NCBI GenBank assembly: GCA_963715755.1
Contig: OY970273.1
Coordinates: forward strand, 667,287-731,286
Direction: 5' to 3'
Origin: an uncultured Planctomycetaceae bacterium
GTDB lineage: Bacteria; Planctomycetota; Planctomycetia; Pirellulales; PALSA-1355
Length of the DNA: 64,000 bases
Shown here: piece by piece, positions 1 through 64,000 of the stretch
How positions within the stretch are numbered: the stretch's first letter is position 1
How the letters are laid out: the number at the start of each line of letters is the position of its first letter
The notes under the pieces: generated by a model
Databases searched by the model: none
The model's input: only the letters and a program-made list of their open reading frames with translations
What the model was told of the DNA's origin: nothing
Translations under genes and position numbers: made by a program

Positions 1-1
1 G

Positions 2-949
2 CGGCTGGTGGCCGCCGGCGCCGACGTGGTCTGCCTGGTCCGCGACTGGGTGCCGCAGTCGGAGTTGATCCGCTCGAAGTTGATCGATCGCGTGCGCACG
101 GTGCGTGGCGACGTGGCCGATCAGGCCCTGTTGGAACGCCTGCTGGGCGAGTACGAAATCGACACCGTGTTGCACCTGGCCGCCCAGGCCATCGTGGGCG
201 TGGCCAATGCGAACCCGGTGTCGACGTTCGAAAGCAACATTGCCGGCACCTGGGCATTGCTCGAGGCCTGCCGCCGCAGTCCCCGCGTCAAGCAGATCGT
301 CGTCGCGTCGAGCGACAAGGCCTACGGCGACCAGGAGGATCTGCCCTATCGCGAGACGGCGCCGCTCGATCCGCGGCATCCTTACGACGTAAGCAAGGCC
401 TGCGCCGACCTGATCGCCCGCTCGTACGCCTTGACCTACAACCTGCCCGTGGCCATCACGCGCTGCGGCAATTTCTACGGCGGCGGCGACCTGAACTGGA
501 ACCGCATCGTGCCGGGCACGATCCGCTCGGTGCTCCGGGGGCAGCGGCCGGTGATCCGCAGCGACGGCCAATTTGTCCGCGATTATTTCTACGTCGAAGA
601 CGGCGCCGCGGCCTATATGCATCTGGCCGAGCGGATGGCCGCCGACGAGGCGCTCCGCGGCGAAGCCTTCAATTTTTCCAACGAGCTGCAATTGAGCGTG
701 CTCGAGCTCGTGCGAAAGATTCTCGACGCCCTGGACGCCGACTTCGAGCCGCTGGTGCTGGGCACCGCGAGCCACGAAATCCGGCATCAGTATCTCAGTG
801 CCGAAAAGGCGCGCAGCGTGCTCGCCTGGCAACCGTTGTTTTCGCTCGACGAAGGATTGAGGCGGACGATCGAGTGGTACAAAAACTATCTGGAACCTGC
901 ATGCAACACTTACACGCTGCCTGTCGGTCGTGCGGCCAGATCGGCCTGA
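2..949 (+). CDS. NAD-dependent NDP-sugar 4,6-dehydratase/epimerase (SDR family); 5' end lies outside the window
   Basis: ORF 8..949, with the frame open to the window edge. SDR dehydratase hallmarks are present: [10 protein letters not shown] and the catalytic YxxxK as PYDVSKA. The layout resembles CDP/dTDP-glucose 4,6-dehydratases. It is the first gene of a sugar-modification cluster. Confidence 0.8.
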
Positions 950-2130
950 CGCCCATCCTGTCGCTCGGCACGACCCCCCTGGCCAATCGGCTGTTGTCCG
1001 CGGATCAACTCGAGCTCGAAGAGCCGAAGTATCCGCTCGATCTGGTGGTCTGTCCGGGCTGCGCCCTGGTGCAGATCACGGAAACTGTGCCGGCCGAAGA
1101 ACTGTTCGGCGAGTACGCCTACTTCTCGTCCTTCTCCGATTCGATGCTCGCGCACTCCCGCCAGCTCGTCGAACGGGTGATCCGCGAGCGGAAACTGAAT
1201 TGCCGCAGCCTGGTGATCGAGATCGCCAGCAACGACGGCTACCTGCTGCAATACTATCGGCACGCCGACGTGCCGGTGTTGGGCATCGAGCCGGCCGCCA
1301 ACGTGGCCGAACATGCCCAGAGCAGCCGGGGAATTCCCACCCTGCCCCGCTTTTTCTCGCGCGAGTTGGCGCTCGACATCGAGGGTTGCGGCCAGCCCGC
1401 CGACGTGGTGCACGCCAACAACGTGCTGGCCCACGTGGCCGACCTGAACGGCTTCGTGGCCGGCTTGCGGACCTTGCTCAAGCCGAGCGGCCTGGGCATC
1501 CTCGAAGTTCCCTACGTCCGCGATCTGGTCGAACGTGTCGAATTCGACACGATCTATCACGAGCATTTGTGCTATTTCTCGCTCACCTCGATCGAGCCCT
1601 TGTTCGCCAAATACGGACTGGTGATCACCGACGTCGAACGGCTGCAGGTGCACGGCGGCTCGCTGCGCTTGTTCGTCGCGCGGCAGGGACGCCCGAGCCC
1701 CAGCGTGCGGCACTTGCTCACGGAAGAGGCCGCGCTGGGTGTCGACCGGCCCGAGTATTACCGCGATTTCGGCCGCCAGGTCGAGAAGCTCCGTAGCGAC
1801 CTGGTGCTGCTGCTCGAGAAACTCAAGGGCCAGGGTTGCCGGATCGTAGCCTACGGCGCCTCGGCCAAGGGCAGCACCCTGTTGAACTACTGCGGTATCG
1901 GCCCGGACGTGATCGATTACGTCGTCGACCGCAGCACGGTCAAGCAAGGCCGCTACACGCCCGGCACGCACCTGGCGATCCATTCGCCCGACAAACTGGC
2001 CGAAGCGCGTCCGGACTATGCACTGCTGTTGAGCTGGAATCTTGCCGAGGAGATTCTCGCCCAGCAGCAGGGCTACCGGCAGGGCGGCGGGCAATTCATC
2101 ATTCCGATTCCGCACGTCCGCGTGGCCTGA
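901..2130 (+). CDS. NDP-hexose C-methyltransferase (TylCIII-like; zinc ribbon + SAM methyltransferase + C-terminal C-MT domain)
   Basis: ORF 874..2130 with an ATG at 901. It has an N-terminal Cys4 ribbon (CRSCG...CPGC), a SAM-binding core ([12 protein letters not shown]) and a C-terminal domain typical of sugar C-methyltransferases. Confidence 0.8.
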
Positions 2131-2147
2131 GAAAGCAAAGAGCGGCC

Positions 2148-2696
2148 GTGAAATTCCGTCAGACGCAACTGCCGGGCGCGATGCTCGTCGAGCCCGAGCG
2201 GCACTGCGACGAACGGGGATTTTTCGCCCGCACCTGGTGCCGGGAGGAGTTCGCGGCCCAGGGCCTGGACGTCGCGCTGGTGCAGTGCAGCGTGTCGTAC
2301 AACCTGCGGCGGGGAACGTTTCGCGGCCTGCACTACCAGCGCCCGCCGCATGCCGAGCACAAGCTGGTGCGCTGCACGCGCGGCGCGCTGTGCGACGTGC
2401 TGGTCGATCTGCGCGCCGATTCGCCGCAATACGGCCGCTGGCAGGCATTCGAGCTGTCGGCCGAAAACCGGCTGCAGCTGTTCGTTCCGCCGGGCATCGC
2501 GCACGGCTTCCTGACGCTCACCGACGACTGCGAAGTCTTCTACCAGATGTCCGGGGTTTACGTGCCCGCGGCCGCCGCCGGCGTGCGCTACGACGATCCG
2601 GCGCTGGGGATCGTCTTGCCCGAGCCGGTGCGCGTCATCGCCCAGCGCGATCTGGAGTTTCCCGATTTTGCCGAGGTGGCCCATGCCCGGGGATAA
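2148..2696 (+). CDS. dTDP-4-dehydrorhamnose 3,5-epimerase-like cupin (RmlC family)
   Basis: C-terminal part of ORF 1836..2696, with a GTG start at 2148. RmlC signatures present: RGLHYQ, KLVRCTRGALCDVLVDLR, FVPPGIAHGF. Confidence 0.85.
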   Translation: MKFRQTQLPGAMLVEPERHCDERGFFARTWCREEFAAQGLDVALVQCSVSYNLRRGTFRGLHYQRPPHAEHKLVRCTRGALCDVLVDLRADSPQYGRWQAFELSAENRLQLFVPPGIAHGFLTLTDDCEVFYQMSGVYVPAAAAGVRYDDPALGIVLPEPVRVIAQRDLEFPDFAEVAHARG

Positions 2697-3411
2697 CGCC
2701 CTCTCGACCGCCGCTGCCTGCGGATCGGCCGGCGCCGAGCTTGCGCCCGGCGGCTGGGTTCGATCCTGGAAGCAGCCGGCGGCGCGGCGCGGGATCGACA
2801 TCCGAGACGTGCGCGGCGCAGCAGTAGGCCGGCTGGTGCCGGTCGATGCCCAGCAGGCCGCCGACGAACGAGTGATCGCCGCCATGACGCGCTGGCGCAC
2901 GCAGCATGGCTCGACGTTCTTCAGCCAGTTCGCTCCCACCTGTGAGCGCACCGGCCGCTGGCTGCAAAAGTATCTGGCCGACGACCAGCGATTGCTGCTC
3001 CTGATTTGCGACGCGGCGGGCAATCGGATCGGCAATGTCGGGCTCTGCGGCATCCAGGCCGGAGCGGCCGAATTGGACAACGTGATCCGCGCCGAACCGA
3101 CGACCGTTCCGCGGATGGGCTATCTGGCCACCCGGGCCTTGATCGCCTGGTGGTTCGGCGAAATGTCGGCCGGCCGGCTCACGCTGCGCGTGTTTTCCGA
3201 CAACCTCCGGGCCATCGCCTTGTACGATGCGCTCGGTTTTCGCTGCGACGCGGTCATTCCGGTCGTGGCCGAAAGTCTGGATGAGGAGATCCGCTATCGA
3301 CCGGCCGGCGCCGACCAGGCTCCGCAGGCCGAGCGCCACTGGCTGGCGATGTCGCTGGCGGCCCGTGCCTGGCGACGGCAGGCCTGTTCGCAATCGGGCG
3401 CGCGGGCATAA
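2683..3411 (+). CDS. GNAT-family N-acetyltransferase (probable amino-sugar N-acetyltransferase)
   Basis: ORF 2668..3411. The ATG at 2683 overlaps the end of the upstream epimerase gene. It has a GNAT-like core (RLTLRVFSDNLRAIALYDALGF) and sits in a sugar cluster. Confidence 0.6.
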   Translation: MPGDNALSTAAACGSAGAELAPGGWVRSWKQPAARRGIDIRDVRGAAVGRLVPVDAQQAADERVIAAMTRWRTQHGSTFFSQFAPTCERTGRWLQKYLADDQRLLLLICDAAGNRIGNVGLCGIQAGAAELDNVIRAEPTTVPRMGYLATRALIAWWFGEMSAGRLTLRVFSDNLRAIALYDALGFRCDAVIPVVAESLDEEIRYRPAGADQAPQAERHWLAMSLAARAWRRQACSQSGARA

Positions 3412-3491
3412 ACCGTCCGACTTTGGCAATGCGCGGTTCGACTTTGTCACCCCGCCCGGTTTTTGACCAGTTCGACAGACGGGAAAGCAGC

Positions 3492-4232
3492 ATGAGCGAA
3501 ATCGAACGCTTCCGCGGCGAAGTGCAAGACAACATCCGGCAACTGGGTGCCGATCCCGACCTGCGGGCGCTCAGCCGGATCTGGCTGCGCGAAGCCGGAC
3601 GATTCAAGTACTCGTACAACTTCAGCTGGATGGGGCGGCCGGTCATCCAGTTTCCGCAAGATCTCGTGGCCATGCAGGAAATCATCTGGCGCGTGCGGCC
3701 GCGGCTGATCGTCGAAACCGGCATCGCCCACGGCGGCTCGCTGGTTTTCTACGCCTCGATGCTCGAACTGCTGGGGGGAGACGGACTGGTGCTGGGCATC
3801 GACATCGACATTCGCGCGCACAATCGCCGCGAAATCGAGGCCCATCCGATGTTCAAGCGGATCCGCATGCTCGAGGGATCGTCGATCGACCCGCAGATCG
3901 TCGCCGAGGTGCATCGGCTGGCCGGCGATCGACAACCGGTGATCGTGACGCTCGACTCGAACCACACCCACGACCACGTGCTGGCCGAACTCGAGGCCTA
4001 TGCCGGCCTCGTGCGCAAGGGGAGCTACCTGGTCGTCTTCGACACGGTGATCGAAGATATGCCTGCCGGCTCGTTTCCCGACCGGCCGTGGGACAAGGGC
4101 AACAACGCCAAGACCGCCGTGCACGAATTCCTGCGCCGCACGCCGCGCTTCACGATCGACCGCCAGACGGAAGACAAGCTGCAGATCACCGTGGCCCCGG
4201 ACGGCTACCTGCTGTGCACCGCCGATCCCTGA
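3492..4232 (+). CDS. CmcI/cephalosporin-hydroxylase-family methyltransferase (sugar O-methyltransferase-like)
   Basis: ORF 3423..4232 with an ATG at 3492. It shows the characteristic CmcI-family N-terminus (YSYNFSWMGRPVIQFPQDLVAMQE) and a SAM-binding segment (IVETGIAHGGSLVF). Confidence 0.75.
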   Translation: MSEIERFRGEVQDNIRQLGADPDLRALSRIWLREAGRFKYSYNFSWMGRPVIQFPQDLVAMQEIIWRVRPRLIVETGIAHGGSLVFYASMLELLGGDGLVLGIDIDIRAHNRREIEAHPMFKRIRMLEGSSIDPQIVAEVHRLAGDRQPVIVTLDSNHTHDHVLAELEAYAGLVRKGSYLVVFDTVIEDMPAGSFPDRPWDKGNNAKTAVHEFLRRTPRFTIDRQTEDKLQITVAPDGYLLCTADP

Positions 4233-4278
4233 GTGCCCCCGAACAACGCAAAGTCACGTTTTGCGACAGGATGTTGCC

Positions 4279-5439
4279 ATGCAGAGAATCCCGGTTTCCG
4301 GCCCGTCGATCACGCAAAAAGAGATCGACTACGTCACCGATGCGGTTACGAACTGCTGGTACGGCCAGGCGAACGTGTATCACGACCGGTTCGAGGCGGC
4401 GTTTGCCCGCTCCTTGGGCGTGAAGCACGCGGTGGCCTTGCCATCGTGCACCTCCGCCATCCACCTGGCGCTCGCCGCGCTCGGCGTGGGCCCGGCAGAC
4501 GAGGTGGTCGTGCCGGACATTACCTGGATCGCCTCGGCCGCGCCAATTTCGTACCTCGGCGCCACCCCGGTCTTTGCCGACGTCGAGGCCGAAAGCTGGT
4601 GCCTGGACGCGCAGTCGTTCGAAGCCGTGCTGACGCCGCGGACCAAAGCCGTGATCGCGGTCGACCTGTACGGCAACCTGCCCCGGCTGGACGAGATTCG
4701 CCGCATTGCCTCGCGCCGCGGCATCGCGATCGTCGAAGACGCCGCCGAAGCCATCGGCTCGCTCTTCCAGGGGCGCCCCGCGGGCAGCCTGGGAGACATC
4801 GGCGTGTTCAGCTTCCACGGCTCGAAGACCATGACCACCGGCGAAGGCGGTATGTTGGTCACCGACCGCGACGACATCCACGAGCGAACGCTTTTCCTGC
4901 GCGATCATGGACGCCGGCCGGGCGACAAAATGTTCTGGAACAGCGAAGTCGCCTACAAGTACAAGATGAGCAGCATGCAGGCCGCGCTTGGCCTGGCGCA
5001 GCTGGAGCGGCTCGACGAACTGGTCGCGCACAAGCGGCAGATTTTCGCCTGGTATCGCCAGGCGCTCAGCGGCTGCCGCCACGTGTCGCTCAACCACGAA
5101 GCCGCCGACGTCAAGAATACCTATTGGATGGTTACGGCGCTGGTCGACCCGGGGCTGGGCCTGGCCAAGGAGCCGCTGATCGACCAAATGGCCGAGGCCG
5201 GCGTCGATTGCCGCCCGTTCTTTTATCCCCTCAGTTCCTTGCCGGCCTATGTCGGCTCTGTGCAGGCCCGTCGAGCCCAACTGCAGAATCGCGTCAGCTA
5301 CGAAGTGAGTCCCTGGGGTATCAACCTGCCCAGCGGTCTGAACCTGACGCCCGAGTTGGTCGAACAAGCGGCGGCGGCCCTGGTGCGAATCGTAACGCGC
5401 GAGGCCCGGCGGCACCGGCTGTCGCGGCAGGCGGCGTGA
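4279..5439 (+). CDS. DegT/DnrJ/EryC1/StrS-family PLP-dependent sugar aminotransferase
   Basis: ORF 4261..5439 with an ATG at 4279. It has the PLP-lysine context FSFHGSKTMTTGEGG and the overall DegT layout. Confidence 0.85.
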   Translation: MQRIPVSGPSITQKEIDYVTDAVTNCWYGQANVYHDRFEAAFARSLGVKHAVALPSCTSAIHLALAALGVGPADEVVVPDITWIASAAPISYLGATPVFADVEAESWCLDAQSFEAVLTPRTKAVIAVDLYGNLPRLDEIRRIASRRGIAIVEDAAEAIGSLFQGRPAGSLGDIGVFSFHGSKTMTTGEGGMLVTDRDDIHERTLFLRDHGRRPGDKMFWNSEVAYKYKMSSMQAALGLAQLERLDELVAHKRQIFAWYRQALSGCRHVSLNHEAADVKNTYWMVTALVDPGLGLAKEPLIDQMAEAGVDCRPFFYPLSSLPAYVGSVQARRAQLQNRVSYEVSPWGINLPSGLNLTPELVEQAAAALVRIVTREARRHRLSRQAA

Positions 5440-5501
5440 ACCGGCCGGCGCGGCCGGCGCTTTCGGCCGCGCGAAAATCCTGGTCCCAGCGGAGCGGATG
5501 C

Positions 5502-6509
5502 ATGAGCGCGGAATTGCCTTTGGTGTCGGTCGGGGTGCCGGTCTACAACGGCGCGCGGTTTCTGGCCGCGGCCCTCAAGTCGATCGTCGAGCAGGATTAT
5601 CCGAACCTCGAAATCCTGATCTCGGACAACGCTTCCACCGACGCCACGGCGGATATTTGCCGCCAGTTTGCCGAGCGCGACCCGCGGATCGTCTATGTCC
5701 GCAATGCCGAGAACATCGGCGGGCTGCGCAATTTCGCGGCTGTGCTGGCCCGGGCGCGGGGTAAGTATTTCCTCTGGGCAGCCGACGACGACACGCGCAA
5801 TCCCGAGTATGTGCGCCGCCTGGTCGATGGGCTCGAAGCGACCCCCGGCGCGGTTCTGGCGACGCCGGCGATCATCCAGGTCGACATCGAAGGGCATTAC
5901 CTGCACGAGCCGATCGATCGACCGGCGCTGGCCGGCCGCTCGCTCGACAATTTGCGCCGCTACTGCAAAGACTCGCCGCACGGCTGGTTCTATGGCCTGT
6001 GGCGCACCGACTACGTGGGGCCGCGGCTGGCCGAAATGCAGCGCTGGCCGGTCTGGGGAGCCGACGTGATGTTTCTGCTCACGGTCGTGCTCAATCAGGC
6101 CATGGCCGGCGACGAGCGGGCGATCCTGTACCGCCGCAAGAAACCCAACGGCTACGCCCCCCGCACCGCTCGGGCCAAGCTGAATTGCCTCTGCTATATG
6201 ACGTACTACCTGACCCAGACCTGCTGGCATTACGACGGGCCAGCCCGCGAGCGGCGCCAGGCCATGCTGCTGGTGGCCCGGTTCTTTTATCACGGCTGGA
6301 TCCGCCGTTCGAGTCTGGTCAGCACGATCTGGTATCACGCCCGATTGCTCGTGGCGGCCGCGCTGAGCAGCGTCTGGCTGGGGCTCAAGGCACTTTTCGG
6401 GGCCCGGCCGAAGGTTGCCCCCGCCAGCGCCATAGCGCCCGTCGCAACGGGGACACCGCCTGGGGACGCGGCCGGCGGCGTAGCAGAAACGATGAACCGC
6501 GCCGCTTAA
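5502..6509 (+). CDS. Family 2 glycosyltransferase
   Basis: C-terminal part of ORF 4233..6509 with an ATG at 5502. GT2 motifs present: VSVGVPVYNGARFL, ISDNASTD, WAADDD. Confidence 0.8.
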   Translation: MSAELPLVSVGVPVYNGARFLAAALKSIVEQDYPNLEILISDNASTDATADICRQFAERDPRIVYVRNAENIGGLRNFAAVLARARGKYFLWAADDDTRNPEYVRRLVDGLEATPGAVLATPAIIQVDIEGHYLHEPIDRPALAGRSLDNLRRYCKDSPHGWFYGLWRTDYVGPRLAEMQRWPVWGADVMFLLTVVLNQAMAGDERAILYRRKKPNGYAPRTARAKLNCLCYMTYYLTQTCWHYDGPARERRQAMLLVARFFYHGWIRRSSLVSTIWYHARLLVAAALSSVWLGLKALFGARPKVAPASAIAPVATGTPPGDAAGGVAETMNRAA

Positions 6510-6516
6510 CGGCCCT

Positions 6517-7548
6517 TCACATTGCGGCCCGGTTCGCCCGGCCGAGCAGTTCGCTCACCCGGCGGCCCAGCCACTTGCGTCCCCGCCGCAGCCGCCGCTC
6601 CTGGCGATTGACGAGGGCCAGCACACGTTCCAGCGCCGGCGGCCGCTGGCCGGCCCAGGCGGTGCGGTCGAGATAGCGGAAGAACTCGCCGCGCCAGGGA
6701 TGTTCGCATTTGGCCCGCCAGGGCTTGGCGGCGCTGTTGAAATGGATGATCCAGGGATCTTCGCGCAGCTCGCGGAGCGACTCGGCGTCGAAGGGGCTTT
6801 GCTCCCAGCTGGGAAAGGCAAACGCGTGAATGCCCACGTTCCAGCGGCGATCGGTCTCGCGCCAGCGGCCGGCGAGCACCACGTTCAGGGCATATTGATC
6901 CCACCAGGCGACGTGCTCCCGGTTTTCCGCCAGGCAGGCCAGGAGCTGTGCCGGCAGATCGATCCGGCGCCAGCCGGCCACGTCGATCAGCAGCACGCCG
7001 TCGTTGAAGTACTTGGCATCGGGCCGCAATCCCAGCTGGCGATAGTTCGGCACCGGATGCGGATGCAGGAACGGCTCGCAGCGGCGAAAATTCGGTAATG
7101 CCAACTCGCAATCGATAAACGGCGCGCCGCAGTCTTGCGCGGCGACGCCCAGGCAGCCGGCGAAATCCTCGTCCCACAGCCGCCCCAAGTCGCCGCGGAC
7201 GATCAGGTCCGAATCGAGGTATAGCGCCCGATCGACGTCCGTGGGCAGCAACCGCGAGGTCAGGATGCGGAAATAGGCCTGCACCTGGATATGTCCCGAG
7301 ATCGGCAAGCCCGCGAGCGACTGGGCATCGACCGTGACCCATTCGACGTCGAACCGGCCGGCCGGCCAGGACGCCACGACGCGCTCGCGCGTGGCCGGCA
7401 GAATGCCTCCGTCGAGCACGAAAATTCGCAGCCGGCGATCGGCGGCCAGGTTGTCAATCGCCGAGCGGACCGTGACGGCCAGCGGCATGGCGAACTTGTC
7501 GTCCGCCGCCAGGACCAACACGGGGTCCGCCTGTTGTGCGTGGCTCAT
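6517..7548 (-). CDS. Family 8 glycosyltransferase (LPS galactosyl/glucosyltransferase-like)
   Basis: ORF 6517..7548. GT8 motifs present: LAADDKFAMPLAV, the DxD motif in YLDSDLIV, and HFNSAAKPW. Confidence 0.8.
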   Translation of the reverse strand: MSHAQQADPVLVLAADDKFAMPLAVTVRSAIDNLAADRRLRIFVLDGGILPATRERVVASWPAGRFDVEWVTVDAQSLAGLPISGHIQVQAYFRILTSRLLPTDVDRALYLDSDLIVRGDLGRLWDEDFAGCLGVAAQDCGAPFIDCELALPNFRRCEPFLHPHPVPNYRQLGLRPDAKYFNDGVLLIDVAGWRRIDLPAQLLACLAENREHVAWWDQYALNVVLAGRWRETDRRWNVGIHAFAFPSWEQSPFDAESLRELREDPWIIHFNSAAKPWRAKCEHPWRGEFFRYLDRTAWAGQRPPALERVLALVNRQERRLRRGRKWLGRRVSELLGRANRAAM

Positions 7549-7801
7549 GGGTGCGCGGTGCCGTGGCTGGCTGCCGCTCGCGGTGGAAGTGCCCTTTTTC
7601 CCGCAGTTTGTGTAGTGAACTTCTCGAATTCAGGCAAGATCGGTTGGCCGGGGCAGAAGGTGATCGAGCGTCCAAAGGCCCTGGGCGTTGCTCCCTTCCC
7701 AGGGCGTGTGGGCGATTGCCGGGGGCCCTACCTTCCCGCTGGCTACGCCGGTAGACTACGATTCGCGTTCGGGATCGGAAATACTTTCGCCAAGACCGCA
7801 C

Positions 7802-8296
7802 ATGACCGCAGAAGCCAAACCGCTGGTCGGGATCATCATGGGGAGCAAGTCCGACTGGGACACGCTCCGCCACGCCGACGAGATGCTCACCCGGTTCGGC
7901 GTGCCGCACGAGTGCCGGGTGGTTTCGGCCCATCGCACGCCCGATTTGATGCGCGACTACGCCCAGGGCGCCGCCGAGCGCGGATTGGAAGTGATCATCG
8001 CCGGCGCCGGCGGCGCGGCGCATCTGCCGGGCATGGTCGCGGCGCACACGACGCTGCCGGTGCTCGGCGTGCCCGTTGAGTCGCACGCGCTCAAGGGGCT
8101 CGACTCGCTGCTTTCGATCGTACAAATGCCGGGGGGCGTGCCCGTGGCCACGCTGGCCATCGGCAAAGCCGGGGCGACGAACGCGGCGCTCCTGGCCGTC
8201 TCGATCCTGGCCCTGGCCCGGCCGGAGCTGCGCAGCCAGCTGGCCGAGTTCCGCCGCGAGCAAACCCAGCGCGTGCTCGGAGAGACGCTGCCGTGA
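7802..8296 (+). CDS. purE: N5-carboxyaminoimidazole ribonucleotide mutase
   Basis: ORF 7688..8296 with an ATG at 7802. PurE signatures present: [30 protein letters not shown]. Confidence 0.95.
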
Positions 8297-9440
8297 CGCA
8301 AGCAATTCTGCCGGGCGCCACGATCGGGGTGCTGGGGAGCGGGCAACTCGGCCGCATGTTTGCCATCGCTGCCCGGCGGATGGGCTATCGGGTGCACACG
8401 TTCTCGCCCGACGACGACACGCCCACCGGCCAGGTTGCCGATCGCGAGCTGCGCGGCAACTACGACGATCTGGACGCGGTGCGTTCGTTTGCCCGCAACG
8501 TGGATCTGGTCACGTTCGAGTTCGAAAACATCCCGGCCCATTCGGCCGCCGCGGCCGCCGAGCTGGCCCCGGTCCGGCCCAGCGGCGACGTGCTCTACGT
8601 GACGCAACACCGGCTGCGCGAAAAGACGTATCTCTCCGAGCACGGTTTTCCGGTCGTCCCGTTCGTGCCTGTGCGCTCGCTGGAAGAACTGCAGGCGGCG
8701 CTCGGCCGGTTGGGCACTCCCGCTGTGCTGAAGACGGCCGGCTGGGGCTACGACGGCAAGGGCCAGTGCAAGCTGGCCAGCCCGGCGGAGGCCGCCAAAG
8801 CCTGGCAGTCGATCGGCGCAGGCGAGGCGGTGCTCGAAGCGTTTGTCGATTTCGAGTGCGAAGTGTCGGTCGTCGCCGGCGCGGGCTGGACGGATCGAGC
8901 GCCGATTTCGGCGTGGTCCGCAACGCGCACTCCAACCATATCCTGGACGTGACCCTGGCCCCCTCCGGCATCGCCGAGCCCTTGGCGGCCCAGGCCCGGG
9001 AGATTGCCGCCGCCGTGCTCCGCCAGCTGGACGTGGTGGGCGTGCTCTGCGTCGAGTTCTTCGTCACCCGCGACGGGCGCCTGCTCATCAACGAGCTGGC
9101 GCCGCGCCCCCACAATTCGGGCCATTTCACGTTCGACGCCTGCGTGACCAGCCAATTCGAACAGCAGCTCCGCGCGATCTGCGGCCTGGCGCTGGGTTCG
9201 ACCGAGCTGCTGCGCCCCGCTGCGATGGCCAATTTGCTGGGCGACCTGTGGCAGGACGGCGTGCCCGACTGGGCGGCAGCCTGCCGGTTTCCGCAAGTCA
9301 AACTGCACCTGTACGGCAAGGAACAAGCCCGAGTGGGCCGCAAGATGGGGCACCTGACCGCCCTGGCCGACACGCCGGAGCAGGCTCGGGAGATGGTTTT
9401 GTCCGCGCGCCGGGCCCTGGTCGAGCGAGGCGGCCGATGA
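8293..9440 (+). CDS. purK: N5-carboxyaminoimidazole ribonucleotide synthase (ATP-grasp), split by one apparent frameshift near 8875-8885
   Basis: The N-terminal half is ORF 8293..8952 ([12 protein letters not shown]...). The C-terminal half is the end of ORF 8076..9440 ([10 protein letters not shown]...[11 protein letters not shown]...). The two halves join naturally at EVSVVAG/RGLDGSS. The gene start overlaps the purE stop. Confidence 0.85.
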
Positions 9441-9887
9441 TCCTGGACACGATCGCCGGTGCGCCCAAATACCTGGCCATGCATGGGGGCATGGCCGCGG
9501 CCTGCGAATTCCTGGGTCGCAGCGATCTGGGCGAGCTGGCGCCCGGCCGCTACGAGATCGACGGCCCGCGCGTTTTGCGCTTGTCGAGCGGCCCGCGGGC
9601 CGAGGCACGGAGGGCGCCCGGTTGGAAATCCATCGCCGGCACATCGACATTCAAGTCTCGCTCTGCGGCTGCGAAGTGATCGGCTGGCGCCGCTCGACGC
9701 CTGCCGCTCGCCCGACGGCCCTTTCGACGAGTCGCGGGATGTCGGCTTCTTCACCGATCGCCCGGACGTCTGGATGCCGCTCGCCAAGGGGCAGTTCATG
9801 ATGTTCTGGCCGGCCGACGCCCATGCCCCGCTGGCAGGCGCAGGACCGCTGCACAAGGTGGTCGTCAAGCTGCTGGTTGAAGAGTAA
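9437..9887 (+). CDS. YhcH/YjgK/YiaL-family (DUF386) cupin protein, with two apparent frameshifts (~9575 and ~9685)
   Basis: The start overlaps the purK stop (ATGA). The N-terminus [18 protein letters not shown]...RYEIDGPRV is in frame 2. The middle FALVERPAGRGTEGARLEIHRRHIDIQVSLCGCEVIGW is in frame 1 (my own translation). The C-terminus DVGFFTDRPDVWMPLAKGQFMMFWPADAHAP is in ORF 9459..9887. Confidence 0.65.
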
Positions 9888-10068
9888 CGTTCTTCGCCTC
9901 GTTCGGTTCGCGGTGCTGGCGACACTCCAGCACGCTGGCAGCTCGCCAGGCCGCACGCTTCGCTGCGGCTCGCCCAGCGCTCTGGCGGCGCCCCTGGCGA
10001 CGGTCAGAACTGGCTCTCTTCCGGGCCGGCGCTTACAATGGGAGCCTGGCGGAAGGAGACGTGCCCGC

Positions 10069-10717
10069 ATGGCCTCGCTGGTTGACATTTCCGACAAACC
10101 GCCGCTCGCCGTGCGCCCGCCGCAATTCGGCTTGCGGGCGTTGCTGTTGGCCGTCACGCTTTGCGGCGTGCTGTTTGCGATCATGTCCGTGCTGGGCGGA
10201 TTGTGGTCGATCGGGCTGATCCTGCTGCTCGCCCTGATCGCCGCGCACGTGCTGGGCAATGCCCTGGGCACGCAGCTCGCGCGATGCCGCGGGGCAATCG
10301 AGCCGCCCCGCCGCGGCCGAGCGCCCCTACGATGCGGCCCGGCCCCCGGTTCCGCCAGCCCGGCGGCTACAGGAAAAAACTGGCGTCAATCGCCTGCTGC
10401 TCGTCCTGGCGGCCTTGGGAGCAGTGGCCGGTGGCACGGTTGGGGCGGTGGTCCTTGTCGCTGTGCTGGGGGACGACACGAGCGTGGCCGCGCTGGCGCT
10501 GGGAGTCGTGTCGGCAGCCGTGCTGGGCGGATTCTTCGCCTTCCTGCTATCGAGCTTCTGCTTCGTCTTTTCCCGCGCCTTGGGCGAGGCGCTGGGCGAT
10601 CCGGCCGCCGCCGGCGCCCGCGAGCGCCGCTACGCGCTCTCGGCTGGCTGGGCCCGCGGCGAGGAGCCGACGGGTTCGGCCCATCCGCCCCTGTCTGCGG
10701 GCGGGCGAATTCTTTAG
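10069..10717 (+). CDS. Hypothetical multi-pass membrane protein (probable frameshift ~10265-10285)
   Basis: ATG at 10069, preceded by GGAAGGAG. The N-terminal TM helices lie in the frame of ORF 9823..12630. Two more TM helices lie in ORF 10259..10717. No recognisable family. Confidence 0.4.
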
Positions 10718-10797
10718 ACTCGGGGGCGCTTGCCGCGTCGACCCGGTCGGCCGCTCGACATTGCTGCCCGCACCCGCTTGGAAAAAAGGATCCACCG

Positions 10798-12630
10798 ATG
10801 GCCGCCACCGCCACCGCCGAGGAAAAACTGCCGCACTGGGACCTGTCGAACGTGTACTCCGGGCTGGAGGCCGCAGATTACCGGGCTGATTTCGCCCGGC
10901 TGGAAAAATCGCTGTCCGATCTGGAGCGGCGCTTCGACGAGCAGAACGTTCGCCGGTTGCCCGAGTGCCCCGCGGCCGGTTCGCCCGAGGCGGCCAGTCT
11001 GGCCCAGAGCCTGGCCGCGATTCTGGAGGCGGTGAACGAAATGTCGCGGCTGGCGGAAACGCTGGCCGCATTTGTGTACGCTTTCTTCAGCACCGACAGC
11101 TTCAGCGCGGTGGCTGCCCGGGAGATGTCCAAGCTCGATCTGGTCGGCGTGCGCCGCAGTCAGCTGGGTGTCCGGCTACAGGGCTGGATCGGCAGCCTGG
11201 CCCCGCTCTTGGACCGCTGGATTGCCGGCGGGGGCGCCCTGGGCGAGCATGCTTTTTTCCTCCGCGACAGCGCGCGGCGCAGCCGCTATTTGATGACCGA
11301 GGAATTGGAGCACCTGGCGGCCGAGTTGTGCGTCGATGCCGGCGGCGCGTTCGGCAAGCTGCAAGGCACGGTGACCAGCCAGCTGAAGGTTCCGCTGGAG
11401 CGCGACGGCCGCAGCGAGCAAGTGCCGATCACGGTGGTCCGCAACTATGTCTTCGACGCCGACCCGGAGCTGCGCGAGCGAGCCTATCGGGCCGAGCAGG
11501 CCGGCTGGGAGTCGATTCGCAGCACCGTGGCGGCTTGCCTGAACGGCGTCAAAGGCACGGCCCTGACGCTGGCCCGGCGGCGCGGCTGGCCCAGCGTGCT
11601 CGACTGGTCGCTGGATGCCAACCGGATCGACCGGCCCACGCTCGACGCGATGCTGGGAGCCATCCGCGAGGCGTTTCCGATGTTTCGCGGTTATTTGCGC
11701 GCCAAGGCCCGGCGGCTGGGGCTCGAGCAGCTGCGCTGGTGGGACCTGTTCGCTCCGCTGGGCGGCCAGCAGCGGCGGTTCAACTGGACGCAGGCGCGCG
11801 AGTTCATCGTGGAGAAGTTCGGCACGTTCAGCCCCGGGATGGGCGAGTATGCCCAGGCCGCATTCGACGGCCGCTGGATCGACGCCGAGCCCCGCACCGG
11901 CAAGCGCGGCGGAGCGTTTTGCATGGCGGTCGAGGGGGTCGAAGAAAGCCGGATCCTGGCCAACTTCGACGGCAGCTTCGACCAGGTGAGCACGCTGGCT
12001 CACGAGCTGGGGCACGGGTATCACAATCACTGCCAGCGCGGTTTGCCGAACCTGCTCCGCGGAGCGCCGTCGACGCTGGCCGAAACGGCCAGCATCTTCT
12101 GCGAGACGCTGCTGGCCGAAGCCACCCTGGCCGAATCCTCGCCGGCGGAGCAAGTGGCCATCCTCGAGCTGCAGCTCTCCGGCGCGGCGCAGGTTTGCCT
12201 GGACATCAGCTCGCGGTATCTATTCGAGTCGGCCGTTTTCGCGCGCCGCGGAGGAAGCGAGCTGAGCCCCGACGAGCTCTGCCAGCTGATGCTCGACGCC
12301 CAGGGCGAGACGTACGCCGACGCGATCGACCCCCAGACGTATCATCGCTACATGTGGCTGTGGAAGCCGCACTACTACTCCCACGAGCACAACTTCTACA
12401 ACTTTCCCTACGCCTTTGGCCACCTGTTCTCGCTGGGCCTGTATGCCATTTTCCGCAGCGAAGGGGCAAGCTTCGTGCCGCGCTACGATGCCCTGCTCCG
12501 GGCGACCGGACAGGATTACGCGGCGCCGCTGGCGGCCCGCTTCGGCATCGACATCACCCAGGCCGACTTCTGGCGCGGCAGCCTGAAAGTGATCGGCGAG
12601 CAGGCCGAGCGCTCTGCGCGCTTGCCTTGA
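10798..12630 (+). CDS. pepF: Oligoendopeptidase F (M3B metallopeptidase)
   Basis: C-terminal 610 aa of ORF 9823..12630 with an ATG at 10798. It has the HEXXH zinc motif (AHELGHGYH) and M3 family length and layout. Confidence 0.9.
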   Translation: MAATATAEEKLPHWDLSNVYSGLEAADYRADFARLEKSLSDLERRFDEQNVRRLPECPAAGSPEAASLAQSLAAILEAVNEMSRLAETLAAFVYAFFSTDSFSAVAAREMSKLDLVGVRRSQLGVRLQGWIGSLAPLLDRWIAGGGALGEHAFFLRDSARRSRYLMTEELEHLAAELCVDAGGAFGKLQGTVTSQLKVPLERDGRSEQVPITVVRNYVFDADPELRERAYRAEQAGWESIRSTVAACLNGVKGTALTLARRRGWPSVLDWSLDANRIDRPTLDAMLGAIREAFPMFRGYLRAKARRLGLEQLRWWDLFAPLGGQQRRFNWTQAREFIVEKFGTFSPGMGEYAQAAFDGRWIDAEPRTGKRGGAFCMAVEGVEESRILANFDGSFDQVSTLAHELGHGYHNHCQRGLPNLLRGAPSTLAETASIFCETLLAEATLAESSPAEQVAILELQLSGAAQVCLDISSRYLFESAVFARRGGSELSPDELCQLMLDAQGETYADAIDPQTYHRYMWLWKPHYYSHEHNFYNFPYAFGHLFSLGLYAIFRSEGASFVPRYDALLRATGQDYAAPLAARFGIDITQADFWRGSLKVIGEQAERSARLP

Positions 12631-12790
12631 CCGAGTTCGAGTCGGTCTGGGGATAGGGAAACAGGCCCGGCTGATGGCCGCACGTTGCGGGACCAGCCGG
12701 GCCACTGCCCCCCGGTTCCGCACTCCATTGCGCAGAGGCGGTACCTATCTGAACCATAGCGCGGCCGCTGCGGCAGGCAAGCGGCAGCCC

Positions 12791-12847
12791 GCCGGCCGAG
12801 GGAACTTCCGCCGGCCGAGGGAAATCCAGCCGGCCGAGGGGGATTTT
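12791..12847. repeat. Tandem direct repeat, 3 x 19 nt (GCCGGCCGAGGGnAnnTnn)
   Basis: The three units gccggccgagggaacttcc / gccggccgagggaaatcca / gccggccgagggggatttt were read directly. They lie in the convergent intergenic gap between pepF and ybjQ. Confidence 0.8.
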
Positions 12848-13038
12848 GGCGATCCTTTGCCGCCGGGCCCCCTACTCCGCCGGTCCGGCGCGCGTAGAAT
12901 CCCCTCAGGCGGATGGCCGGCTGCAGCGACCGTTCTTGGCTATCGCTCGCCTGAGAACGGCGCGGGCCGGCCAGCTGCTTTCTTTCGCCGCATCTTCAGC
13001 AGATGCGGGCCAAGCGCCAGGGGGCTTTCGCGGCTGCG

Positions 13039-13443
13039 TCAGCCCCGCGGGCGGTACGGCACCACTTCGACCGCCGTGCCATAGGCGAGCACCTCGGTAA
13101 CGCCCTGCATCACTTCGGTGGCGTCGTAGCGTGCGCCGATGACGGCGTTGGCTCCCAGTTGGGCGGCATGTTCGATCATCAGGTTGAACGACTCGTTCCG
13201 CGTCCGCTCGCACAGGCTCGTCAGGATCGTGATGTTCCCCCCGACCAGCGTTTGCAGTGCTGCCCCCAGGTTGCCCACCACCGAACGCGAGCGCACCGTG
13301 ATGCCGCGGACGACGCCCAGGCTGCGCACGATCTGGTAGCCGTCGAGCTCAAAGGCCGTGGTCACCATCTGGTGCGGCACCGTGCCCGGCGGCGGAACCT
13401 CGGCGCCATCCGGAGAATAGGGATGGTTGGGGCTGGCAGTCAT
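13039..13443 (-). CDS. YbjQ-family (UPF0145) protein
   Basis: ORF 13039..13443. It has the typical YbjQ core [29 protein letters not shown]...[12 protein letters not shown]. Confidence 0.85.
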
Positions 13444-13518
13444 GATCGGTTCTCTCGGGGTTGGTGCGATTGGTGCGAGCGTGGCGTCGACGGTAAGCGG
13501 GGGTGCGGGGCGCCGCGA

Positions 13519-14304
13519 TTACGAATCGTCGGCGTCCAAAAGGACCAGCTCATCGCCGACCGACAGGCGGCCGGCGGTGAGCGTTTGCGTGTTGACGGCC
13601 AGCCGATAAAAGTGGTTGAACCGGCTCGCTTCGGCCCAGGCCGGAAGCGTAGCCCGCCGCTCGGCGGCAAAGGTTTTGGAAAAGCCCCAGATCACTTCGC
13701 CGGTCTCGGCATTGCGGGTGGGCACGATGCAGCGCTGGCAGGGATTCGTGCCCCCCAGAGTCGCTCCGCCGATGCGGAATCGGACCAGCGAGCCCTGGGT
13801 GGCGTACAAGCGGTCTTCCCAAAACGGCTCGACGCCGTCGATTTCCAGATTGGCCCGAAACCGCAGTCGGGCATCTTCGAGCGAAACTCCCGGAAACCAG
13901 CCAGCCACGGTCTCGAGCGTCGCCGTGCTGATGAGCGTGGGGCCCGGCGCTTCCAGATCGTCGGGGAATCCCTGGGCGGCATTTTCGTGCACCTCGACGG
14001 GGAAATCGAAATGCCGGCTCAGTCGGGCTTCGAGCTCGAGCCGCTGGCTGTCGATTTGAAATGTTTCCCGCTCCTGTGCGCCGCGCAGGCCGAGCGTCAC
14101 GCTGCGCGTGGCCGGATCGTAGCTGCCGGCCAGCGTGTGGATGACGTGCGTTCGCTTACCGTTGACCACTTCACCTTGCGCATCGCGGAGGCAGAAGCGA
14201 CGATCGTTTTCCAGGCCCGCGTAGGGCAGCAGCGGCGCGCTCTCGAGCCAGAGCGGATCGAGCGACTTGATCGGATAGACGGCGATGCGGGCCAGACGCG
14301 GCAT
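13519..14304 (-). CDS. MOSC domain-containing protein
   Basis: ORF 13519..14304. It has the N-terminal beta-barrel start (IAVYPIKS) and the MOSC conserved cysteine context (GGTNPCQRCIVPT). Confidence 0.85.
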   Translation of the reverse strand: MPRLARIAVYPIKSLDPLWLESAPLLPYAGLENDRRFCLRDAQGEVVNGKRTHVIHTLAGSYDPATRSVTLGLRGAQERETFQIDSQRLELEARLSRHFDFPVEVHENAAQGFPDDLEAPGPTLISTATLETVAGWFPGVSLEDARLRFRANLEIDGVEPFWEDRLYATQGSLVRFRIGGATLGGTNPCQRCIVPTRNAETGEVIWGFSKTFAAERRATLPAWAEASRFNHFYRLAVNTQTLTAGRLSVGDELVLLDADDS

Positions 14305-14855
14305 CAGTTCAGCCTCGGATCCGAGGGCACGTGCTTGATGCCCAGCGCCGCCAGCAGTCCGGAGCCGCTAATCTCTTTGACGAGCGCTTCCCAAGCGCCG
14401 TCGGGGTCGCGAAACACGCGCTGGGGCGTGGCCGCGATCGTGCCCCAGGCGCCTGCGGCCAGCTCCGACTCGAGCTGTCCGGCCCCCCAACCCGAGTAGC
14501 CGATGAAGAATTTTGCCGAGCCGTCGGGCTCGTTGGCCAGCTGTTCGAGTTTTTCTTTTTCCGCGGTGAAGTAGACGCCCGGCGTGGCTTCGATGTCGAC
14601 CAGTTCGGCATTGCCGTGCAGCGCCATGAGCGGGCCCTGGATGGGGCCGCCGACGCGCAGAGCCTCGCGGCTGGCGCAAGGGCCGCTGCTGATCTGGCTC
14701 CAGACTTCGCGCACGCCGGTGCCGGACTGCCGATTCAGGGCCAGGCCGAAGGCCCCTTCCTCGTTGTGCCGCACCAGCAGGACGACCGAATGAAAGAAAT
14801 TCGGATCGAGCAGTTTTTCCGAGGCGATCAACAAACGACCGGCAAGAAAACTCAC
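14304..14855 (-). CDS. YqgE/AlgH-family protein (UPF0301)
   Basis: C-terminal 183 aa of ORF 14304..15170 with a GTG start at 14855. The sequence LLDPNFFHSVVLLVRHNEEGAFGLALN...GGPIQG...FIGYSGWGAGQLE is typical of the family. Its stop overlaps the MOSC start. Confidence 0.8.
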   Translation of the reverse strand: MSFLAGRLLIASEKLLDPNFFHSVVLLVRHNEEGAFGLALNRQSGTGVREVWSQISSGPCASREALRVGGPIQGPLMALHGNAELVDIEATPGVYFTAEKEKLEQLANEPDGSAKFFIGYSGWGAGQLESELAAGAWGTIAATPQRVFRDPDGAWEALVKEISGSGLLAALGIKHVPSDPRLN

Positions 14856-15600
14856 GATCGACCGCTGTGCTGTGCCGAGAAGAAGACAAGAAACCAGAGA
14901 GGCGCCAAACCCGGCGACGAACGACACAAGGTCGCGCGCCCGTCGCGCGCTCCGGAGCCCAAGTTGCAATATACCAAAGCCGGCCCGGGGCCAGTTGCCG
15001 CACGGCGAGCGCGACGGACGCTCGCCGGCCGGTGCGCCAGGGCGGCGGAGCACAGCGCGCCCGGCCGCGAAAAGTGCCGCGATGAGCACACACCGTTTGC
15101 CCTGAACTCCCCTGCCCTGCCCTGTGCCGGGCGAAAACAGCGGCCCTGGGGTCATCCTTGACGACGGCATTCGCTGCCGTCATGGATTGCCGGACTGCCT
15201 GCAGCACATGTCTGTCCGCCTGGCGGGCACTTCCCGATCGTTGATCGGTCTGAATTGCAGTAATATATTTCTCGCAAAGCACTTGCGAGAATCCTCGTGG
15301 TCGCGGCACGGCGTTTGTTTAAGCAATTCCCCGGACAGAACGCAGTGCAGGACAATTCACCCATTCCGCGGGAAGGTGCAAACATGTTAGCCACGGTTCT
15401 TTGGGGGCGTGCGACGGGGCTGGCGATTACGGCTGCTTTGACGGCGGTGCTCGGTGCGGTAACCGCGCAAGGCCGGCCGCCGGGCGGCGCGGCCAAAATG
15501 GGCGCCCGCCGGGCCGGTATGTCTGCGGCGATTCTCCGCTCCGGCACGCTGCGGGCGGACCGCAGTGTGCAGCTCGAAATTCTCTAGCAGGTGCCCGGTC

Positions 15601-16792
15601 ATGGAAGCTCTGGTATTCGAAACGCCGTATCAGTTTGTGCCCCCCTACGAAGGCCGCTTCTGGCCGACGGTGCTGCAGCGGGCGACGCGCTCGTATCTGC
15701 GCTGGCAGTATGGGATCACCGAGTTCGAGTGTCGGGGGCTGGATCGTCTGCGAGCTGCCCGCGCGGCTGGGCACTCGATCTTGCTGGCGCCGAATCATTG
15801 CCGCCCCTGCGACGCGTTCGTGGTGAGTGAGCTCGCGCCGGGCCGGTACGCTTCCCTACGTGATGGGGAGCTGGCACCTGTTCATGCAAGGCCGCTTTCA
15901 GTCCTGGGTGCTGCGCCGGGCCGGCGTGTTCAGCATTTATCGCGAGGGAGTGGATCGCGCCGCGCTCAATGCCGGGATCGAGATTCTCAGTGCCGCGCGG
16001 CGTCCGCTCGTGGTATTTCCCGAAGGAGTCGTCAGCCGGACCAATCATCGCCTCAACCCGTTGATGGAGGGAGTGGCCCTGATGGCCCGGTCGGCCGCCC
16101 GGCGCCGGGCAGCCCAGTCGCCGGCCGGGCAGGTGGTCGTTCTGCCCGTGGCGCTCGACTATTCGTTCCAGGGGGACCTTTCGGGAGCGATCTCTCCCGT
16201 GCTCGACGCCATCGAACGCCGGCTCTCCTGGCGCCTGCAGCGGGAACTGCCGCTGACCGAGCGGGTTCGCAAGCTGGGCGAAGCCCTCTTGGCCCTGAAA
16301 GAGGCCGAGTACCTGGGCCACGCCCAGCCGGGCCCGCTGTTCGAGCGCCTGCAAAACCTGACCCGTCATCTGCTCGAGCCGATCGAGCGCGAGTATCTGC
16401 ACGGCGCGACCGACCCCAGCGTGGTGGCCCAGGTCAAGCGGCTCCGGGCGGCGATTCTGCCCGAAATGATTCACGGCCAGCTGCCCGCGGCCGAGCGCGA
16501 GCGGCGGTGGCGGCAGCTCGCCGATCTGTATCTGGCCCAGCAGTTGTCGTTTTATCCGCCCGATTACCTGGGAACGGGAGCGAATCCGAACCACGTTCTG
16601 GAGAGCGTCGAGCGGCTGGAAGAAGACCTGACCGACTTCAGCCACGTGCATCCGCCGATGAAGGTCACGGCATCGGTGGGCGAGCCGATCTTCGTTAGTG
16701 CCCAGCGCGAGCGCGGCGCCGAGCACGATCCGCTGATGGCCAACCTCGAAGCCCAACTCCGGACCCTGCTGGGGATCGATCATGCCGGTTAA
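15601..16792 (+). CDS. Glycerolipid acyltransferase (PlsC/GPAT-like, long C-terminal extension), with one apparent frameshift ~15838
   Basis: ATG at 15601 within ORF 15565..16698, which carries the H(x)4D motif NHCRPCD. The rest is in ORF 15827..16792, which carries the FPEG block (VVFPEGVVSRT). Confidence 0.8.
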
Positions 16793-17454
16793 TCGCCGAA
16801 CCCTCTGGCTCCGGGCGATCTTGGTAGCGCTGGCCCTGGGCGCTTGGTTTGGGACGCAAGCGCTCCTGGGCAGCCGCACGCCGCGGGGCGAGGGGATCGT
16901 CGACGCGGTGCACATCTGGACGGCGCCTGCGCACGATTACTTGCTGGCGCGTCCCCAATTGGCCGACGGACTGCTGGTCGTCAGTTCAGCAGTGATCGAT
17001 GCCCTGGGGATCTTTCTGCTCGGGCGGTCGATTTTCGGCCGGTCGGTGCGGCCGCTGCTGGCCTTGCTCACGCTGTTCGCACTGCGGCAAGCGTGCCAAG
17101 GGCTCTGCGCTGCCCGTGCCCGAGGGCATGATCTGGCGCTCGCCGGGCGTTCCTTCGCTGCTGGTGACGTATGGCGTGTCGACGGACTTGTTTTTTTCCG
17201 GCCACACGGCGCTGGCGGTGCTGGGGGCGATCGAACTCGGCCGCCTGCAAAAGCCCTGGCTGCGGCGGCTGGGCCTGGCCGCGGCGGTATTCGAGGCCGG
17301 CACGGTCCTGATCTTGCGCGCCCACTGGACGATGGACGTCTTCGCCGGCGCCCTGGCCGCGATTCTGGCCGCCAGTCTGGCCCAGCGCTGGGCCGGGCCG
17401 ATCGACGAGCGGCTGCGGGGCATCGGAGCCGGAGCGCCACGCGCTGCTGCTTGA
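16782..17454 (+). CDS. PAP2_C / sphingomyelin-synthase-like integral membrane protein, with one apparent frameshift ~17109
   Basis: The start overlaps the acyltransferase stop by 11 nt. The N-terminal TM helices are in ORF 16782..17672. The catalytic part is in ORF 16999..17454, with DLFFSGHTA and HWTMDV motifs. Confidence 0.7.
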
Positions 17455-17562
17455 GCCCAGCCCCGGGAAGCAGCAGGCCCTGGAAACACCCGCCCCGGCG
17501 ATCATGCGCCAGCGGCGCGGGCAGCGACTCGTCGGCGCTCGCCGATTCGTGTGCCCCGCGGC

Positions 17563-17600
17563 CAAAAAAAATACCCCCGGGCCGCGTGGGCCCTGGGGGC
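17563..17600 (-). terminator. Rho-independent terminator downstream of the small lipoprotein gene
   Basis: On the minus strand there is a GC stem (gcccccagggccc/gggcccgggggt) followed by attttttttgg. Confidence 0.55.
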
Positions 17601-17631
17601 ATTCTTTGCTGCACTTGCCCGGGAGGCCGGG

Positions 17632-17895
17632 TTACTTGGTTTCTTCTTCGACTTCTGCAGCCCCTTCCTTGACGGCATGGGCAGCTTCGTGAGCCCCCTT
17701 CTTGGTCGCGTCGGCGGCTTCGTGGGCTCCTTCTTTGATCTTTTCTTTTGCTTCTTCGGCCATTTCCTTGCCGGCCTCGGCCGTGTCGTGAGCGGCCTGG
17801 TTCATTTTGTCTTCGGCCTTTTTGACCTGGGGGTTATCGCAGCCCACCCACAGGCCCAGGCTCAAGACCGCCAGCATCGTCAACCACGTTTTCAT
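17632..17895 (-). CDS. Small lipoprotein with repetitive charged helical segment
   Basis: ORF 17632..17961 with an ATG at 17895. It has a signal peptide plus lipobox (MKTWLTMLAVLSLGLWVGC) and repeated E-A-x-H-E-A-A/K-E-G-A segments. Confidence 0.6.
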   Translation of the reverse strand: MKTWLTMLAVLSLGLWVGCDNPQVKKAEDKMNQAAHDTAEAGKEMAEEAKEKIKEGAHEAADATKKGAHEAAHAVKEGAAEVEEETK

Positions 17896-18326
17896 CGCAG
17901 GTTCCTTCGGAAAAAAAGAGCTAAGGATTCCGCCGGCCGAGACCCGGCCCGCCATGAGCAAGAGTCCCGCCGGGGCGGATTTATTCCCGCTTCTTCGGCA
18001 CAGCCTGGCAAGTAACCGGCGCGCGGCGGAACCGCTTGCCGCGGCGCTGCTTGCCGCGTCGCGGACATGCTCCGCGTTTTCGCCGCTGCGACTGCAAGCG
18101 GATCTTCCAGCAATCCACGTGGGATTTCATTAGGTGGACCGAGCGTTTGCGGCAACAATCGCAGGCAGCGCTTCCGCCTCCGGCGTTCGGGAACGCAATC
18201 GCTTTAGATTCCGGGGGGGCCGCCGATTCCTGTCAATGTCGGCCGGACCTGCTGGTTGCCGCGGTGTGCCAATAGACCGCCGGGAGAGTCCGTTGGACGG
18301 TTCACTCGCTCAGCAGGAGACAGTCC

Positions 18327-19740
18327 ATGGATCGTCGTCAATTCATCACGGGCGTGGCCGCGGGCGGGTCGCTCGCCCTGGCGCAGCGGCTTGCGGGCCG
18401 CAGAGACCTGCCCGCGCACGTTCGCCACGCCCGAGGAAGCCCGGCGGTCGGCCCCCGAGAAACTCGCCTATGTCGTCGGCGTCTACGCGGGAACGGGAAT
18501 CCCCAAGCCGGACTATCTGGCGACGATCGATCTCGACCCGGCGTCGCCGACGTATTCGCAGGTCGTGCATCGGCTGGCGATGCCGAACGTGGGCGATGAA
18601 TTGCACCACTTCGGTTGGAATGCCTGCGCCAGTTGCCACGGCGAGCGGGCGCGGAGATACCTGGTCATTCCCGGCCTGGTCTCGGGCCGGATTCATATCG
18701 TCGACACGGCCGATCCCCGCGAACCGAAACTGCTGAAAGTGATCGAGCCGGCCGACGTTGTCGGCAAGACCCGGCTGACCGCCCCGCACACCGTGCACTG
18801 CCTGGCCGACGGGACGATCATGATCTCGATGCTGGGCGATGAGAAACTCGACGGCCCCGGCGGGTTTCTGCTGCTCGACGACAAGTTCGACGTTGCCGGG
18901 CGGTGGGAAACCGGCACCGAGGGCATGCAGTACAACTACGACTTCTGGTATCAGCCCCGGCACAACGTGATGGTCAGCAGCCAGTGGGCCGCGCCCGCCA
19001 CGACGCGCCCAGGCTTCAGGCTCGAGGACGTGAAGGCCGGAAAATACGGCCACCAGCTGCACTTCTGGGATTGGTCGAAACGAAAAATCGCCCAGACCAT
19101 CGACCTGGGCGAGAAAGGAATGATCCCGCTTGAAGTCCGCTTTCATCGCAATCCGGACAGTCCGCACGGCTTTGTCGGAGCCGCCCTGTCCAGCGTGATG
19201 TGGCATTTCTCCAAGGACGGCGAGCGGTGGCAAGCCGAGCCGGTCATCGAGGTCGCAGGCCGCGAGCTGGAGGGTTGGGACTTCCCGGTGCCGGGCTTGA
19301 TCAGCGATCTGGTCGTCTCGATGGACGACCGCTGGCTGTACTTCTCGAATTGGCTGCACGGCGACGTCCGGCAGTACGACATCCGCGATCCGGCGAAACC
19401 AAAGCTCGCGGGCCAGGTCTGGGTCGGCGGATTGCTGGGTAAGGGCCCCCAATTCCGCAACACGCCCGCGCACGGCGGCCCGCAGATGCTGCAACTCAGC
19501 CTCGACGGCAAGCGACTGTACGTCACCGACTCGCTATTCAGCAGCTGGGACAACCAGTTCTATCCGGCCATCGCCAAAGCGGGGTCGTTGATGCGGCAGC
19601 TCGACGCCGATACCCAACAGGGTGGGCTGAAGCTCAACGAGCGGTTCCTGGTCGATTTCGGCCAGGAGCCGGGCGGGCCGGCCCGGGCCCACGAAATGCG
19701 GTTTCCGGGGGGCGACTCCACATCCGACGTGTGGAGTTGA
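18327..19740 (+). CDS. Selenium-binding protein (SBP56) family / methanethiol-oxidase homolog with Tat signal, one apparent frameshift ~18390
   Basis: The twin-arginine leader MDRRQFITGVAAGGSLALA is in ORF 18327..18599. The whole SBP56 body is in ORF 18256..19740 (HHFGWNACASC, GRIHIVD, YNYDFWYQP, LYFSNWLHGDVRQYDI). Confidence 0.85.
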
Positions 19741-19844
19741 CCCGCTGCGTTCGCGCCAACCATTTGTCGGCCAGCTAGACGATGAGCGCAAGAAAAAGCC
19801 CGAGCGAGTGCTCGGGCGTTGGTGTGGCTTGCTTCGCTCTCGAA

Positions 19845-20531
19845 CTAGGCCTTGCGGCGGCGGGCGGCGAACAGCAGGCCGATCGTGCCCAGTCCGCAGA
19901 GAACGTAGCTGGAGGGCTCGGGCGTGACGATGAACAAGAAGTTTCCGCCGGCGTGATTATTGCCATCGCCGCCAGCGTACGGCGGGGGCGAAAGTTCTGA
20001 ACCGCCGCCGGAGGTGTCGTACCGGTCGTGGCCGACCCAAACCAGGTCGCCGGAGGTGGGCAGCCCTCCAGGGCCACAGCATCCGTAGGGGTCGGACCCC
20101 GAGAATCCATAGCCAACCACCGAGGCGACCGTTCCGGGTGCCAGGATGATCGGGTGCGCGAGATTTACGAATTGCGTTCCGTCCTCGTAGACCGCGGAAT
20201 TTCCGGCCGGCACAGTCACCTGAGCAACGTTAGTGCCGGTGTTCGAGCCCACGCCGCTTAGCGTCCACAGAATGACGTCGTGCGGTGCGGCCAGGGCGTG
20301 CCCATTGTAGTCGTAGAATCCCAAGGCGGTGATTTCGACGGGGCTTGAGCCGACCGTGAAGTCCTCGCCGACAGACCAGTTGCTCCCACCGGTCCCCAGG
20401 TTGTTCGTAAATGCAGATTGGGTTGCGTCGTACCAGGCCATCGGCGCCGCCGAAGCCTGGCCCGCCACAAAGCAAGCCGCCAACACCAAGGCCGCCAAGA
20501 GACCCGAGCGAGTTAGATTCTGGCACATCAT
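19845..20531 (-). CDS. PEP-CTERM-anchored secreted protein
   Basis: ORF 19845..20603. The ATG at 20531 is preceded by AAGGGGGA. It has a signal peptide and a C-terminal VTPEPSSYVLCGLGTIGLLFAARRRKA sorting signal. Confidence 0.8.
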   Translation of the reverse strand: MMCQNLTRSGLLAALVLAACFVAGQASAAPMAWYDATQSAFTNNLGTGGSNWSVGEDFTVGSSPVEITALGFYDYNGHALAAPHDVILWTLSGVGSNTGTNVAQVTVPAGNSAVYEDGTQFVNLAHPIILAPGTVASVVGYGFSGSDPYGCCGPGGLPTSGDLVWVGHDRYDTSGGGSELSPPPYAGGDGNNHAGGNFLFIVTPEPSSYVLCGLGTIGLLFAARRRKA

Positions 20532-21371
20532 GATTTCCCCCTTGAGGACGAACGATTGCGTTGGTGCTGGAGGCCGGACTTGCCCCCGAGTTGGAACGTT
20601 CACGTTTTCACGACGAGACGGACAGCAAGATTTCGCTATAGCGGTCGATTAGAATAAATATAAGTTTACTATGTATTTTACTTGACATGATTCGGCTTGA
20701 CATCCAACCGCAGTTCACTCATGTCTGAAACACACCGTCGACTTCCGCTGAACCCACAGTCTACGGTCGCAGCAGATCACCCTGCGACCAATTGTCGTTC
20801 TTTCACGACCCGCATCCTGGCAGTTCCCCGTAATTCGAACTGCGGACGCCTGCGACTAAGTTCAATCGCGGGCACGCTCACTGGGGCCCGCTGCGGTTGA
20901 TTTTTTTGAATCGGATCGGTCTCGATCCGAAAAATTCCTTCGAAGACTTGCTGCCGCCGCCGAGCGCTGCGTGGGCGACTCTTTTGGGATTCGGTTGGCG
21001 AGCTCGATTCAGGGACTTCGTTGTCACGACGTGCGTAGGTGGTCACGAAGCGCGAAAACAGCCCGTTTTTGGCCCGTTTACACACCCCGCCCCCCATGGT
21101 GCGTCGGATTTCCAGCGGTGTCAAGCAGCCAGGCGGAAAATCGTCGACCCGATCTGCTCGCGACGCCAGGTCCAAGCGACGGCCGATGCGATTTGCTGCG
21201 CGATTGGCACGCTGGCCACGCGCGCCACAATTTGGCCGAGTCTAGCGGCCACCCAGAAGGCGCCCGCCGCGGAGCCAAAGGGCGGCGACCCCCAGCGATC
21301 GCTTACCGGCTTTCGGTAGTGCGCTGACAACGACACACGCCGTCCGACTGGCCGGAGTGCCGTCGGGTGTC

Positions 21372-21416
21372 CAAAGCAAAAAGCCTGTCGCCGGTCGAAA
21401 CCAGCGCCAGGCTTTC
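21372..21416 (-). terminator. Probable terminator after tRNA-Leu
   Basis: On the minus strand the stem aaagcctg...caggcttt is followed by ttgctttgg. Confidence 0.5.
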
Positions 21417-21420
21417 GCAG

Positions 21421-21503
21421 TACCGAAGGTGGGAGTCGAACCCACACGAGGTTGCCCTCACTGGATTTTGAATCCAGCGCGTCTGCCATTCCGCCACTCC
21501 GGC
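21421..21503 (-). tRNA. tRNA-Leu (anticodon CAA)
   Basis: Manual fold of the reverse complement: GCCGGAG acceptor, anticodon stem-loop CTGGA-TTCAAAA-TCCAG, long variable arm GAGG-GCAA-CCTC, T arm GTGGG-TTCGACT-CCCAC. No CCA is encoded. Confidence 0.9.
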
Positions 21504-21666
21504 GTCGGGAAACTTAGAGTTTAGGCCCGCTCGGGTTGCCGTCAATCCCCGGCCCCGGCCCGCATTTGCAGGCGTCCCTCCGACCCGCCGCGCACCAAGC
21601 TTGACGCTGTCGACGAGCGGCGGCTAGCATGGCCCAGCCTGGGCCCTGTGGCGCGTAGGATCTCGC

Positions 21667-22970
21667 ATGCGGGTCGTCGTTTTCGAAGATGAGCAGGTTG
21701 CCGATCTGGATCCGGTCGCGCTGGGGCGGCCGGCGTTCGCGATCAGTTGCGGCAGCCGGCGCTTGATCGACCTGGTGGCCGGGCTCGGCACGCGGATCCA
21801 GGTCAGCCTGCGGCCTCATCTGCGCCAGATCGTGGCGGCGGATTTCCCCCAAGTTGCCCTGCTCGACGGACCGGGCCAATTGCCTGCCGGCGAGCCCGTG
21901 CTGTGGGTCAATGCCCGGCTGGTTCCCTCCCGCGCGGCGGCCGCCCAGCTGGCCAGCATGATGGACCGCGGCCGGCCGGCTGTGGTTCGCTCGGGCGAGA
22001 TGCTGGCCATCGCGCTCTCGACGCCGCAGCCTGGCGGTCCGGGTGGCCCGCACGCTGTGCAGTCGGCTCCGGCGGCGAGCAGCCTGCGCCTGCCGCTGGA
22101 CTGGCCGCTGCAGCACCTTGCCCGGCTCGGCTTGCCGGCGGCCGCAGGCGTGCTGCCGCTGTTCGAATATCCGCACGACGTCGTCCGGCACCATGTGACG
22201 ACGATCGGCGAGCATCTGGCCGATCGGATTGCCCGGGGTGCGTATCGCGAAGTGGCCCCCGGCGTGTATCTGGCGCGGGGGCGAAGCTCGGCGAGTACGT
22301 CGTGACCGACACGAAGGCCGGGCCGATCGTGCTGGAAGCCGGCGCGACGGTCGGGCCGCACAGCTTTCTGGCCGGGCCGGTTCACCTGGGCGCCAACAGC
22401 CGGGTGCTCGAGCATGCGGCCCTCAAGCATGCCGTGGCCCTGGCGCACACGACCAAGATCGGCGGCGAGATCGAAGCCTCGATCATCGAGCCGTACAGCA
22501 ACAAGCAGCATCACGGGTTTCTCGGGCACAGCTACCTGGGCAGCTGGGTCAACCTGGGCGCCGGCACCTGTAACAGCGATTTGAAGAACACCTACGGCCC
22601 GGTGAACATGGAGTACCGCGGCCGAAAGATTTCCACCGGCATGCAGTTCGTCGGAGCGATCATCGGCGACTATTCCAAGACGGCGATCAACACCGGCATC
22701 TTCACCGGCAAGGTGATCGGCGTGGGGAGCATGGTCTACGGTTTCGTGACGACGAATGTTCCGAGCTTCGTCAACTACGCCCGCTCGTTCTCGCAAGTGA
22801 GCGAAGCGCCCGTCGAGGTGCTGGTGGCGACGCAGCGGCGCATGTTCGAGCGCCGCCAGGTCGAGCAGCGGCCTTGCGACATTCAGCTTTTGCACGACAT
22901 GCACGAGCTGACGGCCCACGAGCGGCAATTGCCCGGCGAACCCTTGTCGCTGGAACCGCTGTCGCTTTGA
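21667..22970 (+). CDS. Putative sugar nucleotidyltransferase with left-handed beta-helix C-domain (GlmU-like), one apparent frameshift ~22275
   Basis: The N-domain is in ORF 21667..22305. The hexapeptide-repeat domain is in ORF 21747..22970 (IGGEIEASII...GSWVNLGAGTCNSDLKNTYG). Confidence 0.7.
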
Positions 22971-23124
22971 CCGCTGGCAGCCGGGCGGGGCGGCATGACA
23001 TAATGGGTCGGCCGGCTGCCGCGGGTGTTTCCGCCCGTGGTCGGCGCCGCACGATTGCCGCAGGGCCACGACGACGCGGCCGGCCTGTAGGACTTCGCCC
23101 CAGGAACGCCAGAAAAAAGCGCGC

Positions 23125-23997
23125 ATGAAACTCAGCGAGGCCTACGGACCCGGCAAGTTTGGCTTGTCGTTCGAGCTGTTCCCGCCCAAGACGGCGGCCG
23201 GCGAATTGGAGCTGTTTCGTCATCTGGACGAGCTGGTGCCCTTTGCGCCCAGCTACGTCACGTGCACGTACGGCGCCGGCGGATCGACGCGGGCCAAGAC
23301 GCTCGACGTCGTCGAGCAGGTCCGCCGCCGGCACCAACTGCCGGTCGCTTCGCATCTGACGTGCGTCGGTTCGACGATCGACGAGCTGCGGGCGTTTCTG
23401 GTCGAAGCCACCCGCCGCGAAGTCGACAACATCGTGGCTCTGCGCGGCGACCCGCCGCAGGGGCAAACCGATTTTCGGCCGGTGGCCGGCGGATTGCGTT
23501 ACGCTTCGGAGCTGGTCGAACTGGTCCGCCGTGAGTTCGGCCACTTCGGCATCGCGGTGGCCGGATACCCCGAAACGCATCGCGAGGCGGCGAGTCCGGC
23601 TGCCGATCTGGAAAACCTGCGCCGCAAGGTCGACAGCGGCGCCGACATCGTGATCACGCAGTTGTTCTACGACAACGCGGATTTCTTTCGCTTTCGCGAA
23701 CGCTGCGAGCAGCTCGGCATCGGCGTGCCGATCGTGCCGGGCATCTTGCCGGTCACCAGCCTGACGCAGATCCAGCGGATCGCCTCGCTGTGCGGGGCGC
23801 GCCTGCCCGACGATTTCGCCGGCCGCCTGGCCGCGCAGGCCGACGATGCCGAGGGGCAGTTTGCCGTGGGGGTCGAATTTGCCACCCGGCAGGTACAGGA
23901 ATTGATCGACTCGGGCGTGCCCGGCGTTCACTTCTACGTGCTCAATAAGTCCCCGGCGACCGCTGGCGTATTGCGGGCGGTACGGCTGCCAGGCTGA
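23125..23997 (+). CDS. metF: 5,10-methylenetetrahydrofolate reductase
   Basis: ORF 23125..23997. Typical MetF blocks present: SFELFPPKT, YVTCTYGAGGSTR, VALRGDPP, ITQLFYD. Confidence 0.92.
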   Translation: MKLSEAYGPGKFGLSFELFPPKTAAGELELFRHLDELVPFAPSYVTCTYGAGGSTRAKTLDVVEQVRRRHQLPVASHLTCVGSTIDELRAFLVEATRREVDNIVALRGDPPQGQTDFRPVAGGLRYASELVELVRREFGHFGIAVAGYPETHREAASPAADLENLRRKVDSGADIVITQLFYDNADFFRFRERCEQLGIGVPIVPGILPVTSLTQIQRIASLCGARLPDDFAGRLAAQADDAEGQFAVGVEFATRQVQELIDSGVPGVHFYVLNKSPATAGVLRAVRLPG

Positions 23998-24576
23998 CTG
24001 GCTGTCGGCCATTGACGATTGGCCGCTGGCAAGCTTTCGCCAATCGGACCAGCCGGCACGACAGGCAAAAGACCCCACCTGGCCGGCCAGCACCCTGCGC
24101 CGCTGGGCGAACCAAAACCGCCGATTGCCTGTCTGATTGGTACGGCGGTTGCATTTCAGACGCAATACGGGGGTTTAACAGCCCGGCAGGACGCCGGATT
24201 GATTAGCCCTCGGGCAATCGATGCCTGAGCTGTGCGCAGCCGCGGGCATCGGTTGGGCACCAAGAGCTGGAGTGCACACGTGTCCGGCTGAGCAAGCGCG
24301 AGATCGAGGGGATTGTCATGGCAATCGGGCTGATGTCCGGGGCCTGGCAGCTTCGATATTGAGAATTGGGGAGTGGCCAAATTGAGTGGGCCCACCCGGA
24401 GCCAATCTTGGGATTGACCCCAGGGGCCGATTTGGATATTTGCTAACTTCCAGCCTCAGGCGCATTGTCAGGGAAGGCGTCGGTAAAGCGACCCGCGTGC
24501 CTCTTTGATAGACCTCTTGGTGTGGTCGTGAGTGTCCCGTGTGGACATTCAGCCGTACTATTACACGGAGGTAGTC

Positions 24577-26028
24577 ATGGCGTCGCCTGCACTTGTGCGG
24601 GGGAACCACTCCCGCGCCTTTCTGACGTTGTTGTTGCTCCTGGCGCTGATCGGCGGCGAGCTGTGTCTGGCCGGCTATACTTTGGCCGGCGGTTGGGGCT
24701 CAGGCGGACAGGCCGGATTCTTCGCCACCAGCGCACTCGCGCTGCTCATGGCCACGGCCATTCAAATCCGCGCAGCCTGGACTCTGTTCTGCCAGTCGGG
24801 CTCCGGGCCCGGGCTTGGCACGATTTTGCGCGGCGGCTTTGCCGGCGCCTGTGCGGCGTACATCCTGTGTTTGCTGGTCGGGCCGGTCGCCGGAATCGCC
24901 ACGCTCTGGGCCGGCTGCACTGCCCTGCTCGGTTCGATCATGCTCGTGCCGCTGGCCGCGAACCCGCAAACGCTCGAACGCTGGCGCAAACTGATCGAGG
25001 CCCGCACCCCGCGGCGAATCGGCCTGGCCGTATATCACGCCGCGCTGGGGCTCGTCGTGGCCGAAGCGCTTCTGCGCGGCTATCGACTGCTGGAAACGGC
25101 CGAACAGATTCGGCTGGCTGCGGCCAGTGGGCCGGCTGTCCGATCTTTGACCCCTGCCGGCACCGAGCAGAGTGGCACCGGGCCGGCTGGCCTCCAGTCG
25201 ATTGGCACCCAGCGGGCGGGCGCCGGGTCGGCGAGGCCGGGCGTGCTGCGCGTGGCGATCGTCGACGGATTGTCGGTCGGCGATGCCGACTGCGAAGCCT
25301 TCTTTCCCTCGCCGGTCGTTTCGTCGTATGCCGGTTTGGAAGTCTCTCGCATCGGCGGCCTGGAGGTTGGCGCGCCCGAGAATCAGCTCCGGGCCGAGCT
25401 CGAAGTGCGCCGCCCCGACCTGGTCTTGGCGATGATCTCGCTCGAGCATGGGCTCAAGCCGATGCCGTCGGCCGCCAGCGTATTCGATTGGCGCTCGCTG
25501 GAGCTGGCCCAGCTGCTGCTCGGTTGGCGGGCCGCGACGGGCCCAGGCGACGCGGCAAGCGCTCAGGCCGACGCTCAGGATCACAGCGAAGGACGGCGGC
25601 TGGCGATTTGCCGCACGCCGCTCGACGAACGGGCCAAGGCCCAGTGGCGGGCCACGTTTGCCGAACTGGACACGCTGCTGGCCGGTTGCAGCCAGTCGCG
25701 GGTGCCGGTCGCGCTGGTCGTCGTGCCCGAGGGTTTTCAGGTCAACCGCGTGCTGTGCGACACGCTGCGCCGCCGGGCCGGCTATGGCCCGAAGGAGCTC
25801 GATCTTGCCCTCCCCCAGCGGCGCTTGGCCACGTACGCCCAGGAGCGGCAGGTGCCGCTCGTCGACTTGCTCCCCTACCTGCAATCGAGCCACGACCCGG
25901 TCTATCAGCAAGTCTCGGGGGGCTGGAACGAGCGCGGCAAAGCGGTCGCCAGCCGGGCGATTTGCGGCTGGCTGGCGTCGCAGTACAGCGGGCTGTCGGC
26001 CCGGGCCCAGCTTTCGAGCGGCAATTGA
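24577..26028 (+). CDS. Hypothetical membrane protein with SGNH/GDSL-like C-terminal region
   Basis: ORF 24532..26028. The ATG at 24577 is preceded by GGAGGT. About 5 TM helices are followed by a soluble domain. The functional call is weak. Confidence 0.5.
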   Translation: MASPALVRGNHSRAFLTLLLLLALIGGELCLAGYTLAGGWGSGGQAGFFATSALALLMATAIQIRAAWTLFCQSGSGPGLGTILRGGFAGACAAYILCLLVGPVAGIATLWAGCTALLGSIMLVPLAANPQTLERWRKLIEARTPRRIGLAVYHAALGLVVAEALLRGYRLLETAEQIRLAAASGPAVRSLTPAGTEQSGTGPAGLQSIGTQRAGAGSARPGVLRVAIVDGLSVGDADCEAFFPSPVVSSYAGLEVSRIGGLEVGAPENQLRAELEVRRPDLVLAMISLEHGLKPMPSAASVFDWRSLELAQLLLGWRAATGPGDAASAQADAQDHSEGRRLAICRTPLDERAKAQWRATFAELDTLLAGCSQSRVPVALVVVPEGFQVNRVLCDTLRRRAGYGPKELDLALPQRRLATYAQERQVPLVDLLPYLQSSHDPVYQQVSGGWNERGKAVASRAICGWLASQYSGLSARAQLSSGN

Positions 26029-26079
26029 CGATCGCTGCGGCCGCTTTCCGCCCGATCAGCGCTGGGGGCCTAAGCCCGA

Positions 26080-27822
<1,743 letters not shown>

Positions 27823-28246
27823 GCGGCTGTTGGCGACACACGATTGCTTGGGATTGCGAATCACCGAAAAGCAGTTCCGGTGCCACACGCGCGTAACATG
27901 CCCCCTACTTACGCGTGGCAAGGCTCGATACACCAATCACTTAGGTGCGAGCCAGATCCCTCGTGGTCGCCCCGCCCACGGCCGGTTTGCGCTGCCAAAA
28001 AGCAACGTTTTTCGCGGTCCAGTGTGCTCGAAGGGCAACATCCCTGCGACGGATAGCAGCCGGCCTGTATGCCGGCACGTCGCCGAATTGTTCTACACCG
28101 ATGCGTTCTACGTAGCCGAACCCGCCGCAGGTCGGCCGCCGGCCGCTCCGTGTTGACGAAAAGCGACCGGCGAATCGAACCATCGAGAACGGATCCGCCA
28201 TAACGTACTTCGCTGGGCGTGTCCGAGATTATTCCGCTACGCTAAG

Positions 28247-29935
28247 ATGTGGCACCTTGCGGCGCCGGTGGCCCCGACTTACCCCTCCGCTTTTCCGACA
28301 CCTGGCATGGTCCCCAGCGAATTGAACACCGCACTCGCCGATTTGTGTCGCGACTTTCAGCGCCAGGAAGCCCAAATCGAGCTGGGGGGCGGACCGGCCG
28401 CCAACCAGCGCCAGCATGCCAAAGGACGGCTGACCGCCCGGGAGCGGATTGCCCTGGTCCTGGACCCGGGCTCGTACTGGCTGGAAGTCGGCCTCTGGGC
28501 CGGCTGGCAGATGTACCAGGAATGGGGCGGCGCGCCGGCTGCCGGAGTGGTGTGCGGCGTGGGGCTGGTGGCCGGGCGGCGGCAGATGATCATCGCCAAC
28601 GACGCCACGGTCAAAGCCGGCGCCTTCTTTCCTGCTACGGCCAAGAAGGTGCTGCGGGCACAACGGATCGCCCTGCAAAATCGGCTACCGCTCATTTATC
28701 TGGTCGATTCGGCCGGCGTGTTCCTGCCCCTGCAGGAGGACGTCTTCCCGGACGAGGACGATTTCGGCCGCATCTTTCGCAACAACGCGGTGATCTCGGC
28801 CGCCGGGCTGGGACAGGTCGCCGCGATCATGGGCAATTGCGTGGCCGGCGGCGGATACTTGCCCGTGCTCTGCGACAAGTTGTTGATGACCGACGGCTCG
28901 GGGTTGTATCTGGCCGGTCCGGCGCTGGTGAAAAGCGCGATCGGGCAGGAAGTGTCCAGCGAGGATTTGGGGGGCGCCGCCATGCACGCCCAGGTGAGCG
29001 GCACGATCGACTATCGCGATCCGACCGACGAGGCGTGCCTTGCGCGTTTGCGGCGGCTGGCCGGGCTGGTGCCCCCTGACGCGACGCAGACCGCAGCGCC
29101 GTTTTCGCGCATCGCGGCTGTCGAGCCGGCGCGGCCGGCCAGCGACCTGTACCAATTGGTCAGCCCCGATCCGCGCAGCGATTACGACGTGTGCGACGTG
29201 CTGGCCGCGATTCTCGATGCCGACAGCTTCGATCCGTACAAGCCGGAATACGGCCAATCGGTGGTTTGCGGGACGGCCCGGCTGGGCGGTTTTGCGATTG
29301 GCGTGGTGGCCAACCAGCACCATCGGGTTCGGCCGGCCGAAGGCCCGATCCAGTTTGGCGGCGTGATGTACGTCGACGGGGCGGAAAAGGCCGCCCGGTT
29401 CGTCATGAACTGCAACCAGGACTGGCTGCCGATTCTGTTCCTGCAGGACGTCAACGGCTTCATGGTCGGGCGCGAAAGCGAGCGCTCGGGCATCATCAAG
29501 TCGGGGGCCAAGCTGGTCAGCGCGATCAGCAACAGCCGGGTGCCCAAGCTGACCGTGATCCTCGGCGGATCTTTCGGCGCCGGCAATTACGCGCTCTGCG
29601 GCAAGGCATTCGATCCGCGGATGATCTTCGCCTGGCCCACGGCCCGCTGCGCGGTGATGGGCGCCGATCAGGCTACTTCCACGCTGCTGGATATCACGGT
29701 GCGGAGCCTGGAGCGCGGCGGTCATGCCGTCGACGCGGCCGAGCTGGCCGCGCTGCGCGACCGGGTCAAGGGAGACTACGAGCGACAGATGGACGTGCGC
29801 TACGGCGCGGCGCGGGGCTGGGTCGACGCCATCCTCGACCCCGGGGAAACTCGCCCCGCGCTGATCGAGGCCCTCGAGATCGTCACTCGCCACGCCGATC
29901 TGGAGCCGTATAAACTGGGAGTGTTTCAGGTCTGA
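28247..29935 (+). CDS. Methylcrotonyl-/geranyl-CoA carboxylase beta subunit (carboxyltransferase)
   Basis: ORF 28247..29935, with an alternative ATG at 28307. Blocks present: GGGP...RGRLTARERI..LDPGS, IIANDATVKAGAFFP, LPLIYLVDSAGVFLP, MGNCVAGGGYLP. Confidence 0.9.
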   Translation: MWHLAAPVAPTYPSAFPTPGMVPSELNTALADLCRDFQRQEAQIELGGGPAANQRQHAKGRLTARERIALVLDPGSYWLEVGLWAGWQMYQEWGGAPAAGVVCGVGLVAGRRQMIIANDATVKAGAFFPATAKKVLRAQRIALQNRLPLIYLVDSAGVFLPLQEDVFPDEDDFGRIFRNNAVISAAGLGQVAAIMGNCVAGGGYLPVLCDKLLMTDGSGLYLAGPALVKSAIGQEVSSEDLGGAAMHAQVSGTIDYRDPTDEACLARLRRLAGLVPPDATQTAAPFSRIAAVEPARPASDLYQLVSPDPRSDYDVCDVLAAILDADSFDPYKPEYGQSVVCGTARLGGFAIGVVANQHHRVRPAEGPIQFGGVMYVDGAEKAARFVMNCNQDWLPILFLQDVNGFMVGRESERSGIIKSGAKLVSAISNSRVPKLTVILGGSFGAGNYALCGKAFDPRMIFAWPTARCAVMGADQATSTLLDITVRSLERGGHAVDAAELAALRDRVKGDYERQMDVRYGAARGWVDAILDPGETRPALIEALEIVTRHADLEPYKLGVFQV

Positions 29936-30005
29936 CGGACACGCCGCTCCGGGACCCTCGGTCGCTGCGTCGGCCCCGCTGCGCGGCGCAACAAGGCAGG
30001 ATCTC

Positions 30006-31381
30006 TTGGCTCTGAAAATCGCCAACGCCGCCGGGTTTCTGGGGGACAACGTCGATGCTCCGCGCCGCCTGGTCGAAGCGGCCGAAGTCGACTACCTGAC
30101 GCTCGAGTACCTGGCCGAGCTGACGCTCTCGATCCTGGCCCGGCAGCGCGAGAAGGACCCCGGCGCCGGCTACGCGGCCGATTTCCTCACCGTGCTCACG
30201 TCGCTGGCGCCGGTGCTGGCCGCCCAGTCGCAGCTGCGCATCGTGACGAATGCCGGCGGCATGAATCCTCCCGGCTGCGCAGCGCAGGCGGCCGGCGTGC
30301 TCTGTCGCGCCGGTTTGGGTCATCTGGCGATCGGCGTCGTGAGCGGCGACGATCTCTTGGCCGCGCTGCCCACGCTGCAACAGGCCGGCTGCCGACTGGA
30401 AAACCTCGACACCGGCCAGCCGCTGGCGGAACTCAAAGAACCAATCGTCAGCGCCAACGTTTATCTGGGAGCCCGGCCCATCGTCGAGGCCCTGCAAGGC
30501 GACGCCCAGCTCGTGGTGACCGGCCGCGTGGCCGACGCTTCGCTGACGCTCGGGCCGGCGGTCTACGAGTTCGGCTGGAAATGGGACGATTGGCACCGCC
30601 TGGCCGGCGGCAGCGTGGCGGGACATCTGATCGAATGCGGCGCCAGGTCACCGGCGGCCTGTACCGGCACTGGAACGAGTTTCATCTGTCCGACGTCGGC
30701 TACCCGATCGCCGAGATCGAACACGATTCCAGCTCGACGATCACCAAGCCCACGAATACCGGCGGCGAAGTCAGCCGGCGCACGGTCGTCGAGCAGTTGG
30801 TCTACGAGATCGGCGATCCGGCCCACTACTTGACCCCCGACGTCGACGTCGATTTCACCACGGTCGAAGTGGTCGCGACGGGGCCCGATCGCGTGGCCGT
30901 CCGCGGGGCGACCGGCCGGCCGGCGCCGGACACGCTCAAGGTATCGCTCGCCTATCGGGCCGGCTACATGGCCAGCGGGCAATTGCTTGTTTACGGTCGC
31001 GATGCCGTGGCCAAAGCCCAGGAATGCGGATACCTGGTCGAGCAGCGGCTGCTGCGGGCCGGATTTCGCTTGGACGAGGTGCACGTCGAGTGCCTGGGGG
31101 CCGGCGACGGGGTGCCCAGCCGGGCGCCTGCGGCTGCCGGTCCGCGCGAAGTGATGCTCCGCATCGCGGTGCGCGATCGCCGCGTCGAGGCGGTCGAACG
31201 GTTCACCAAGGAATTCGCTCCGCTGATTACCAGCGGGCCGCCGGGACTGGCCGGCTATGCGGCGCCCCGCGGAGCCGTTCGCCCCGTATTCGCCTATTGG
31301 CCGACGCTCGTGCCGCGGGAACTCATCAGCCCGCGCGTGCAAGTCCGAGCCGCGCGCGACTGGGCGGTCCAGAAGACGTGA
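30006..31381 (+). CDS. AtuA-like protein (DUF1446), one apparent frameshift ~30645
   Basis: TTG start at 30006. The N-terminal half is ORF 30006..30833 and the C-terminal half is ORF 30581..31381. They join at HLIECGA/QVTGGLY; restoring one C in a C-run repairs the frame. Confidence 0.8.
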
Positions 31382-31422
31382 ATCACGAACCAGGCGACCG
31401 GATCTCAGCCAGGGAGCAAGCG

Positions 31423-31800
31423 ATGCCGGAACCGGTGGAGCGCACGATCGAATTGGGCACGATCGCCCATGCCCGCAGCGGCGATAAGGGCAATCATGCC
31501 AACATCGGCGTGGTGGCGTACACGCCCGCGGGATTTGCCCATCTCAAGCGCCATCTCACGGCCGAGCGGGTGGCCGAGTATTTCGCCGGGCTCGAGCCCA
31601 GCAGCGTCGAGCGATTTCTGCTCCCTCGCGTGGGGGCGCTGAACTTCGTGCTGTACAATGCCTTGGCCGGTGGCGCCAGCCAGTCGCTGCGCATCGATAC
31701 CCAGGGCAAGCTCTTGGGCACGGCGATCCTCGACCTGACGCTGCCGGCCCCCGGCAACATCGGGGCGATGCGACGGCCGGCCCGAGTCGAAAGCCCCTGA
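31423..31800 (+). CDS. Small AtuA-associated protein (DUF4387-like)
   Basis: Last 125 codons of ORF 31024..31800. The ATG at 31423 is preceded by AGGGAG. It contains the motif ARSGDKGNHANIGV and lies immediately downstream of the AtuA-like gene. Confidence 0.6.
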   Translation: MPEPVERTIELGTIAHARSGDKGNHANIGVVAYTPAGFAHLKRHLTAERVAEYFAGLEPSSVERFLLPRVGALNFVLYNALAGGASQSLRIDTQGKLLGTAILDLTLPAPGNIGAMRRPARVESP

Positions 31801-31899
31801 GCGAAAGTGCATAGCGCGCCCGGCTTGGGCTTCGCCTGGCGGCTGGAATCTCCGTCGGCGCCGCCTCAGTCCAGTTTGGAATCGGTTTGAGACCTGGCC

Positions 31900-32679
31900 A
31901 TGCAACCCTTGATCAAAACACACGTCCATGGACCGGCCGGCACGATCATCTTGAATCGTCCCGAAAAGCGGAACGCGCTGTCTCGGGCCTTGATCGCCGA
32001 GCTGCAGCAAGCCCTGGCCGACATGCATCAAGAGCGGCGCGTGCGCACCGTGATTCTCACCGGCGCCGGCAATGCATTCTGCGCCGGGATGGATCTGGCC
32101 GAAATGGCGGCCACCAGCCAGTCCGCAGATCCGCTGCCACAGTGGCACCAGGATGCGCTGGATTATCTGGATCTGGTGCAGAACATGCTGCTGTTTCCCA
32201 AGCCGCTGGTGGCCGCGGTCGTCGGGCCGGCCCTGGCGGGCGGGTGCGGACTGGCCCTGGCTTGCGACATCGTGGTGGCGGGGGAGAGCCCAGTTCGGCC
32301 TGCCCGAGCCGCGCCGCGGGCTTGTGGCCGGTGTCGTGGCGCCGCTGCTCGCGTTTCGCATCGGTGCAGGCCGAGCCGGCTATTTGCTGCTGACCGCCCA
32401 GACCATTTCCGCCCCAGCGGCCCACGCCAGTGGGCTGGCGCACGAGGTCATTGCCGACGACAAGGTTTGGGCCCGGGGGGCACAAATCGCCGCCGACTGC
32501 GCGGCCTGCGCGCCGAATCGCTGCAGCTCACCAAGCGGATCCTCAACGAAACGATCGGCGAGCGGTTGAGTGCCGAACTTTCGGTCGGGGCTTCGGCCAG
32601 CGCGACCGCCCGAACCACCGAAGCGGCCGCCGAGGGTTTGGCCGCTTTTCTCGAGCGGCGGGAACCGAAGTGGCCGTAA
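31900..32679 (+). CDS. Enoyl-CoA hydratase/isomerase family protein, two compensating frameshifts (~32290 and ~32505)
   Basis: ORF 31900..32679 holds the N- and C-terminal parts (LNRPEKRNAL, GAGNAFCAGMDL). The middle segment AQFGLPEPRRGLVAGVV... lies in ORF 32072..32569. Confidence 0.8.
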   Translation: MQPLIKTHVHGPAGTIILNRPEKRNALSRALIAELQQALADMHQERRVRTVILTGAGNAFCAGMDLAEMAATSQSADPLPQWHQDALDYLDLVQNMLLFPKPLVAAVVGPALAGGCGLALACDIVVAGESPVRPARAAPRACGRCRGAAARVSHRCRPSRLFAADRPDHFRPSGPRQWAGARGHCRRQGLGPGGTNRRRLRGLRAESLQLTKRILNETIGERLSAELSVGASASATARTTEAAAEGLAAFLERREPKWP

Positions 32680-32766
32680 GCGGCGCCAAGCGGCCGGCGG
32701 CCTGGCACCCGCCTTGTCCACTCGCCATCACGGCCCGAATTCAGGGCCCGCCAGCATGGAATCTGG

Positions 32767-33522
32767 TCACACAAATCTGTCCGACGGGTTGATCGCCAGG
32801 TCGGCCGCCGTCAAGCGGCCCTCGTGGAGAGCCGTGGCCACCAATGCCGCGGCACAGCCGCAAGCGGCCAACTGGTCGAGATCCGCCGGCCCGCGCACGC
32901 CGCCCCCGGCGATTAACTCCAACCCGGGAAACCGCCGGGCGATTTGTCGGCATAGCTGCAACGTGCCGACGCCGCGGCCGCTGCCCACGTCAGCCAGATC
33001 CAGGACGATCGCCCGCCGGATGCCCTGCTGGACGGCTACAGCGAGAATCTCGTCCGCCGCCAGGCCGTCCCAGCCGGCAGCGGCCAAGGGTTGCCCGCCG
33101 CCGAGATCGAGGCTGAAGATCGCGCGCTGCGGGCCGAGCACCTCGAGGACCTGTCCGAGCGTTTCCGCGTCGGCGACCGACTCCAATCCGACCACGATCC
33201 CGGTCACCGCCGGCGTGTGCTCGGCGAACCGGAGCATCGACTCGGCGAGCGCCCGGCTGCCGATTCCCGCATCGATCCAGAGACGGACCCCCAAGGCGGC
33301 CAGTCGGTCGTATGTCGACCAGGCCGGCTCGGCGCCCCCGATTGCGTCCAAGTCAGCCAGGTAAAGCTGCGCGAGGCCCAATTCGAAAAACGCACACCCC
33401 GCGGTCTCGGGCAGCGCATCGGACACGAGCCGGCTTTGGATCGGCCGATACTCGCGTCGTCGGCCTCCTTGGCCACGAACGACGACGCCCCCCATCAAAT
33501 CCAAAACCGGCACGACGCGCAC
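32767..33522 (-). CDS. HisA/HisF-family TIM-barrel protein (not in a his operon)
   Basis: ORF 32767..33522. Blocks present: VVPVLDLMGGVVVRG, LYLADLDAI, IVLDLADVGSGRG, LIAGGGVR. Confidence 0.8.
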   Translation of the reverse strand: MRVVPVLDLMGGVVVRGQGGRRREYRPIQSRLVSDALPETAGCAFFELGLAQLYLADLDAIGGAEPAWSTYDRLAALGVRLWIDAGIGSRALAESMLRFAEHTPAVTGIVVGLESVADAETLGQVLEVLGPQRAIFSLDLGGGQPLAAAGWDGLAADEILAVAVQQGIRRAIVLDLADVGSGRGVGTLQLCRQIARRFPGLELIAGGGVRGPADLDQLAACGCAAALVATALHEGRLTAADLAINPSDRFV

Positions 33523-33679
33523 AGCCTGGCCCTCCCGGGAAGCCTGCTTACGGACGGCGAAGGGTTGGCCGCCGGCGGAAACGGGGCCTGCCTATGTTGC
33601 GCTGGCCGCCTTGCTTTGCAGTCAGACGCCCCAGTTTAACGGTGGTGGTTACAAAGTGTTCAGAAATGCCCGCACCCCC

Positions 33680-33708
33680 TTGAACGGCTGATGAGCATGC
33701 GGTTAGAT
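33680..33708 (+). promoter_or_regulatory. Sigma-70-like promoter (TTGAAC-N17-TTAGAT) for the micro-gene
   Basis: Read directly: the -35 is at 33680-33685 and the -10 at 33703-33708. It lies about 50 nt upstream of the ATG at 33758. Confidence 0.45.
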
Positions 33709-33757
33709 CAACGCATCGTTGTAGGGTTTTCGTCTACTCAGGCAAGGAGGATTATCT

Positions 33758-33916
33758 ATGAGCGAAATGAAGCCATCGCGTCGTCAGTTGCTGACGATTG
33801 GCCTCAAGGCGTTGGCCGTGGCCGTACCGGTCGCGGTCGTGGCGTCGGGCAAGCCGGCCAAAGCGGCCCCGGGCCCGGTGGAATTTCGCCGTCGCTGGCG
33901 CCGTCGTTGGTGGTAG
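33758..33916 (+). CDS. 52-aa Tat-signal-like peptide ending in an Arg/Trp-rich tail (MSEMKPSRRQLLTIGLKALAVAVPVAVVASGKPAKAAPGPVEFRRRWRRRWW)
   Basis: Not in the ORF track because it is shorter than 60 aa; this is my own translation. A strong RBS (AAGGAGG) sits 7 nt upstream of the ATG. It has its own promoter-like element upstream and a terminator downstream. Confidence 0.55.
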   Translation: MSEMKPSRRQLLTIGLKALAVAVPVAVVASGKPAKAAPGPVEFRRRWRRRWW

Positions 33917-33990
33917 TCGACGCGGACGGAATGGATTCCGACCACAGGCCAGGCCGCCCCAGCGCGGCGGCCTGGAAGTAGGAAATCAAA

Positions 33991-34034
33991 CAGAAAGCCG
34001 GGCCCTGAAACCAGGTCCCGGCTTTCTGTGTTTT
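33991..34034 (+). terminator. Rho-independent terminator
   Basis: A 12-bp perfect stem (cagaaagccggg / cccggctttctg) has an 8-nt loop region and is followed by TGTTTT. Confidence 0.7.
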
Positions 34035-34521
34035 GGGGACCCCCGTGGGAATGGAACGCACAATGGTTTTCGCTGCCGCCGCTGCGGGGTGGCTGCCCGC
34101 TCGGGCGGGAATGCTATTGCGCGCCGCCGCGCTTGATCGCATCTTTTCCGCTCGTTGAACTGGCGGCCGATTGCGGTCCGTTTTCGGCCCCCCCGCGACG
34201 CATCGGAAGCGGGACGGTTTATGTCAAGGATTCTTGATCGGGGCTTGCGTTTCGATTTTTCTTGTCTATAGTGGCGCGAGCGGCGCAGCTATTTTGGCGC
34301 TGCTCAAGTGTTGGCTGTAGAGCTAGTCAGCCTCACTTGTCACTCTCGGGTCTGGCACGCTGCAGCGCAGTCTGCCAGGCCGCTGAGCTGGCGGAGTTCT
34401 GGACAGTAATCTTGACAGGTGTTCACGGCCTTTATGCGAAGTTTTTATTCAAATTCACGTTTTTTGTGTTTACTTTAACCGTTAGCACGCACGCACACCC
34501 TATTCTTGCCTGGAGAATGTC

Positions 34522-35319
34522 ATGAAACGCGCCTCTTTGATCGCCTGTGCCCTGACGCTGGTTCTGGCCCTTGGCACGCAGAACGCCGCTCAAGCCCTAG
34601 ACATCGCCGGCGCCACGGTCACGGCCGGCTATTTGTTCGGCGGCAATACGAACGACATTTCCGGCAACGGCTTCAACGGCACGGTGAACGGCACGACCGC
34701 CTACACCGCCGGTCCGGGCGGGCGGAGCGCCTTCAGCTTCGACGGCGGTACCAACATCGCGACGACCACGACGAACAACCTGCAGCTCAACAACCACTCA
34801 TTCACCGTCGACGCCTGGGTCAATTTCAACGACTTTGGCACCCTCAATAACGGCAGGGCCGTCTTCGGCACCCCCGCGACCGGAAGCACAGACCAGGGCT
34901 TGCACTTGCAGGAGCGGTTGGCCGGTGGTGGGCCGACCCCCGCGATTATGATGGGCTTCTACGGTGACGACTTGCAGCCGAACGCCCCCGCCCTGACGTT
35001 GAATCAGTGGTACAACGTGGCTTGGGTCTTCGACGCCTCACACAACTTGCAAAGCATCTACGAGAACGGCGTGCTTGTGGGGACCAACACCACGGGTGGG
35101 CAGTTCAACAATGCCGGTGCGATTGCCTCAATCGGCAACGACTGCTGCGGAAGCCAAATGAGCGGTGCCATCAGCAACCTGTTTGTCTTCAACACGGCCC
35201 TGACCGGGGATCAGATCCAGCAGGTCGCGGCGGTGGTTCCCGAACCGTCGAGCATCGTCCTGCTCGGGTTCGCCGGGGTCGGGCTGCTGGTCGCCGCCCG
35301 TCGCCGCCGCCGGGCCTAA
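34522..35319 (+). CDS. PEP-CTERM-anchored secreted protein with LamG/concanavalin-like domain
   Basis: ORF 34522..35319. It has a signal peptide, a LamG-like body (FTVDAWVNFND..., WYNVAWVFD..., LFVFNTALT) and a C-terminal VPEPSSIVLLGFAGVGLLVAARRRRRA. Confidence 0.85.
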   Translation: MKRASLIACALTLVLALGTQNAAQALDIAGATVTAGYLFGGNTNDISGNGFNGTVNGTTAYTAGPGGRSAFSFDGGTNIATTTTNNLQLNNHSFTVDAWVNFNDFGTLNNGRAVFGTPATGSTDQGLHLQERLAGGGPTPAIMMGFYGDDLQPNAPALTLNQWYNVAWVFDASHNLQSIYENGVLVGTNTTGGQFNNAGAIASIGNDCCGSQMSGAISNLFVFNTALTGDQIQQVAAVVPEPSSIVLLGFAGVGLLVAARRRRRA

Positions 35320-35348
35320 GAGCCGGCTCTCGACAATTCGACTTGGCG

Positions 35349-35386
35349 AAAGCCCCACGGTCCAGGCCCGCGGGGCTTTTGCTTTT
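35349..35386 (+). terminator. Probable bidirectional terminator between convergent genes
   Basis: The stem aaagccccacgg / ccgcggggcttt is followed by tgcttttgg. Confidence 0.5.
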
Positions 35387-35553
35387 GGTCCACGAGCCGC
35401 GAACAGCCCGGCCGCCTGGGGCCGCGGTTCGACGCGGCTGCGACGCGCCCCTTCGACGATCCGCCCCAGGTTCTCTGGCGGCGCAGCACGGCACCGTAAT
35501 GACGCCGGGCAGCCCTCACCAGGCTGACAAAGTTCGCGCGCCGTGCAACAGAC

Positions 35554-37606
35554 TCAGTTGCGGAACTTGTCTTTGGTGCTCAGGTCGGTGTAGAGCGGCA
35601 TGTGCCGGTAATAGACCTCGAGGATCATCGTGGCCAGGGCGGTGCAGTAGAGTCGGCCGCCGGGCGCCAGGCCATGATCCGAGCCTTCGAAGTGCCAGCT
35701 GCCCCGGGCGTGTCCCTGGTCGAGCTGCGTCTTGACCAGGTAGTCGCGCATGGCGACGTTCCAGCGCTGCCAATCGGAGCCGCCGAAGTGGTGCATGACC
35801 TGAGTCGCGTAATAATTGTAGTACATGTTGTTGCGGGGGAGCCCCGTCTTGTCGAGCGAGGGGCCCAGCTGCACCAATCCGGCCACGCCGCGCTGCAGCG
35901 TCGGGTTTTCGCGTTCCCAGCCCATGTACATCCGGCAGAGCAGGCCGATCGCCGTGGTGGCCGGACCGTTGCCGGGCCCCGTGTAGCCATAGAAGGATCC
36001 GCCGTCGGTCTGCACCGAGTCGAGGAAGTAGCCGGCCTTGACGATCGATTCGGGCGGCACCTTGAGGTATGCCATGTGGGCGCTCTTCGAGCGCCATCAC
36101 TTGCCAACCGACCACCGACGTGTCGCCGGCTTGCTGCGGAAAGTACCGCCAGCCGCCGCTGAGCGGGTTCGGATCCTGCGCCGAGACGATGAAGTTGACC
36201 GCACGCTGGGCCGGATCCTGCAGCCAACGGTCGTGGGTCATGCCGTAGGCTTCGCACAGGGCAATCGACGCGAGGCCGTGGCCGTACATGCGGCCCCCCG
36301 GCTCGAGCAGGCTGGCCCGGTCCCCTTCGACATGGGTCGAGCGGACCAGGAAGTACAGCCCGTTTTCGATGGTCTTCTTGTACTTGCCCTGATGGTGGGT
36401 TTCGCCGGTGCCCAGGAACGGAAGGAGGGCCATCGCCGTGGCCGCGATTTTGGCTTGCCCCTGGCTGCCCGGATCTTTGCAGCGCCCGTGACACTTGGGA
36501 GCGGCACGGTGATCGAACGACCAGCTGCCGTCGGCGTTTTGATGCTCGGCCAGCCAGCGCAGCCCCTTGTCGACCGCCGCTTCGCTGGCCGGAGTCCCGC
36601 CACCGATGGCCACTAGTCGGGCCCGGCTCCCGGCACTGAGCCGATTTTGCAGCGAACGGCCGATCGAATCGCCGACCCCGCCCATCAGGTCGCCGCCGTC
36701 CCCCGGTGCCCCGATGCCCAGCGGGCTGACGTTGCTCGGGCCCATGCCGCCGAGCGCCAGGTCGATCTCGGGCACGGCCGGCCCCAGGTTGGCGTCGACG
36801 ACGCGGTTGCTGATTTCGTTGGCCGTGGGGCCGGCAACCAGTTCGTCGCTACTGGGCTCCGGCGCGGCCGCCAGGTTTTGCTGCGGGATGTCTTCCAGAG
36901 CTTCGGGATCGTTGCCTTCCGCGGTGTAGGTTCCGGTCTCCGCGACCGTGCCCCCTTTGTCCGAACCGTAGTGCGGTGTTTGCAGGACCGAACCCGTGGC
37001 CAGGAGCAACAGCAGCACCAGGTGCACCACCGTGCTGGTCAGCCAGCTGGGCATCTGCGACCAGATGCCGGCGTACACCGTGTCGTCGGCCGCGACTTCG
37101 ACGACTGGCGGCGGAGGTTCGGGCGGGGTCGCGTTGGCCGGCACAGGCGGAGGCGCCGTCGGCGCTGCGGCGGGGGCACCGGGCAGCGGCGGCGGTGGAC
37201 CGGCCGCTGGGGGCAAGGCGCTCGGAGGCGTCATCGCCGGAGGCGTCACGGCGGGCGGGGTATTCGTGGTCGCGGCGGCACCGGTGGGCAATGAGCCCGC
37301 GCTGCCCGAGGGCCGCGCGTTATTCGAGGACCCGTTACTCGAGGGCGCCGCGGGCGAAATTGCGCCGGCCGCGTTTCCGGCCGGGGGCAATGGCGGCGGC
37401 GCAGTGCCGGCCCCGGCCGATGGTTCGTAGACTGCGACGGCTGCTGTCTTGGGCGGCAGCGGCGGTGGCGCCGACGCGCCCTGCCCCGACACGCCTGCGG
37501 GCGTTTCCGGCGGCGCAGTGCTGGCGGGCGCAGCCTCGGGCAAAGTTGCCGCCGGCTGATTGGCAGCAGCGGATTCGCTGTCGGCGGCTGTAATGATCGT
37601 GGCCAT
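35554..37606 (-). CDS. Membrane-anchored prenyltransferase/squalene-oxidase-repeat protein with Pro/Ala-rich N-terminus, one apparent frameshift ~36080
   Basis: ATG at 37606 in ORF 35516..37720. That ORF holds the Pro-rich region, a TM helix and the repeats (ADGSWSF, GGWRY). The C-terminal 173 aa are in ORF 35554..36075 and join at WQVMAL.../MAYLKVP. Confidence 0.8.
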
Positions 37607-38038
37607 TGGCTCGAACAAACCCCGGCGCACAAAGCCTGCGCTCGACCAAACCCCGAAGAAATCCCGGTGCCGGCGCTCCGTGCAAGGACGCAACGGTCCT
37701 GCACTCATTAGTTTACGCAAGATCCGAGAAAAGTAGACACGCCTGGGCCCACATTTCCGCCGGGTAGAGGTCGTTTTATCCTATCTGCGCCGGCAGCCAG
37801 GGCCCAGCCGGGGCGGCCGATTCGGCCTTTTTCCCTTCCCGGCGGGCTGTCCGGAGCCGGCCGGTAATCGGGCAAGTGCCCCTGGTCATAGTCGGGCCGG
37901 ACTTTGTACAATCTGTGGTTTTGACCCTCCAAGAATGAAACCGGGCAGCCCGCCTGCGGTTCCGAGAGCGGGCCAGCTTCGCACGCCGAGTCGGGCCGCC
38001 TCATGAGCGCGTGCCGCGGGCAAAGGAAGTGAATCGCG

Positions 38039-38203
38039 ATGGCCAAAGGCAAAAAGAAGGTCGAAACCGTGTTTCTGGTCTGCGACGAGACCGGCGACTA
38101 CAACTACACCCTGCGGCGCAAATCGGGGGGCGAAAAGCTCAAGCTGAGCAAGTATTCGCCCCGCCTGCGGCGGCACACGCCCCACACCGAAAAGAAGAAA
38201 TAG
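38039..38203 (+). CDS. rpmG: 50S ribosomal protein L33
   Basis: Not in the ORF track; my own translation is MAKGKKKVETVFLVCDETGDYNYTLRRKSGGEKLKLSKYSPRLRRHTPHTEKKK. This matches the L33 pattern (KL.L.KY.P..R.HT.H.E.K). Confidence 0.9.
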   Translation: MAKGKKKVETVFLVCDETGDYNYTLRRKSGGEKLKLSKYSPRLRRHTPHTEKKK

Positions 38204-38493
38204 GGCCCGCCCTCGCGCCCCTTGCCGCCAGCCCTCACGCCCGGCGCTCACGTCGGGCGCCGCAGATCTGCGGCGCCTGCGCGGCGGCTATTTTCTTCTC
38301 TTTCCTTCTGACGCCGCGGGCATAGAATTCGGGCGTTTGCGGCGGATCGACGGCCGCTGGCTCCTGGCGCGCCCCACGGTCGCCGTGAGCGTGCGTCCTG
38401 AGCTTGCCGCGAGTTGTGCGCAGGATCCTTCGCCCTCGGAACACGAAGGCCTCCTGCGGGTTATTCACTTCCTATGGGGAGAGGAGGCGTGTC

Positions 38494-39783
38494 ATGCTGC
38501 GCTCGTGCTGGCTCGTTGCTGCGCTGGGGGGATTTCTAACAGGCGCCCTGTCCCAAGCGGTGCGATCGGCCCCGCCGGATGGACCGGCCGCCGCGTCGAC
38601 GACAAGTCCCGGGTCTTCGCTGCTCAATCGAACGGTCATCGAGCGGCGGCGGATCGGCGAATTGATCGAGCGCGAAGTCGAAGCCGGGTTGGCCGGCGCC
38701 GCGGCCGGCATGGCCCAGAATCCCTCGGCCGCACTTGCCGAACTCAAAACGCTGCAGCATCTGGTGCGCGTGGCGCCTGAGCTTTCCGCCGAACTCCGGG
38801 CCAGATTGAGCGGCCGCTTGGAATCGGCCTTGCAGACTGCCGCCCGCCGGGATGCGGAGTTTCAGGAGCGGCAGCTCGCCGCAGCGCAGGCCCGGGCAGC
38901 GGCCGAAGAGCGAATGCTCGTTGCCGGCAACCTGGCCAGCCGACAGGAGCGGATCAAGCAGCTCTCTGAGAGATTCGACGCCCTGATGCACGAGGGACGG
39001 TACGCGCAAGCCCAAAGCGTGGCCGACGGGCTCGACACCGATTCATCCCCGGAAGCCCAGGTCGTGCGGACCAGTCTGCAAGGCAACTTGCGTGCGATCA
39101 GCAGTCTGGACGAGGCCCTGGCCCAGCGCAGTCGTCGGCAGCAAAACGTCGTGCACGCGCTGGCGCTGGTCGAGTCGGCGAGCAGCGCGTTTCCGGACGA
39201 CGAGCCGATCGTGTATCCGCAGGCGGAGGTTTGGCAGGACCTGACCCGCCGCCGGGCGAAATATGCCCGCACGGATTTGCGCAACTCGACGCCGGCCGAG
39301 GCCCGCGTTTCGCGCGCGTTGGCAGAGCCCACGAACTGCGACTTTGTCCAGACGTCGCTGGCCGACGCGATGGCGTATTTGAAGGACTTGCACGGCATCG
39401 AGATTCAGTTCGACGCCAAAGCTTTGGAGGAGAACAGCATCGACCTGGACGCGCCCGTCACGCAGCGTCTGGATGGGATCAGCCTCCGTTCGGCGCTGCG
39501 GCTGCTCTTGGGCTCCCTGGACCTGACGTACCTGATCGACAACGAAGTGCTCCTGATCACCACTCCCGACCGGGCCGGCCAAAAGCTCACGACCAGGGTC
39601 TATCCGGTGGGCGAACTGGTGCAGCCGATTCGCCTGCCGCAGTTCGGCTCCGGCTTCGGTCCCCCGGCCGGGTTTGGAGGAGGTCAGCAGGGTCAGTCCG
39701 GACAGTCGGGCGGAGGCGGCCCGTTGCATCTGCCGGGGCAGAACCAGAACAACGGCAACGGGCAGTTCCCCGGCGTTTTCTAG
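38494..39783 (+). CDS. Secreted protein: signal peptide, coiled-coil region, STN-like (secretin/TonB N-terminal-like) domain, Gly/Gln-rich tail (paralog 1)
   Basis: ORF 38404..39783. The ATG at 38494 is preceded by GAGGAGG. The STN-like segment is FVQTSLADAMAYLKDLHGIEIQFD...ISLRSALRLLLGSLDLTYLIDNEVLLITT. The tail is GFGGGQQGQSGQSGGGG. Confidence 0.7.
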   Translation: MLRSCWLVAALGGFLTGALSQAVRSAPPDGPAAASTTSPGSSLLNRTVIERRRIGELIEREVEAGLAGAAAGMAQNPSAALAELKTLQHLVRVAPELSAELRARLSGRLESALQTAARRDAEFQERQLAAAQARAAAEERMLVAGNLASRQERIKQLSERFDALMHEGRYAQAQSVADGLDTDSSPEAQVVRTSLQGNLRAISSLDEALAQRSRRQQNVVHALALVESASSAFPDDEPIVYPQAEVWQDLTRRRAKYARTDLRNSTPAEARVSRALAEPTNCDFVQTSLADAMAYLKDLHGIEIQFDAKALEENSIDLDAPVTQRLDGISLRSALRLLLGSLDLTYLIDNEVLLITTPDRAGQKLTTRVYPVGELVQPIRLPQFGSGFGPPAGFGGGQQGQSGQSGGGGPLHLPGQNQNNGNGQFPGVF

Positions 39784-40065
39784 CTCGGCCGGCGGCCGGC
39801 CCACGGTCGGGGGGGAGGGAGCCGAATCGCCCGGTGGGCGAAGAAGTTCACCCCCCAGTGCGAATATTGCACAGTCCGGGGACCGAATTAGAATAAAGTC
39901 GGCCTGGTGGCGGCGGATCGAGGTTTCTCGACGTCGTCCGTCCGGGCCCAGGCCGATAAGCGTTTGGACGGCTATGCGGCGGCGGCGCTGCCATCAAGCG
40001 GTCGTGGCTTGCGTGGATGACTGGAAACCTAGAAGGGACGACTTCTTTACCTGCCGGAGGGAGTT

Positions 40066-41472
40066 ATGAGCTGTCGCGGTTATCGAGCGGTTTGGTTGCC
40101 GGCAATCTCGGCCGGCGTGGCGGCCTTGGCGATCTTGCAAGGCGCGTCGACGGGCCTGGCGCAAAACAGCGCGGGCATTCTCGGTGGCACCACCCCGCCG
40201 GTGGTTCCGCTCGATCCTTCCACGGCCGACGAGTACAACCCGTCGCTGCTGGACAAGACGGTCGATCAAAACAACCTGATCGCTTCGGTCATCAAGGCCG
40301 ACGTCGAGAACGAATTGAAGGATGCCCGGACGCGGATGGCGACCGATCCGCTGGGCGTGCAGGGCACGCTCAAGGTGGCGCTCGAGCGGGTGATCAAAGC
40401 GCCCGAGCTGAGCAGCGAGTTGCGGGCGCAGTTGCGCGGCCAGATCGGGGCGGTGCTGCGCGAGTCGGGACGCCGGGCATCGGAGAAGGAACAGCGCGAC
40501 ATTGAAGTCGAGCAAGCCCGGGCCGCGGCCGAAGAACGGCTGCGGATCACGCAATCGCTCGATCGCAATCAAGAGAAGATCAAGCAGTTGATGGACCGCT
40601 TCAATTCGCTGATGTCCGAAGGCCGCTATCTGCTGGCCGAGGAAGCCGCGGCGAACGAAGTCCAGGAAATGGCGCCGAACGATCCGGTCTCGGTGGCGGC
40701 GGTGCTCGACGCCCGGACCACGCGTTACGTCACGCAGGCCCACGTCACGAACACGACGCGTCGCAAGGCGGTGGTGGATTGCCTGGCCCAGGTGGAATAC
40801 GCCCACATCCCCTTCCCCGACGACCAGCCGATCGTCTATCCCGACGCCCAGGTCTGGGAAGAACTGTCGTTGCGGCGGAAGAAGTGGAAGGATTTCGCCT
40901 CGGCCGACATCAAGGACCAGAAGGGCGCCGCGGCCCGCATTCGCAAGCAGCTGGACGAGCCGACGAGCATTGAATTCGTCGAAGCCCCGTTGCAGGACGT
41001 GGTCGACTATCTGAAGGACCTGCACAACATCGAGATTCAGATCGACACCAAGGCCCTGGAAGACGCGAGCATCGGCCCCGATACGCCGGTCACCCGCAAC
41101 CTCAAGGGCATCACGCTCAAAAGCGCGCTCCGCCTGATGCTCGGCGCCATGGACCTGACCTACGTCATCAAGAACGAAGTGCTGATGATCACCACCCCGG
41201 AAAAGGCCGGCAATGAGCTGGTCACCAAGGTCTACCCCGTGGCCGACCTCGTGATTCCGATCCAAGTCATGCGCATGGGCGGTGGCGGCGGTGGATTCGG
41301 CATGGGCGGCGGCATGGGTGGCGGCATGGGCGGCGGCATGGGCGGCGGCATGGGTGGCGGCATGGGTGGCGGCATGGGTGGCATGGGCATGGGTGGCATG
41401 GGCGGGATGGGTGGCGGCATGGGTGGCATGGGCGGCGGTGGCGGCTTCTTCAGCGTCCGCGACGCCCGGTAG
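40066..41472 (+). CDS. Secreted protein, paralog 2 of 38494..39783, ending in a (GGGM)n low-complexity tail
   Basis: ORF 40066..41472, preceded by GGAGGGA. It has the same architecture as paralog 1 (FVEAPLQDVVDYLKDLHNIEIQID...ITLKSALRLMLGAMDLTYVIKNEVLMITT). The tail is GGGGGGFGMGGGMGGGMGGGM.... Confidence 0.7.
   Translation: MSCRGYRAVWLPAISAGVAALAILQGASTGLAQNSAGILGGTTPPVVPLDPSTADEYNPSLLDKTVDQNNLIASVIKADVENELKDARTRMATDPLGVQGTLKVALERVIKAPELSSELRAQLRGQIGAVLRESGRRASEKEQRDIEVEQARAAAEERLRITQSLDRNQEKIKQLMDRFNSLMSEGRYLLAEEAAANEVQEMAPNDPVSVAAVLDARTTRYVTQAHVTNTTRRKAVVDCLAQVEYAHIPFPDDQPIVYPDAQVWEELSLRRKKWKDFASADIKDQKGAAARIRKQLDEPTSIEFVEAPLQDVVDYLKDLHNIEIQIDTKALEDASIGPDTPVTRNLKGITLKSALRLMLGAMDLTYVIKNEVLMITTPEKAGNELVTKVYPVADLVIPIQVMRMGGGGGGFGMGGGMGGGMGGGMGGGMGGGMGGGMGGMGMGGMGGMGGGMGGMGGGGGFFSVRDAR
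41275..41445 (+). repeat. In-frame 12-nt tandem repeat (ggcatgggYggc) encoding (GGGM)n
   Basis: Read directly. The period is mostly 12 nt (4 codons), with some 9-nt units, and it lies entirely inside ORF 40066..41472. Confidence 0.9.
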
Positions 41473-41519
41473 TGCCTCACCGAGAGCACCCGTCGATTTT
41501 TAGCCTGAGATGATTCGCA

Positions 41520-41563
41520 CAGCCGGCCACTTTCCCGCGTGGAAGTGGGCCGGCTGTTTTTTT
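41520..41563 (+). terminator. Rho-independent terminator
   Basis: The stem cagccggcc(a)cttt / gaagtgggccggctg is followed by TTTTTTT. Confidence 0.7.
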
Positions 41564-41736
41564 GCCCGGCGAGCGCGCTGGCCCCGGGCCGCCCGGCGCC
41601 AAGAACAACCGTACTGTCGTTGGCGTCGTGCTGCCCCGGCACGGCGATCGCTTGCTGGCTGCCACGCGATTTGATTCAATGCACGGGGCTGCCGCCCCGG
41701 CGCCCTTGCGCCGAGCGATCTCGTTCAGGGAAGAAA

Positions 41737-43520
41737 ATGCCCAAACAGTGGAGGATCCACCCGCACGACGCCGATCGGATTGCGCACCTGGAACGCGCGG
41801 CGGGCATCTCGGCGGTGGCGGCTCAGCTGCTCGTCTGCCGCGGAATCTGCGATCCGCAGGCGGCCCGCACGTTTCTGGCCCCCACGCTTTCGGGGCTGTT
41901 CGATCCCGAGGATTTGCCCGGCGCCGCCGGCGCCGCCGAGCGCTTGCTGGCGGCCGTGGCCGCCCGGCGAAAGATCGTGATTTACGGCGATTACGACGTC
42001 GATGGCATGTCGGGCACGGCGGTGCTGCTGTTGGCCCTGCGGCTGCTGGCGGCGGACGTCAGCTATTACGTGCCCAATCGGCTCGACGAAGGCTACGGGC
42101 TGAACGGGGCCGCCCTGGCCACTCTGGCCCAGCGCGGGGCACAAGTGATCGTCACGGTCGACTGCGGCATCGCCAGCCTGGAAGAGGCGGTCCAGGCCCG
42201 CGCGCTGGGGCTGGAGCTGATCGTCACCGACCATCATTCGCTGGCTGCCGAGTTGCCGGCGGCGGCCGAGATCGTCCATCCGGCGCTGCCCGGCACGGCC
42301 TATCCGTTCGTCGGGCTGTGCGGGGCGGGCGTGGCGTTCAAATTGGCTTGGGCCCTCTGCCAGCGGGCCAGCCAGTCGAAGCGCGTGGGCGAGCCGATGA
42401 AGAATTTCCTGCTCGAAGCGGTGGGCCTGGTCGCCCTGGGCACCGTGGCCGACATGGTGCCGCTGGTGAGCGAGAACCGGATCTTCGTGCGGCATGGGCT
42501 GGTCAGCATCAAGTCGCGCCCTCGGTCGGCCTGGCCGCGCTGCTGAAATTGACCGGACTCCACCAGAAAGCGGCGCTGGCCAGCGAGGACGTGGCCTTCT
42601 CGATCGCTCCGCGCTTGAATGCCGCCGGCCGCCTCGGGCAGGCGATGCTGGGGGTCGAATTGCTCACCACGGCGTCGGCCGAGCGCGGGCAGGCCCTGGC
42701 CGAATACCTGCATGAACTCAACGGCAGCCGCGACAGCCTGGAACGCAGCGTCTACCTGGCTGCTCTCAAGCAAGCCCAGGACGAATTCGACCCCCAGGGG
42801 GATCCGGCCCTGGTGCTGGCCGGCCGGGGCTGGCATCCGGGCGTGATTGGCATTGTCGCGGGCCGGCTGGCCGAGAAGTTCCATCGCCCCGTCGTGCTCG
42901 TGGCGCTGGACGATTTGGGCGTCAAGCCGGGCGTTGGCTCGGCCCGGAGCATTCCGGGGGTCGACCTGCACGCCGCCTTGGGACAGTGCAGCGAGCATCT
43001 GCTGAGCCACGGCGGCCATGCGGCCGCGGCCGGATTGAAACTGGCCGAAGGCCAGGTGGCGGGTTTTCGGGCCGCGTTTTGCGAAGTGATCGGCGATGCA
43101 ACTTCGCCCGAAGCCCGAATCGCCGTGCTCCGGATCGACGCCGAGGTGCCCCTGGCGGTGCTGTCCCTGGCTGCGGTGGGCGAGCTGGAACGGCTGGCGC
43201 CGTTCGGCCAAGGCAATGCCCGGCCGCTCTTGTGTGCTTCGGAGGTGACGCTGGCCGAGCCGCCGCGGCGGATCGGCGGCGGCGAGCGGCATTTGTCGCT
43301 GCGGCTGGTGCAGCACGGCGTGGCGCTGCGCGGCGTGGCGTTTGGCGGCGGGGACTGGGCCGAAGAATTGACCGCTGCCGGCCCCATCGACGTGGCCTTT
43401 CGGCCGGTCATCAACGAATTCCGCGGCCGGCGGAACGTCGAGGTCCAGGTTTGCGATTGGCGAGTGGCGGGCGCCGTGTCGCCGGGCGCTGGCCGGGCCG
43501 CCGCCTCCACCGCGGGCTAA
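41737..43520 (+). CDS. recJ: Single-stranded-DNA-specific exonuclease RecJ, one apparent frameshift ~42520
   Basis: ATG at 41737 in ORF 41539..42546, which carries the DHH motifs (YGDYDVDG, TVDCG, VTDHHS). The rest is in ORF 41562..43520 (APRLNAAGRL, DHHA1-like GGHAAAAG). Restoring one C in cgccctcgg repairs the frame. Confidence 0.9.
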
Positions 43521-43767
43521 TGGCCTCCCTCTTGCGGCCCCTCCGTTAGCCCGGACTTAGCAGTGTGCTCATTGTAGCCACACGGGGGGCACCGTCTTGG
43601 GCGGTCTCTTTCTCATTCCTGGCCACTGGTCGTCTGGCGCTCAACCAGGGTTTGCGGATTCTCATCTGGATTCTCTACCCGGCAAGTCGGATACTGGTAT
43701 GCGGAGCTGAGCAAGAGCGGCACGCTTTGGACCTGAGGGTTCCCGACCTTGGACCAGAGGGACCGCA

Positions 43768-44403
43768 ATGGACCCCGCCTTGCACGCCGACGACCGCCGC
43801 GCGATGGTCAAGCATCAGATGCTGCGGCGCGGAATTCGCAACCCGCGCGTGCTCGAAGCCTTCGCGCGGGTGCCGCGCGAGTGGTTCGTGCCACGCTCGC
43901 TGGAAGGCGAAGCCTACGCCGATCACGCGATCAGCATCGATTGCGACCAGACGATCAGCCAGCCTTACATCGTGGGGCTGATGACCGAAGCGCTGCAGCT
44001 GGCCGGCCCGGAAAAGGTGCTCGAGATCGGCACCGGCAGCGGCTATCAGACCGCGATCCTGGCCGAGCTGGCCGGCAGCGTCATCAGCATCGAGCGCCAC
44101 GGCACGCTGTCGCTCGGCGCTCAGCGCGTGCTCGAGCGGCTCGGCTGCCGCAATGTGCGCCTGGTGATCGGCGATGGCACGCGGGGCCTGCCGGCCGAAG
44201 CCCCGTTCGACCGCATCATTGTCACCGCGGCGGCCAGCGAAGTTCCGCCGGCTCTCGTCGAGCAATTGGCCGAAGGCGGAATCCTGGTGATTCCCGTCGG
44301 CCCGGAGCATGCCCAAGTGCTCCAGGCGATTCGCAAGGAGCAGGGCCAGCTGCAAGTGACCGAATTGGCCGGCTGCCGCTTCGTGCCGCTCGTCGGCAGT
44401 TGA
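43768..44403 (+). CDS. pcm: Protein-L-isoaspartate O-methyltransferase
   Basis: ORF 43768..44403. Blocks present: QTISQPYIVGLM, VLEIGTGSGYQTAILAEL, PFDRIIVTAA. Confidence 0.93.
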   Translation: MDPALHADDRRAMVKHQMLRRGIRNPRVLEAFARVPREWFVPRSLEGEAYADHAISIDCDQTISQPYIVGLMTEALQLAGPEKVLEIGTGSGYQTAILAELAGSVISIERHGTLSLGAQRVLERLGCRNVRLVIGDGTRGLPAEAPFDRIIVTAAASEVPPALVEQLAEGGILVIPVGPEHAQVLQAIRKEQGQLQVTELAGCRFVPLVGS

Positions 44404-44564
44404 GCGGCGATGGCGCGCCCTGCAATTTGCAGTCAGCCGCGAGGCTTCTCCCAGCGGTGTGCAAAACGGCACCTGCAGGAGATAAGGAGATGCGGCAGGG
44501 GATACGGGGGATGGAAGAGAAAACCCGGAAGAACGAAGTCTGGAGCGGCCCCTCCTCGTTCTGT

Positions 44565-44597
44565 TTCATCCTTCATCCTTCTGCCTTCATCCTTCTG
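44565..44597. repeat. Dispersed intergenic repeat, family A (TTCATCCTTCTGCCTTCATCCTTCTG), copy 1
   Basis: Read directly. Related copies occur at 49053-49076 and 57456-57498. Confidence 0.7.
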
Positions 44598-44610
44598 TGC
44601 ATATCCGAAG

Positions 44611-45414
44611 TCACTCCGGCCGGGCGAACAGCCGCGGGTCGACCACGGGCAGAACGTCGAGCTTGACGACTTTCAACTCGACCAGCATCTCGCTTTCGCG
44701 GAAGCTCGCCATTTGCAGCGGCACCTCGACGCCTGAGATGTTGTGGTAGTCGGAGTAGACCGTGTGAATGGCCACCGGCCCGGCCGTGGCGTCGACGAGC
44801 TGTTTGTGGCTGCTGAGCAAATGCCCGGTGCGGTTGTCGAACACGTTGGTGCCCAGCGCTTGGCCGTCGCGGCGGACGGCGATCCAGGTTTGATCGGGCC
44901 GATCGGCGACCAGGCGCTTGAGCTCGACGTCGGGCTCGCGCATCTCGATCAGGCCCCCCAGCACGGAATGCGGGAAGGCGTTGTTCTTGTCCGCATCGGG
45001 CGCCAGCTCGCGGACTTCGCCGCCGCTTGTGCCCTCGATCGACTTCATCCAGCCCCGATGGCCGTCGATGACCGTGAGCATCTTGAGCACCAATTTGCCG
45101 TCGCTGAAGGTGGCCTCGCGCCGCAGCCGCTGGGGCAGGTCGAAGGTGTCAATGATGGTGAACTGACCGCTCACGCCGGGCGCGAAGCCGCCGCGTCCGA
45201 CCATTTCGACCCGCCCCTTTTTCAGCCGGGCGATGTTTTGCTCGCCGCCGCAGGCCGCGATCGCCCGGCCGATGAACTCGCGCGGCGAATCAGCCTGGAT
45301 CGAGGCGGTGGGCGGCTTCGTCCCCCGGGCACTGTCGACGGCCGATTGAATCTGGTCGCAGCCCGTGGCCGAGAGGAGCAAGAGGATTGCCCAGGTCGTG
45401 CGCAGTTCGGTCAT
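44611..45414 (-). CDS. Hypothetical lipoprotein
   Basis: ORF 44611..45414. It has a signal peptide plus lipobox (LLLLSATGC). No recognisable family. Confidence 0.65.
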   Translation of the reverse strand: MTELRTTWAILLLLSATGCDQIQSAVDSARGTKPPTASIQADSPREFIGRAIAACGGEQNIARLKKGRVEMVGRGGFAPGVSGQFTIIDTFDLPQRLRREATFSDGKLVLKMLTVIDGHRGWMKSIEGTSGGEVRELAPDADKNNAFPHSVLGGLIEMREPDVELKRLVADRPDQTWIAVRRDGQALGTNVFDNRTGHLLSSHKQLVDATAGPVAIHTVYSDYHNISGVEVPLQMASFRESEMLVELKVVKLDVLPVVDPRLFARPE

Positions 45415-45431
45415 GGCGCCATCCCGCAGGG

Positions 45432-45473
45432 TTTCGTGGATTGCGTTTCGTGGATTGCGTTTTGTGGATTGTC
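45432..45473. repeat. Tandem repeat, 3 x 14 nt (TTTCGTGGATTGCG), family B-related
   Basis: The three units tttcgtggattgcg / tttcgtggattgcg / ttttgtggattgtc were read directly. Confidence 0.85.
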
Positions 45474-45597
45474 AGCCGGAGCCGTCGGCGCCGGAGCAGT
45501 CGACAACGTGCGGACCGTAGCGAAGTTGGGCCAGGGATGCCAGGGCAATCCCAGCGTCTGACCATGCGGAGCCCCGAGCGCTACGGAGAAGACGCAT

Positions 45598-45621
45598 CCG
45601 CAGATTGCGCAGATTTCGCAG
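45598..45621 (+). repeat. Family B short repeat (CCGCAGATTGCGCAGATTTCGCAG)
   Basis: Read directly. A near-identical inverted copy lies at 47715-47741. Confidence 0.8.
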
Positions 45622-45679
45622 CTGAAAAAGGATGGGGCTAGCGGCGGAGTCGAGCGCCAGGATTCGCCGCAAGCGGCCA

Positions 45680-45747
45680 ATGGCCCGCTCCGGCCAGGCT
45701 CAGGGCCCGCTCCCGGCCGCGCTTAGGGCCCGCTCCCGGCTGCGCCT
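45680..45747. repeat. Tandem repeat, ~3 x 22-23 nt (AGGGCCCGCTCCCGGCYGCGCYT)
   Basis: Read directly. The last unit runs into the purF stop codon at 45746-45748. Confidence 0.8.
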
Positions 45748-47329
45748 AGGGGCTGCCGACCGTGGCGGGCCGCTCGTAGGTCCGCTCCGAGCCGCCCCCG
45801 CTGGCGTTGCGCAGGGCCACCTGGTACAGGTCTTGCCCGGCCTGGCTCGGATAATGGCCGGTGATGCAGGCCTGGCACAACTGGTCGCTGTCGAAGCCGA
45901 TCGCCCGGGCGATTGACTCGACCGGCAGGTAGCGGAGCGAATCGGCTCCCAGCGTGGAGGCCATCTCGGACTGGATTTCTTCGGTCAGGGGCGCGCCGTG
46001 CAGGAACCGCGGAGCGAACAGCTCGTTGACCGTCGACATGTCGATGCCGTAAAAGCACGGGGCGATGATCGGCGGGCAGGCCACGCGAACGTGGATTTCG
46101 CGGGCCCGGCCCAGGTCGCGGATGCGGCTGAGCAGCACTTTCATCGTGGTCGAACGGACGATCGAATCTTCGACCAGCAGCACGCGCTTGCCTTCGAGCA
46201 CTTCGCGCAGCGGAGTGTACTTGGTTTCCGCCTTGCGCTTGCGGTTGCTGCTGCCTTCGATGAACGTGCGGCCGCTGTAGCGATTGCGGATCAGGCCTTC
46301 GAGCGAGGGCACCTTGAGCTTGAAGGCCATGGCGTCGGCCGCGGCCTTGCTGGTGTCGGGAACCGGCACGACGATCGTGTCTTCGTCGATCGGCACGGTC
46401 TCCAGCCGGGCCAACTCTTCGCCCAGCGCCTTGCGCGACAGGTAGACGCTGCGGTCGTCCATCGTGCTGGCCACGTTGGCGAAGTAGATCCACTCGAAGA
46501 AGCAATGCGCCCGGCGCGGGCTGGGGGCGAACCGGTGCACCTCGAACTTGCCGCCGGTGATCGTGATGCACTGGCCGGGCAGCATCGACTTGATGCTTTC
46601 GGGGGCAAAGCCCAGGTTCAGCAGGGCCACGCTTTCGCTGGCCGCGGCGAACAGCGGCCCTTCGATGGCATAGCTCAGCGGCTTGAGGCCCAATGGGTCC
46701 CGGGCCACGAGCATGTCCCCCAGCGAGTTGAGCAGCACCAGGCTATACGCCCCGTCGAACCGCTGGGCGACGGCCCGCATCACGTCGACCAGGGCCGGGC
46801 GGCGGTCGCCGGCCATCTCGCGGCCGATCTCGTGCATGATGATTTCGGTGTCGGTATCGCGGGCCAGGTGGTTGTCGCTGTCGGCCAGCAGGCCCTCGCG
46901 CAGTTCCTGGTAGTTGGCCAGCTGTCCGTTGAAGGCGAAGCTGAACCATTTGTGCTTTTGCACGTGATGCCGCTCGAACGGCTGGGCATAGTTGCGGTCG
47001 TCGCAGCCGCAGGTGGCATAGCGCACGTGGCCGATGGCGGCCCGGCCGGCGTGCTTGCGCATCAGGCTCTCGAACTTGCCCCGATGACTCAAGCGGAAAA
47101 CTTCGCTGACTCCGCCCAGCTCCTTGTAGGTGTCGATGAGCTGGTTGCGCTTGGGATTCCAGGTGGTCATGCCGGCCGAGAGCTGGCCGCGATTCTGGAT
47201 GTCGAGCAGCATCCGCGGCATCAGCCGGGAGATTTCGTCGGGCCCTTCGTCCGGGCAGAGCGGGCTCCGCTCGCGCGACGGCAAATGGTAGATCGCCGCC
47301 ACCCCGCATTCGTGAAACAGTTCGCTCAT
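45746..47329 (-). CDS. purF: Amidophosphoribosyltransferase
   Basis: ORF 45746..47338. The ATG at 47329 gives [10 protein letters not shown] (short propeptide before the catalytic Cys). It has an Ntn-amidotransferase domain plus a PRT domain ([13 protein letters not shown]). Confidence 0.93.
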
Positions 47330-47607
47330 CGAGGGCAAGCTCTCCAGTGAGGATCCGGTTTCAACACGTGTCGGCGGCGGGCATCGACCGTAGCGGGGTG
47401 CCTGCTGCAGCCAGCCGCGGTGCGCAAGCCAAGCGCAGAATCAAGAACCATTGGTCGCCCCCGTGCCGTCGCCGCTACTCATTGTAAGGCAGCCGCGACG
47501 GTTTCACAACCGAGCGGAAAACGGCGGCGGAGCGCTGCCCCATTCCGTCGCGACCGAGCGAGTTCAATCCGCTTCCCGCCGCTCACGCCCGCCGGCGGAG
47601 GGTTTAT

Positions 47608-47630
47608 CCACAGATTTCGGCGATTTCACC
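47608..47630 (+). repeat. Family B short repeat (CCACAGATTTCGGCGATTTCACC)
   Basis: Read directly, in the purF/proB divergent intergenic region. Confidence 0.6.
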
Positions 47631-47714
47631 GAACCGAGAGCAGACGAAGGTACGCCCGCTTCCGCGTGCGCGCGAGGCCGCAGTGTCGAGTCGCTGCCGG
47701 ACCTCTCTTTCTTC

Positions 47715-47741
47715 AATCTGTGAAATCTGCGGAATCTGCGG
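47715..47741 (-). repeat. Family B short repeat, inverted copy (reverse complement CCGCAGATTCCGCAGATTTCACAGATT)
   Basis: Read directly. 22 of the first 24 nt are identical to 45598-45621 in the opposite orientation. Confidence 0.8.
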
Positions 47742-47838
47742 ACGAACTTTCCTCGGTCAAAGCTGCGCCGCGCAATGCCCCTTGCCCCTGCGTTTGACTC
47801 GGCAAGCTGCCGGGTTTTTGTCCGCCCCGCCGGCGGCT

Positions 47839-49001
47839 ATGATCTACCGGATGAAAGACCTGTTGCGCCAGGAAATCGCCACTGCCGCCCACACGGTGAT
47901 CGTCAAGGTCGGCACGCGCGTGCTGACCAGCCCGGCCGGCACGCTCGACCAGGAGCGCGTGGCCCGGCTGGCCGAAGAACTGCACCGGCTGGCCGCCACC
48001 GGCCGCAAAGTGGCCCTGGTCACCAGCGGCGCCGTCGGCGCCGGCATGGGTCAGCTCGGTCTGACCAAACGTCCCACCAGCCTGGCCGAGTTGCAAGCCG
48101 TCGCCGCAGTCGGGCAGAGCCACCTGATCGAAGCCTACGACCGTGGACTGCGTGCCCACGGCCGGCACGCGGCCCAGCTGCTGCTCACGGCCGAAGACCT
48201 GGACGACCGCACCCGGTATCTCAACGTGCGGAACACGATCCTGGCGCTGTTCGAGTACGGCGCCGTGCCGATCATCAACGAAAACGACACCGTCAGCGTG
48301 GCCGAGCTGAAGACCACGTTCGGCGACAACGACCGCCTGGCCGCCATGGTCACCAACCTGGTTCGGGCGCCCTCTTGGTGCTGCTCTCCGACGTCGAAGG
48401 GCTTTACGACGGCGACCCCCAGGACCCGGCGTCGAGGCTGATTCACACCGTTACCCGGCTCGATGCTTCCATCCAGGCCATGGTTTGCGACCGGGCCACG
48501 GGACTGAGCAAAGGGGGGATGGCCAGCAAGATCGAGGCGGCGCGGATCGCCACCACGGCCGGCGAAAACGTGATCATCGCCAGCGGCCGGCAGCCCGGCA
48601 ACCTGGAGCGGATCGCCGGCGGCGAGCTGGTCGGCACGCTGTTCGTCGCCCAGGGGCAAGCGATCCGCTCCTGGAAGCGCTGGATCGGCTTCACCTCGCA
48701 GCCCCGCGGCCGGCTCACGGTCGACGACGGCGCCCGCCGGGCGATCGAGCAGCAAGGCCGCAGCCTGCTGGCCATCGGCATCAAACAGATCAGCGGCACG
48801 TTCGACAAGGGAGACCTGGTGGCGATCGTCGACCCGCAGGGCGCCGAGTTCGCCCGGGGCCTGAGTAACTACGCAAGCGCCGACGCGGCGAAAATCCAAG
48901 GCCTGCGCACCGAACAAATCGCCGCCGCCCTGGGGCACTGTCCGTACGTGGAGGTGATCCATCGCGACAACCTGGCGCTGACGGTGGAAACCGGGAAATA
49001 G
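47839..49001 (+). CDS. proB: Glutamate 5-kinase with PUA domain, one apparent frameshift ~48370
   Basis: ATG at 47839 (or 47851) in ORF 47683..48441 (VKVGTRVLT, SGAVGAG, NENDTVS, FGDNDRLAA). The C-terminal part is in ORF 47775..49001 (LLVLLSDVEGLY, PUA domain). Restoring one C in gcgccctc repairs the frame. Confidence 0.9.
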
Positions 49002-49006
49002 AACGC

Positions 49007-49076
49007 AAAAGGCAGAAGGCAAAAGGCAAAATAACTCAGCACGTGATGCTCATTCATCCTTCTGCCTTCATACTTC
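49007..49076. repeat. Family A repeat, copy 2, paired with its own inverted arm (hairpin-capable; likely terminator after proB)
   Basis: aaaaggcagaaggcaaaaggcaaa (49007-49030) is partly complementary to ttcatccttctgccttcatacttc (49053-49076). The core aaggcagaagg / ccttctgcctt is a perfect complement. Confidence 0.7.
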
Positions 49077-49175
49077 CGCCTTTTTCCTTTCCTGGATTTC
49101 CCGCGGCCGATCTACGATACTAGGCCTACTCCCCTGCCCTGCTCGTTTTTCCTGAAGCCGATTTCCCCAGCGCGC

Positions 49176-51056
49176 ATGACCACGCCCGAAGCCCAGCCGA
49201 TCGCCGGCACCGAGATCCCCTGTTTCGTCTTCCAGTCGCATCAGCAGTTGGCTCGGCAACTTGCCGGCACGATCGCGGCAGTCGTTCGCGAGCGCCAGGC
49301 CCAGGGCCAGCGGGCCGTGCTTGGCTTGCCAACCGGCAGCACGCCGATGGGCGTGTATCGCGAGCTGATTCGCCTGCACCGCGAGGACGGGCTCGACCTG
49401 TCGAACGTCGTCACGTTCAACCTGGATGAATACTACGGCATCGATCCCGACCAGCTGCAAAGCTATCACCGCTGGATGTTCGAGCACTTCTTCAACCACG
49501 TGAACATCCCGCGCGAAAACATCCACATTCCCGACGGCCGCGTCCCCATGGAGAGCGTGGCCGCCCACTGCCGGGCGTATGAAGAGGCGATCCAGCAGGC
49601 CGGCGGCATCGATATTCAACTGCTGGGCATCGGCCGCAACGGTCACATCGGCTTCAACGAGCCCTTTTCCACCCGCGAAAGCCGCACGCGGCTGGCGGCG
49701 CTCGACCCGCTGACCAAGCGCGACGCGGCCAGCGACTTTTTCAGCGAGGAGAACGTGCCCAGCCATGCCATCACGATGGGCATCGCCACGATTCTCGACG
49801 CCCGCAAGGTGGTGCTGATTGCCCTGGGCGAGCACAAGGCCGGCATCCTCCGCGAGACGGCCGAAGGCCAGGCCAGCCCGCGCGTGCCGGCCAGCTATTT
49901 GCGGCAGCATGCCGACGCCTCGCTCTGGATCGACTCGGCCGCGGCCGGCAAGCTGACGGCCGTGATCACGCCCTGGGTGCTCGGCGACCTGGCCTGGACC
50001 GACGCCCTGATCAAGCGGGCGGTGCTCTGGCTGTGCGAGCGGTCGCAGAAGGCGCTGCTCAAGCTCGACGACGACGACTTCCGCCAGCACGGCCTGCATC
50101 AGCTGCTCCGCCGCCACGGCCCGGCCCAAAGCGTGGCTCACCGCGTCTTCCGCTGGATGATGGACACGATCAACTACCATCCGGCCGGCCGCGAGCGGCG
50201 GCGGGTGATCTGCTTCAGCCCGCATCCGGACGACGACGTGATCAGCATGGGGGGCACGCTCATCCGGCTGGTCGAGGACGCGCACGACGTGCACGTGGCC
50301 TACATGACCAGCGGCAACATCGCCGTGTTCGATCACGACGCGCAGCGCGTGGCCGACCTGGTCTCGGAGTACAACCGGCATTTCGGCATCGAGCGCGACA
50401 AATCGCAGCGGCTGCTGGCCGAGGTCTCCAAGTCGCTGGCCAGCAAGGCGCCCGGCCAGCCCGACACGCCCGAGGTGCTGGCCATCAAGTCGCTGGTCCG
50501 CTGGAGCGAGGCCAAGGCCGGGGCGATCGTGGCCGGCTGCCGCGAAGAGCATCTGCACTTTCTCGACTTGCCGTTCTATCGCACCGGCACGATCGCCAAG
50601 AAGCCGATCACCGACGCCGACGTCGAGATCATCCGCGAGCTGATCCAGCGGCTCGACCCGGCCCAGATTTACGTGGCCGGCGACTTGTCCGATCCGCACG
50701 GCACGCACCGGGTGTGCGCCGAAGCGATCTTTCGCGCGGTCGAGGCCAACGAGCGCGCCGGGCAGAAACGGCCCGAGGTGCTGCTCTATCGCGGGGCCTG
50801 GCAGGAATGGGCCCCGCACGAAATCGAGATCGCCGTGCCGCTCAGCCCGCGCGACCTGATGAAAAAGCGGGCCGCCATCTTCTGCCACGAATCGCAGAAG
50901 GACTCGGCCCTGTTTCCGGGCCCCGACGACAAGCGGGAATTCTGGCAGCGGGCCGAAGACCGCAATCGCAACACGGCCGCCGTCTACAACCAGATGGGCC
51001 TGCCGGAGTACTTTGCCCTGGAAGGATTTGTCCGCTGGAACGGCGTGCCGATTTGA
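49176..51056 (+). CDS. nagB: Glucosamine-6-phosphate deaminase fused to LmbE/PIG-L-like deacetylase domain (long NagB form)
   Basis: ORF 49176..51056. The NagB part has LPTGSTP and GIGRNGHIGFNEP. The C-terminal part has the LmbE motif SPHPDDDVISMGG. Confidence 0.88.
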   Translation: MTTPEAQPIAGTEIPCFVFQSHQQLARQLAGTIAAVVRERQAQGQRAVLGLPTGSTPMGVYRELIRLHREDGLDLSNVVTFNLDEYYGIDPDQLQSYHRWMFEHFFNHVNIPRENIHIPDGRVPMESVAAHCRAYEEAIQQAGGIDIQLLGIGRNGHIGFNEPFSTRESRTRLAALDPLTKRDAASDFFSEENVPSHAITMGIATILDARKVVLIALGEHKAGILRETAEGQASPRVPASYLRQHADASLWIDSAAAGKLTAVITPWVLGDLAWTDALIKRAVLWLCERSQKALLKLDDDDFRQHGLHQLLRRHGPAQSVAHRVFRWMMDTINYHPAGRERRRVICFSPHPDDDVISMGGTLIRLVEDAHDVHVAYMTSGNIAVFDHDAQRVADLVSEYNRHFGIERDKSQRLLAEVSKSLASKAPGQPDTPEVLAIKSLVRWSEAKAGAIVAGCREEHLHFLDLPFYRTGTIAKKPITDADVEIIRELIQRLDPAQIYVAGDLSDPHGTHRVCAEAIFRAVEANERAGQKRPEVLLYRGAWQEWAPHEIEIAVPLSPRDLMKKRAAIFCHESQKDSALFPGPDDKREFWQRAEDRNRNTAAVYNQMGLPEYFALEGFVRWNGVPI

Positions 51057-51084
51057 GCGGAAGTGCTATCCGGCAGTTGATACG

Positions 51085-51395
51085 TCACTCTTCGCCTGCG
51101 ACGGGGATGCCGTATTTCTTGGCCAATGCCTTGAGCGCCGTTCGAGCCGGCCTGGTCCGACCGGCGGCCACGTCCGCCAGCCCGGCTTGAATTGCCGCGA
51201 CCGTTGCCGCGCGATCCGCTCGGGCAGCGGCTTCGACGAGTTTCTGATAGGCGCCGGCGTCCTGGACAACCAGTTCCGCCTTGCCGTTGACGGTCAGCAC
51301 CACCGGTTCGCCTGTTTCGCGCAGCGCTCGACGAATTCGCTCGTTTGGCGCTTGAAGTTGGTCAGCGAGTCGATGCCGTGGGCCAGATTGAGCAT
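51085..51395 (-). pseudogene. Phd/YefM-type antitoxin-like gene, frameshifted (~51325), with no cognate toxin gene downstream
   Basis: The C-terminal 72 aa are ORF 51085..51303 (VLTVNGKAELVVQDAGAYQKL...). My own translation from the ATG at 51395 gives MLNLAHGIDSLTNFKRQTSEFVER. One added base would join this to LRETGEPVVLTVNGK. Only 28 nt separate its stop from nagB. Confidence 0.6.
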
Positions 51396-51409
51396 GGGAG
51401 GGCCTTTCG

Positions 51410-51434
51410 CATTGAATTAGGTGTTAATTCAATG
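51410..51434. promoter_or_regulatory. 25-nt palindrome (CATTGAATTAggtgTTAATTCAATG); candidate antitoxin operator
   Basis: Read directly. It lies 15 nt upstream of the antitoxin-like ATG on the minus strand and is the AT-richest spot in the region. Confidence 0.45.
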
Positions 51435-51586
51435 TTAGCCGACTGCGGCGAGTTTGCAACCGCGAAATGCATCTACCCGCCGGAATATTTCGCAGCCGAA
51501 GGCTTCGCTCGATGGCACGCCGCTCCGACTTGATGGCGTTGCTCCTCATGGGCGCGGACATCGCGCTCTCGCGCGACGTCGGCAAC

Positions 51587-52252
51587 TCAGGTGATCGGGC
51601 GTATCCAGAGCCAACATCGAACGTGACAGTTAGGAAGGTATGTGTCTGTCCAGCTTGTGTGGAACGTGGTCCATAGCGGCGCGGAAAGACGGGCGAGGCG
51701 AACCAGCACGTCGACGTCTTCTGCGATCGGATGCGCATCGGAGTCGAAGCTGACCAAGAGGAGCCCGGCGTGGGTCCCATCGGCGGGTGCGAGCGACTCC
51801 AGCCGCCGAAAATCGAAGGGGACCGTGTGTGTCTTTGTTTCGTCCAGACCCGCTTCTAGCGGGTGGAGGAGGTACGACCTATAAAACCAATGCTGCCTGT
51901 CTCCCTGCCGGACCGACCAGTCTTTCCAGGCGCCTTTGACTTCAATCCACACACACGTCGATTCCGACGGTTCGGCCAGCAGGTCACATTTCTGCGAAGT
52001 CCGGATCGCCGGCCTCGGATATCTTTCCTCCGAACGGGCGACGACGCCGCACGCCGGCAGCAACGCCGCGAGTCGTTTGGTCCAACTCGGCTCCGTGGCG
52101 GGCCGCTTCTGGTTCGGATTGGCGAAAGCACCGTACCAATTTAGCCCGGTCGTGTTACCTCTCACCGTCACATTGGCTTCTTGGTCCATATCGTGGAGGC
52201 ATTTGAAGATGGCCGTCGCGAGGCTCGGGATCGCATCGGGATGGTCTTCCAT
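51587..52252 (-). CDS. Hypothetical protein with PD-(D/E)xK nuclease-fold signature
   Basis: ORF 51587..52252, in a stretch of visibly lower G+C. The ordered residues E54 (EPSWTKRLAALL helix), D90 (KCDLLAE) and E104-V-K106 (VWIEVKG) fit the restriction-endonuclease-like catalytic pattern. The family is not recognised. Confidence 0.6.
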   Translation of the reverse strand: MEDHPDAIPSLATAIFKCLHDMDQEANVTVRGNTTGLNWYGAFANPNQKRPATEPSWTKRLAALLPACGVVARSEERYPRPAIRTSQKCDLLAEPSESTCVWIEVKGAWKDWSVRQGDRQHWFYRSYLLHPLEAGLDETKTHTVPFDFRRLESLAPADGTHAGLLLVSFDSDAHPIAEDVDVLVRLARLSAPLWTTFHTSWTDTYLPNCHVRCWLWIRPIT

Positions 52253-52381
52253 AGTCTACAAGCCACCGTATCGTTCGCATTCACGTGTTGTCAGGAACCG
52301 GCCGAGCGGCTGGCCGACGCGAGCTGACGTTGGCCGCCGCGGCGCGAGCACAGCCGGCCAGGGCTGCGCGCGGACAAGTTG

Positions 52382-53812
52382 TCACTGTTGGCCAATTTCG
52401 TCCGCCAGGCTGCGCAGCATACGAATGCCGGAGTAAAAGAACCTCGCCTCGTCCCAAGTGCAGCGAAACGTCCCCATCTCGTGGGCAGCAACATTGCGAT
52501 AAGTCTTGTGCAATGACATTGCAACCCAAGCGAATCGCTTAATGCGAATATCAGTTGACTTCGTTTTTTCGTCTAAAATCTGCGTCAACTTGGGTCTTGG
52601 CCCTGTGAACTCGCGTGGCCACAATCCTCTCGCCAGTGCTTCAATTGAGTTCGCGAGCAGACCGACCACGTGCTCAGGGGCGAGTCCGCTTCCAGTCATG
52701 TCGTTGAAGGCGCGTTCAATAAAGGCGATTGCGCCAGAAATCTGCTCGGGCGGCGAGTCTTGCCGCAGTCGGTACATTCTGGGGACGGGCGACATCGCGT
52801 CCTCCGCGAGGGTTTCGACGTCGGCGGAGTGGTATCGGCCCAGGACCTCCCCGATCGTGAGCCAAAGTGCTTGATGTGCGGTGCGAATATCCTCGACAAC
52901 CTCAACCAGGTAAAAGGGTGCGAACGGATCAGCCTCGTCGGCTGGGATCGCGGCCTCGCAGCGTGATAATTCCCTTTCAAGGATGGCGCGTCCTTTTGGG
53001 CAGGCTCGGAGTGGCGCTGCCGCGAGGAGTTTGCCGATGCTTTTGCGATGCCGCCGGAAAAACTGGTAGCGGTCGATCCACTCGGGTTCAATGAATTGAT
53101 ATCGCCTGAGTTTGTCCGCGGGCCAGCTGGCATATTCGTCGCCCATCTTTTGGGCCCAGAGGTCGACAATATTCTCCGGGCGATAAAGGTCGTACTCTTC
53201 CTCGCCGACTTGGAGATGCACGTATATGCAGCCCTCATACCGACGGCAGTCGGCCAGCATGCCCCCAATGACTCTCCCCACATCGAAAAGCTTGGCGCAT
53301 TTGTTGTGCGACGCAAGGTGGGCAAGGCGTCGCTCTACCTCGCCGCAGTCGTCACCCGCCTTACCGCGGGAATCGATCCAGCGCTCCGGCGACGCCCATT
53401 TTTCAGCAAGCGTCGCATGGTCCGTTGGGTTTTTCGACTCCTCAGGGAGCGACTTCACGACCGAATGCCCGAGGTAGCTGACGATCTGGTCGACGAACGA
53501 CCGTCTCGACGTGTCCCACTTGCAAGCCAACACGCCGTCCTCGGTGTCCACATAGATAAGTCCAGGGCGGGACGCCGAGAAACCATAGGGCGCGCCGATG
53601 AATCGAGGCCATTCGATGTCGTCCGGCAGGTCGAGCGGGGCGTTGCCGACGGGTTTCGGACGAACCAGCTCCGGAACGAACGGCGCAAGTCGCGTTTCCA
53701 AAAAGTCCATGAACTCGGCAGGCCTGCGGTCGTGGTGATCGCGCAGGTACTCTTCGAGCGCGATCCCGAGCAGGAACGCCTCGGTCGGCGAGATCAAGAA
53801 CGCGTCATGCAT
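52382..53812 (-). CDS. Hypothetical 476-aa protein with C-terminal HEPN-like domain (R439-N-V-A-A-H444)
   Basis: ORF 52382..53812, in lower-G+C DNA. The C-terminal helical segment LHKTYRNVAAHEMGTFRCTWDEARFFYSGIRMLRSL fits the HEPN Rx4-6H (RNxxxH) motif in a DUF4145/Abi-like context. The N-terminal ~330 aa are not recognisable. Confidence 0.6.
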   Translation of the reverse strand: MHDAFLISPTEAFLLGIALEEYLRDHHDRRPAEFMDFLETRLAPFVPELVRPKPVGNAPLDLPDDIEWPRFIGAPYGFSASRPGLIYVDTEDGVLACKWDTSRRSFVDQIVSYLGHSVVKSLPEESKNPTDHATLAEKWASPERWIDSRGKAGDDCGEVERRLAHLASHNKCAKLFDVGRVIGGMLADCRRYEGCIYVHLQVGEEEYDLYRPENIVDLWAQKMGDEYASWPADKLRRYQFIEPEWIDRYQFFRRHRKSIGKLLAAAPLRACPKGRAILERELSRCEAAIPADEADPFAPFYLVEVVEDIRTAHQALWLTIGEVLGRYHSADVETLAEDAMSPVPRMYRLRQDSPPEQISGAIAFIERAFNDMTGSGLAPEHVVGLLANSIEALARGLWPREFTGPRPKLTQILDEKTKSTDIRIKRFAWVAMSLHKTYRNVAAHEMGTFRCTWDEARFFYSGIRMLRSLADEIGQQ

Positions 53813-53862
53813 CGGCGCGGCTTTTGTCCCGAAGAATAAAATGTGTCGTCTAGACCCCCGCC

Positions 53863-55680
53863 CTAGCGCAGCTCCACCCGGTACGGCAGCATCAGCGCCA
53901 CGGGGCGGCGGAAGATCTTGGCGATCGAGTCGACCTCGCGCGCGAGCGCACGCAGTTCGACGGGCAAGAGCTGCGCAGCGGCCACGCGCACTTCGGCGTC
54001 GGCCGAGGGCCCCTCGAACAGTTGCTCGAAGAAGCTCTTGGGCTTGGGCAGGATCTGCAGCTCGACCTTGTCGTCCGGGTTGAAGCCGGCCATGTGCTTG
54101 GCGTCGGCCAGGGCGTCGCTCAGCGTGCCCAGCTTGTCGGCCAGCCCGTTGGCCACCGCCATCCGGCCGGTGAACAGCCGGCCGCCGGCCAGTTGTTCGA
54201 GCTTGTCGAGCGGCATCTTGCGCCCTTCGGCGGCCTTCGAGGTGAATTGCTTGTAGACGTCGGTCATCATCCGCTTCCAGGCGGCCCGCTCCGAATCGGT
54301 GAACGGCTCCAGCGAGGAGAGCACCCCGCTGTTCTTGCCGCGGCTGATCGTTTGCGTGGTGACGCCGATCTTGTCGAACAGCCCCTTGAGCGCGATCTTG
54401 CCGCCGACCACGCCGATCGAGCCGGTGAGCGTGCCCGGCTCGGCGTAGATCTTGGCCGCGCCCATCGAAATGTAGTAGCCGCCGCTGGCCGCCACGTCGC
54501 CCATGCTGACGATGAACGGCTTCTTCGAGCGGGTGACCTCGCGCCAGATCAGGTCGCTGGCCAGGGCCGATCCGCCGGGGCTGTCGACCCGCAGCACGAT
54601 GGCTTTGACCTTGGCGTCTTTTTCGACTTCGCGCAGGGCCTTGACGATCGTGTCCGAGCCGACCGAGCTCTCGTCGCTGAAGGCGCTGCTGGCGCTTTCG
54701 CCGGTCATGATCGGGCCGACGGCATAAATCAGGGCGATCTTCGGGGCCTTGCTGGTCGCCGAGGCCGGCTCGACGCCCATCATCACTTCCAGCAGCTTCA
54801 TGAACCCGCCAAAGCCCGAGAAGTCGGTATCGACCTTCTTGCGGCCGTACTGGCGGTCGAACACGACTTCGTCGACCTTGAGTTGCTCCTTGATCCGGTC
54901 GGCGAGCTCGTCCTCGTAGCCGATGCGGTCGACCAGCCCGACGTCTTTGGCCTGCTGGGCGGTGAACAGCCCTTCGTCGATCAGCTCCTTGACCTTGGCC
55001 TTGTCGAGCTTGCGGTCGGCGGCGATGGTTTCCAGCATTTGCTGGTAGTAGTCGTCGATGACGGCCTCGAACTGCTTGCGGAATTCGGGGCTCATGTCCG
55101 TGCGGGTGAGCGGTTCGGAGGCTCCCTTGTAATCGCCGATCTGGATGAACTGGGCGTCCAACCCCAGCTTGTCGAGCAAGCCCTTGTAGAACATCACCTG
55201 GGCCTGCAGGCCGGTAATCAGCAACGAACCGCAGACCGGCATGACGATTTCGTCGCAGGCGCTGGCGATCAGATAGTCCTTGGTCTGAGCCTCGTCGACG
55301 TCGGCGTAAACCTTTTTGCCGGCGGCGCGCAGCCGGGCGATCGCCCCGCGCAGCTCGTCGACCTTGCCCAGCCCCATTTCCGGATTCCGCACCCGGAGAA
55401 CCACGCCGGCGATCTTGTCGTCCTTGGCGGCTTTGTCGAGCCGGGCAATCACCTCACGCATGTGGGGCTGCAGTTCGCCGAAAATGCCGGCCGGGCTCGG
55501 GCCCTCGGGATAGTCGCTCTTGATCGACACCACGGCCAGCGTGGCCTTCTGGGTCTTTTCGGCCTTCTCCGTGTCGGCGGCCTTTTCGGCGTCGGCCGGC
55601 TTGTCGGGCTCTTTCGCCCCGGCGGCAGTCAGACACAGGGCCAGCCAGAGGGCGGTCAGGCAGAAGGCAGATTTGCGCAT
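53863..55680 (-). CDS. sppA: Signal peptide peptidase SppA, 67K type (tandem S49 domains)
   Basis: ORF 53863..55905 with an ATG at 55680 (MRKSAFCLTALWLALC signal/anchor). It has the S49 serine context VDSPGGSALAS and two ClpP-like domains. Confidence 0.9.
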   Translation of the reverse strand: MRKSAFCLTALWLALCLTAAGAKEPDKPADAEKAADTEKAEKTQKATLAVVSIKSDYPEGPSPAGIFGELQPHMREVIARLDKAAKDDKIAGVVLRVRNPEMGLGKVDELRGAIARLRAAGKKVYADVDEAQTKDYLIASACDEIVMPVCGSLLITGLQAQVMFYKGLLDKLGLDAQFIQIGDYKGASEPLTRTDMSPEFRKQFEAVIDDYYQQMLETIAADRKLDKAKVKELIDEGLFTAQQAKDVGLVDRIGYEDELADRIKEQLKVDEVVFDRQYGRKKVDTDFSGFGGFMKLLEVMMGVEPASATSKAPKIALIYAVGPIMTGESASSAFSDESSVGSDTIVKALREVEKDAKVKAIVLRVDSPGGSALASDLIWREVTRSKKPFIVSMGDVAASGGYYISMGAAKIYAEPGTLTGSIGVVGGKIALKGLFDKIGVTTQTISRGKNSGVLSSLEPFTDSERAAWKRMMTDVYKQFTSKAAEGRKMPLDKLEQLAGGRLFTGRMAVANGLADKLGTLSDALADAKHMAGFNPDDKVELQILPKPKSFFEQLFEGPSADAEVRVAAAQLLPVELRALAREVDSIAKIFRRPVALMLPYRVELR

Positions 55681-56016
55681 GGGATTCCCCGAGGGATGGA
55701 TTGCAGGAGTGAAAGGGAGCTTGGGACGTGCGGCGCCGCTAGACTCGCCGCCCCCTGTGCATCTTATTGTCGGTGCGGGTGTCGAGGCGTCAAGCAAGTC
55801 GGCCCTTGGAACGAGAACGGGCCCAACGTGCTGCAATCCAGTTTGCTCCGAAAGCCGGCGGCAAAACCCGCCGCCGCGGGGAAACCAATCCGGTGTCGCG
55901 TGCATCCAACCGGCCGCGGCCCTGCCCTGGTTCGGCTTCCGCTTCCGGCCGATCGTGCCGCCTGCGCCCTGCGCAAGGCCGCCGAGCCGGTGCTAGCGAC
56001 ACCCCCCAAGGCTTTG

Positions 56017-56044
56017 GGTGTACAAATGCTCTTGATTCTGTACA
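56017..56044. promoter_or_regulatory. Perfect inverted repeat GTGTACA-N14-TGTACAC overlapping a TTGATT-N16-TATATT promoter; candidate LexA operator
   Basis: Read directly. It lies about 85 nt upstream of the lexA ATG. The candidate -35 is at 56031-56036 and the -10 at 56053-56058. Confidence 0.4.
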
Positions 56045-56129
56045 CCCGTATATTATATTGAAACCGCTGAGGCACGCGGCCGAAGCCTATTGGAAGGCCG
56101 CCCACCACTTCATCGGGGGATCCGAGCGT

Positions 56130-56732
56130 ATGTCCATCATGGACCAACTGACCGAGCGTCAACGAGAAATTTACGAGTTTCTCCGCGACAAGATCCGCAA
56201 TCGCGGTTACGGCCCGACCGTGCGCGAGATTGGCGATCAATTCCACATCAGCTCCCCCAACGGTGTGATGTGTCATCTGAAGGCCCTGGAGAAAAAAGGG
56301 CTGATCAGCCGCGAGCCGAACATGTCGCGGGCAATTCAGCTGGCGGCCGAGCCGATCGAAGAGCGCGGACTGCCCCTGGCCGGGCGGATCGCCGCCGGCG
56401 TGCTGCACGAAGCGATCGAGCAGGACGAGCGGATCGACTTTGGCGCCCTGTTCGAGCAGAAGAACCAGTTCGTGCTCAAGGTGAGCGGCGAATCGATGAT
56501 CGAAGACCAGATCGCCGACGGCGATTACGTGGTCGTCCGCAAGCAGCGCACGGCCCGCGACGGGCAAATCGTGGTCGCCCTGACCGACGAGGGGGAAGCC
56601 ACGCTGAAGCGGTTCTATCTGGAAAAGAACCGCATCCGGCTCGAGCCGGCCAATTCCAGCATGAAGCCCATCTACGTCAAGAATGCCAAGATCCTGGGCA
56701 TCGTGGTCGGCGTGGTCCGCCAGGTGGAATAG
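56130..56732 (+). CDS. lexA: LexA repressor
   Basis: C-terminal 200 aa of ORF 55767..56732 with an ATG at 56130. It has a winged HTH (GYGPTVREIGDQFHISSPNGVMCHLKALEKKGLI), the A-G cleavage site (RIAAGVL), the catalytic Ser (VSGESM) and the catalytic Lys (TLKRF). Confidence 0.93.
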   Translation: MSIMDQLTERQREIYEFLRDKIRNRGYGPTVREIGDQFHISSPNGVMCHLKALEKKGLISREPNMSRAIQLAAEPIEERGLPLAGRIAAGVLHEAIEQDERIDFGALFEQKNQFVLKVSGESMIEDQIADGDYVVVRKQRTARDGQIVVALTDEGEATLKRFYLEKNRIRLEPANSSMKPIYVKNAKILGIVVGVVRQVE

Positions 56733-56824
56733 CGCCGCAGACGAGTGGCGCCGCCGTCAAACGGCGCTGCGGAACGATCCGGCCGCATTATCGCCGCTGC
56801 AGCGAACTCGCGCGAGCGCAAAGG

Positions 56825-57373
56825 CTAATCGAATCGCAAGCGGCTGGCGGCTCGGATCAACAGCCGAGCCGCGCGAACGGCGACCGGCTGCTTGATCAGC
56901 CAGACGGCCGACCACAGCACGGCCTCGGCCATGCAGAGCGTCAGCGGCAGGCCGAACCCCGCGACGACCAGCCAAACCGCGCCCACGACGGCGAACAGCG
57001 CGATCTGGTCCTCCGGGTTCGCGATTGCGGCTGGGGGCAGGTGCGTGGCGGTCCAGCGAATCGCGCCCAGCAGCAGCGCGCCTTCGGCCATCAAGAAAAA
57101 CAGCGAGCCGATCTGGAACTGGCCGAGGCGGCTGTCCGCCCAACGCGCCCACAGCGCAAGCCAGGCGAGCCCAATGGCCGCCGACAGGGCGACTCCGCCC
57201 AGCAGCATCGGGTAGACGATCAGAAAGTTCGCCCGGGTCGCCAGCGACAAAAACGCCGCCACCAGGGCGAAATAGGCCAGGCCCACGAGCAGCCGCGCCA
57301 GCAGGAAAGTCCGGCGTTTGAAAACGGCTCGGTCCATGCCGGCCAGAATAGCCGTGGCCGATGGCGGCGGCAA
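56825..57373 (-). CDS. Hypothetical multi-pass membrane protein
   Basis: ORF 56825..57373 with about 5 hydrophobic helices. No family recognised; the start is uncertain. Confidence 0.5.
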   Translation of the reverse strand: MPPPSATAILAGMDRAVFKRRTFLLARLLVGLAYFALVAAFLSLATRANFLIVYPMLLGGVALSAAIGLAWLALWARWADSRLGQFQIGSLFFLMAEGALLLGAIRWTATHLPPAAIANPEDQIALFAVVGAVWLVVAGFGLPLTLCMAEAVLWSAVWLIKQPVAVRAARLLIRAASRLRFD

Positions 57374-57455
57374 CGCGGACGCGCTCGGCTCTTTTTGATC
57401 CGATCAGCGGTCATCCCGCAATAAGCTTTGGCCGGCTCCCAGTTCTCTCCTACTC

Positions 57456-57498
57456 TGCCTTCTGCCTTCATCCTTCTGCCCTTATCCTTCTGCCTTTT
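57456..57498. repeat. Family A dispersed repeat, copy 3 (CTGCCTTCTGCCTTCATCCTTCTGCCCTTATCCTTCTGCC)
   Basis: Read directly, in the intergenic gap before the response-regulator stop. Confidence 0.7.
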
Positions 57499-57501
57499 CC
57501 C

Positions 57502-58848
57502 TCACGCCGATTTATCCAGCGAGTTCGACTGGTTCAGCTTGTTGTAGAGCGTTTTGAGGCTGATGCCGAGCTCTTCGGCCGCCTGGGGCTTGTTGCCGCC
57601 GACGCGCTCCAGAGTCTGATAAATGGCCTGCATTTCCAGTTCGCGGAGCGTGATCGGGCCGGTCGTCTTGAGCGTGGGGCCCTTGATCGCCGGCCGCTCG
57701 AAGCGGCTGGGCAGGTGTTCCAGCGCGATGGGACCCGACTCGCACAGGATCGTGGCGTGTTCGATCACGTTGGCCAGTTCGCGCACGTTGCCGGGCCAGG
57801 GGTGGCGTGCCAGGGCCTCCAGCACCGCCGGGGCAAAGGCTTGCTCGGCCGCGACCGACTTGCCGCGAAACCGCTCCAGCAGGTGGGCGGCCAATTCGGG
57901 AATGTCCTCTTTCCGCTCGCGCAGCGGGGGCAGGTGCACCTCGAACGTGTTGATGCGGAACATCAGGTCTTCGCGAAAATCCCCTTCTTCGACCATCGAT
58001 TGCAGGTTGCGGTGCGTGGCGCAGATCACCCGCACGTCGACGATGAACGATTCGTTCTCGCCCACGCGGCGGATCTCGCCACTTTCCAGAAACCGTAGCA
58101 GCTTGGCCTGCATGGGCTTGGGCAGCTCGCCGATTTCGTCCAGAAACAGGGTGCCGCCGTTGGCCACTTCGAACAGGCCCACGCGGTGCTCGTCGGCCCC
58201 GGTGAAGCTGCCTTTGCGATGTCCGAACAGTTCGCTCTCGATCAGGCTCTCGGGCAGCGCGCCGCAATTGATCGCCACGAAGGGCATCTCGTGCCGCAGG
58301 CTCTGGTCGTGGATCGCCCGGGCGACCAGCTCCTTGCCGGAGCCGGTTTCGCCGAGGATCAAGGCGGTGGAATTGGTCGGCGCGACCTTGGCGATCAGCC
58401 GGGCCACGCGCTGCATGGCCGGGCTGTGGCCGATCAGGCGCGACTTGCCCTCGATCCGTTCGAGCTGATGCTTGACGGCCAGATACTTGTTCGTCAGCTC
58501 GCGCTTGGCCGCCACGCGCTTGAGCAGCGCCTGCAGGTCGACCAGCTTGCAGGGTTTGGTCAGATAGTCGAACGCGCCGTGCCGCAGCGCGGCCACGGCC
58601 GTCTCGATCGACGACTTGCCCGTGAGCACCACGGCCTCGGTTTGCGGCGACAGCTCTTTGGCCCGGGCGATGACCTCGATGCCCGACAGGCCGGGCATGT
58701 CCAGGTCGACCAGGATGCAGTCGTAGCTGTTGCGGGCGAGCGCGGCGGCGGCGGTGGTGCCGTCGGGGCAGACGGTCACTTCATGCCCCATCCGCGGCAG
58801 CTCCAGGCTCATCAGCTCTTGGAGCGACTTTTCGTCGTCGGCGAACAA
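57502..58848 (-). CDS. Sigma-54-dependent response regulator (NtrC family)
   Basis: ORF 57502..58848 (TTG start; a CTG at 58857 would give MKLLFADDE). It has a receiver domain (DLDMPG), an AAA+ domain (GETGSGKE, GSFTGA sigma54-contact variant) and a C-terminal Fis-type HTH. Confidence 0.9.
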   Translation of the reverse strand: MFADDEKSLQELMSLELPRMGHEVTVCPDGTTAAAALARNSYDCILVDLDMPGLSGIEVIARAKELSPQTEAVVLTGKSSIETAVAALRHGAFDYLTKPCKLVDLQALLKRVAAKRELTNKYLAVKHQLERIEGKSRLIGHSPAMQRVARLIAKVAPTNSTALILGETGSGKELVARAIHDQSLRHEMPFVAINCGALPESLIESELFGHRKGSFTGADEHRVGLFEVANGGTLFLDEIGELPKPMQAKLLRFLESGEIRRVGENESFIVDVRVICATHRNLQSMVEEGDFREDLMFRINTFEVHLPPLRERKEDIPELAAHLLERFRGKSVAAEQAFAPAVLEALARHPWPGNVRELANVIEHATILCESGPIALEHLPSRFERPAIKGPTLKTTGPITLRELEMQAIYQTLERVGGNKPQAAEELGISLKTLYNKLNQSNSLDKSA

Positions 58849-58861
58849 CAGTTTCAGGCGG

Positions 58862-60463
58862 TCATGCGGCTTGGTAGCGATGGGCGTGCTCCTTATGCTT
58901 TTCGGCCAGCGGCAGCGTGACGCGGAACTCGGAGCCCTGATCGGGCCCGTCGCTGTGCACGTCGATCCGGCCGTCGTGGTCGGCGATGATGCGGTAGGTG
59001 ATCGAAAGTCCCAGGCCGATGCCCTGCCCGGTGCGCCGGCGGGTGAAGAACGGCTCGAACAGGTGTTCGCGGACCTCGTCGGTCATGCCGCAGCCGTTGT
59101 CGCGAAACACCATTTCGGCGCTCGGGCCCGAGCGCTGCACGTGCACCTGCACGCTGCCGCCGGGGGACAGGCTGTCGAGCGCGTTGGTCAGCAGGTTCAG
59201 GACCACCTGCTTGATTTCCTGTGGATTGACTGCCGCCAGCACCGGCCCGCCGGGGGCAAACTCGATCTGCTTGTCGTGATAACGGTCCAGATGCGCGACC
59301 ATGGCGATCACGCCCTGGACCAGCTCGCTCAGATCGGTGCTCTGGCGCTTCACGTCGCCCATGCGGGAAAAATCCAGCAACCGCTCGGTGATCCCTTTGC
59401 AGCGAAAGGCCTCGTCCTGGATCATGCTCAGGTACGTGCGGACCACCTGCTGCTGCTCGGCGGCCTCGGGCACGTGCGCGAGCAGCTCCTGGATCCGGCC
59501 TTCCAGCGACTCGGCGCACATGGCGATCGACGCCAGCGGATTGTTGATCTCGTGGGCCACGCCGGCCGCCAGGAAACCGACGCTGGCCAGCTGCTCGCTG
59601 CGCACGACTTGCTTGGTGCGCTGCTGGACCTGGCGGTCCAGGTCGTCGCGAATCGCCTGGAACCGGGCCGTCATGTCGTTCAGCGCGTCGGCCAGTTCCG
59701 ACATTTCGTCGTGCGTCGGCAGCCGGATGCGATAGTTGAATTCGCCCGCCGCCACGCGCCGCGAGCCCTCGACCAGCGTGCGCAGCGGCTGGAACACCCA
59801 GGTGTAGAACAGCCGAATGAAGACGGCGAACAGGATCAAGCCGCTGATCGAAGTGACCCAGGTCAGGGTGATCCAGGCCCGATAGCGGGAGCGCACCTGG
59901 TCGATCAGCCCGCGGATGGCCTGATACAAGTGGCTGGGCAGCTCGGCGGCCAGCCGCTGCAGCACTTCGAGCTGTTCGTCGATGGTCTCGACCTTGCGCT
60001 CGTCGTCGAGCCATTCCAGGTTGCGGGTCAGAGCCACGACGTGGGCCAGCACGGCATCGATCTTGTGGGCGGTCTGCCATTCCAGGTGACTGTCGCCGAT
60101 CGTCGGATCGCCCTGATCGTTGCCGCTCAGTTCGTGCTCGTAGTCGGCCATTGTCTTCTGGACGTCTTCCAGCTCGACGTCGAACTGCCGGGCGGTCACC
60201 AGCTTGTCGAGCGTGGCCGGGCCGTCCTCGGCCACTTCGTAGGCGCCGCGAACTTCGCGCAGCGTGATCCGCAGCGCCCCGACCTGCTGGCTGAGCGTGG
60301 CGGCCAGGGGCAGTTCGGCCGCGCGGCCGCTGAGGCTGCGGACCAGATTGCGATAGGCGTAGACGCCGTGGAATCCGCTCCAGCCGAGCGTGCCGACGGT
60401 CACCAGCAGCAAGCTGATGCCGACGAGCAGCTTATTGCGGATGGGCCAGCGGATCAGTTGCAC
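58862..60463 (-). CDS. Sensor histidine kinase (2 TM, HAMP, HisKA, HATPase)
   Basis: ORF 58862..60712. The GTG at 60463 is preceded by GGGAGG. It has a HAMP domain (VFQPLRTLVEGSRRVAAGEF), the H-box AHEINNPL, and N/G boxes (DNGCGM, GIGLGLSI). Confidence 0.85.
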   Translation of the reverse strand: MQLIRWPIRNKLLVGISLLLVTVGTLGWSGFHGVYAYRNLVRSLSGRAAELPLAATLSQQVGALRITLREVRGAYEVAEDGPATLDKLVTARQFDVELEDVQKTMADYEHELSGNDQGDPTIGDSHLEWQTAHKIDAVLAHVVALTRNLEWLDDERKVETIDEQLEVLQRLAAELPSHLYQAIRGLIDQVRSRYRAWITLTWVTSISGLILFAVFIRLFYTWVFQPLRTLVEGSRRVAAGEFNYRIRLPTHDEMSELADALNDMTARFQAIRDDLDRQVQQRTKQVVRSEQLASVGFLAAGVAHEINNPLASIAMCAESLEGRIQELLAHVPEAAEQQQVVRTYLSMIQDEAFRCKGITERLLDFSRMGDVKRQSTDLSELVQGVIAMVAHLDRYHDKQIEFAPGGPVLAAVNPQEIKQVVLNLLTNALDSLSPGGSVQVHVQRSGPSAEMVFRDNGCGMTDEVREHLFEPFFTRRRTGQGIGLGLSITYRIIADHDGRIDVHSDGPDQGSEFRVTLPLAEKHKEHAHRYQAA

Positions 60464-60719
60464 GGGCGACCTCCCTGTCGCAGAGCGTTTGATTCGTTCC
60501 CGGAGCCCGAGTTTTCCACCGCCGCCGCGGCGATGCCGCCGCGCTGCGCAGCCTGACGGGCCTGGCGCGGGGTGTCCTGGCGCTAGGTGGCCAGGCGGTG
60601 CTGGCGTGGTTTGGGGATTCCGGGCCGCGGAGTGTAGCAGGACCGGCCGGAGCGCGGAAGGCAGACCCTTGGGGGGCGGGCGGCCTGCTTGCGGGGGCGG
60701 ATTATCGGGCACGTTCCGG

Positions 60720-60748
60720 TTGAGTCGACCGGCCGGGGTCGCTAGAAT
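60720..60748 (+). promoter_or_regulatory. Sigma-70-like promoter (TTGAGT-N17-TAGAAT) for tRNA-Pro
   Basis: Read directly. The -10 ends 16 nt before the tRNA 5' end. Confidence 0.5.
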
Positions 60749-60764
60749 GCGGAACTTGCCACAT

Positions 60765-60839
60765 CGGGGCGTAGCTCAGCCTGGCTAGAGCGCTGCGTTC
60801 GGGACGCAGAGGTCGCATGTTCAAATCATGTCGCCCCGA
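60765..60839 (+). tRNA. tRNA-Pro (anticodon CGG)
   Basis: Manual fold: acceptor CGGGGCG/CGCCCCG, D arm GCTC/GAGC, anticodon stem-loop CTGCG-TTCGGGA-CGCAG, T arm GCATG-TTCAAAT-CATGT. 75 nt; CCA is not encoded. Confidence 0.93.
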
Positions 60840-61377
60840 CTGATCTTAAAGTCAAATCCCGTCATTGGTTGCGAAGGCGACTGGCGACAGGATTTTGAGC
60901 TTCTACGGCGTGTTCGTGCGTTTTTTCGTCCGCGTGTCTTCGGCGTCAAACCGGATACCGAGAAATTCTCGGGAGACACTGCATTTGCAGTACTACCACG
61001 ACAAGTGCGGCAGCAAGTCCAAATTGGCTGCTTCAAGCTTTGGCGCCAACCATCGTCTCGTCGATCACATACGATCGACCCGCGTTTCCCACTAGTGTCG
61101 TGCCGCGCATTGGCCAAACAGCGGTTCGGGGCGTCGATCGATGCCTGCGGGTTTCCCGCCCGCTAGTCAGCGGCAAACGCGAGATGTAGTCGCGAAACGT
61201 TTTCGTCCACATCGTCAGCGCCAGAAGACTGCGCCGGCGCATTTCATATTGCTTTTTTCTGCGGCGGTCCAGAAAGCGACGACTGACAACGCAATCGGCA
61301 ACTCGGCGCACAGCATCATCATTTGGTCATGGCCTACTACTGCGTCCATTCACTTACGCTAATTAGGTTTCTTAACA

Positions 61378-62553
61378 ATGGAACAGTCGTCACGGCACAC
61401 CAAAGCAATCGTTTCCATTCGCGCGAATCTGCTCGAGCTAGTTGTCATTGCGATCGTAATTGCGCTGGGCGTAAACATACTGGCGGGCATGATCCTGAGC
61501 ACAATGCCAAACCATACGTGGTGGGCAGGACTTGGAGGAGTCGTACTGATTGGCGTAGGTTTGGCTTATCTCGTCGCGCGGGCCGTTCCTCGAGTTAACC
61601 AGTGCTCGAAATTTGAGGGGCTTCTGCCGATCGCCGGGACTGATAATGCGGTAGTGCGGATCGACCGATACGAGTTTGCGGAGAAGATCGAAACGTATAG
61701 ATGCGCCTTGGCCGCAGAAAACAAAGCGCTAGCAAGAGCGTGGGCGGATGGCCCGCTCAACGGAATCGCGATTGGAGGCAACGGGAAGGCGACTAAGCAG
61801 GTATCGGTTGCCATGAAACTGGTAGAGGAGGCGACAGAATATTTCGTATTAAGTAAGCTGTCCCTTCACCTCAATTCGCACTTTGCGAACAACTCGGCGG
61901 TCGACGAGTCCGAAATTGTCACGGTCGGCCGCCGCGAAATTCCAGCTGTGCTGCTGGAGAATCGATTCCTCGAGCTCTTCTCGAAGCCAATGGAGGAGCG
62001 TGAGGCATTTTCTACGTCCAGGCACAAGAGTCCGCCCTTAGGTCGAGTGGTTTTCGCGACCGGTAGTGGTGGATCGATCTTTGACCTGTTCGAGTTAGAA
62101 CTGCCACGTGGTGCAAAAGTAGATAGGATTAATGAGAGGTCAATCGTCGTAAGAACTCATCGATTCTCTCTTAGAATCGATGTTCACTTTGACGGATTCT
62201 TGTCGGTCTTCCCAATTGATTTTGATGAGCGGTATTTAGGGAATGGCGAACGGCGAGTTGATGCCTACAAAATATCCGTTGAACTTAATGTTAAGTTTAA
62301 TCTGTGGTCACTTTTTAGCGCCACCGGTTGGCAGTACTACCAGTGGCTTGATTCATTCGTCGATCAGTTCAGTAAGTCATTCGCGTTTGAAGAATTCTTG
62401 GACGATATCGGGTGGAGCACGGCATTGACAGTGAGTAAGTTGGTGCAGCACGGCCGTCCAGGACGATCCAACGCAGATTCTCGGCTTTCGGTGGATGCAA
62501 AGCCGCCAGAATCGAAAGATACACGTAAAGCTAAAAAACGCCGTCGCGAATAA
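61378..62553 (+). CDS. Hypothetical protein: two N-terminal TM helices + ~300-aa uncharacterised soluble domain + Lys/Arg-rich tail
   Basis: ORF 61378..62553. The TM helices are LLELVVIAIVIALGVNILAGMIL and WWAGLGGVVLIGVGLAYLVARAV. The tail is KDTRKAKKRRRE. No family recognised. Confidence 0.65.
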   Translation: MEQSSRHTKAIVSIRANLLELVVIAIVIALGVNILAGMILSTMPNHTWWAGLGGVVLIGVGLAYLVARAVPRVNQCSKFEGLLPIAGTDNAVVRIDRYEFAEKIETYRCALAAENKALARAWADGPLNGIAIGGNGKATKQVSVAMKLVEEATEYFVLSKLSLHLNSHFANNSAVDESEIVTVGRREIPAVLLENRFLELFSKPMEEREAFSTSRHKSPPLGRVVFATGSGGSIFDLFELELPRGAKVDRINERSIVVRTHRFSLRIDVHFDGFLSVFPIDFDERYLGNGERRVDAYKISVELNVKFNLWSLFSATGWQYYQWLDSFVDQFSKSFAFEEFLDDIGWSTALTVSKLVQHGRPGRSNADSRLSVDAKPPESKDTRKAKKRRRE

Positions 62554-62599
62554 CGTAAAGCACCTTCGACCCGAGGTCTCACAATAATGTGGCAACGCA

Positions 62600-63481
62600 A
62601 TGAGCAGAGAAGATATTTGGGCGGTCACTGGCGTCGGCCTCTATCAATACGATGTGCTTTGCGACTTCACTGACAAAGAAGTACGGGCGTACTGCCAGTC
62701 CATGCGGCAAAAGGCCGCCAGCCTGGCTAAGAGCTGGTCGCAAGACTTGTCGACTGAATGGATATCTCGCAGTTTCCTCGCGGTCAAAATGATCCTTGCT
62801 GCGCAACTCTTGCTAAATGCCGCTTACTACGCCGCCAGAAAGAATCTGTTTGTTACGCAACCGTATTTGATCTACTACGCTTTGCTAAATTCGTGCCGAG
62901 CCGTCCTGTTCACCGATCTACACACTGACTGGAGGCAAGGTAGCTTACGGACAATTAGCCACGACAAAATCAGGACCATGACGGTGTCGTCGTTACGCCG
63001 CTTGTCTCGAACTAAGGCTGAAGAAATCGACTCGTTTATCTTGCGGGCAAAAAAACATAGAGAACTATTGAGCTACAGCTTTCCCGCGACTGGTCTGCGT
63101 GAAATTCGCAAGGACGTCGACATGGACAAGGCTGCTGACGTTGCTGCACTTCTCTGCGAGATCGCGGAGGCGAATAGCGAGTGCTTGGAGTCGGCATGGC
63201 GCAAGCACTCGAATGTTCATTTTGATGTGGCTTGGGAATCACTCGTCGACATTTGCCTTTATGACGGCGAACCAGCGTTTACTGATGACAATGATCTCCA
63301 TCACGCGTCATTCCTCAAGCGTAAGGTAGTTGGTCCCGCGTGCCTTTGCATGATCATGACATTCGGTGCAATCGACGACTTTCAAATAGCGTGGTGTGCT
63401 AATTCGGATTTCAATTCCGAGAACGATGACTTCGATCCTGACCATTTCGAGGCCCCACCGATCTTCCATCCGCTCTGGTGA
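62600..63481 (+). CDS. Hypothetical soluble protein (possible YaaC/HEPN-like helical core, very tentative)
   Basis: ORF 62600..63481, 46 nt downstream of the 2-TM gene. The segment QPYLIYYALLNSCRAVLFTD...TISHDKI is reminiscent of YaaC-like/HEPN-type helices. The C-terminus is acidic. This assignment is not verified. Confidence 0.65.
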   Translation: MSREDIWAVTGVGLYQYDVLCDFTDKEVRAYCQSMRQKAASLAKSWSQDLSTEWISRSFLAVKMILAAQLLLNAAYYAARKNLFVTQPYLIYYALLNSCRAVLFTDLHTDWRQGSLRTISHDKIRTMTVSSLRRLSRTKAEEIDSFILRAKKHRELLSYSFPATGLREIRKDVDMDKAADVAALLCEIAEANSECLESAWRKHSNVHFDVAWESLVDICLYDGEPAFTDDNDLHHASFLKRKVVGPACLCMIMTFGAIDDFQIAWCANSDFNSENDDFDPDHFEAPPIFHPLW

Positions 63482-63678
63482 TGACGGACCTGTTAGGGTT
63501 CTTGGTCAGTGCATTATAGCGCCGAAACTGGAGCCCTCTTGCCTCAATACGGGACGGCTCTTGACCTTTTTGCAAATGGACAGAATCAGTCCAGAATCGT
63601 TGCAAGAGCCTGCAAAAATTGCAGAATCTGGACGGTGGAAGCCCATGTTGTTTCGGGAAATCGTCTTCGAGAGTGATC

Positions 63679-63722
63679 TTCGGGACGCAGAAGTCGCAGC
63701 TTCAAATCCTGTCGCCCCGACT
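63679..63722 (+). repeat. attR-like partial copy of the tRNA-Pro 3' half
   Basis: ttcgggacgcagaAgtcgcaGCttcaaatcCtgtcgccccgact compared with the tRNA sequence ttcgggacgcagaGgtcgcaTGttcaaatcAtgtcgccccgact. Confidence 0.85.
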
Positions 63723-64000
63723 CATTTAACTTCTTTGTCGCCAATCTCTTGCGACGAGCGCGGCCTGGAGGCCGCTGCGTGCCAGGTGGACAGGGTCGTC
63801 CCCAAGGCAAGCTCCCGTAGCGTCTAAGCTCAGCATTTGGTAGATCTCTGGCGCGTCGGCCGCTGCGTTCCATCGGCGCGGATCGCCAGGCGGTGCGGCA
63901 CGCCGGCGCGAGCGATTCCACGGATTTCCCAGGCCAGCTTTACAAGGCCAGCTTTCAAGGGTCACTGCGAAATGAGCATTCGATTGTCACGATCGGCAAA

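Follow-up and report, generated by a model that had tools for sequence, protein, structure and literature searches.

A 2.9-kb islet in a planctomycete tRNA-Pro gene, probably a decayed CIME-like element whose two accessory genes are independent of each other

A regenerated tRNA gene accompanied by a displaced fragment of the same gene is the defining signature of tRNA islands (PMC4383910). The Islander procedure requires an integrase gene within the islands that it reports (PMC4383910), and the same article refers to Williams 2002 for the anticodon-loop sublocation of tyrosine integrases. Cis-mobilizable elements (CIMEs) have kept their att sites and lost their integration and transfer genes (PMC6323972).

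We analyzed a stretch of 64,000 nucleotides from an uncultured Planctomycetaceae bacterium (hereafter the window), in which an islet of 2.9 kb (60842-63722) follows a tRNA-Pro(CGG) gene. This islet is probably a decayed, CIME-like small integrative element, whose cargo consists of two independent accessory genes, ORF1 and ORF2. Decayed integrative elements within tRNA genes are ordinary objects; the islet adds a clean case from a genome of high G+C content and at least 7 Mb, in which the two tRNA halves still reveal their separate origins.

The tRNA-Pro(CGG) gene (60765-60840, forward strand) was called by ARAGORN and matched Rfam RF00005 with 62.1 bits. The gene is intact, and a promoter scan placed a promoter-like site ahead of it, at 60720-60748. 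A segment of 44 nt on the forward strand, which begins at the anticodon loop (TTCGGGA) and runs to the 3' end of the tRNA plus one nucleotide (60798-60841, the proximal, attL-like repeat), recurs directly and on the same strand at 63679-63722 (the distal, attR-like repeat), with 40/44 identity. For each half of the repeat, the number of matches expected by chance was 0 (100 shuffles). Both copies open with the same 13 nt, TTCGGGACGCAGA, within which the crossover probably took place. No tRNA 5' half was called ahead of the distal copy by ARAGORN or Rfam, and this copy is a displaced 3' fragment of the native tRNA-Pro gene. The attL/attR-like repeat reported in the original prediction was thus confirmed by ARAGORN, Rfam and the shuffles.

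The four mismatches between the two copies are informative. The T-stem pair 52:62 is G-C in the distal copy and U-A in the live tRNA, which is a compensatory change, and a third difference (G45A, distal versus proximal copy) falls in the variable loop. The fourth is the C found at position 53 of the distal copy, where it disrupts the G53-C61 pair; in viral contigs, all 17 exact matches to the distal-type tRNA-Pro 3' end have G53. The distal copy is therefore a canonical tRNA-Pro 3' end with one decay mutation, G53C. The pattern as a whole (a compensatory pair, a change in the variable loop, a decay mutation) fits a pair of tRNA halves that were once functional and differ in origin. The live tRNA-Pro(CGG) gene has a native 5' part; from the anticodon loop onward, its sequence was presumably supplied by the element. 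The proximal-type att sequence had 0 matches in the viral contigs.

In addition, the DNA between the repeats stands apart in composition. The G+C content of 60842-63678 is 0.516, compared with 0.661 ± 0.018 (minimum 0.603) in windows of the same size elsewhere in the stretch, which places the islet 8 SD under the window mean. Third codon positions give the same picture, with GC3 values of 0.55 and 0.60 in the two islet ORFs versus 0.86 and 0.88 in the two flanking genes. It is extremely improbable that nothing was inserted here, i.e. that the distal 44-mer arose by chance or by local tRNA duplication and that the low-G+C genes are ancestral. The repeat is far above chance, it spans exactly the anticodon loop to the tRNA 3' end, like att duplications (PMC4383910), and the two copies carry the compensatory T-stem difference; GC3 lies about 0.3 below that of the flanking genes. 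Furthermore, a Dechloromonas locus (L047) has an ORF2 relative in a tRNA-Pro(CGG) anticodon-loop island, with the same att type. The originally predicted site-specific insertion, which lies in the 3' half of tRNA-Pro(CGG), is thus upheld by the repeat, the composition and the mismatch pattern, and the lower G+C content predicted between the repeats was confirmed.

The order of events can be proposed as follows. A tyrosine integrase would have inserted the element at the anticodon loop of tRNA-Pro(CGG), the crossover taking place within the 13 identical bases. In the live gene, the 3' half would now be the copy brought in by the element, and the native 3' half would have been displaced 2.9 kb downstream, where its decay would have begun. 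The att sites would have been kept and the mobility genes lost or never present; movement would then occur only in trans, with an integrase from elsewhere.

Like Islander-type tRNA islands, the locus combines an intact tRNA, foreign DNA marked by a composition break and a direct displaced 3' fragment starting at the anticodon loop, and distal-type tRNA-Pro 3' ends occur as fragments in prophage-like contigs. It differs from these islands in its size of 2.9 kb, far below the typical one, and in having no integrase gene. The left non-coding arm (60842-61377, G+C 0.543) measures 536 nt and is therefore too short for an integrase gene. No integrase remnant was detected by Pfam, either in its ORFs of at least 44 aa or in the short ORFs around the right end, in line with the predicted absence of an integrase and of anything other than short ORFs in this arm. 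ORF1 and ORF2 are not recombinases according to family searches. Within the islet, no integration, excisionase, relaxase or transfer gene was found with Pfam, NCBIfam, PADLOC and PHROGs (Pfam for the short ORFs), and a crude motif and BLAST search gave no recombinase signature elsewhere in the window.

The left arm also contains a partial direct copy of the T-loop (60852-60863) and an inverted T-arm-like copy (60883-60906), complementary at 20 of 24 positions to 63693-63716. The right non-coding arm (63482-63678) has a G+C content of 0.497. Apart from the tRNA-Pro(CGG) gene itself, Rfam matched no RNA family in the non-coding parts, and at the DNA level the arms resembled neither the fetched loci nor the remainder of the window.

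The islet resembles CIMEs in its attL/attR-like repeats with an identical 13-nt core and in carrying cargo alone, free of integration and transfer genes. Unlike the islet, CIMEs were defined mostly in Firmicutes, through a parent ICE or IME and a demonstrated mobilization by accretion; for the islet, neither a parent element nor a partner integrase was identified among the viral contigs and the fetched loci. Its att sites also differ at 4 of 44 positions.

Another arrangement, a tandem array or larger composite island in which the 2.9-kb unit occupies the place next to the tRNA, with an integrase lying just past the window end and cis-mobilization by accretion, is unlikely. The window continues for only 278 nt past the distal repeat, so that an integrase of an adjacent element could lie beyond, and the G+C content of these 278 nt (0.612) is still below the window mean (0.661). 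Repeated tRNA fragments are found at other loci of ORF2 relatives, e.g. L039, a tandem island with two successive tRNA-fragment repeats, and accretion with related elements is known to mobilize CIMEs (PMC6323972). Against this stands the absence of a further tRNA-Pro fragment or recombinase from the 278 nt available, together with the lack of a recombinase signature in the crude search of the window.

The cargo of the CIME-like element consists of ORF1 (61378-62553, forward strand, 391 aa) and ORF2 (62600-63481, forward strand, 293 aa), which are co-directional and 46 nt apart, as originally described. No terminator-like site was detected between them by a promoter and terminator scan that was otherwise uninformative. 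Given the short gap, the common direction and the absence of a terminator, the two genes may be co-transcribed here. This layout, the foreign composition of both genes, the lack of annotation of both families and the proximity of relatives of both to defence genes elsewhere would all suit one novel two-component defence or abortive-infection system, with ORF1 as the membrane component and ORF2 as the cytosolic one. The comparison of genomic loci makes such a system very unlikely. No ORF1 relative was found beside the ORF2 relatives at any of 61 loci, 53 of which had at least 1.2 kb upstream (the query of this ORF2 genome scan being a 21-sequence subset of a 108-sequence alignment). Conversely, no ORF2 relative was found beside the ORF1 relatives at any of 64 loci, of which 38 had at least 0.9 kb downstream. 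The closest relatives of ORF1 and ORF2 (49-53% identity) were likewise unpaired. Each family is typically solitary, and no neighbour was conserved in either (64 loci for ORF1, 61 for ORF2).

With 0 co-occurrences in 125 loci, the two-gene system is unsupported, and the claim of a two-gene cassette forming a candidate novel system, for which the original prediction itself had named missing co-conservation as a refutation, is contradicted. Support is also lacking for the predicted layout of a membrane protein with a cytosolic partner, since membrane-protein partners of any family were not in excess beside ORF2 relatives. The tidy two-gene layout of the islet thus did not hold up as a system once co-occurrence was tested. 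ORF1 and ORF2 are best read as independent accessory genes, each from a separate, widespread, patchily distributed and uncharacterised family, and not one system; in this one instance, they could still interact.

One contig (L001), perhaps not an independent source, has an ORF1 with a stop and a frameshift and an intact ORF2, which would argue against a two-component system if the changes were real. They may be sequencing artefacts, because each of the two substitutions affects a palindromic hexamer (GCCGGC, CTCGAG) and the deletion falls within a CC run, and for this reason L001 was set aside as a sign of counter-selection on ORF1.

No named family of Pfam, NCBIfam, PADLOC or PHROGs was matched by either protein, in agreement with the original prediction. 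Against PADLOC-DB v2, no family was matched by ORF1 or ORF2 at E ≤ 1, and sequence searches with either protein or either profile retrieved no solved structure.

The first protein, ORF1, has two hydrophobic segments (residues ~10-44 and ~48-73), which form an N-terminal 2-TM hairpin, and ends in KAKKRRRE; both the two TM helices and the basic tail had been predicted. Conserved polar residues listed for the hairpin are R15, E20, N33, G54 and Y64. The hairpin is followed by a cytoplasmic α/β domain of ~290 aa with the conserved motif NRFLELFSKPMEER. In the AlphaFold2 model (pLDDT 88.6, pTM 0.84), the α/β domain was confidently modelled, and structure comparison of the model retrieved no similar fold from the PDB or BFVD. 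The family comprises at least 143 clusters, and no Pfam or PADLOC model matched ORF1. The DUF3137 label, under which one ORF1 relative (P0017) is named at its source, was rejected, as none of 85 members including P0017 matched the Pfam model at E ≤ 0.01; the DUF3137 literature was uninformative for this relative.

ORF1 resembles SLATT and Cap15-type 2-TM effectors in that a cytoplasmic domain follows the N-terminal TM hairpin and in that some of its family's neighbourhoods are of the defence or toxin-antitoxin type. Only the generic 2-TM N-terminus is held in common: unlike these effectors, ORF1 has no PADLOC or Pfam match, is solitary with no adjacent signal-generating enzyme or conserved reverse-transcriptase partner, and carries an α/β domain of ~290 aa that matches no PDB or BFVD structure. 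We tentatively propose that ORF1 is membrane-anchored and that its α/β domain might control, or sense through, the polar-residue-bearing TM hairpin. An ORF1 of this kind could, just as tentatively, fit an abortive-infection or exclusion effector.

The second protein, ORF2, is soluble and all-helical, contains no TM segment and has an acidic tail, with 7 D/E among its last 30 residues, features which had also been predicted; the tail is conserved family-wide. Its near-invariant residues are R57, K63, N82, Y89, Y92, Y93, R100, H121, R154, E155, S158, Y159, D229, D232, R235 and D260. A word-index search gave 5 hits and only 4 relatives, as for a near-orphan, and an exhaustive profile search at least 337 cluster representatives from many phyla; the apparent orphan status was due to limited search sensitivity. 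In a fusion protein (P0194), the N-terminal 526 residues have neither relatives in the data searched nor a Pfam match.

The AlphaFold2 model of ORF2 was obtained with a pLDDT of 65 and a pTM of 0.71. Its best PDB fold match by Foldseek, weak with an E value of 0.29 and a probability of 0.96 for a model of this pLDDT, was the HEPN-domain protein 4nqf, with TM-scores of 0.30 (query) and 0.51-0.54 (target). ORF2 shares with HEPN proteins, including single-gene abortive-infection HEPN proteins, an all-helical architecture, a solitary occurrence and mobile or defence contexts. Unlike them, its family lacks the Rx4-6H motif: in the 108-sequence alignment, no conserved Arg stands 4-6 residues before H121, and none of the conserved Arg residues (R57, R100, R154, R235) is followed in this manner by a conserved His. 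A HEPN-type profile was not found either, as no Pfam family matched ORF2 at E < 0.07 and none was common to the 108 members at E ≤ 0.01; a PDB profile search with ORF2 gave nothing relevant. The YaaC-like family (PF14175) was considered and rejected, its match being limited to residues 41-105 and scoring 12.9 bits (E 0.072), where the Pfam gathering threshold is 27, and no other ORF2-family member matched it at E ≤ 0.01. No relevant literature was found for a connection between YaaC and HEPN. ORF2 might, on this basis and with low confidence, act on its own as a helical enzyme or sensor of the conflict-system type, combining a HEPN-like fold with a non-canonical active site.

In other genomes, relatives of ORF1 and ORF2 occur singly, within variable regions or tRNA islands, on conjugative or mobilisable elements, and among clustered toxin-antitoxin or defence genes. 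ORF2 relatives were found in repeat-bounded tRNA islands (L018, L039, L063). One ORF2 relative lies in a Bacteroidetes conjugative transposon, adjoining SIR2+HerA, another adjoins an RT+SLATT pair and a relaxase, and a third an integrase, a Macro-domain gene and a transposase. Their neighbours also include AAA_21, PtuA/AriA-like ATPases, PD-T4-6 kinases and methyltransferases. ORF1 relatives lie in tRNA islands as well (L084, L094) and adjoin PIN, HipA and ParE, an AAA_15/21+HNH pair, Shedu, Lamassu-like genes and integrases. Many ORF1 relatives stand among ordinary genes, and many neighbours of both families are housekeeping genes. From these associations only, a defence role for each gene singly is plausible.

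These contexts could also be read as those of cargo that serves the mobile element itself, through anti-defence, establishment or maintenance, and not host defence. ORF2 relatives within conjugative or mobilisable elements adjoin transfer and ParB-like genes, and the conserved acidic tail of the ORF2 family would suit such a role. Moreover, phage genomes and plasmids hold almost no members of the two families (none of either for ORF1; no phage genome and 3 megaplasmids for ORF2), which are present on integrated elements. This reading appears rather unlikely, as no mobile element is recognisable around many of the relatives, known anti-restriction and anti-defence families were not matched in Pfam or PHROGs, and the mobility genes are gone here, yet ORF1 and ORF2 are intact.

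For one or both families, it is possible, if somewhat doubtful, that they represent new stand-alone conflict genes, directed against phages or mobile elements and picked up individually by mobile islands. In this case, the ORF1 family would provide a new fold in a membrane-anchored, self-contained sensor-effector, and the ORF2 family a diverged HEPN-like enzyme whose active site (R57, R100, H121, R154, E155) would be non-canonical. Both families are sizeable, missing from Pfam, NCBIfam, PHROGs and PADLOC, and patchy on mobile elements, and they are reasonable and cheap candidates for single-gene defence screens.

A tRNA-Pro(CGG) gene was also noticed 8 kb upstream of an ORF2 relative in Azonexus (L048); this locus was rejected as a tRNA-Pro island because housekeeping cbb genes intervene. 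A few prophage-like viral contigs hold relatives of ORF1 or ORF2, and the islands in which relatives of the two genes are found measure 7-16 kb.

The intact tRNA-Pro(CGG) gene lies at 60765-60840 on the plus strand (ARAGORN; Rfam, 62 bits). The proximal repeat (60798-60841) extends from its anticodon loop to one base beyond the tRNA end, and a distal copy identical at 40 of 44 positions is found at 63679-63722. When the repeat halves were queried one by one, zero chance matches were expected for each (100 shuffles). As neither ARAGORN nor Rfam detected a tRNA 5' half before the distal repeat, the latter is a displaced 3' fragment and not a second gene. The islet announced by the original prediction is thus real, and the lower G+C which it reported between the repeats was also found: 0.516, versus 0.661 ± 0.018 (minimum 0.603) in same-size windows from the rest of the window. 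GC3 reaches 0.55 and 0.60 in the islet ORFs versus 0.86 and 0.88 in the two upstream genes. Immediately upstream of tRNA-Pro, the region 57502-60712 (minus strand) holds, as judged by eye from the translation, two ORFs: one of 616 aa resembles a sensor histidine kinase, and one of 448 aa resembles a response regulator and contains a sigma-54 activator-type ATPase motif (GETGSGKE). The second tRNA gene of the window is tRNA-Leu(CAA), at 21420-21503 on the minus strand.

The four mismatches between the repeats were mapped on the cloverleaf. They comprise a change in the variable loop (G45A), a compensatory double change of the T-stem pair 52:62, which is U-A in the live tRNA and G-C in the distal fragment, and C53 of the distal fragment, which disrupts the G53-C61 pair. 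The distal-type 3' end, with the T-arm GCAGG/CCTGT, has 17 exact-match copies in viral contigs, 11 of them within whole tRNA-Pro genes and six as fragments. Because G53 is present in 17/17 of these copies, the distal copy corresponds to a canonical tRNA-Pro 3' end carrying one decay mutation. The proximal copy is a different yet functional version of this end. The import by an element of its own tRNA 3' half, with displacement of the native half, is a principle used for mapping tRNA islands (PMC4383910), and the mismatch pattern matches what is expected of such an event. The pre-insertion allele would then have been a tRNA with the distal-type T-arm (GCAGG/CCTGT), followed directly by CATTTAACTTCTTTGTCGCC... 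The crossover region likely corresponds to the first 13 repeat bases, which are identical in both copies (TTCGGGACGCAGA).

Just within the left end of the islet, part of the T-loop region recurs in direct orientation at 60852-60863 (TCAAATCCCGTC), and an inverted T-arm/acceptor-like copy at 60883-60906 is complementary at 20 of 24 positions to the distal repeat (63693-63716). These copies could be recombinase-binding sites or debris of an earlier integration.

The absence of an integrase from the islet was likewise borne out. Only short ORFs occur in the left arm (536 nt) and at the right end, none of which matched Pfam, and a crude motif and BLAST search found no recombinase among the ORFs of the window. 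No Rfam family besides tRNA was found. A cis-mobilizable element (CIME) is defined by the retention of att sites and the absence of integration and transfer genes (PMC6323972); similarly, the islet keeps its att sites and is devoid of integration or transfer genes. Neither a parent element nor a partner integrase was found for the islet and, since the window extends just 278 nt past the distal repeat, an adjacent element could lie beyond its end. The islet in tRNA-Pro(CGG) is a small integrative element, decayed and CIME-like.

The islet carries two genes, ORF1 (61378-62553, 391 aa) and ORF2 (62600-63481, 293 aa). Their arrangement, co-directional and 46 nt apart, is as originally described, but the proposal that they form one two-gene system and travel together did not hold. 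No ORF1-family ORF was found at the 61 genomic loci of the ORF2 family (53 with at least 1.2 kb upstream), nor any ORF2-family ORF at the 64 metagenomic loci of the ORF1 family (38 with at least 0.9 kb downstream); the nearest relatives of each (49-53% identity) were also unpaired. When all ORFs within 4 kb were clustered, neither family proved to have a conserved neighbour. At just 2 of 61 ORF2 loci the upstream neighbour has two or more transmembrane (TM) segments, versus 101 of 920 in the background, and ORF2 relatives showed no tendency towards a membrane-protein operon partner of any family. ORF1 and ORF2 therefore do not constitute one system; they are accessory genes independent of each other, acquired by mobile elements one at a time.

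Elsewhere, both genes were found together only on contig L001, which spans window positions 60811-63761 and carries the same islet at 99.9% identity, possibly not from an independent source. It differs from the window at 61238, 61591 and 61706 only, and its ORF2 is identical. The C>T change at 61591 converts ORF1 codon 72 from CGA to TGA, and the loss of one nucleotide at 61706 causes a frameshift, so that two of the three differences disable ORF1. Both substitutions fall inside hexameric palindromes (GCCGGC, CTCGAG), whereas the deleted base belongs to a CC run; given these positions, the ORF1 of this contig represents a genuine pseudogene allele or else the product of sequencing artefacts.

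As originally stated, neither protein could be assigned to a named family: searches of Pfam, NCBIfam, PADLOC and PHROGs gave no match, and no solved structure matched either by sequence. At least 143 relatives of ORF1 were collected at E ≤ 0.001. Its AlphaFold2 model is confident (pLDDT 88.6, pTM 0.84) and consists of an N-terminal TM hairpin, formed by two long helices, followed by an α/β domain. The hairpin, in line with the TM pair first described, is kept across the family, with two hydrophobic segments in 69 of 85 members and conserved polar residues (R15, E20, N33, G54 and Y64). The basic tail that was originally noted is not conserved across the family. Foldseek returned nothing convincing from the PDB (best E 0.12, TM ≤ 0.30, scattered START/Bet v1-like matches) or from BFVD. 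The remaining interest of the islet lies in these two unannotated families, one of which has a confidently predicted fold unmatched in either database. With low confidence, ORF1 is read as a membrane-anchored sensor-effector.

For ORF2, a word-index search gave four relatives and an exhaustive profile search 337 cluster representatives, which overturned its status as an orphan. In the genome scan, relatives came from Planctomycetia, Firmicutes, Bacteroidota, Alpha-, Beta- and Gammaproteobacteria, Acidobacteriota and other groups; one of the closest (L008, 52% identity) is from a Planctomycetia MAG. The model, built from five sequences only, is all-helical (pLDDT 65, pTM 0.71), in agreement with the helical core first described. 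Its top PDB fold match is a HEPN-domain protein, with a probability of 0.96 but an E value of 0.29 for a model of pLDDT 65. About 20 polar or aromatic positions are near-invariant in the family, and the Rx4-6H motif is absent from it. With low confidence, ORF2 is read as an enzyme of HEPN-like type whose site is non-canonical. The acidic tail, likewise described originally, is family-wide (median net charge of -6 over the last 30 residues); with a pLDDT below 50 in the model, it resembles a short docking motif more than a folded segment. In the family, this tail (window 63400-63478) ends in a recurring F-x-P-D...I-F motif.

The sole fusion seen is P0194, an ORF2-family protein of 798 aa in which residues 527-797 make up the ORF2 domain. 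Pfam has no match for the 526 residues that precede it; there, a PD-(D/E)xK-like 'D...LLIEAK' signature, noticed by eye, hints at a nuclease partner domain. L030, from an Alphaproteobacteria MAG, holds a further ORF2-family copy at 17771-18315 (minus strand), about 7 kb away from the intact one; this copy is split across two adjacent frames and is therefore probably a pseudogene.

Several ORF2 relatives lie within repeat-bounded tRNA islands, namely L018 (tRNA-Arg, 11.5 kb), L063 (tRNA-Arg, 15.8 kb) and L039 (tRNA-Thr, tandem), and a tRNA gene immediately precedes the relative at L031, L053 and L062. At L039 (2109-19292, Acetobacterium paludosum), the 3' end of tRNA-Thr recurs twice in succession beyond the gene (46/46 and 44/46), marking a tandem pair of islands that measure about 6.9 and 10.2 kb. 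The second island opens with the ORF2 relative. In Dechloromonas sp. UBA6271 (L047, 1006-5783), the island ends in an AlpA-like excisionase, then a displaced 3' fragment of tRNA-Pro(CGG) beginning at the anticodon loop, the att type of the window. The order there is ORF2 relative, HD-domain gene, 775-aa Ser/Thr kinase with TPR repeats, excisionase and tRNA fragment, the genes being identified by eye from their translations.

By Pfam annotation, one ORF2 relative adjoins SIR2+HerA on a Bacteroidetes conjugative transposon, and another a reverse transcriptase + SLATT pair and a relaxase. At both of these loci, L138 and L140, the neighbour of the ORF2 relative is a known defence module carried by a mobile element: SIR2_2, DUF87 (HerA-like) and SbcCD on the transposon, and RVT_1 + SLATT_5 (retron-like) next to a relaxase and MobC in the other case. 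A further relative adjoins an integrase, a Macro-domain gene and a transposase, and one is surrounded by ordinary genes.

Two tRNA islands contain ORF1 relatives (L084 and L094). Members of this family adjoin PIN, HipA and ParE toxin genes, an AAA_15/21+HNH pair, or Shedu or Lamassu-like genes and integrases; some are surrounded by ordinary genes. For each gene, genomic association suggests a role in conflict, be it defence, exclusion or element maintenance, as the most plausible one. Neither family was found in sequenced phage genomes; relatives are present in a few prophage-like viral contigs and in three megaplasmids.
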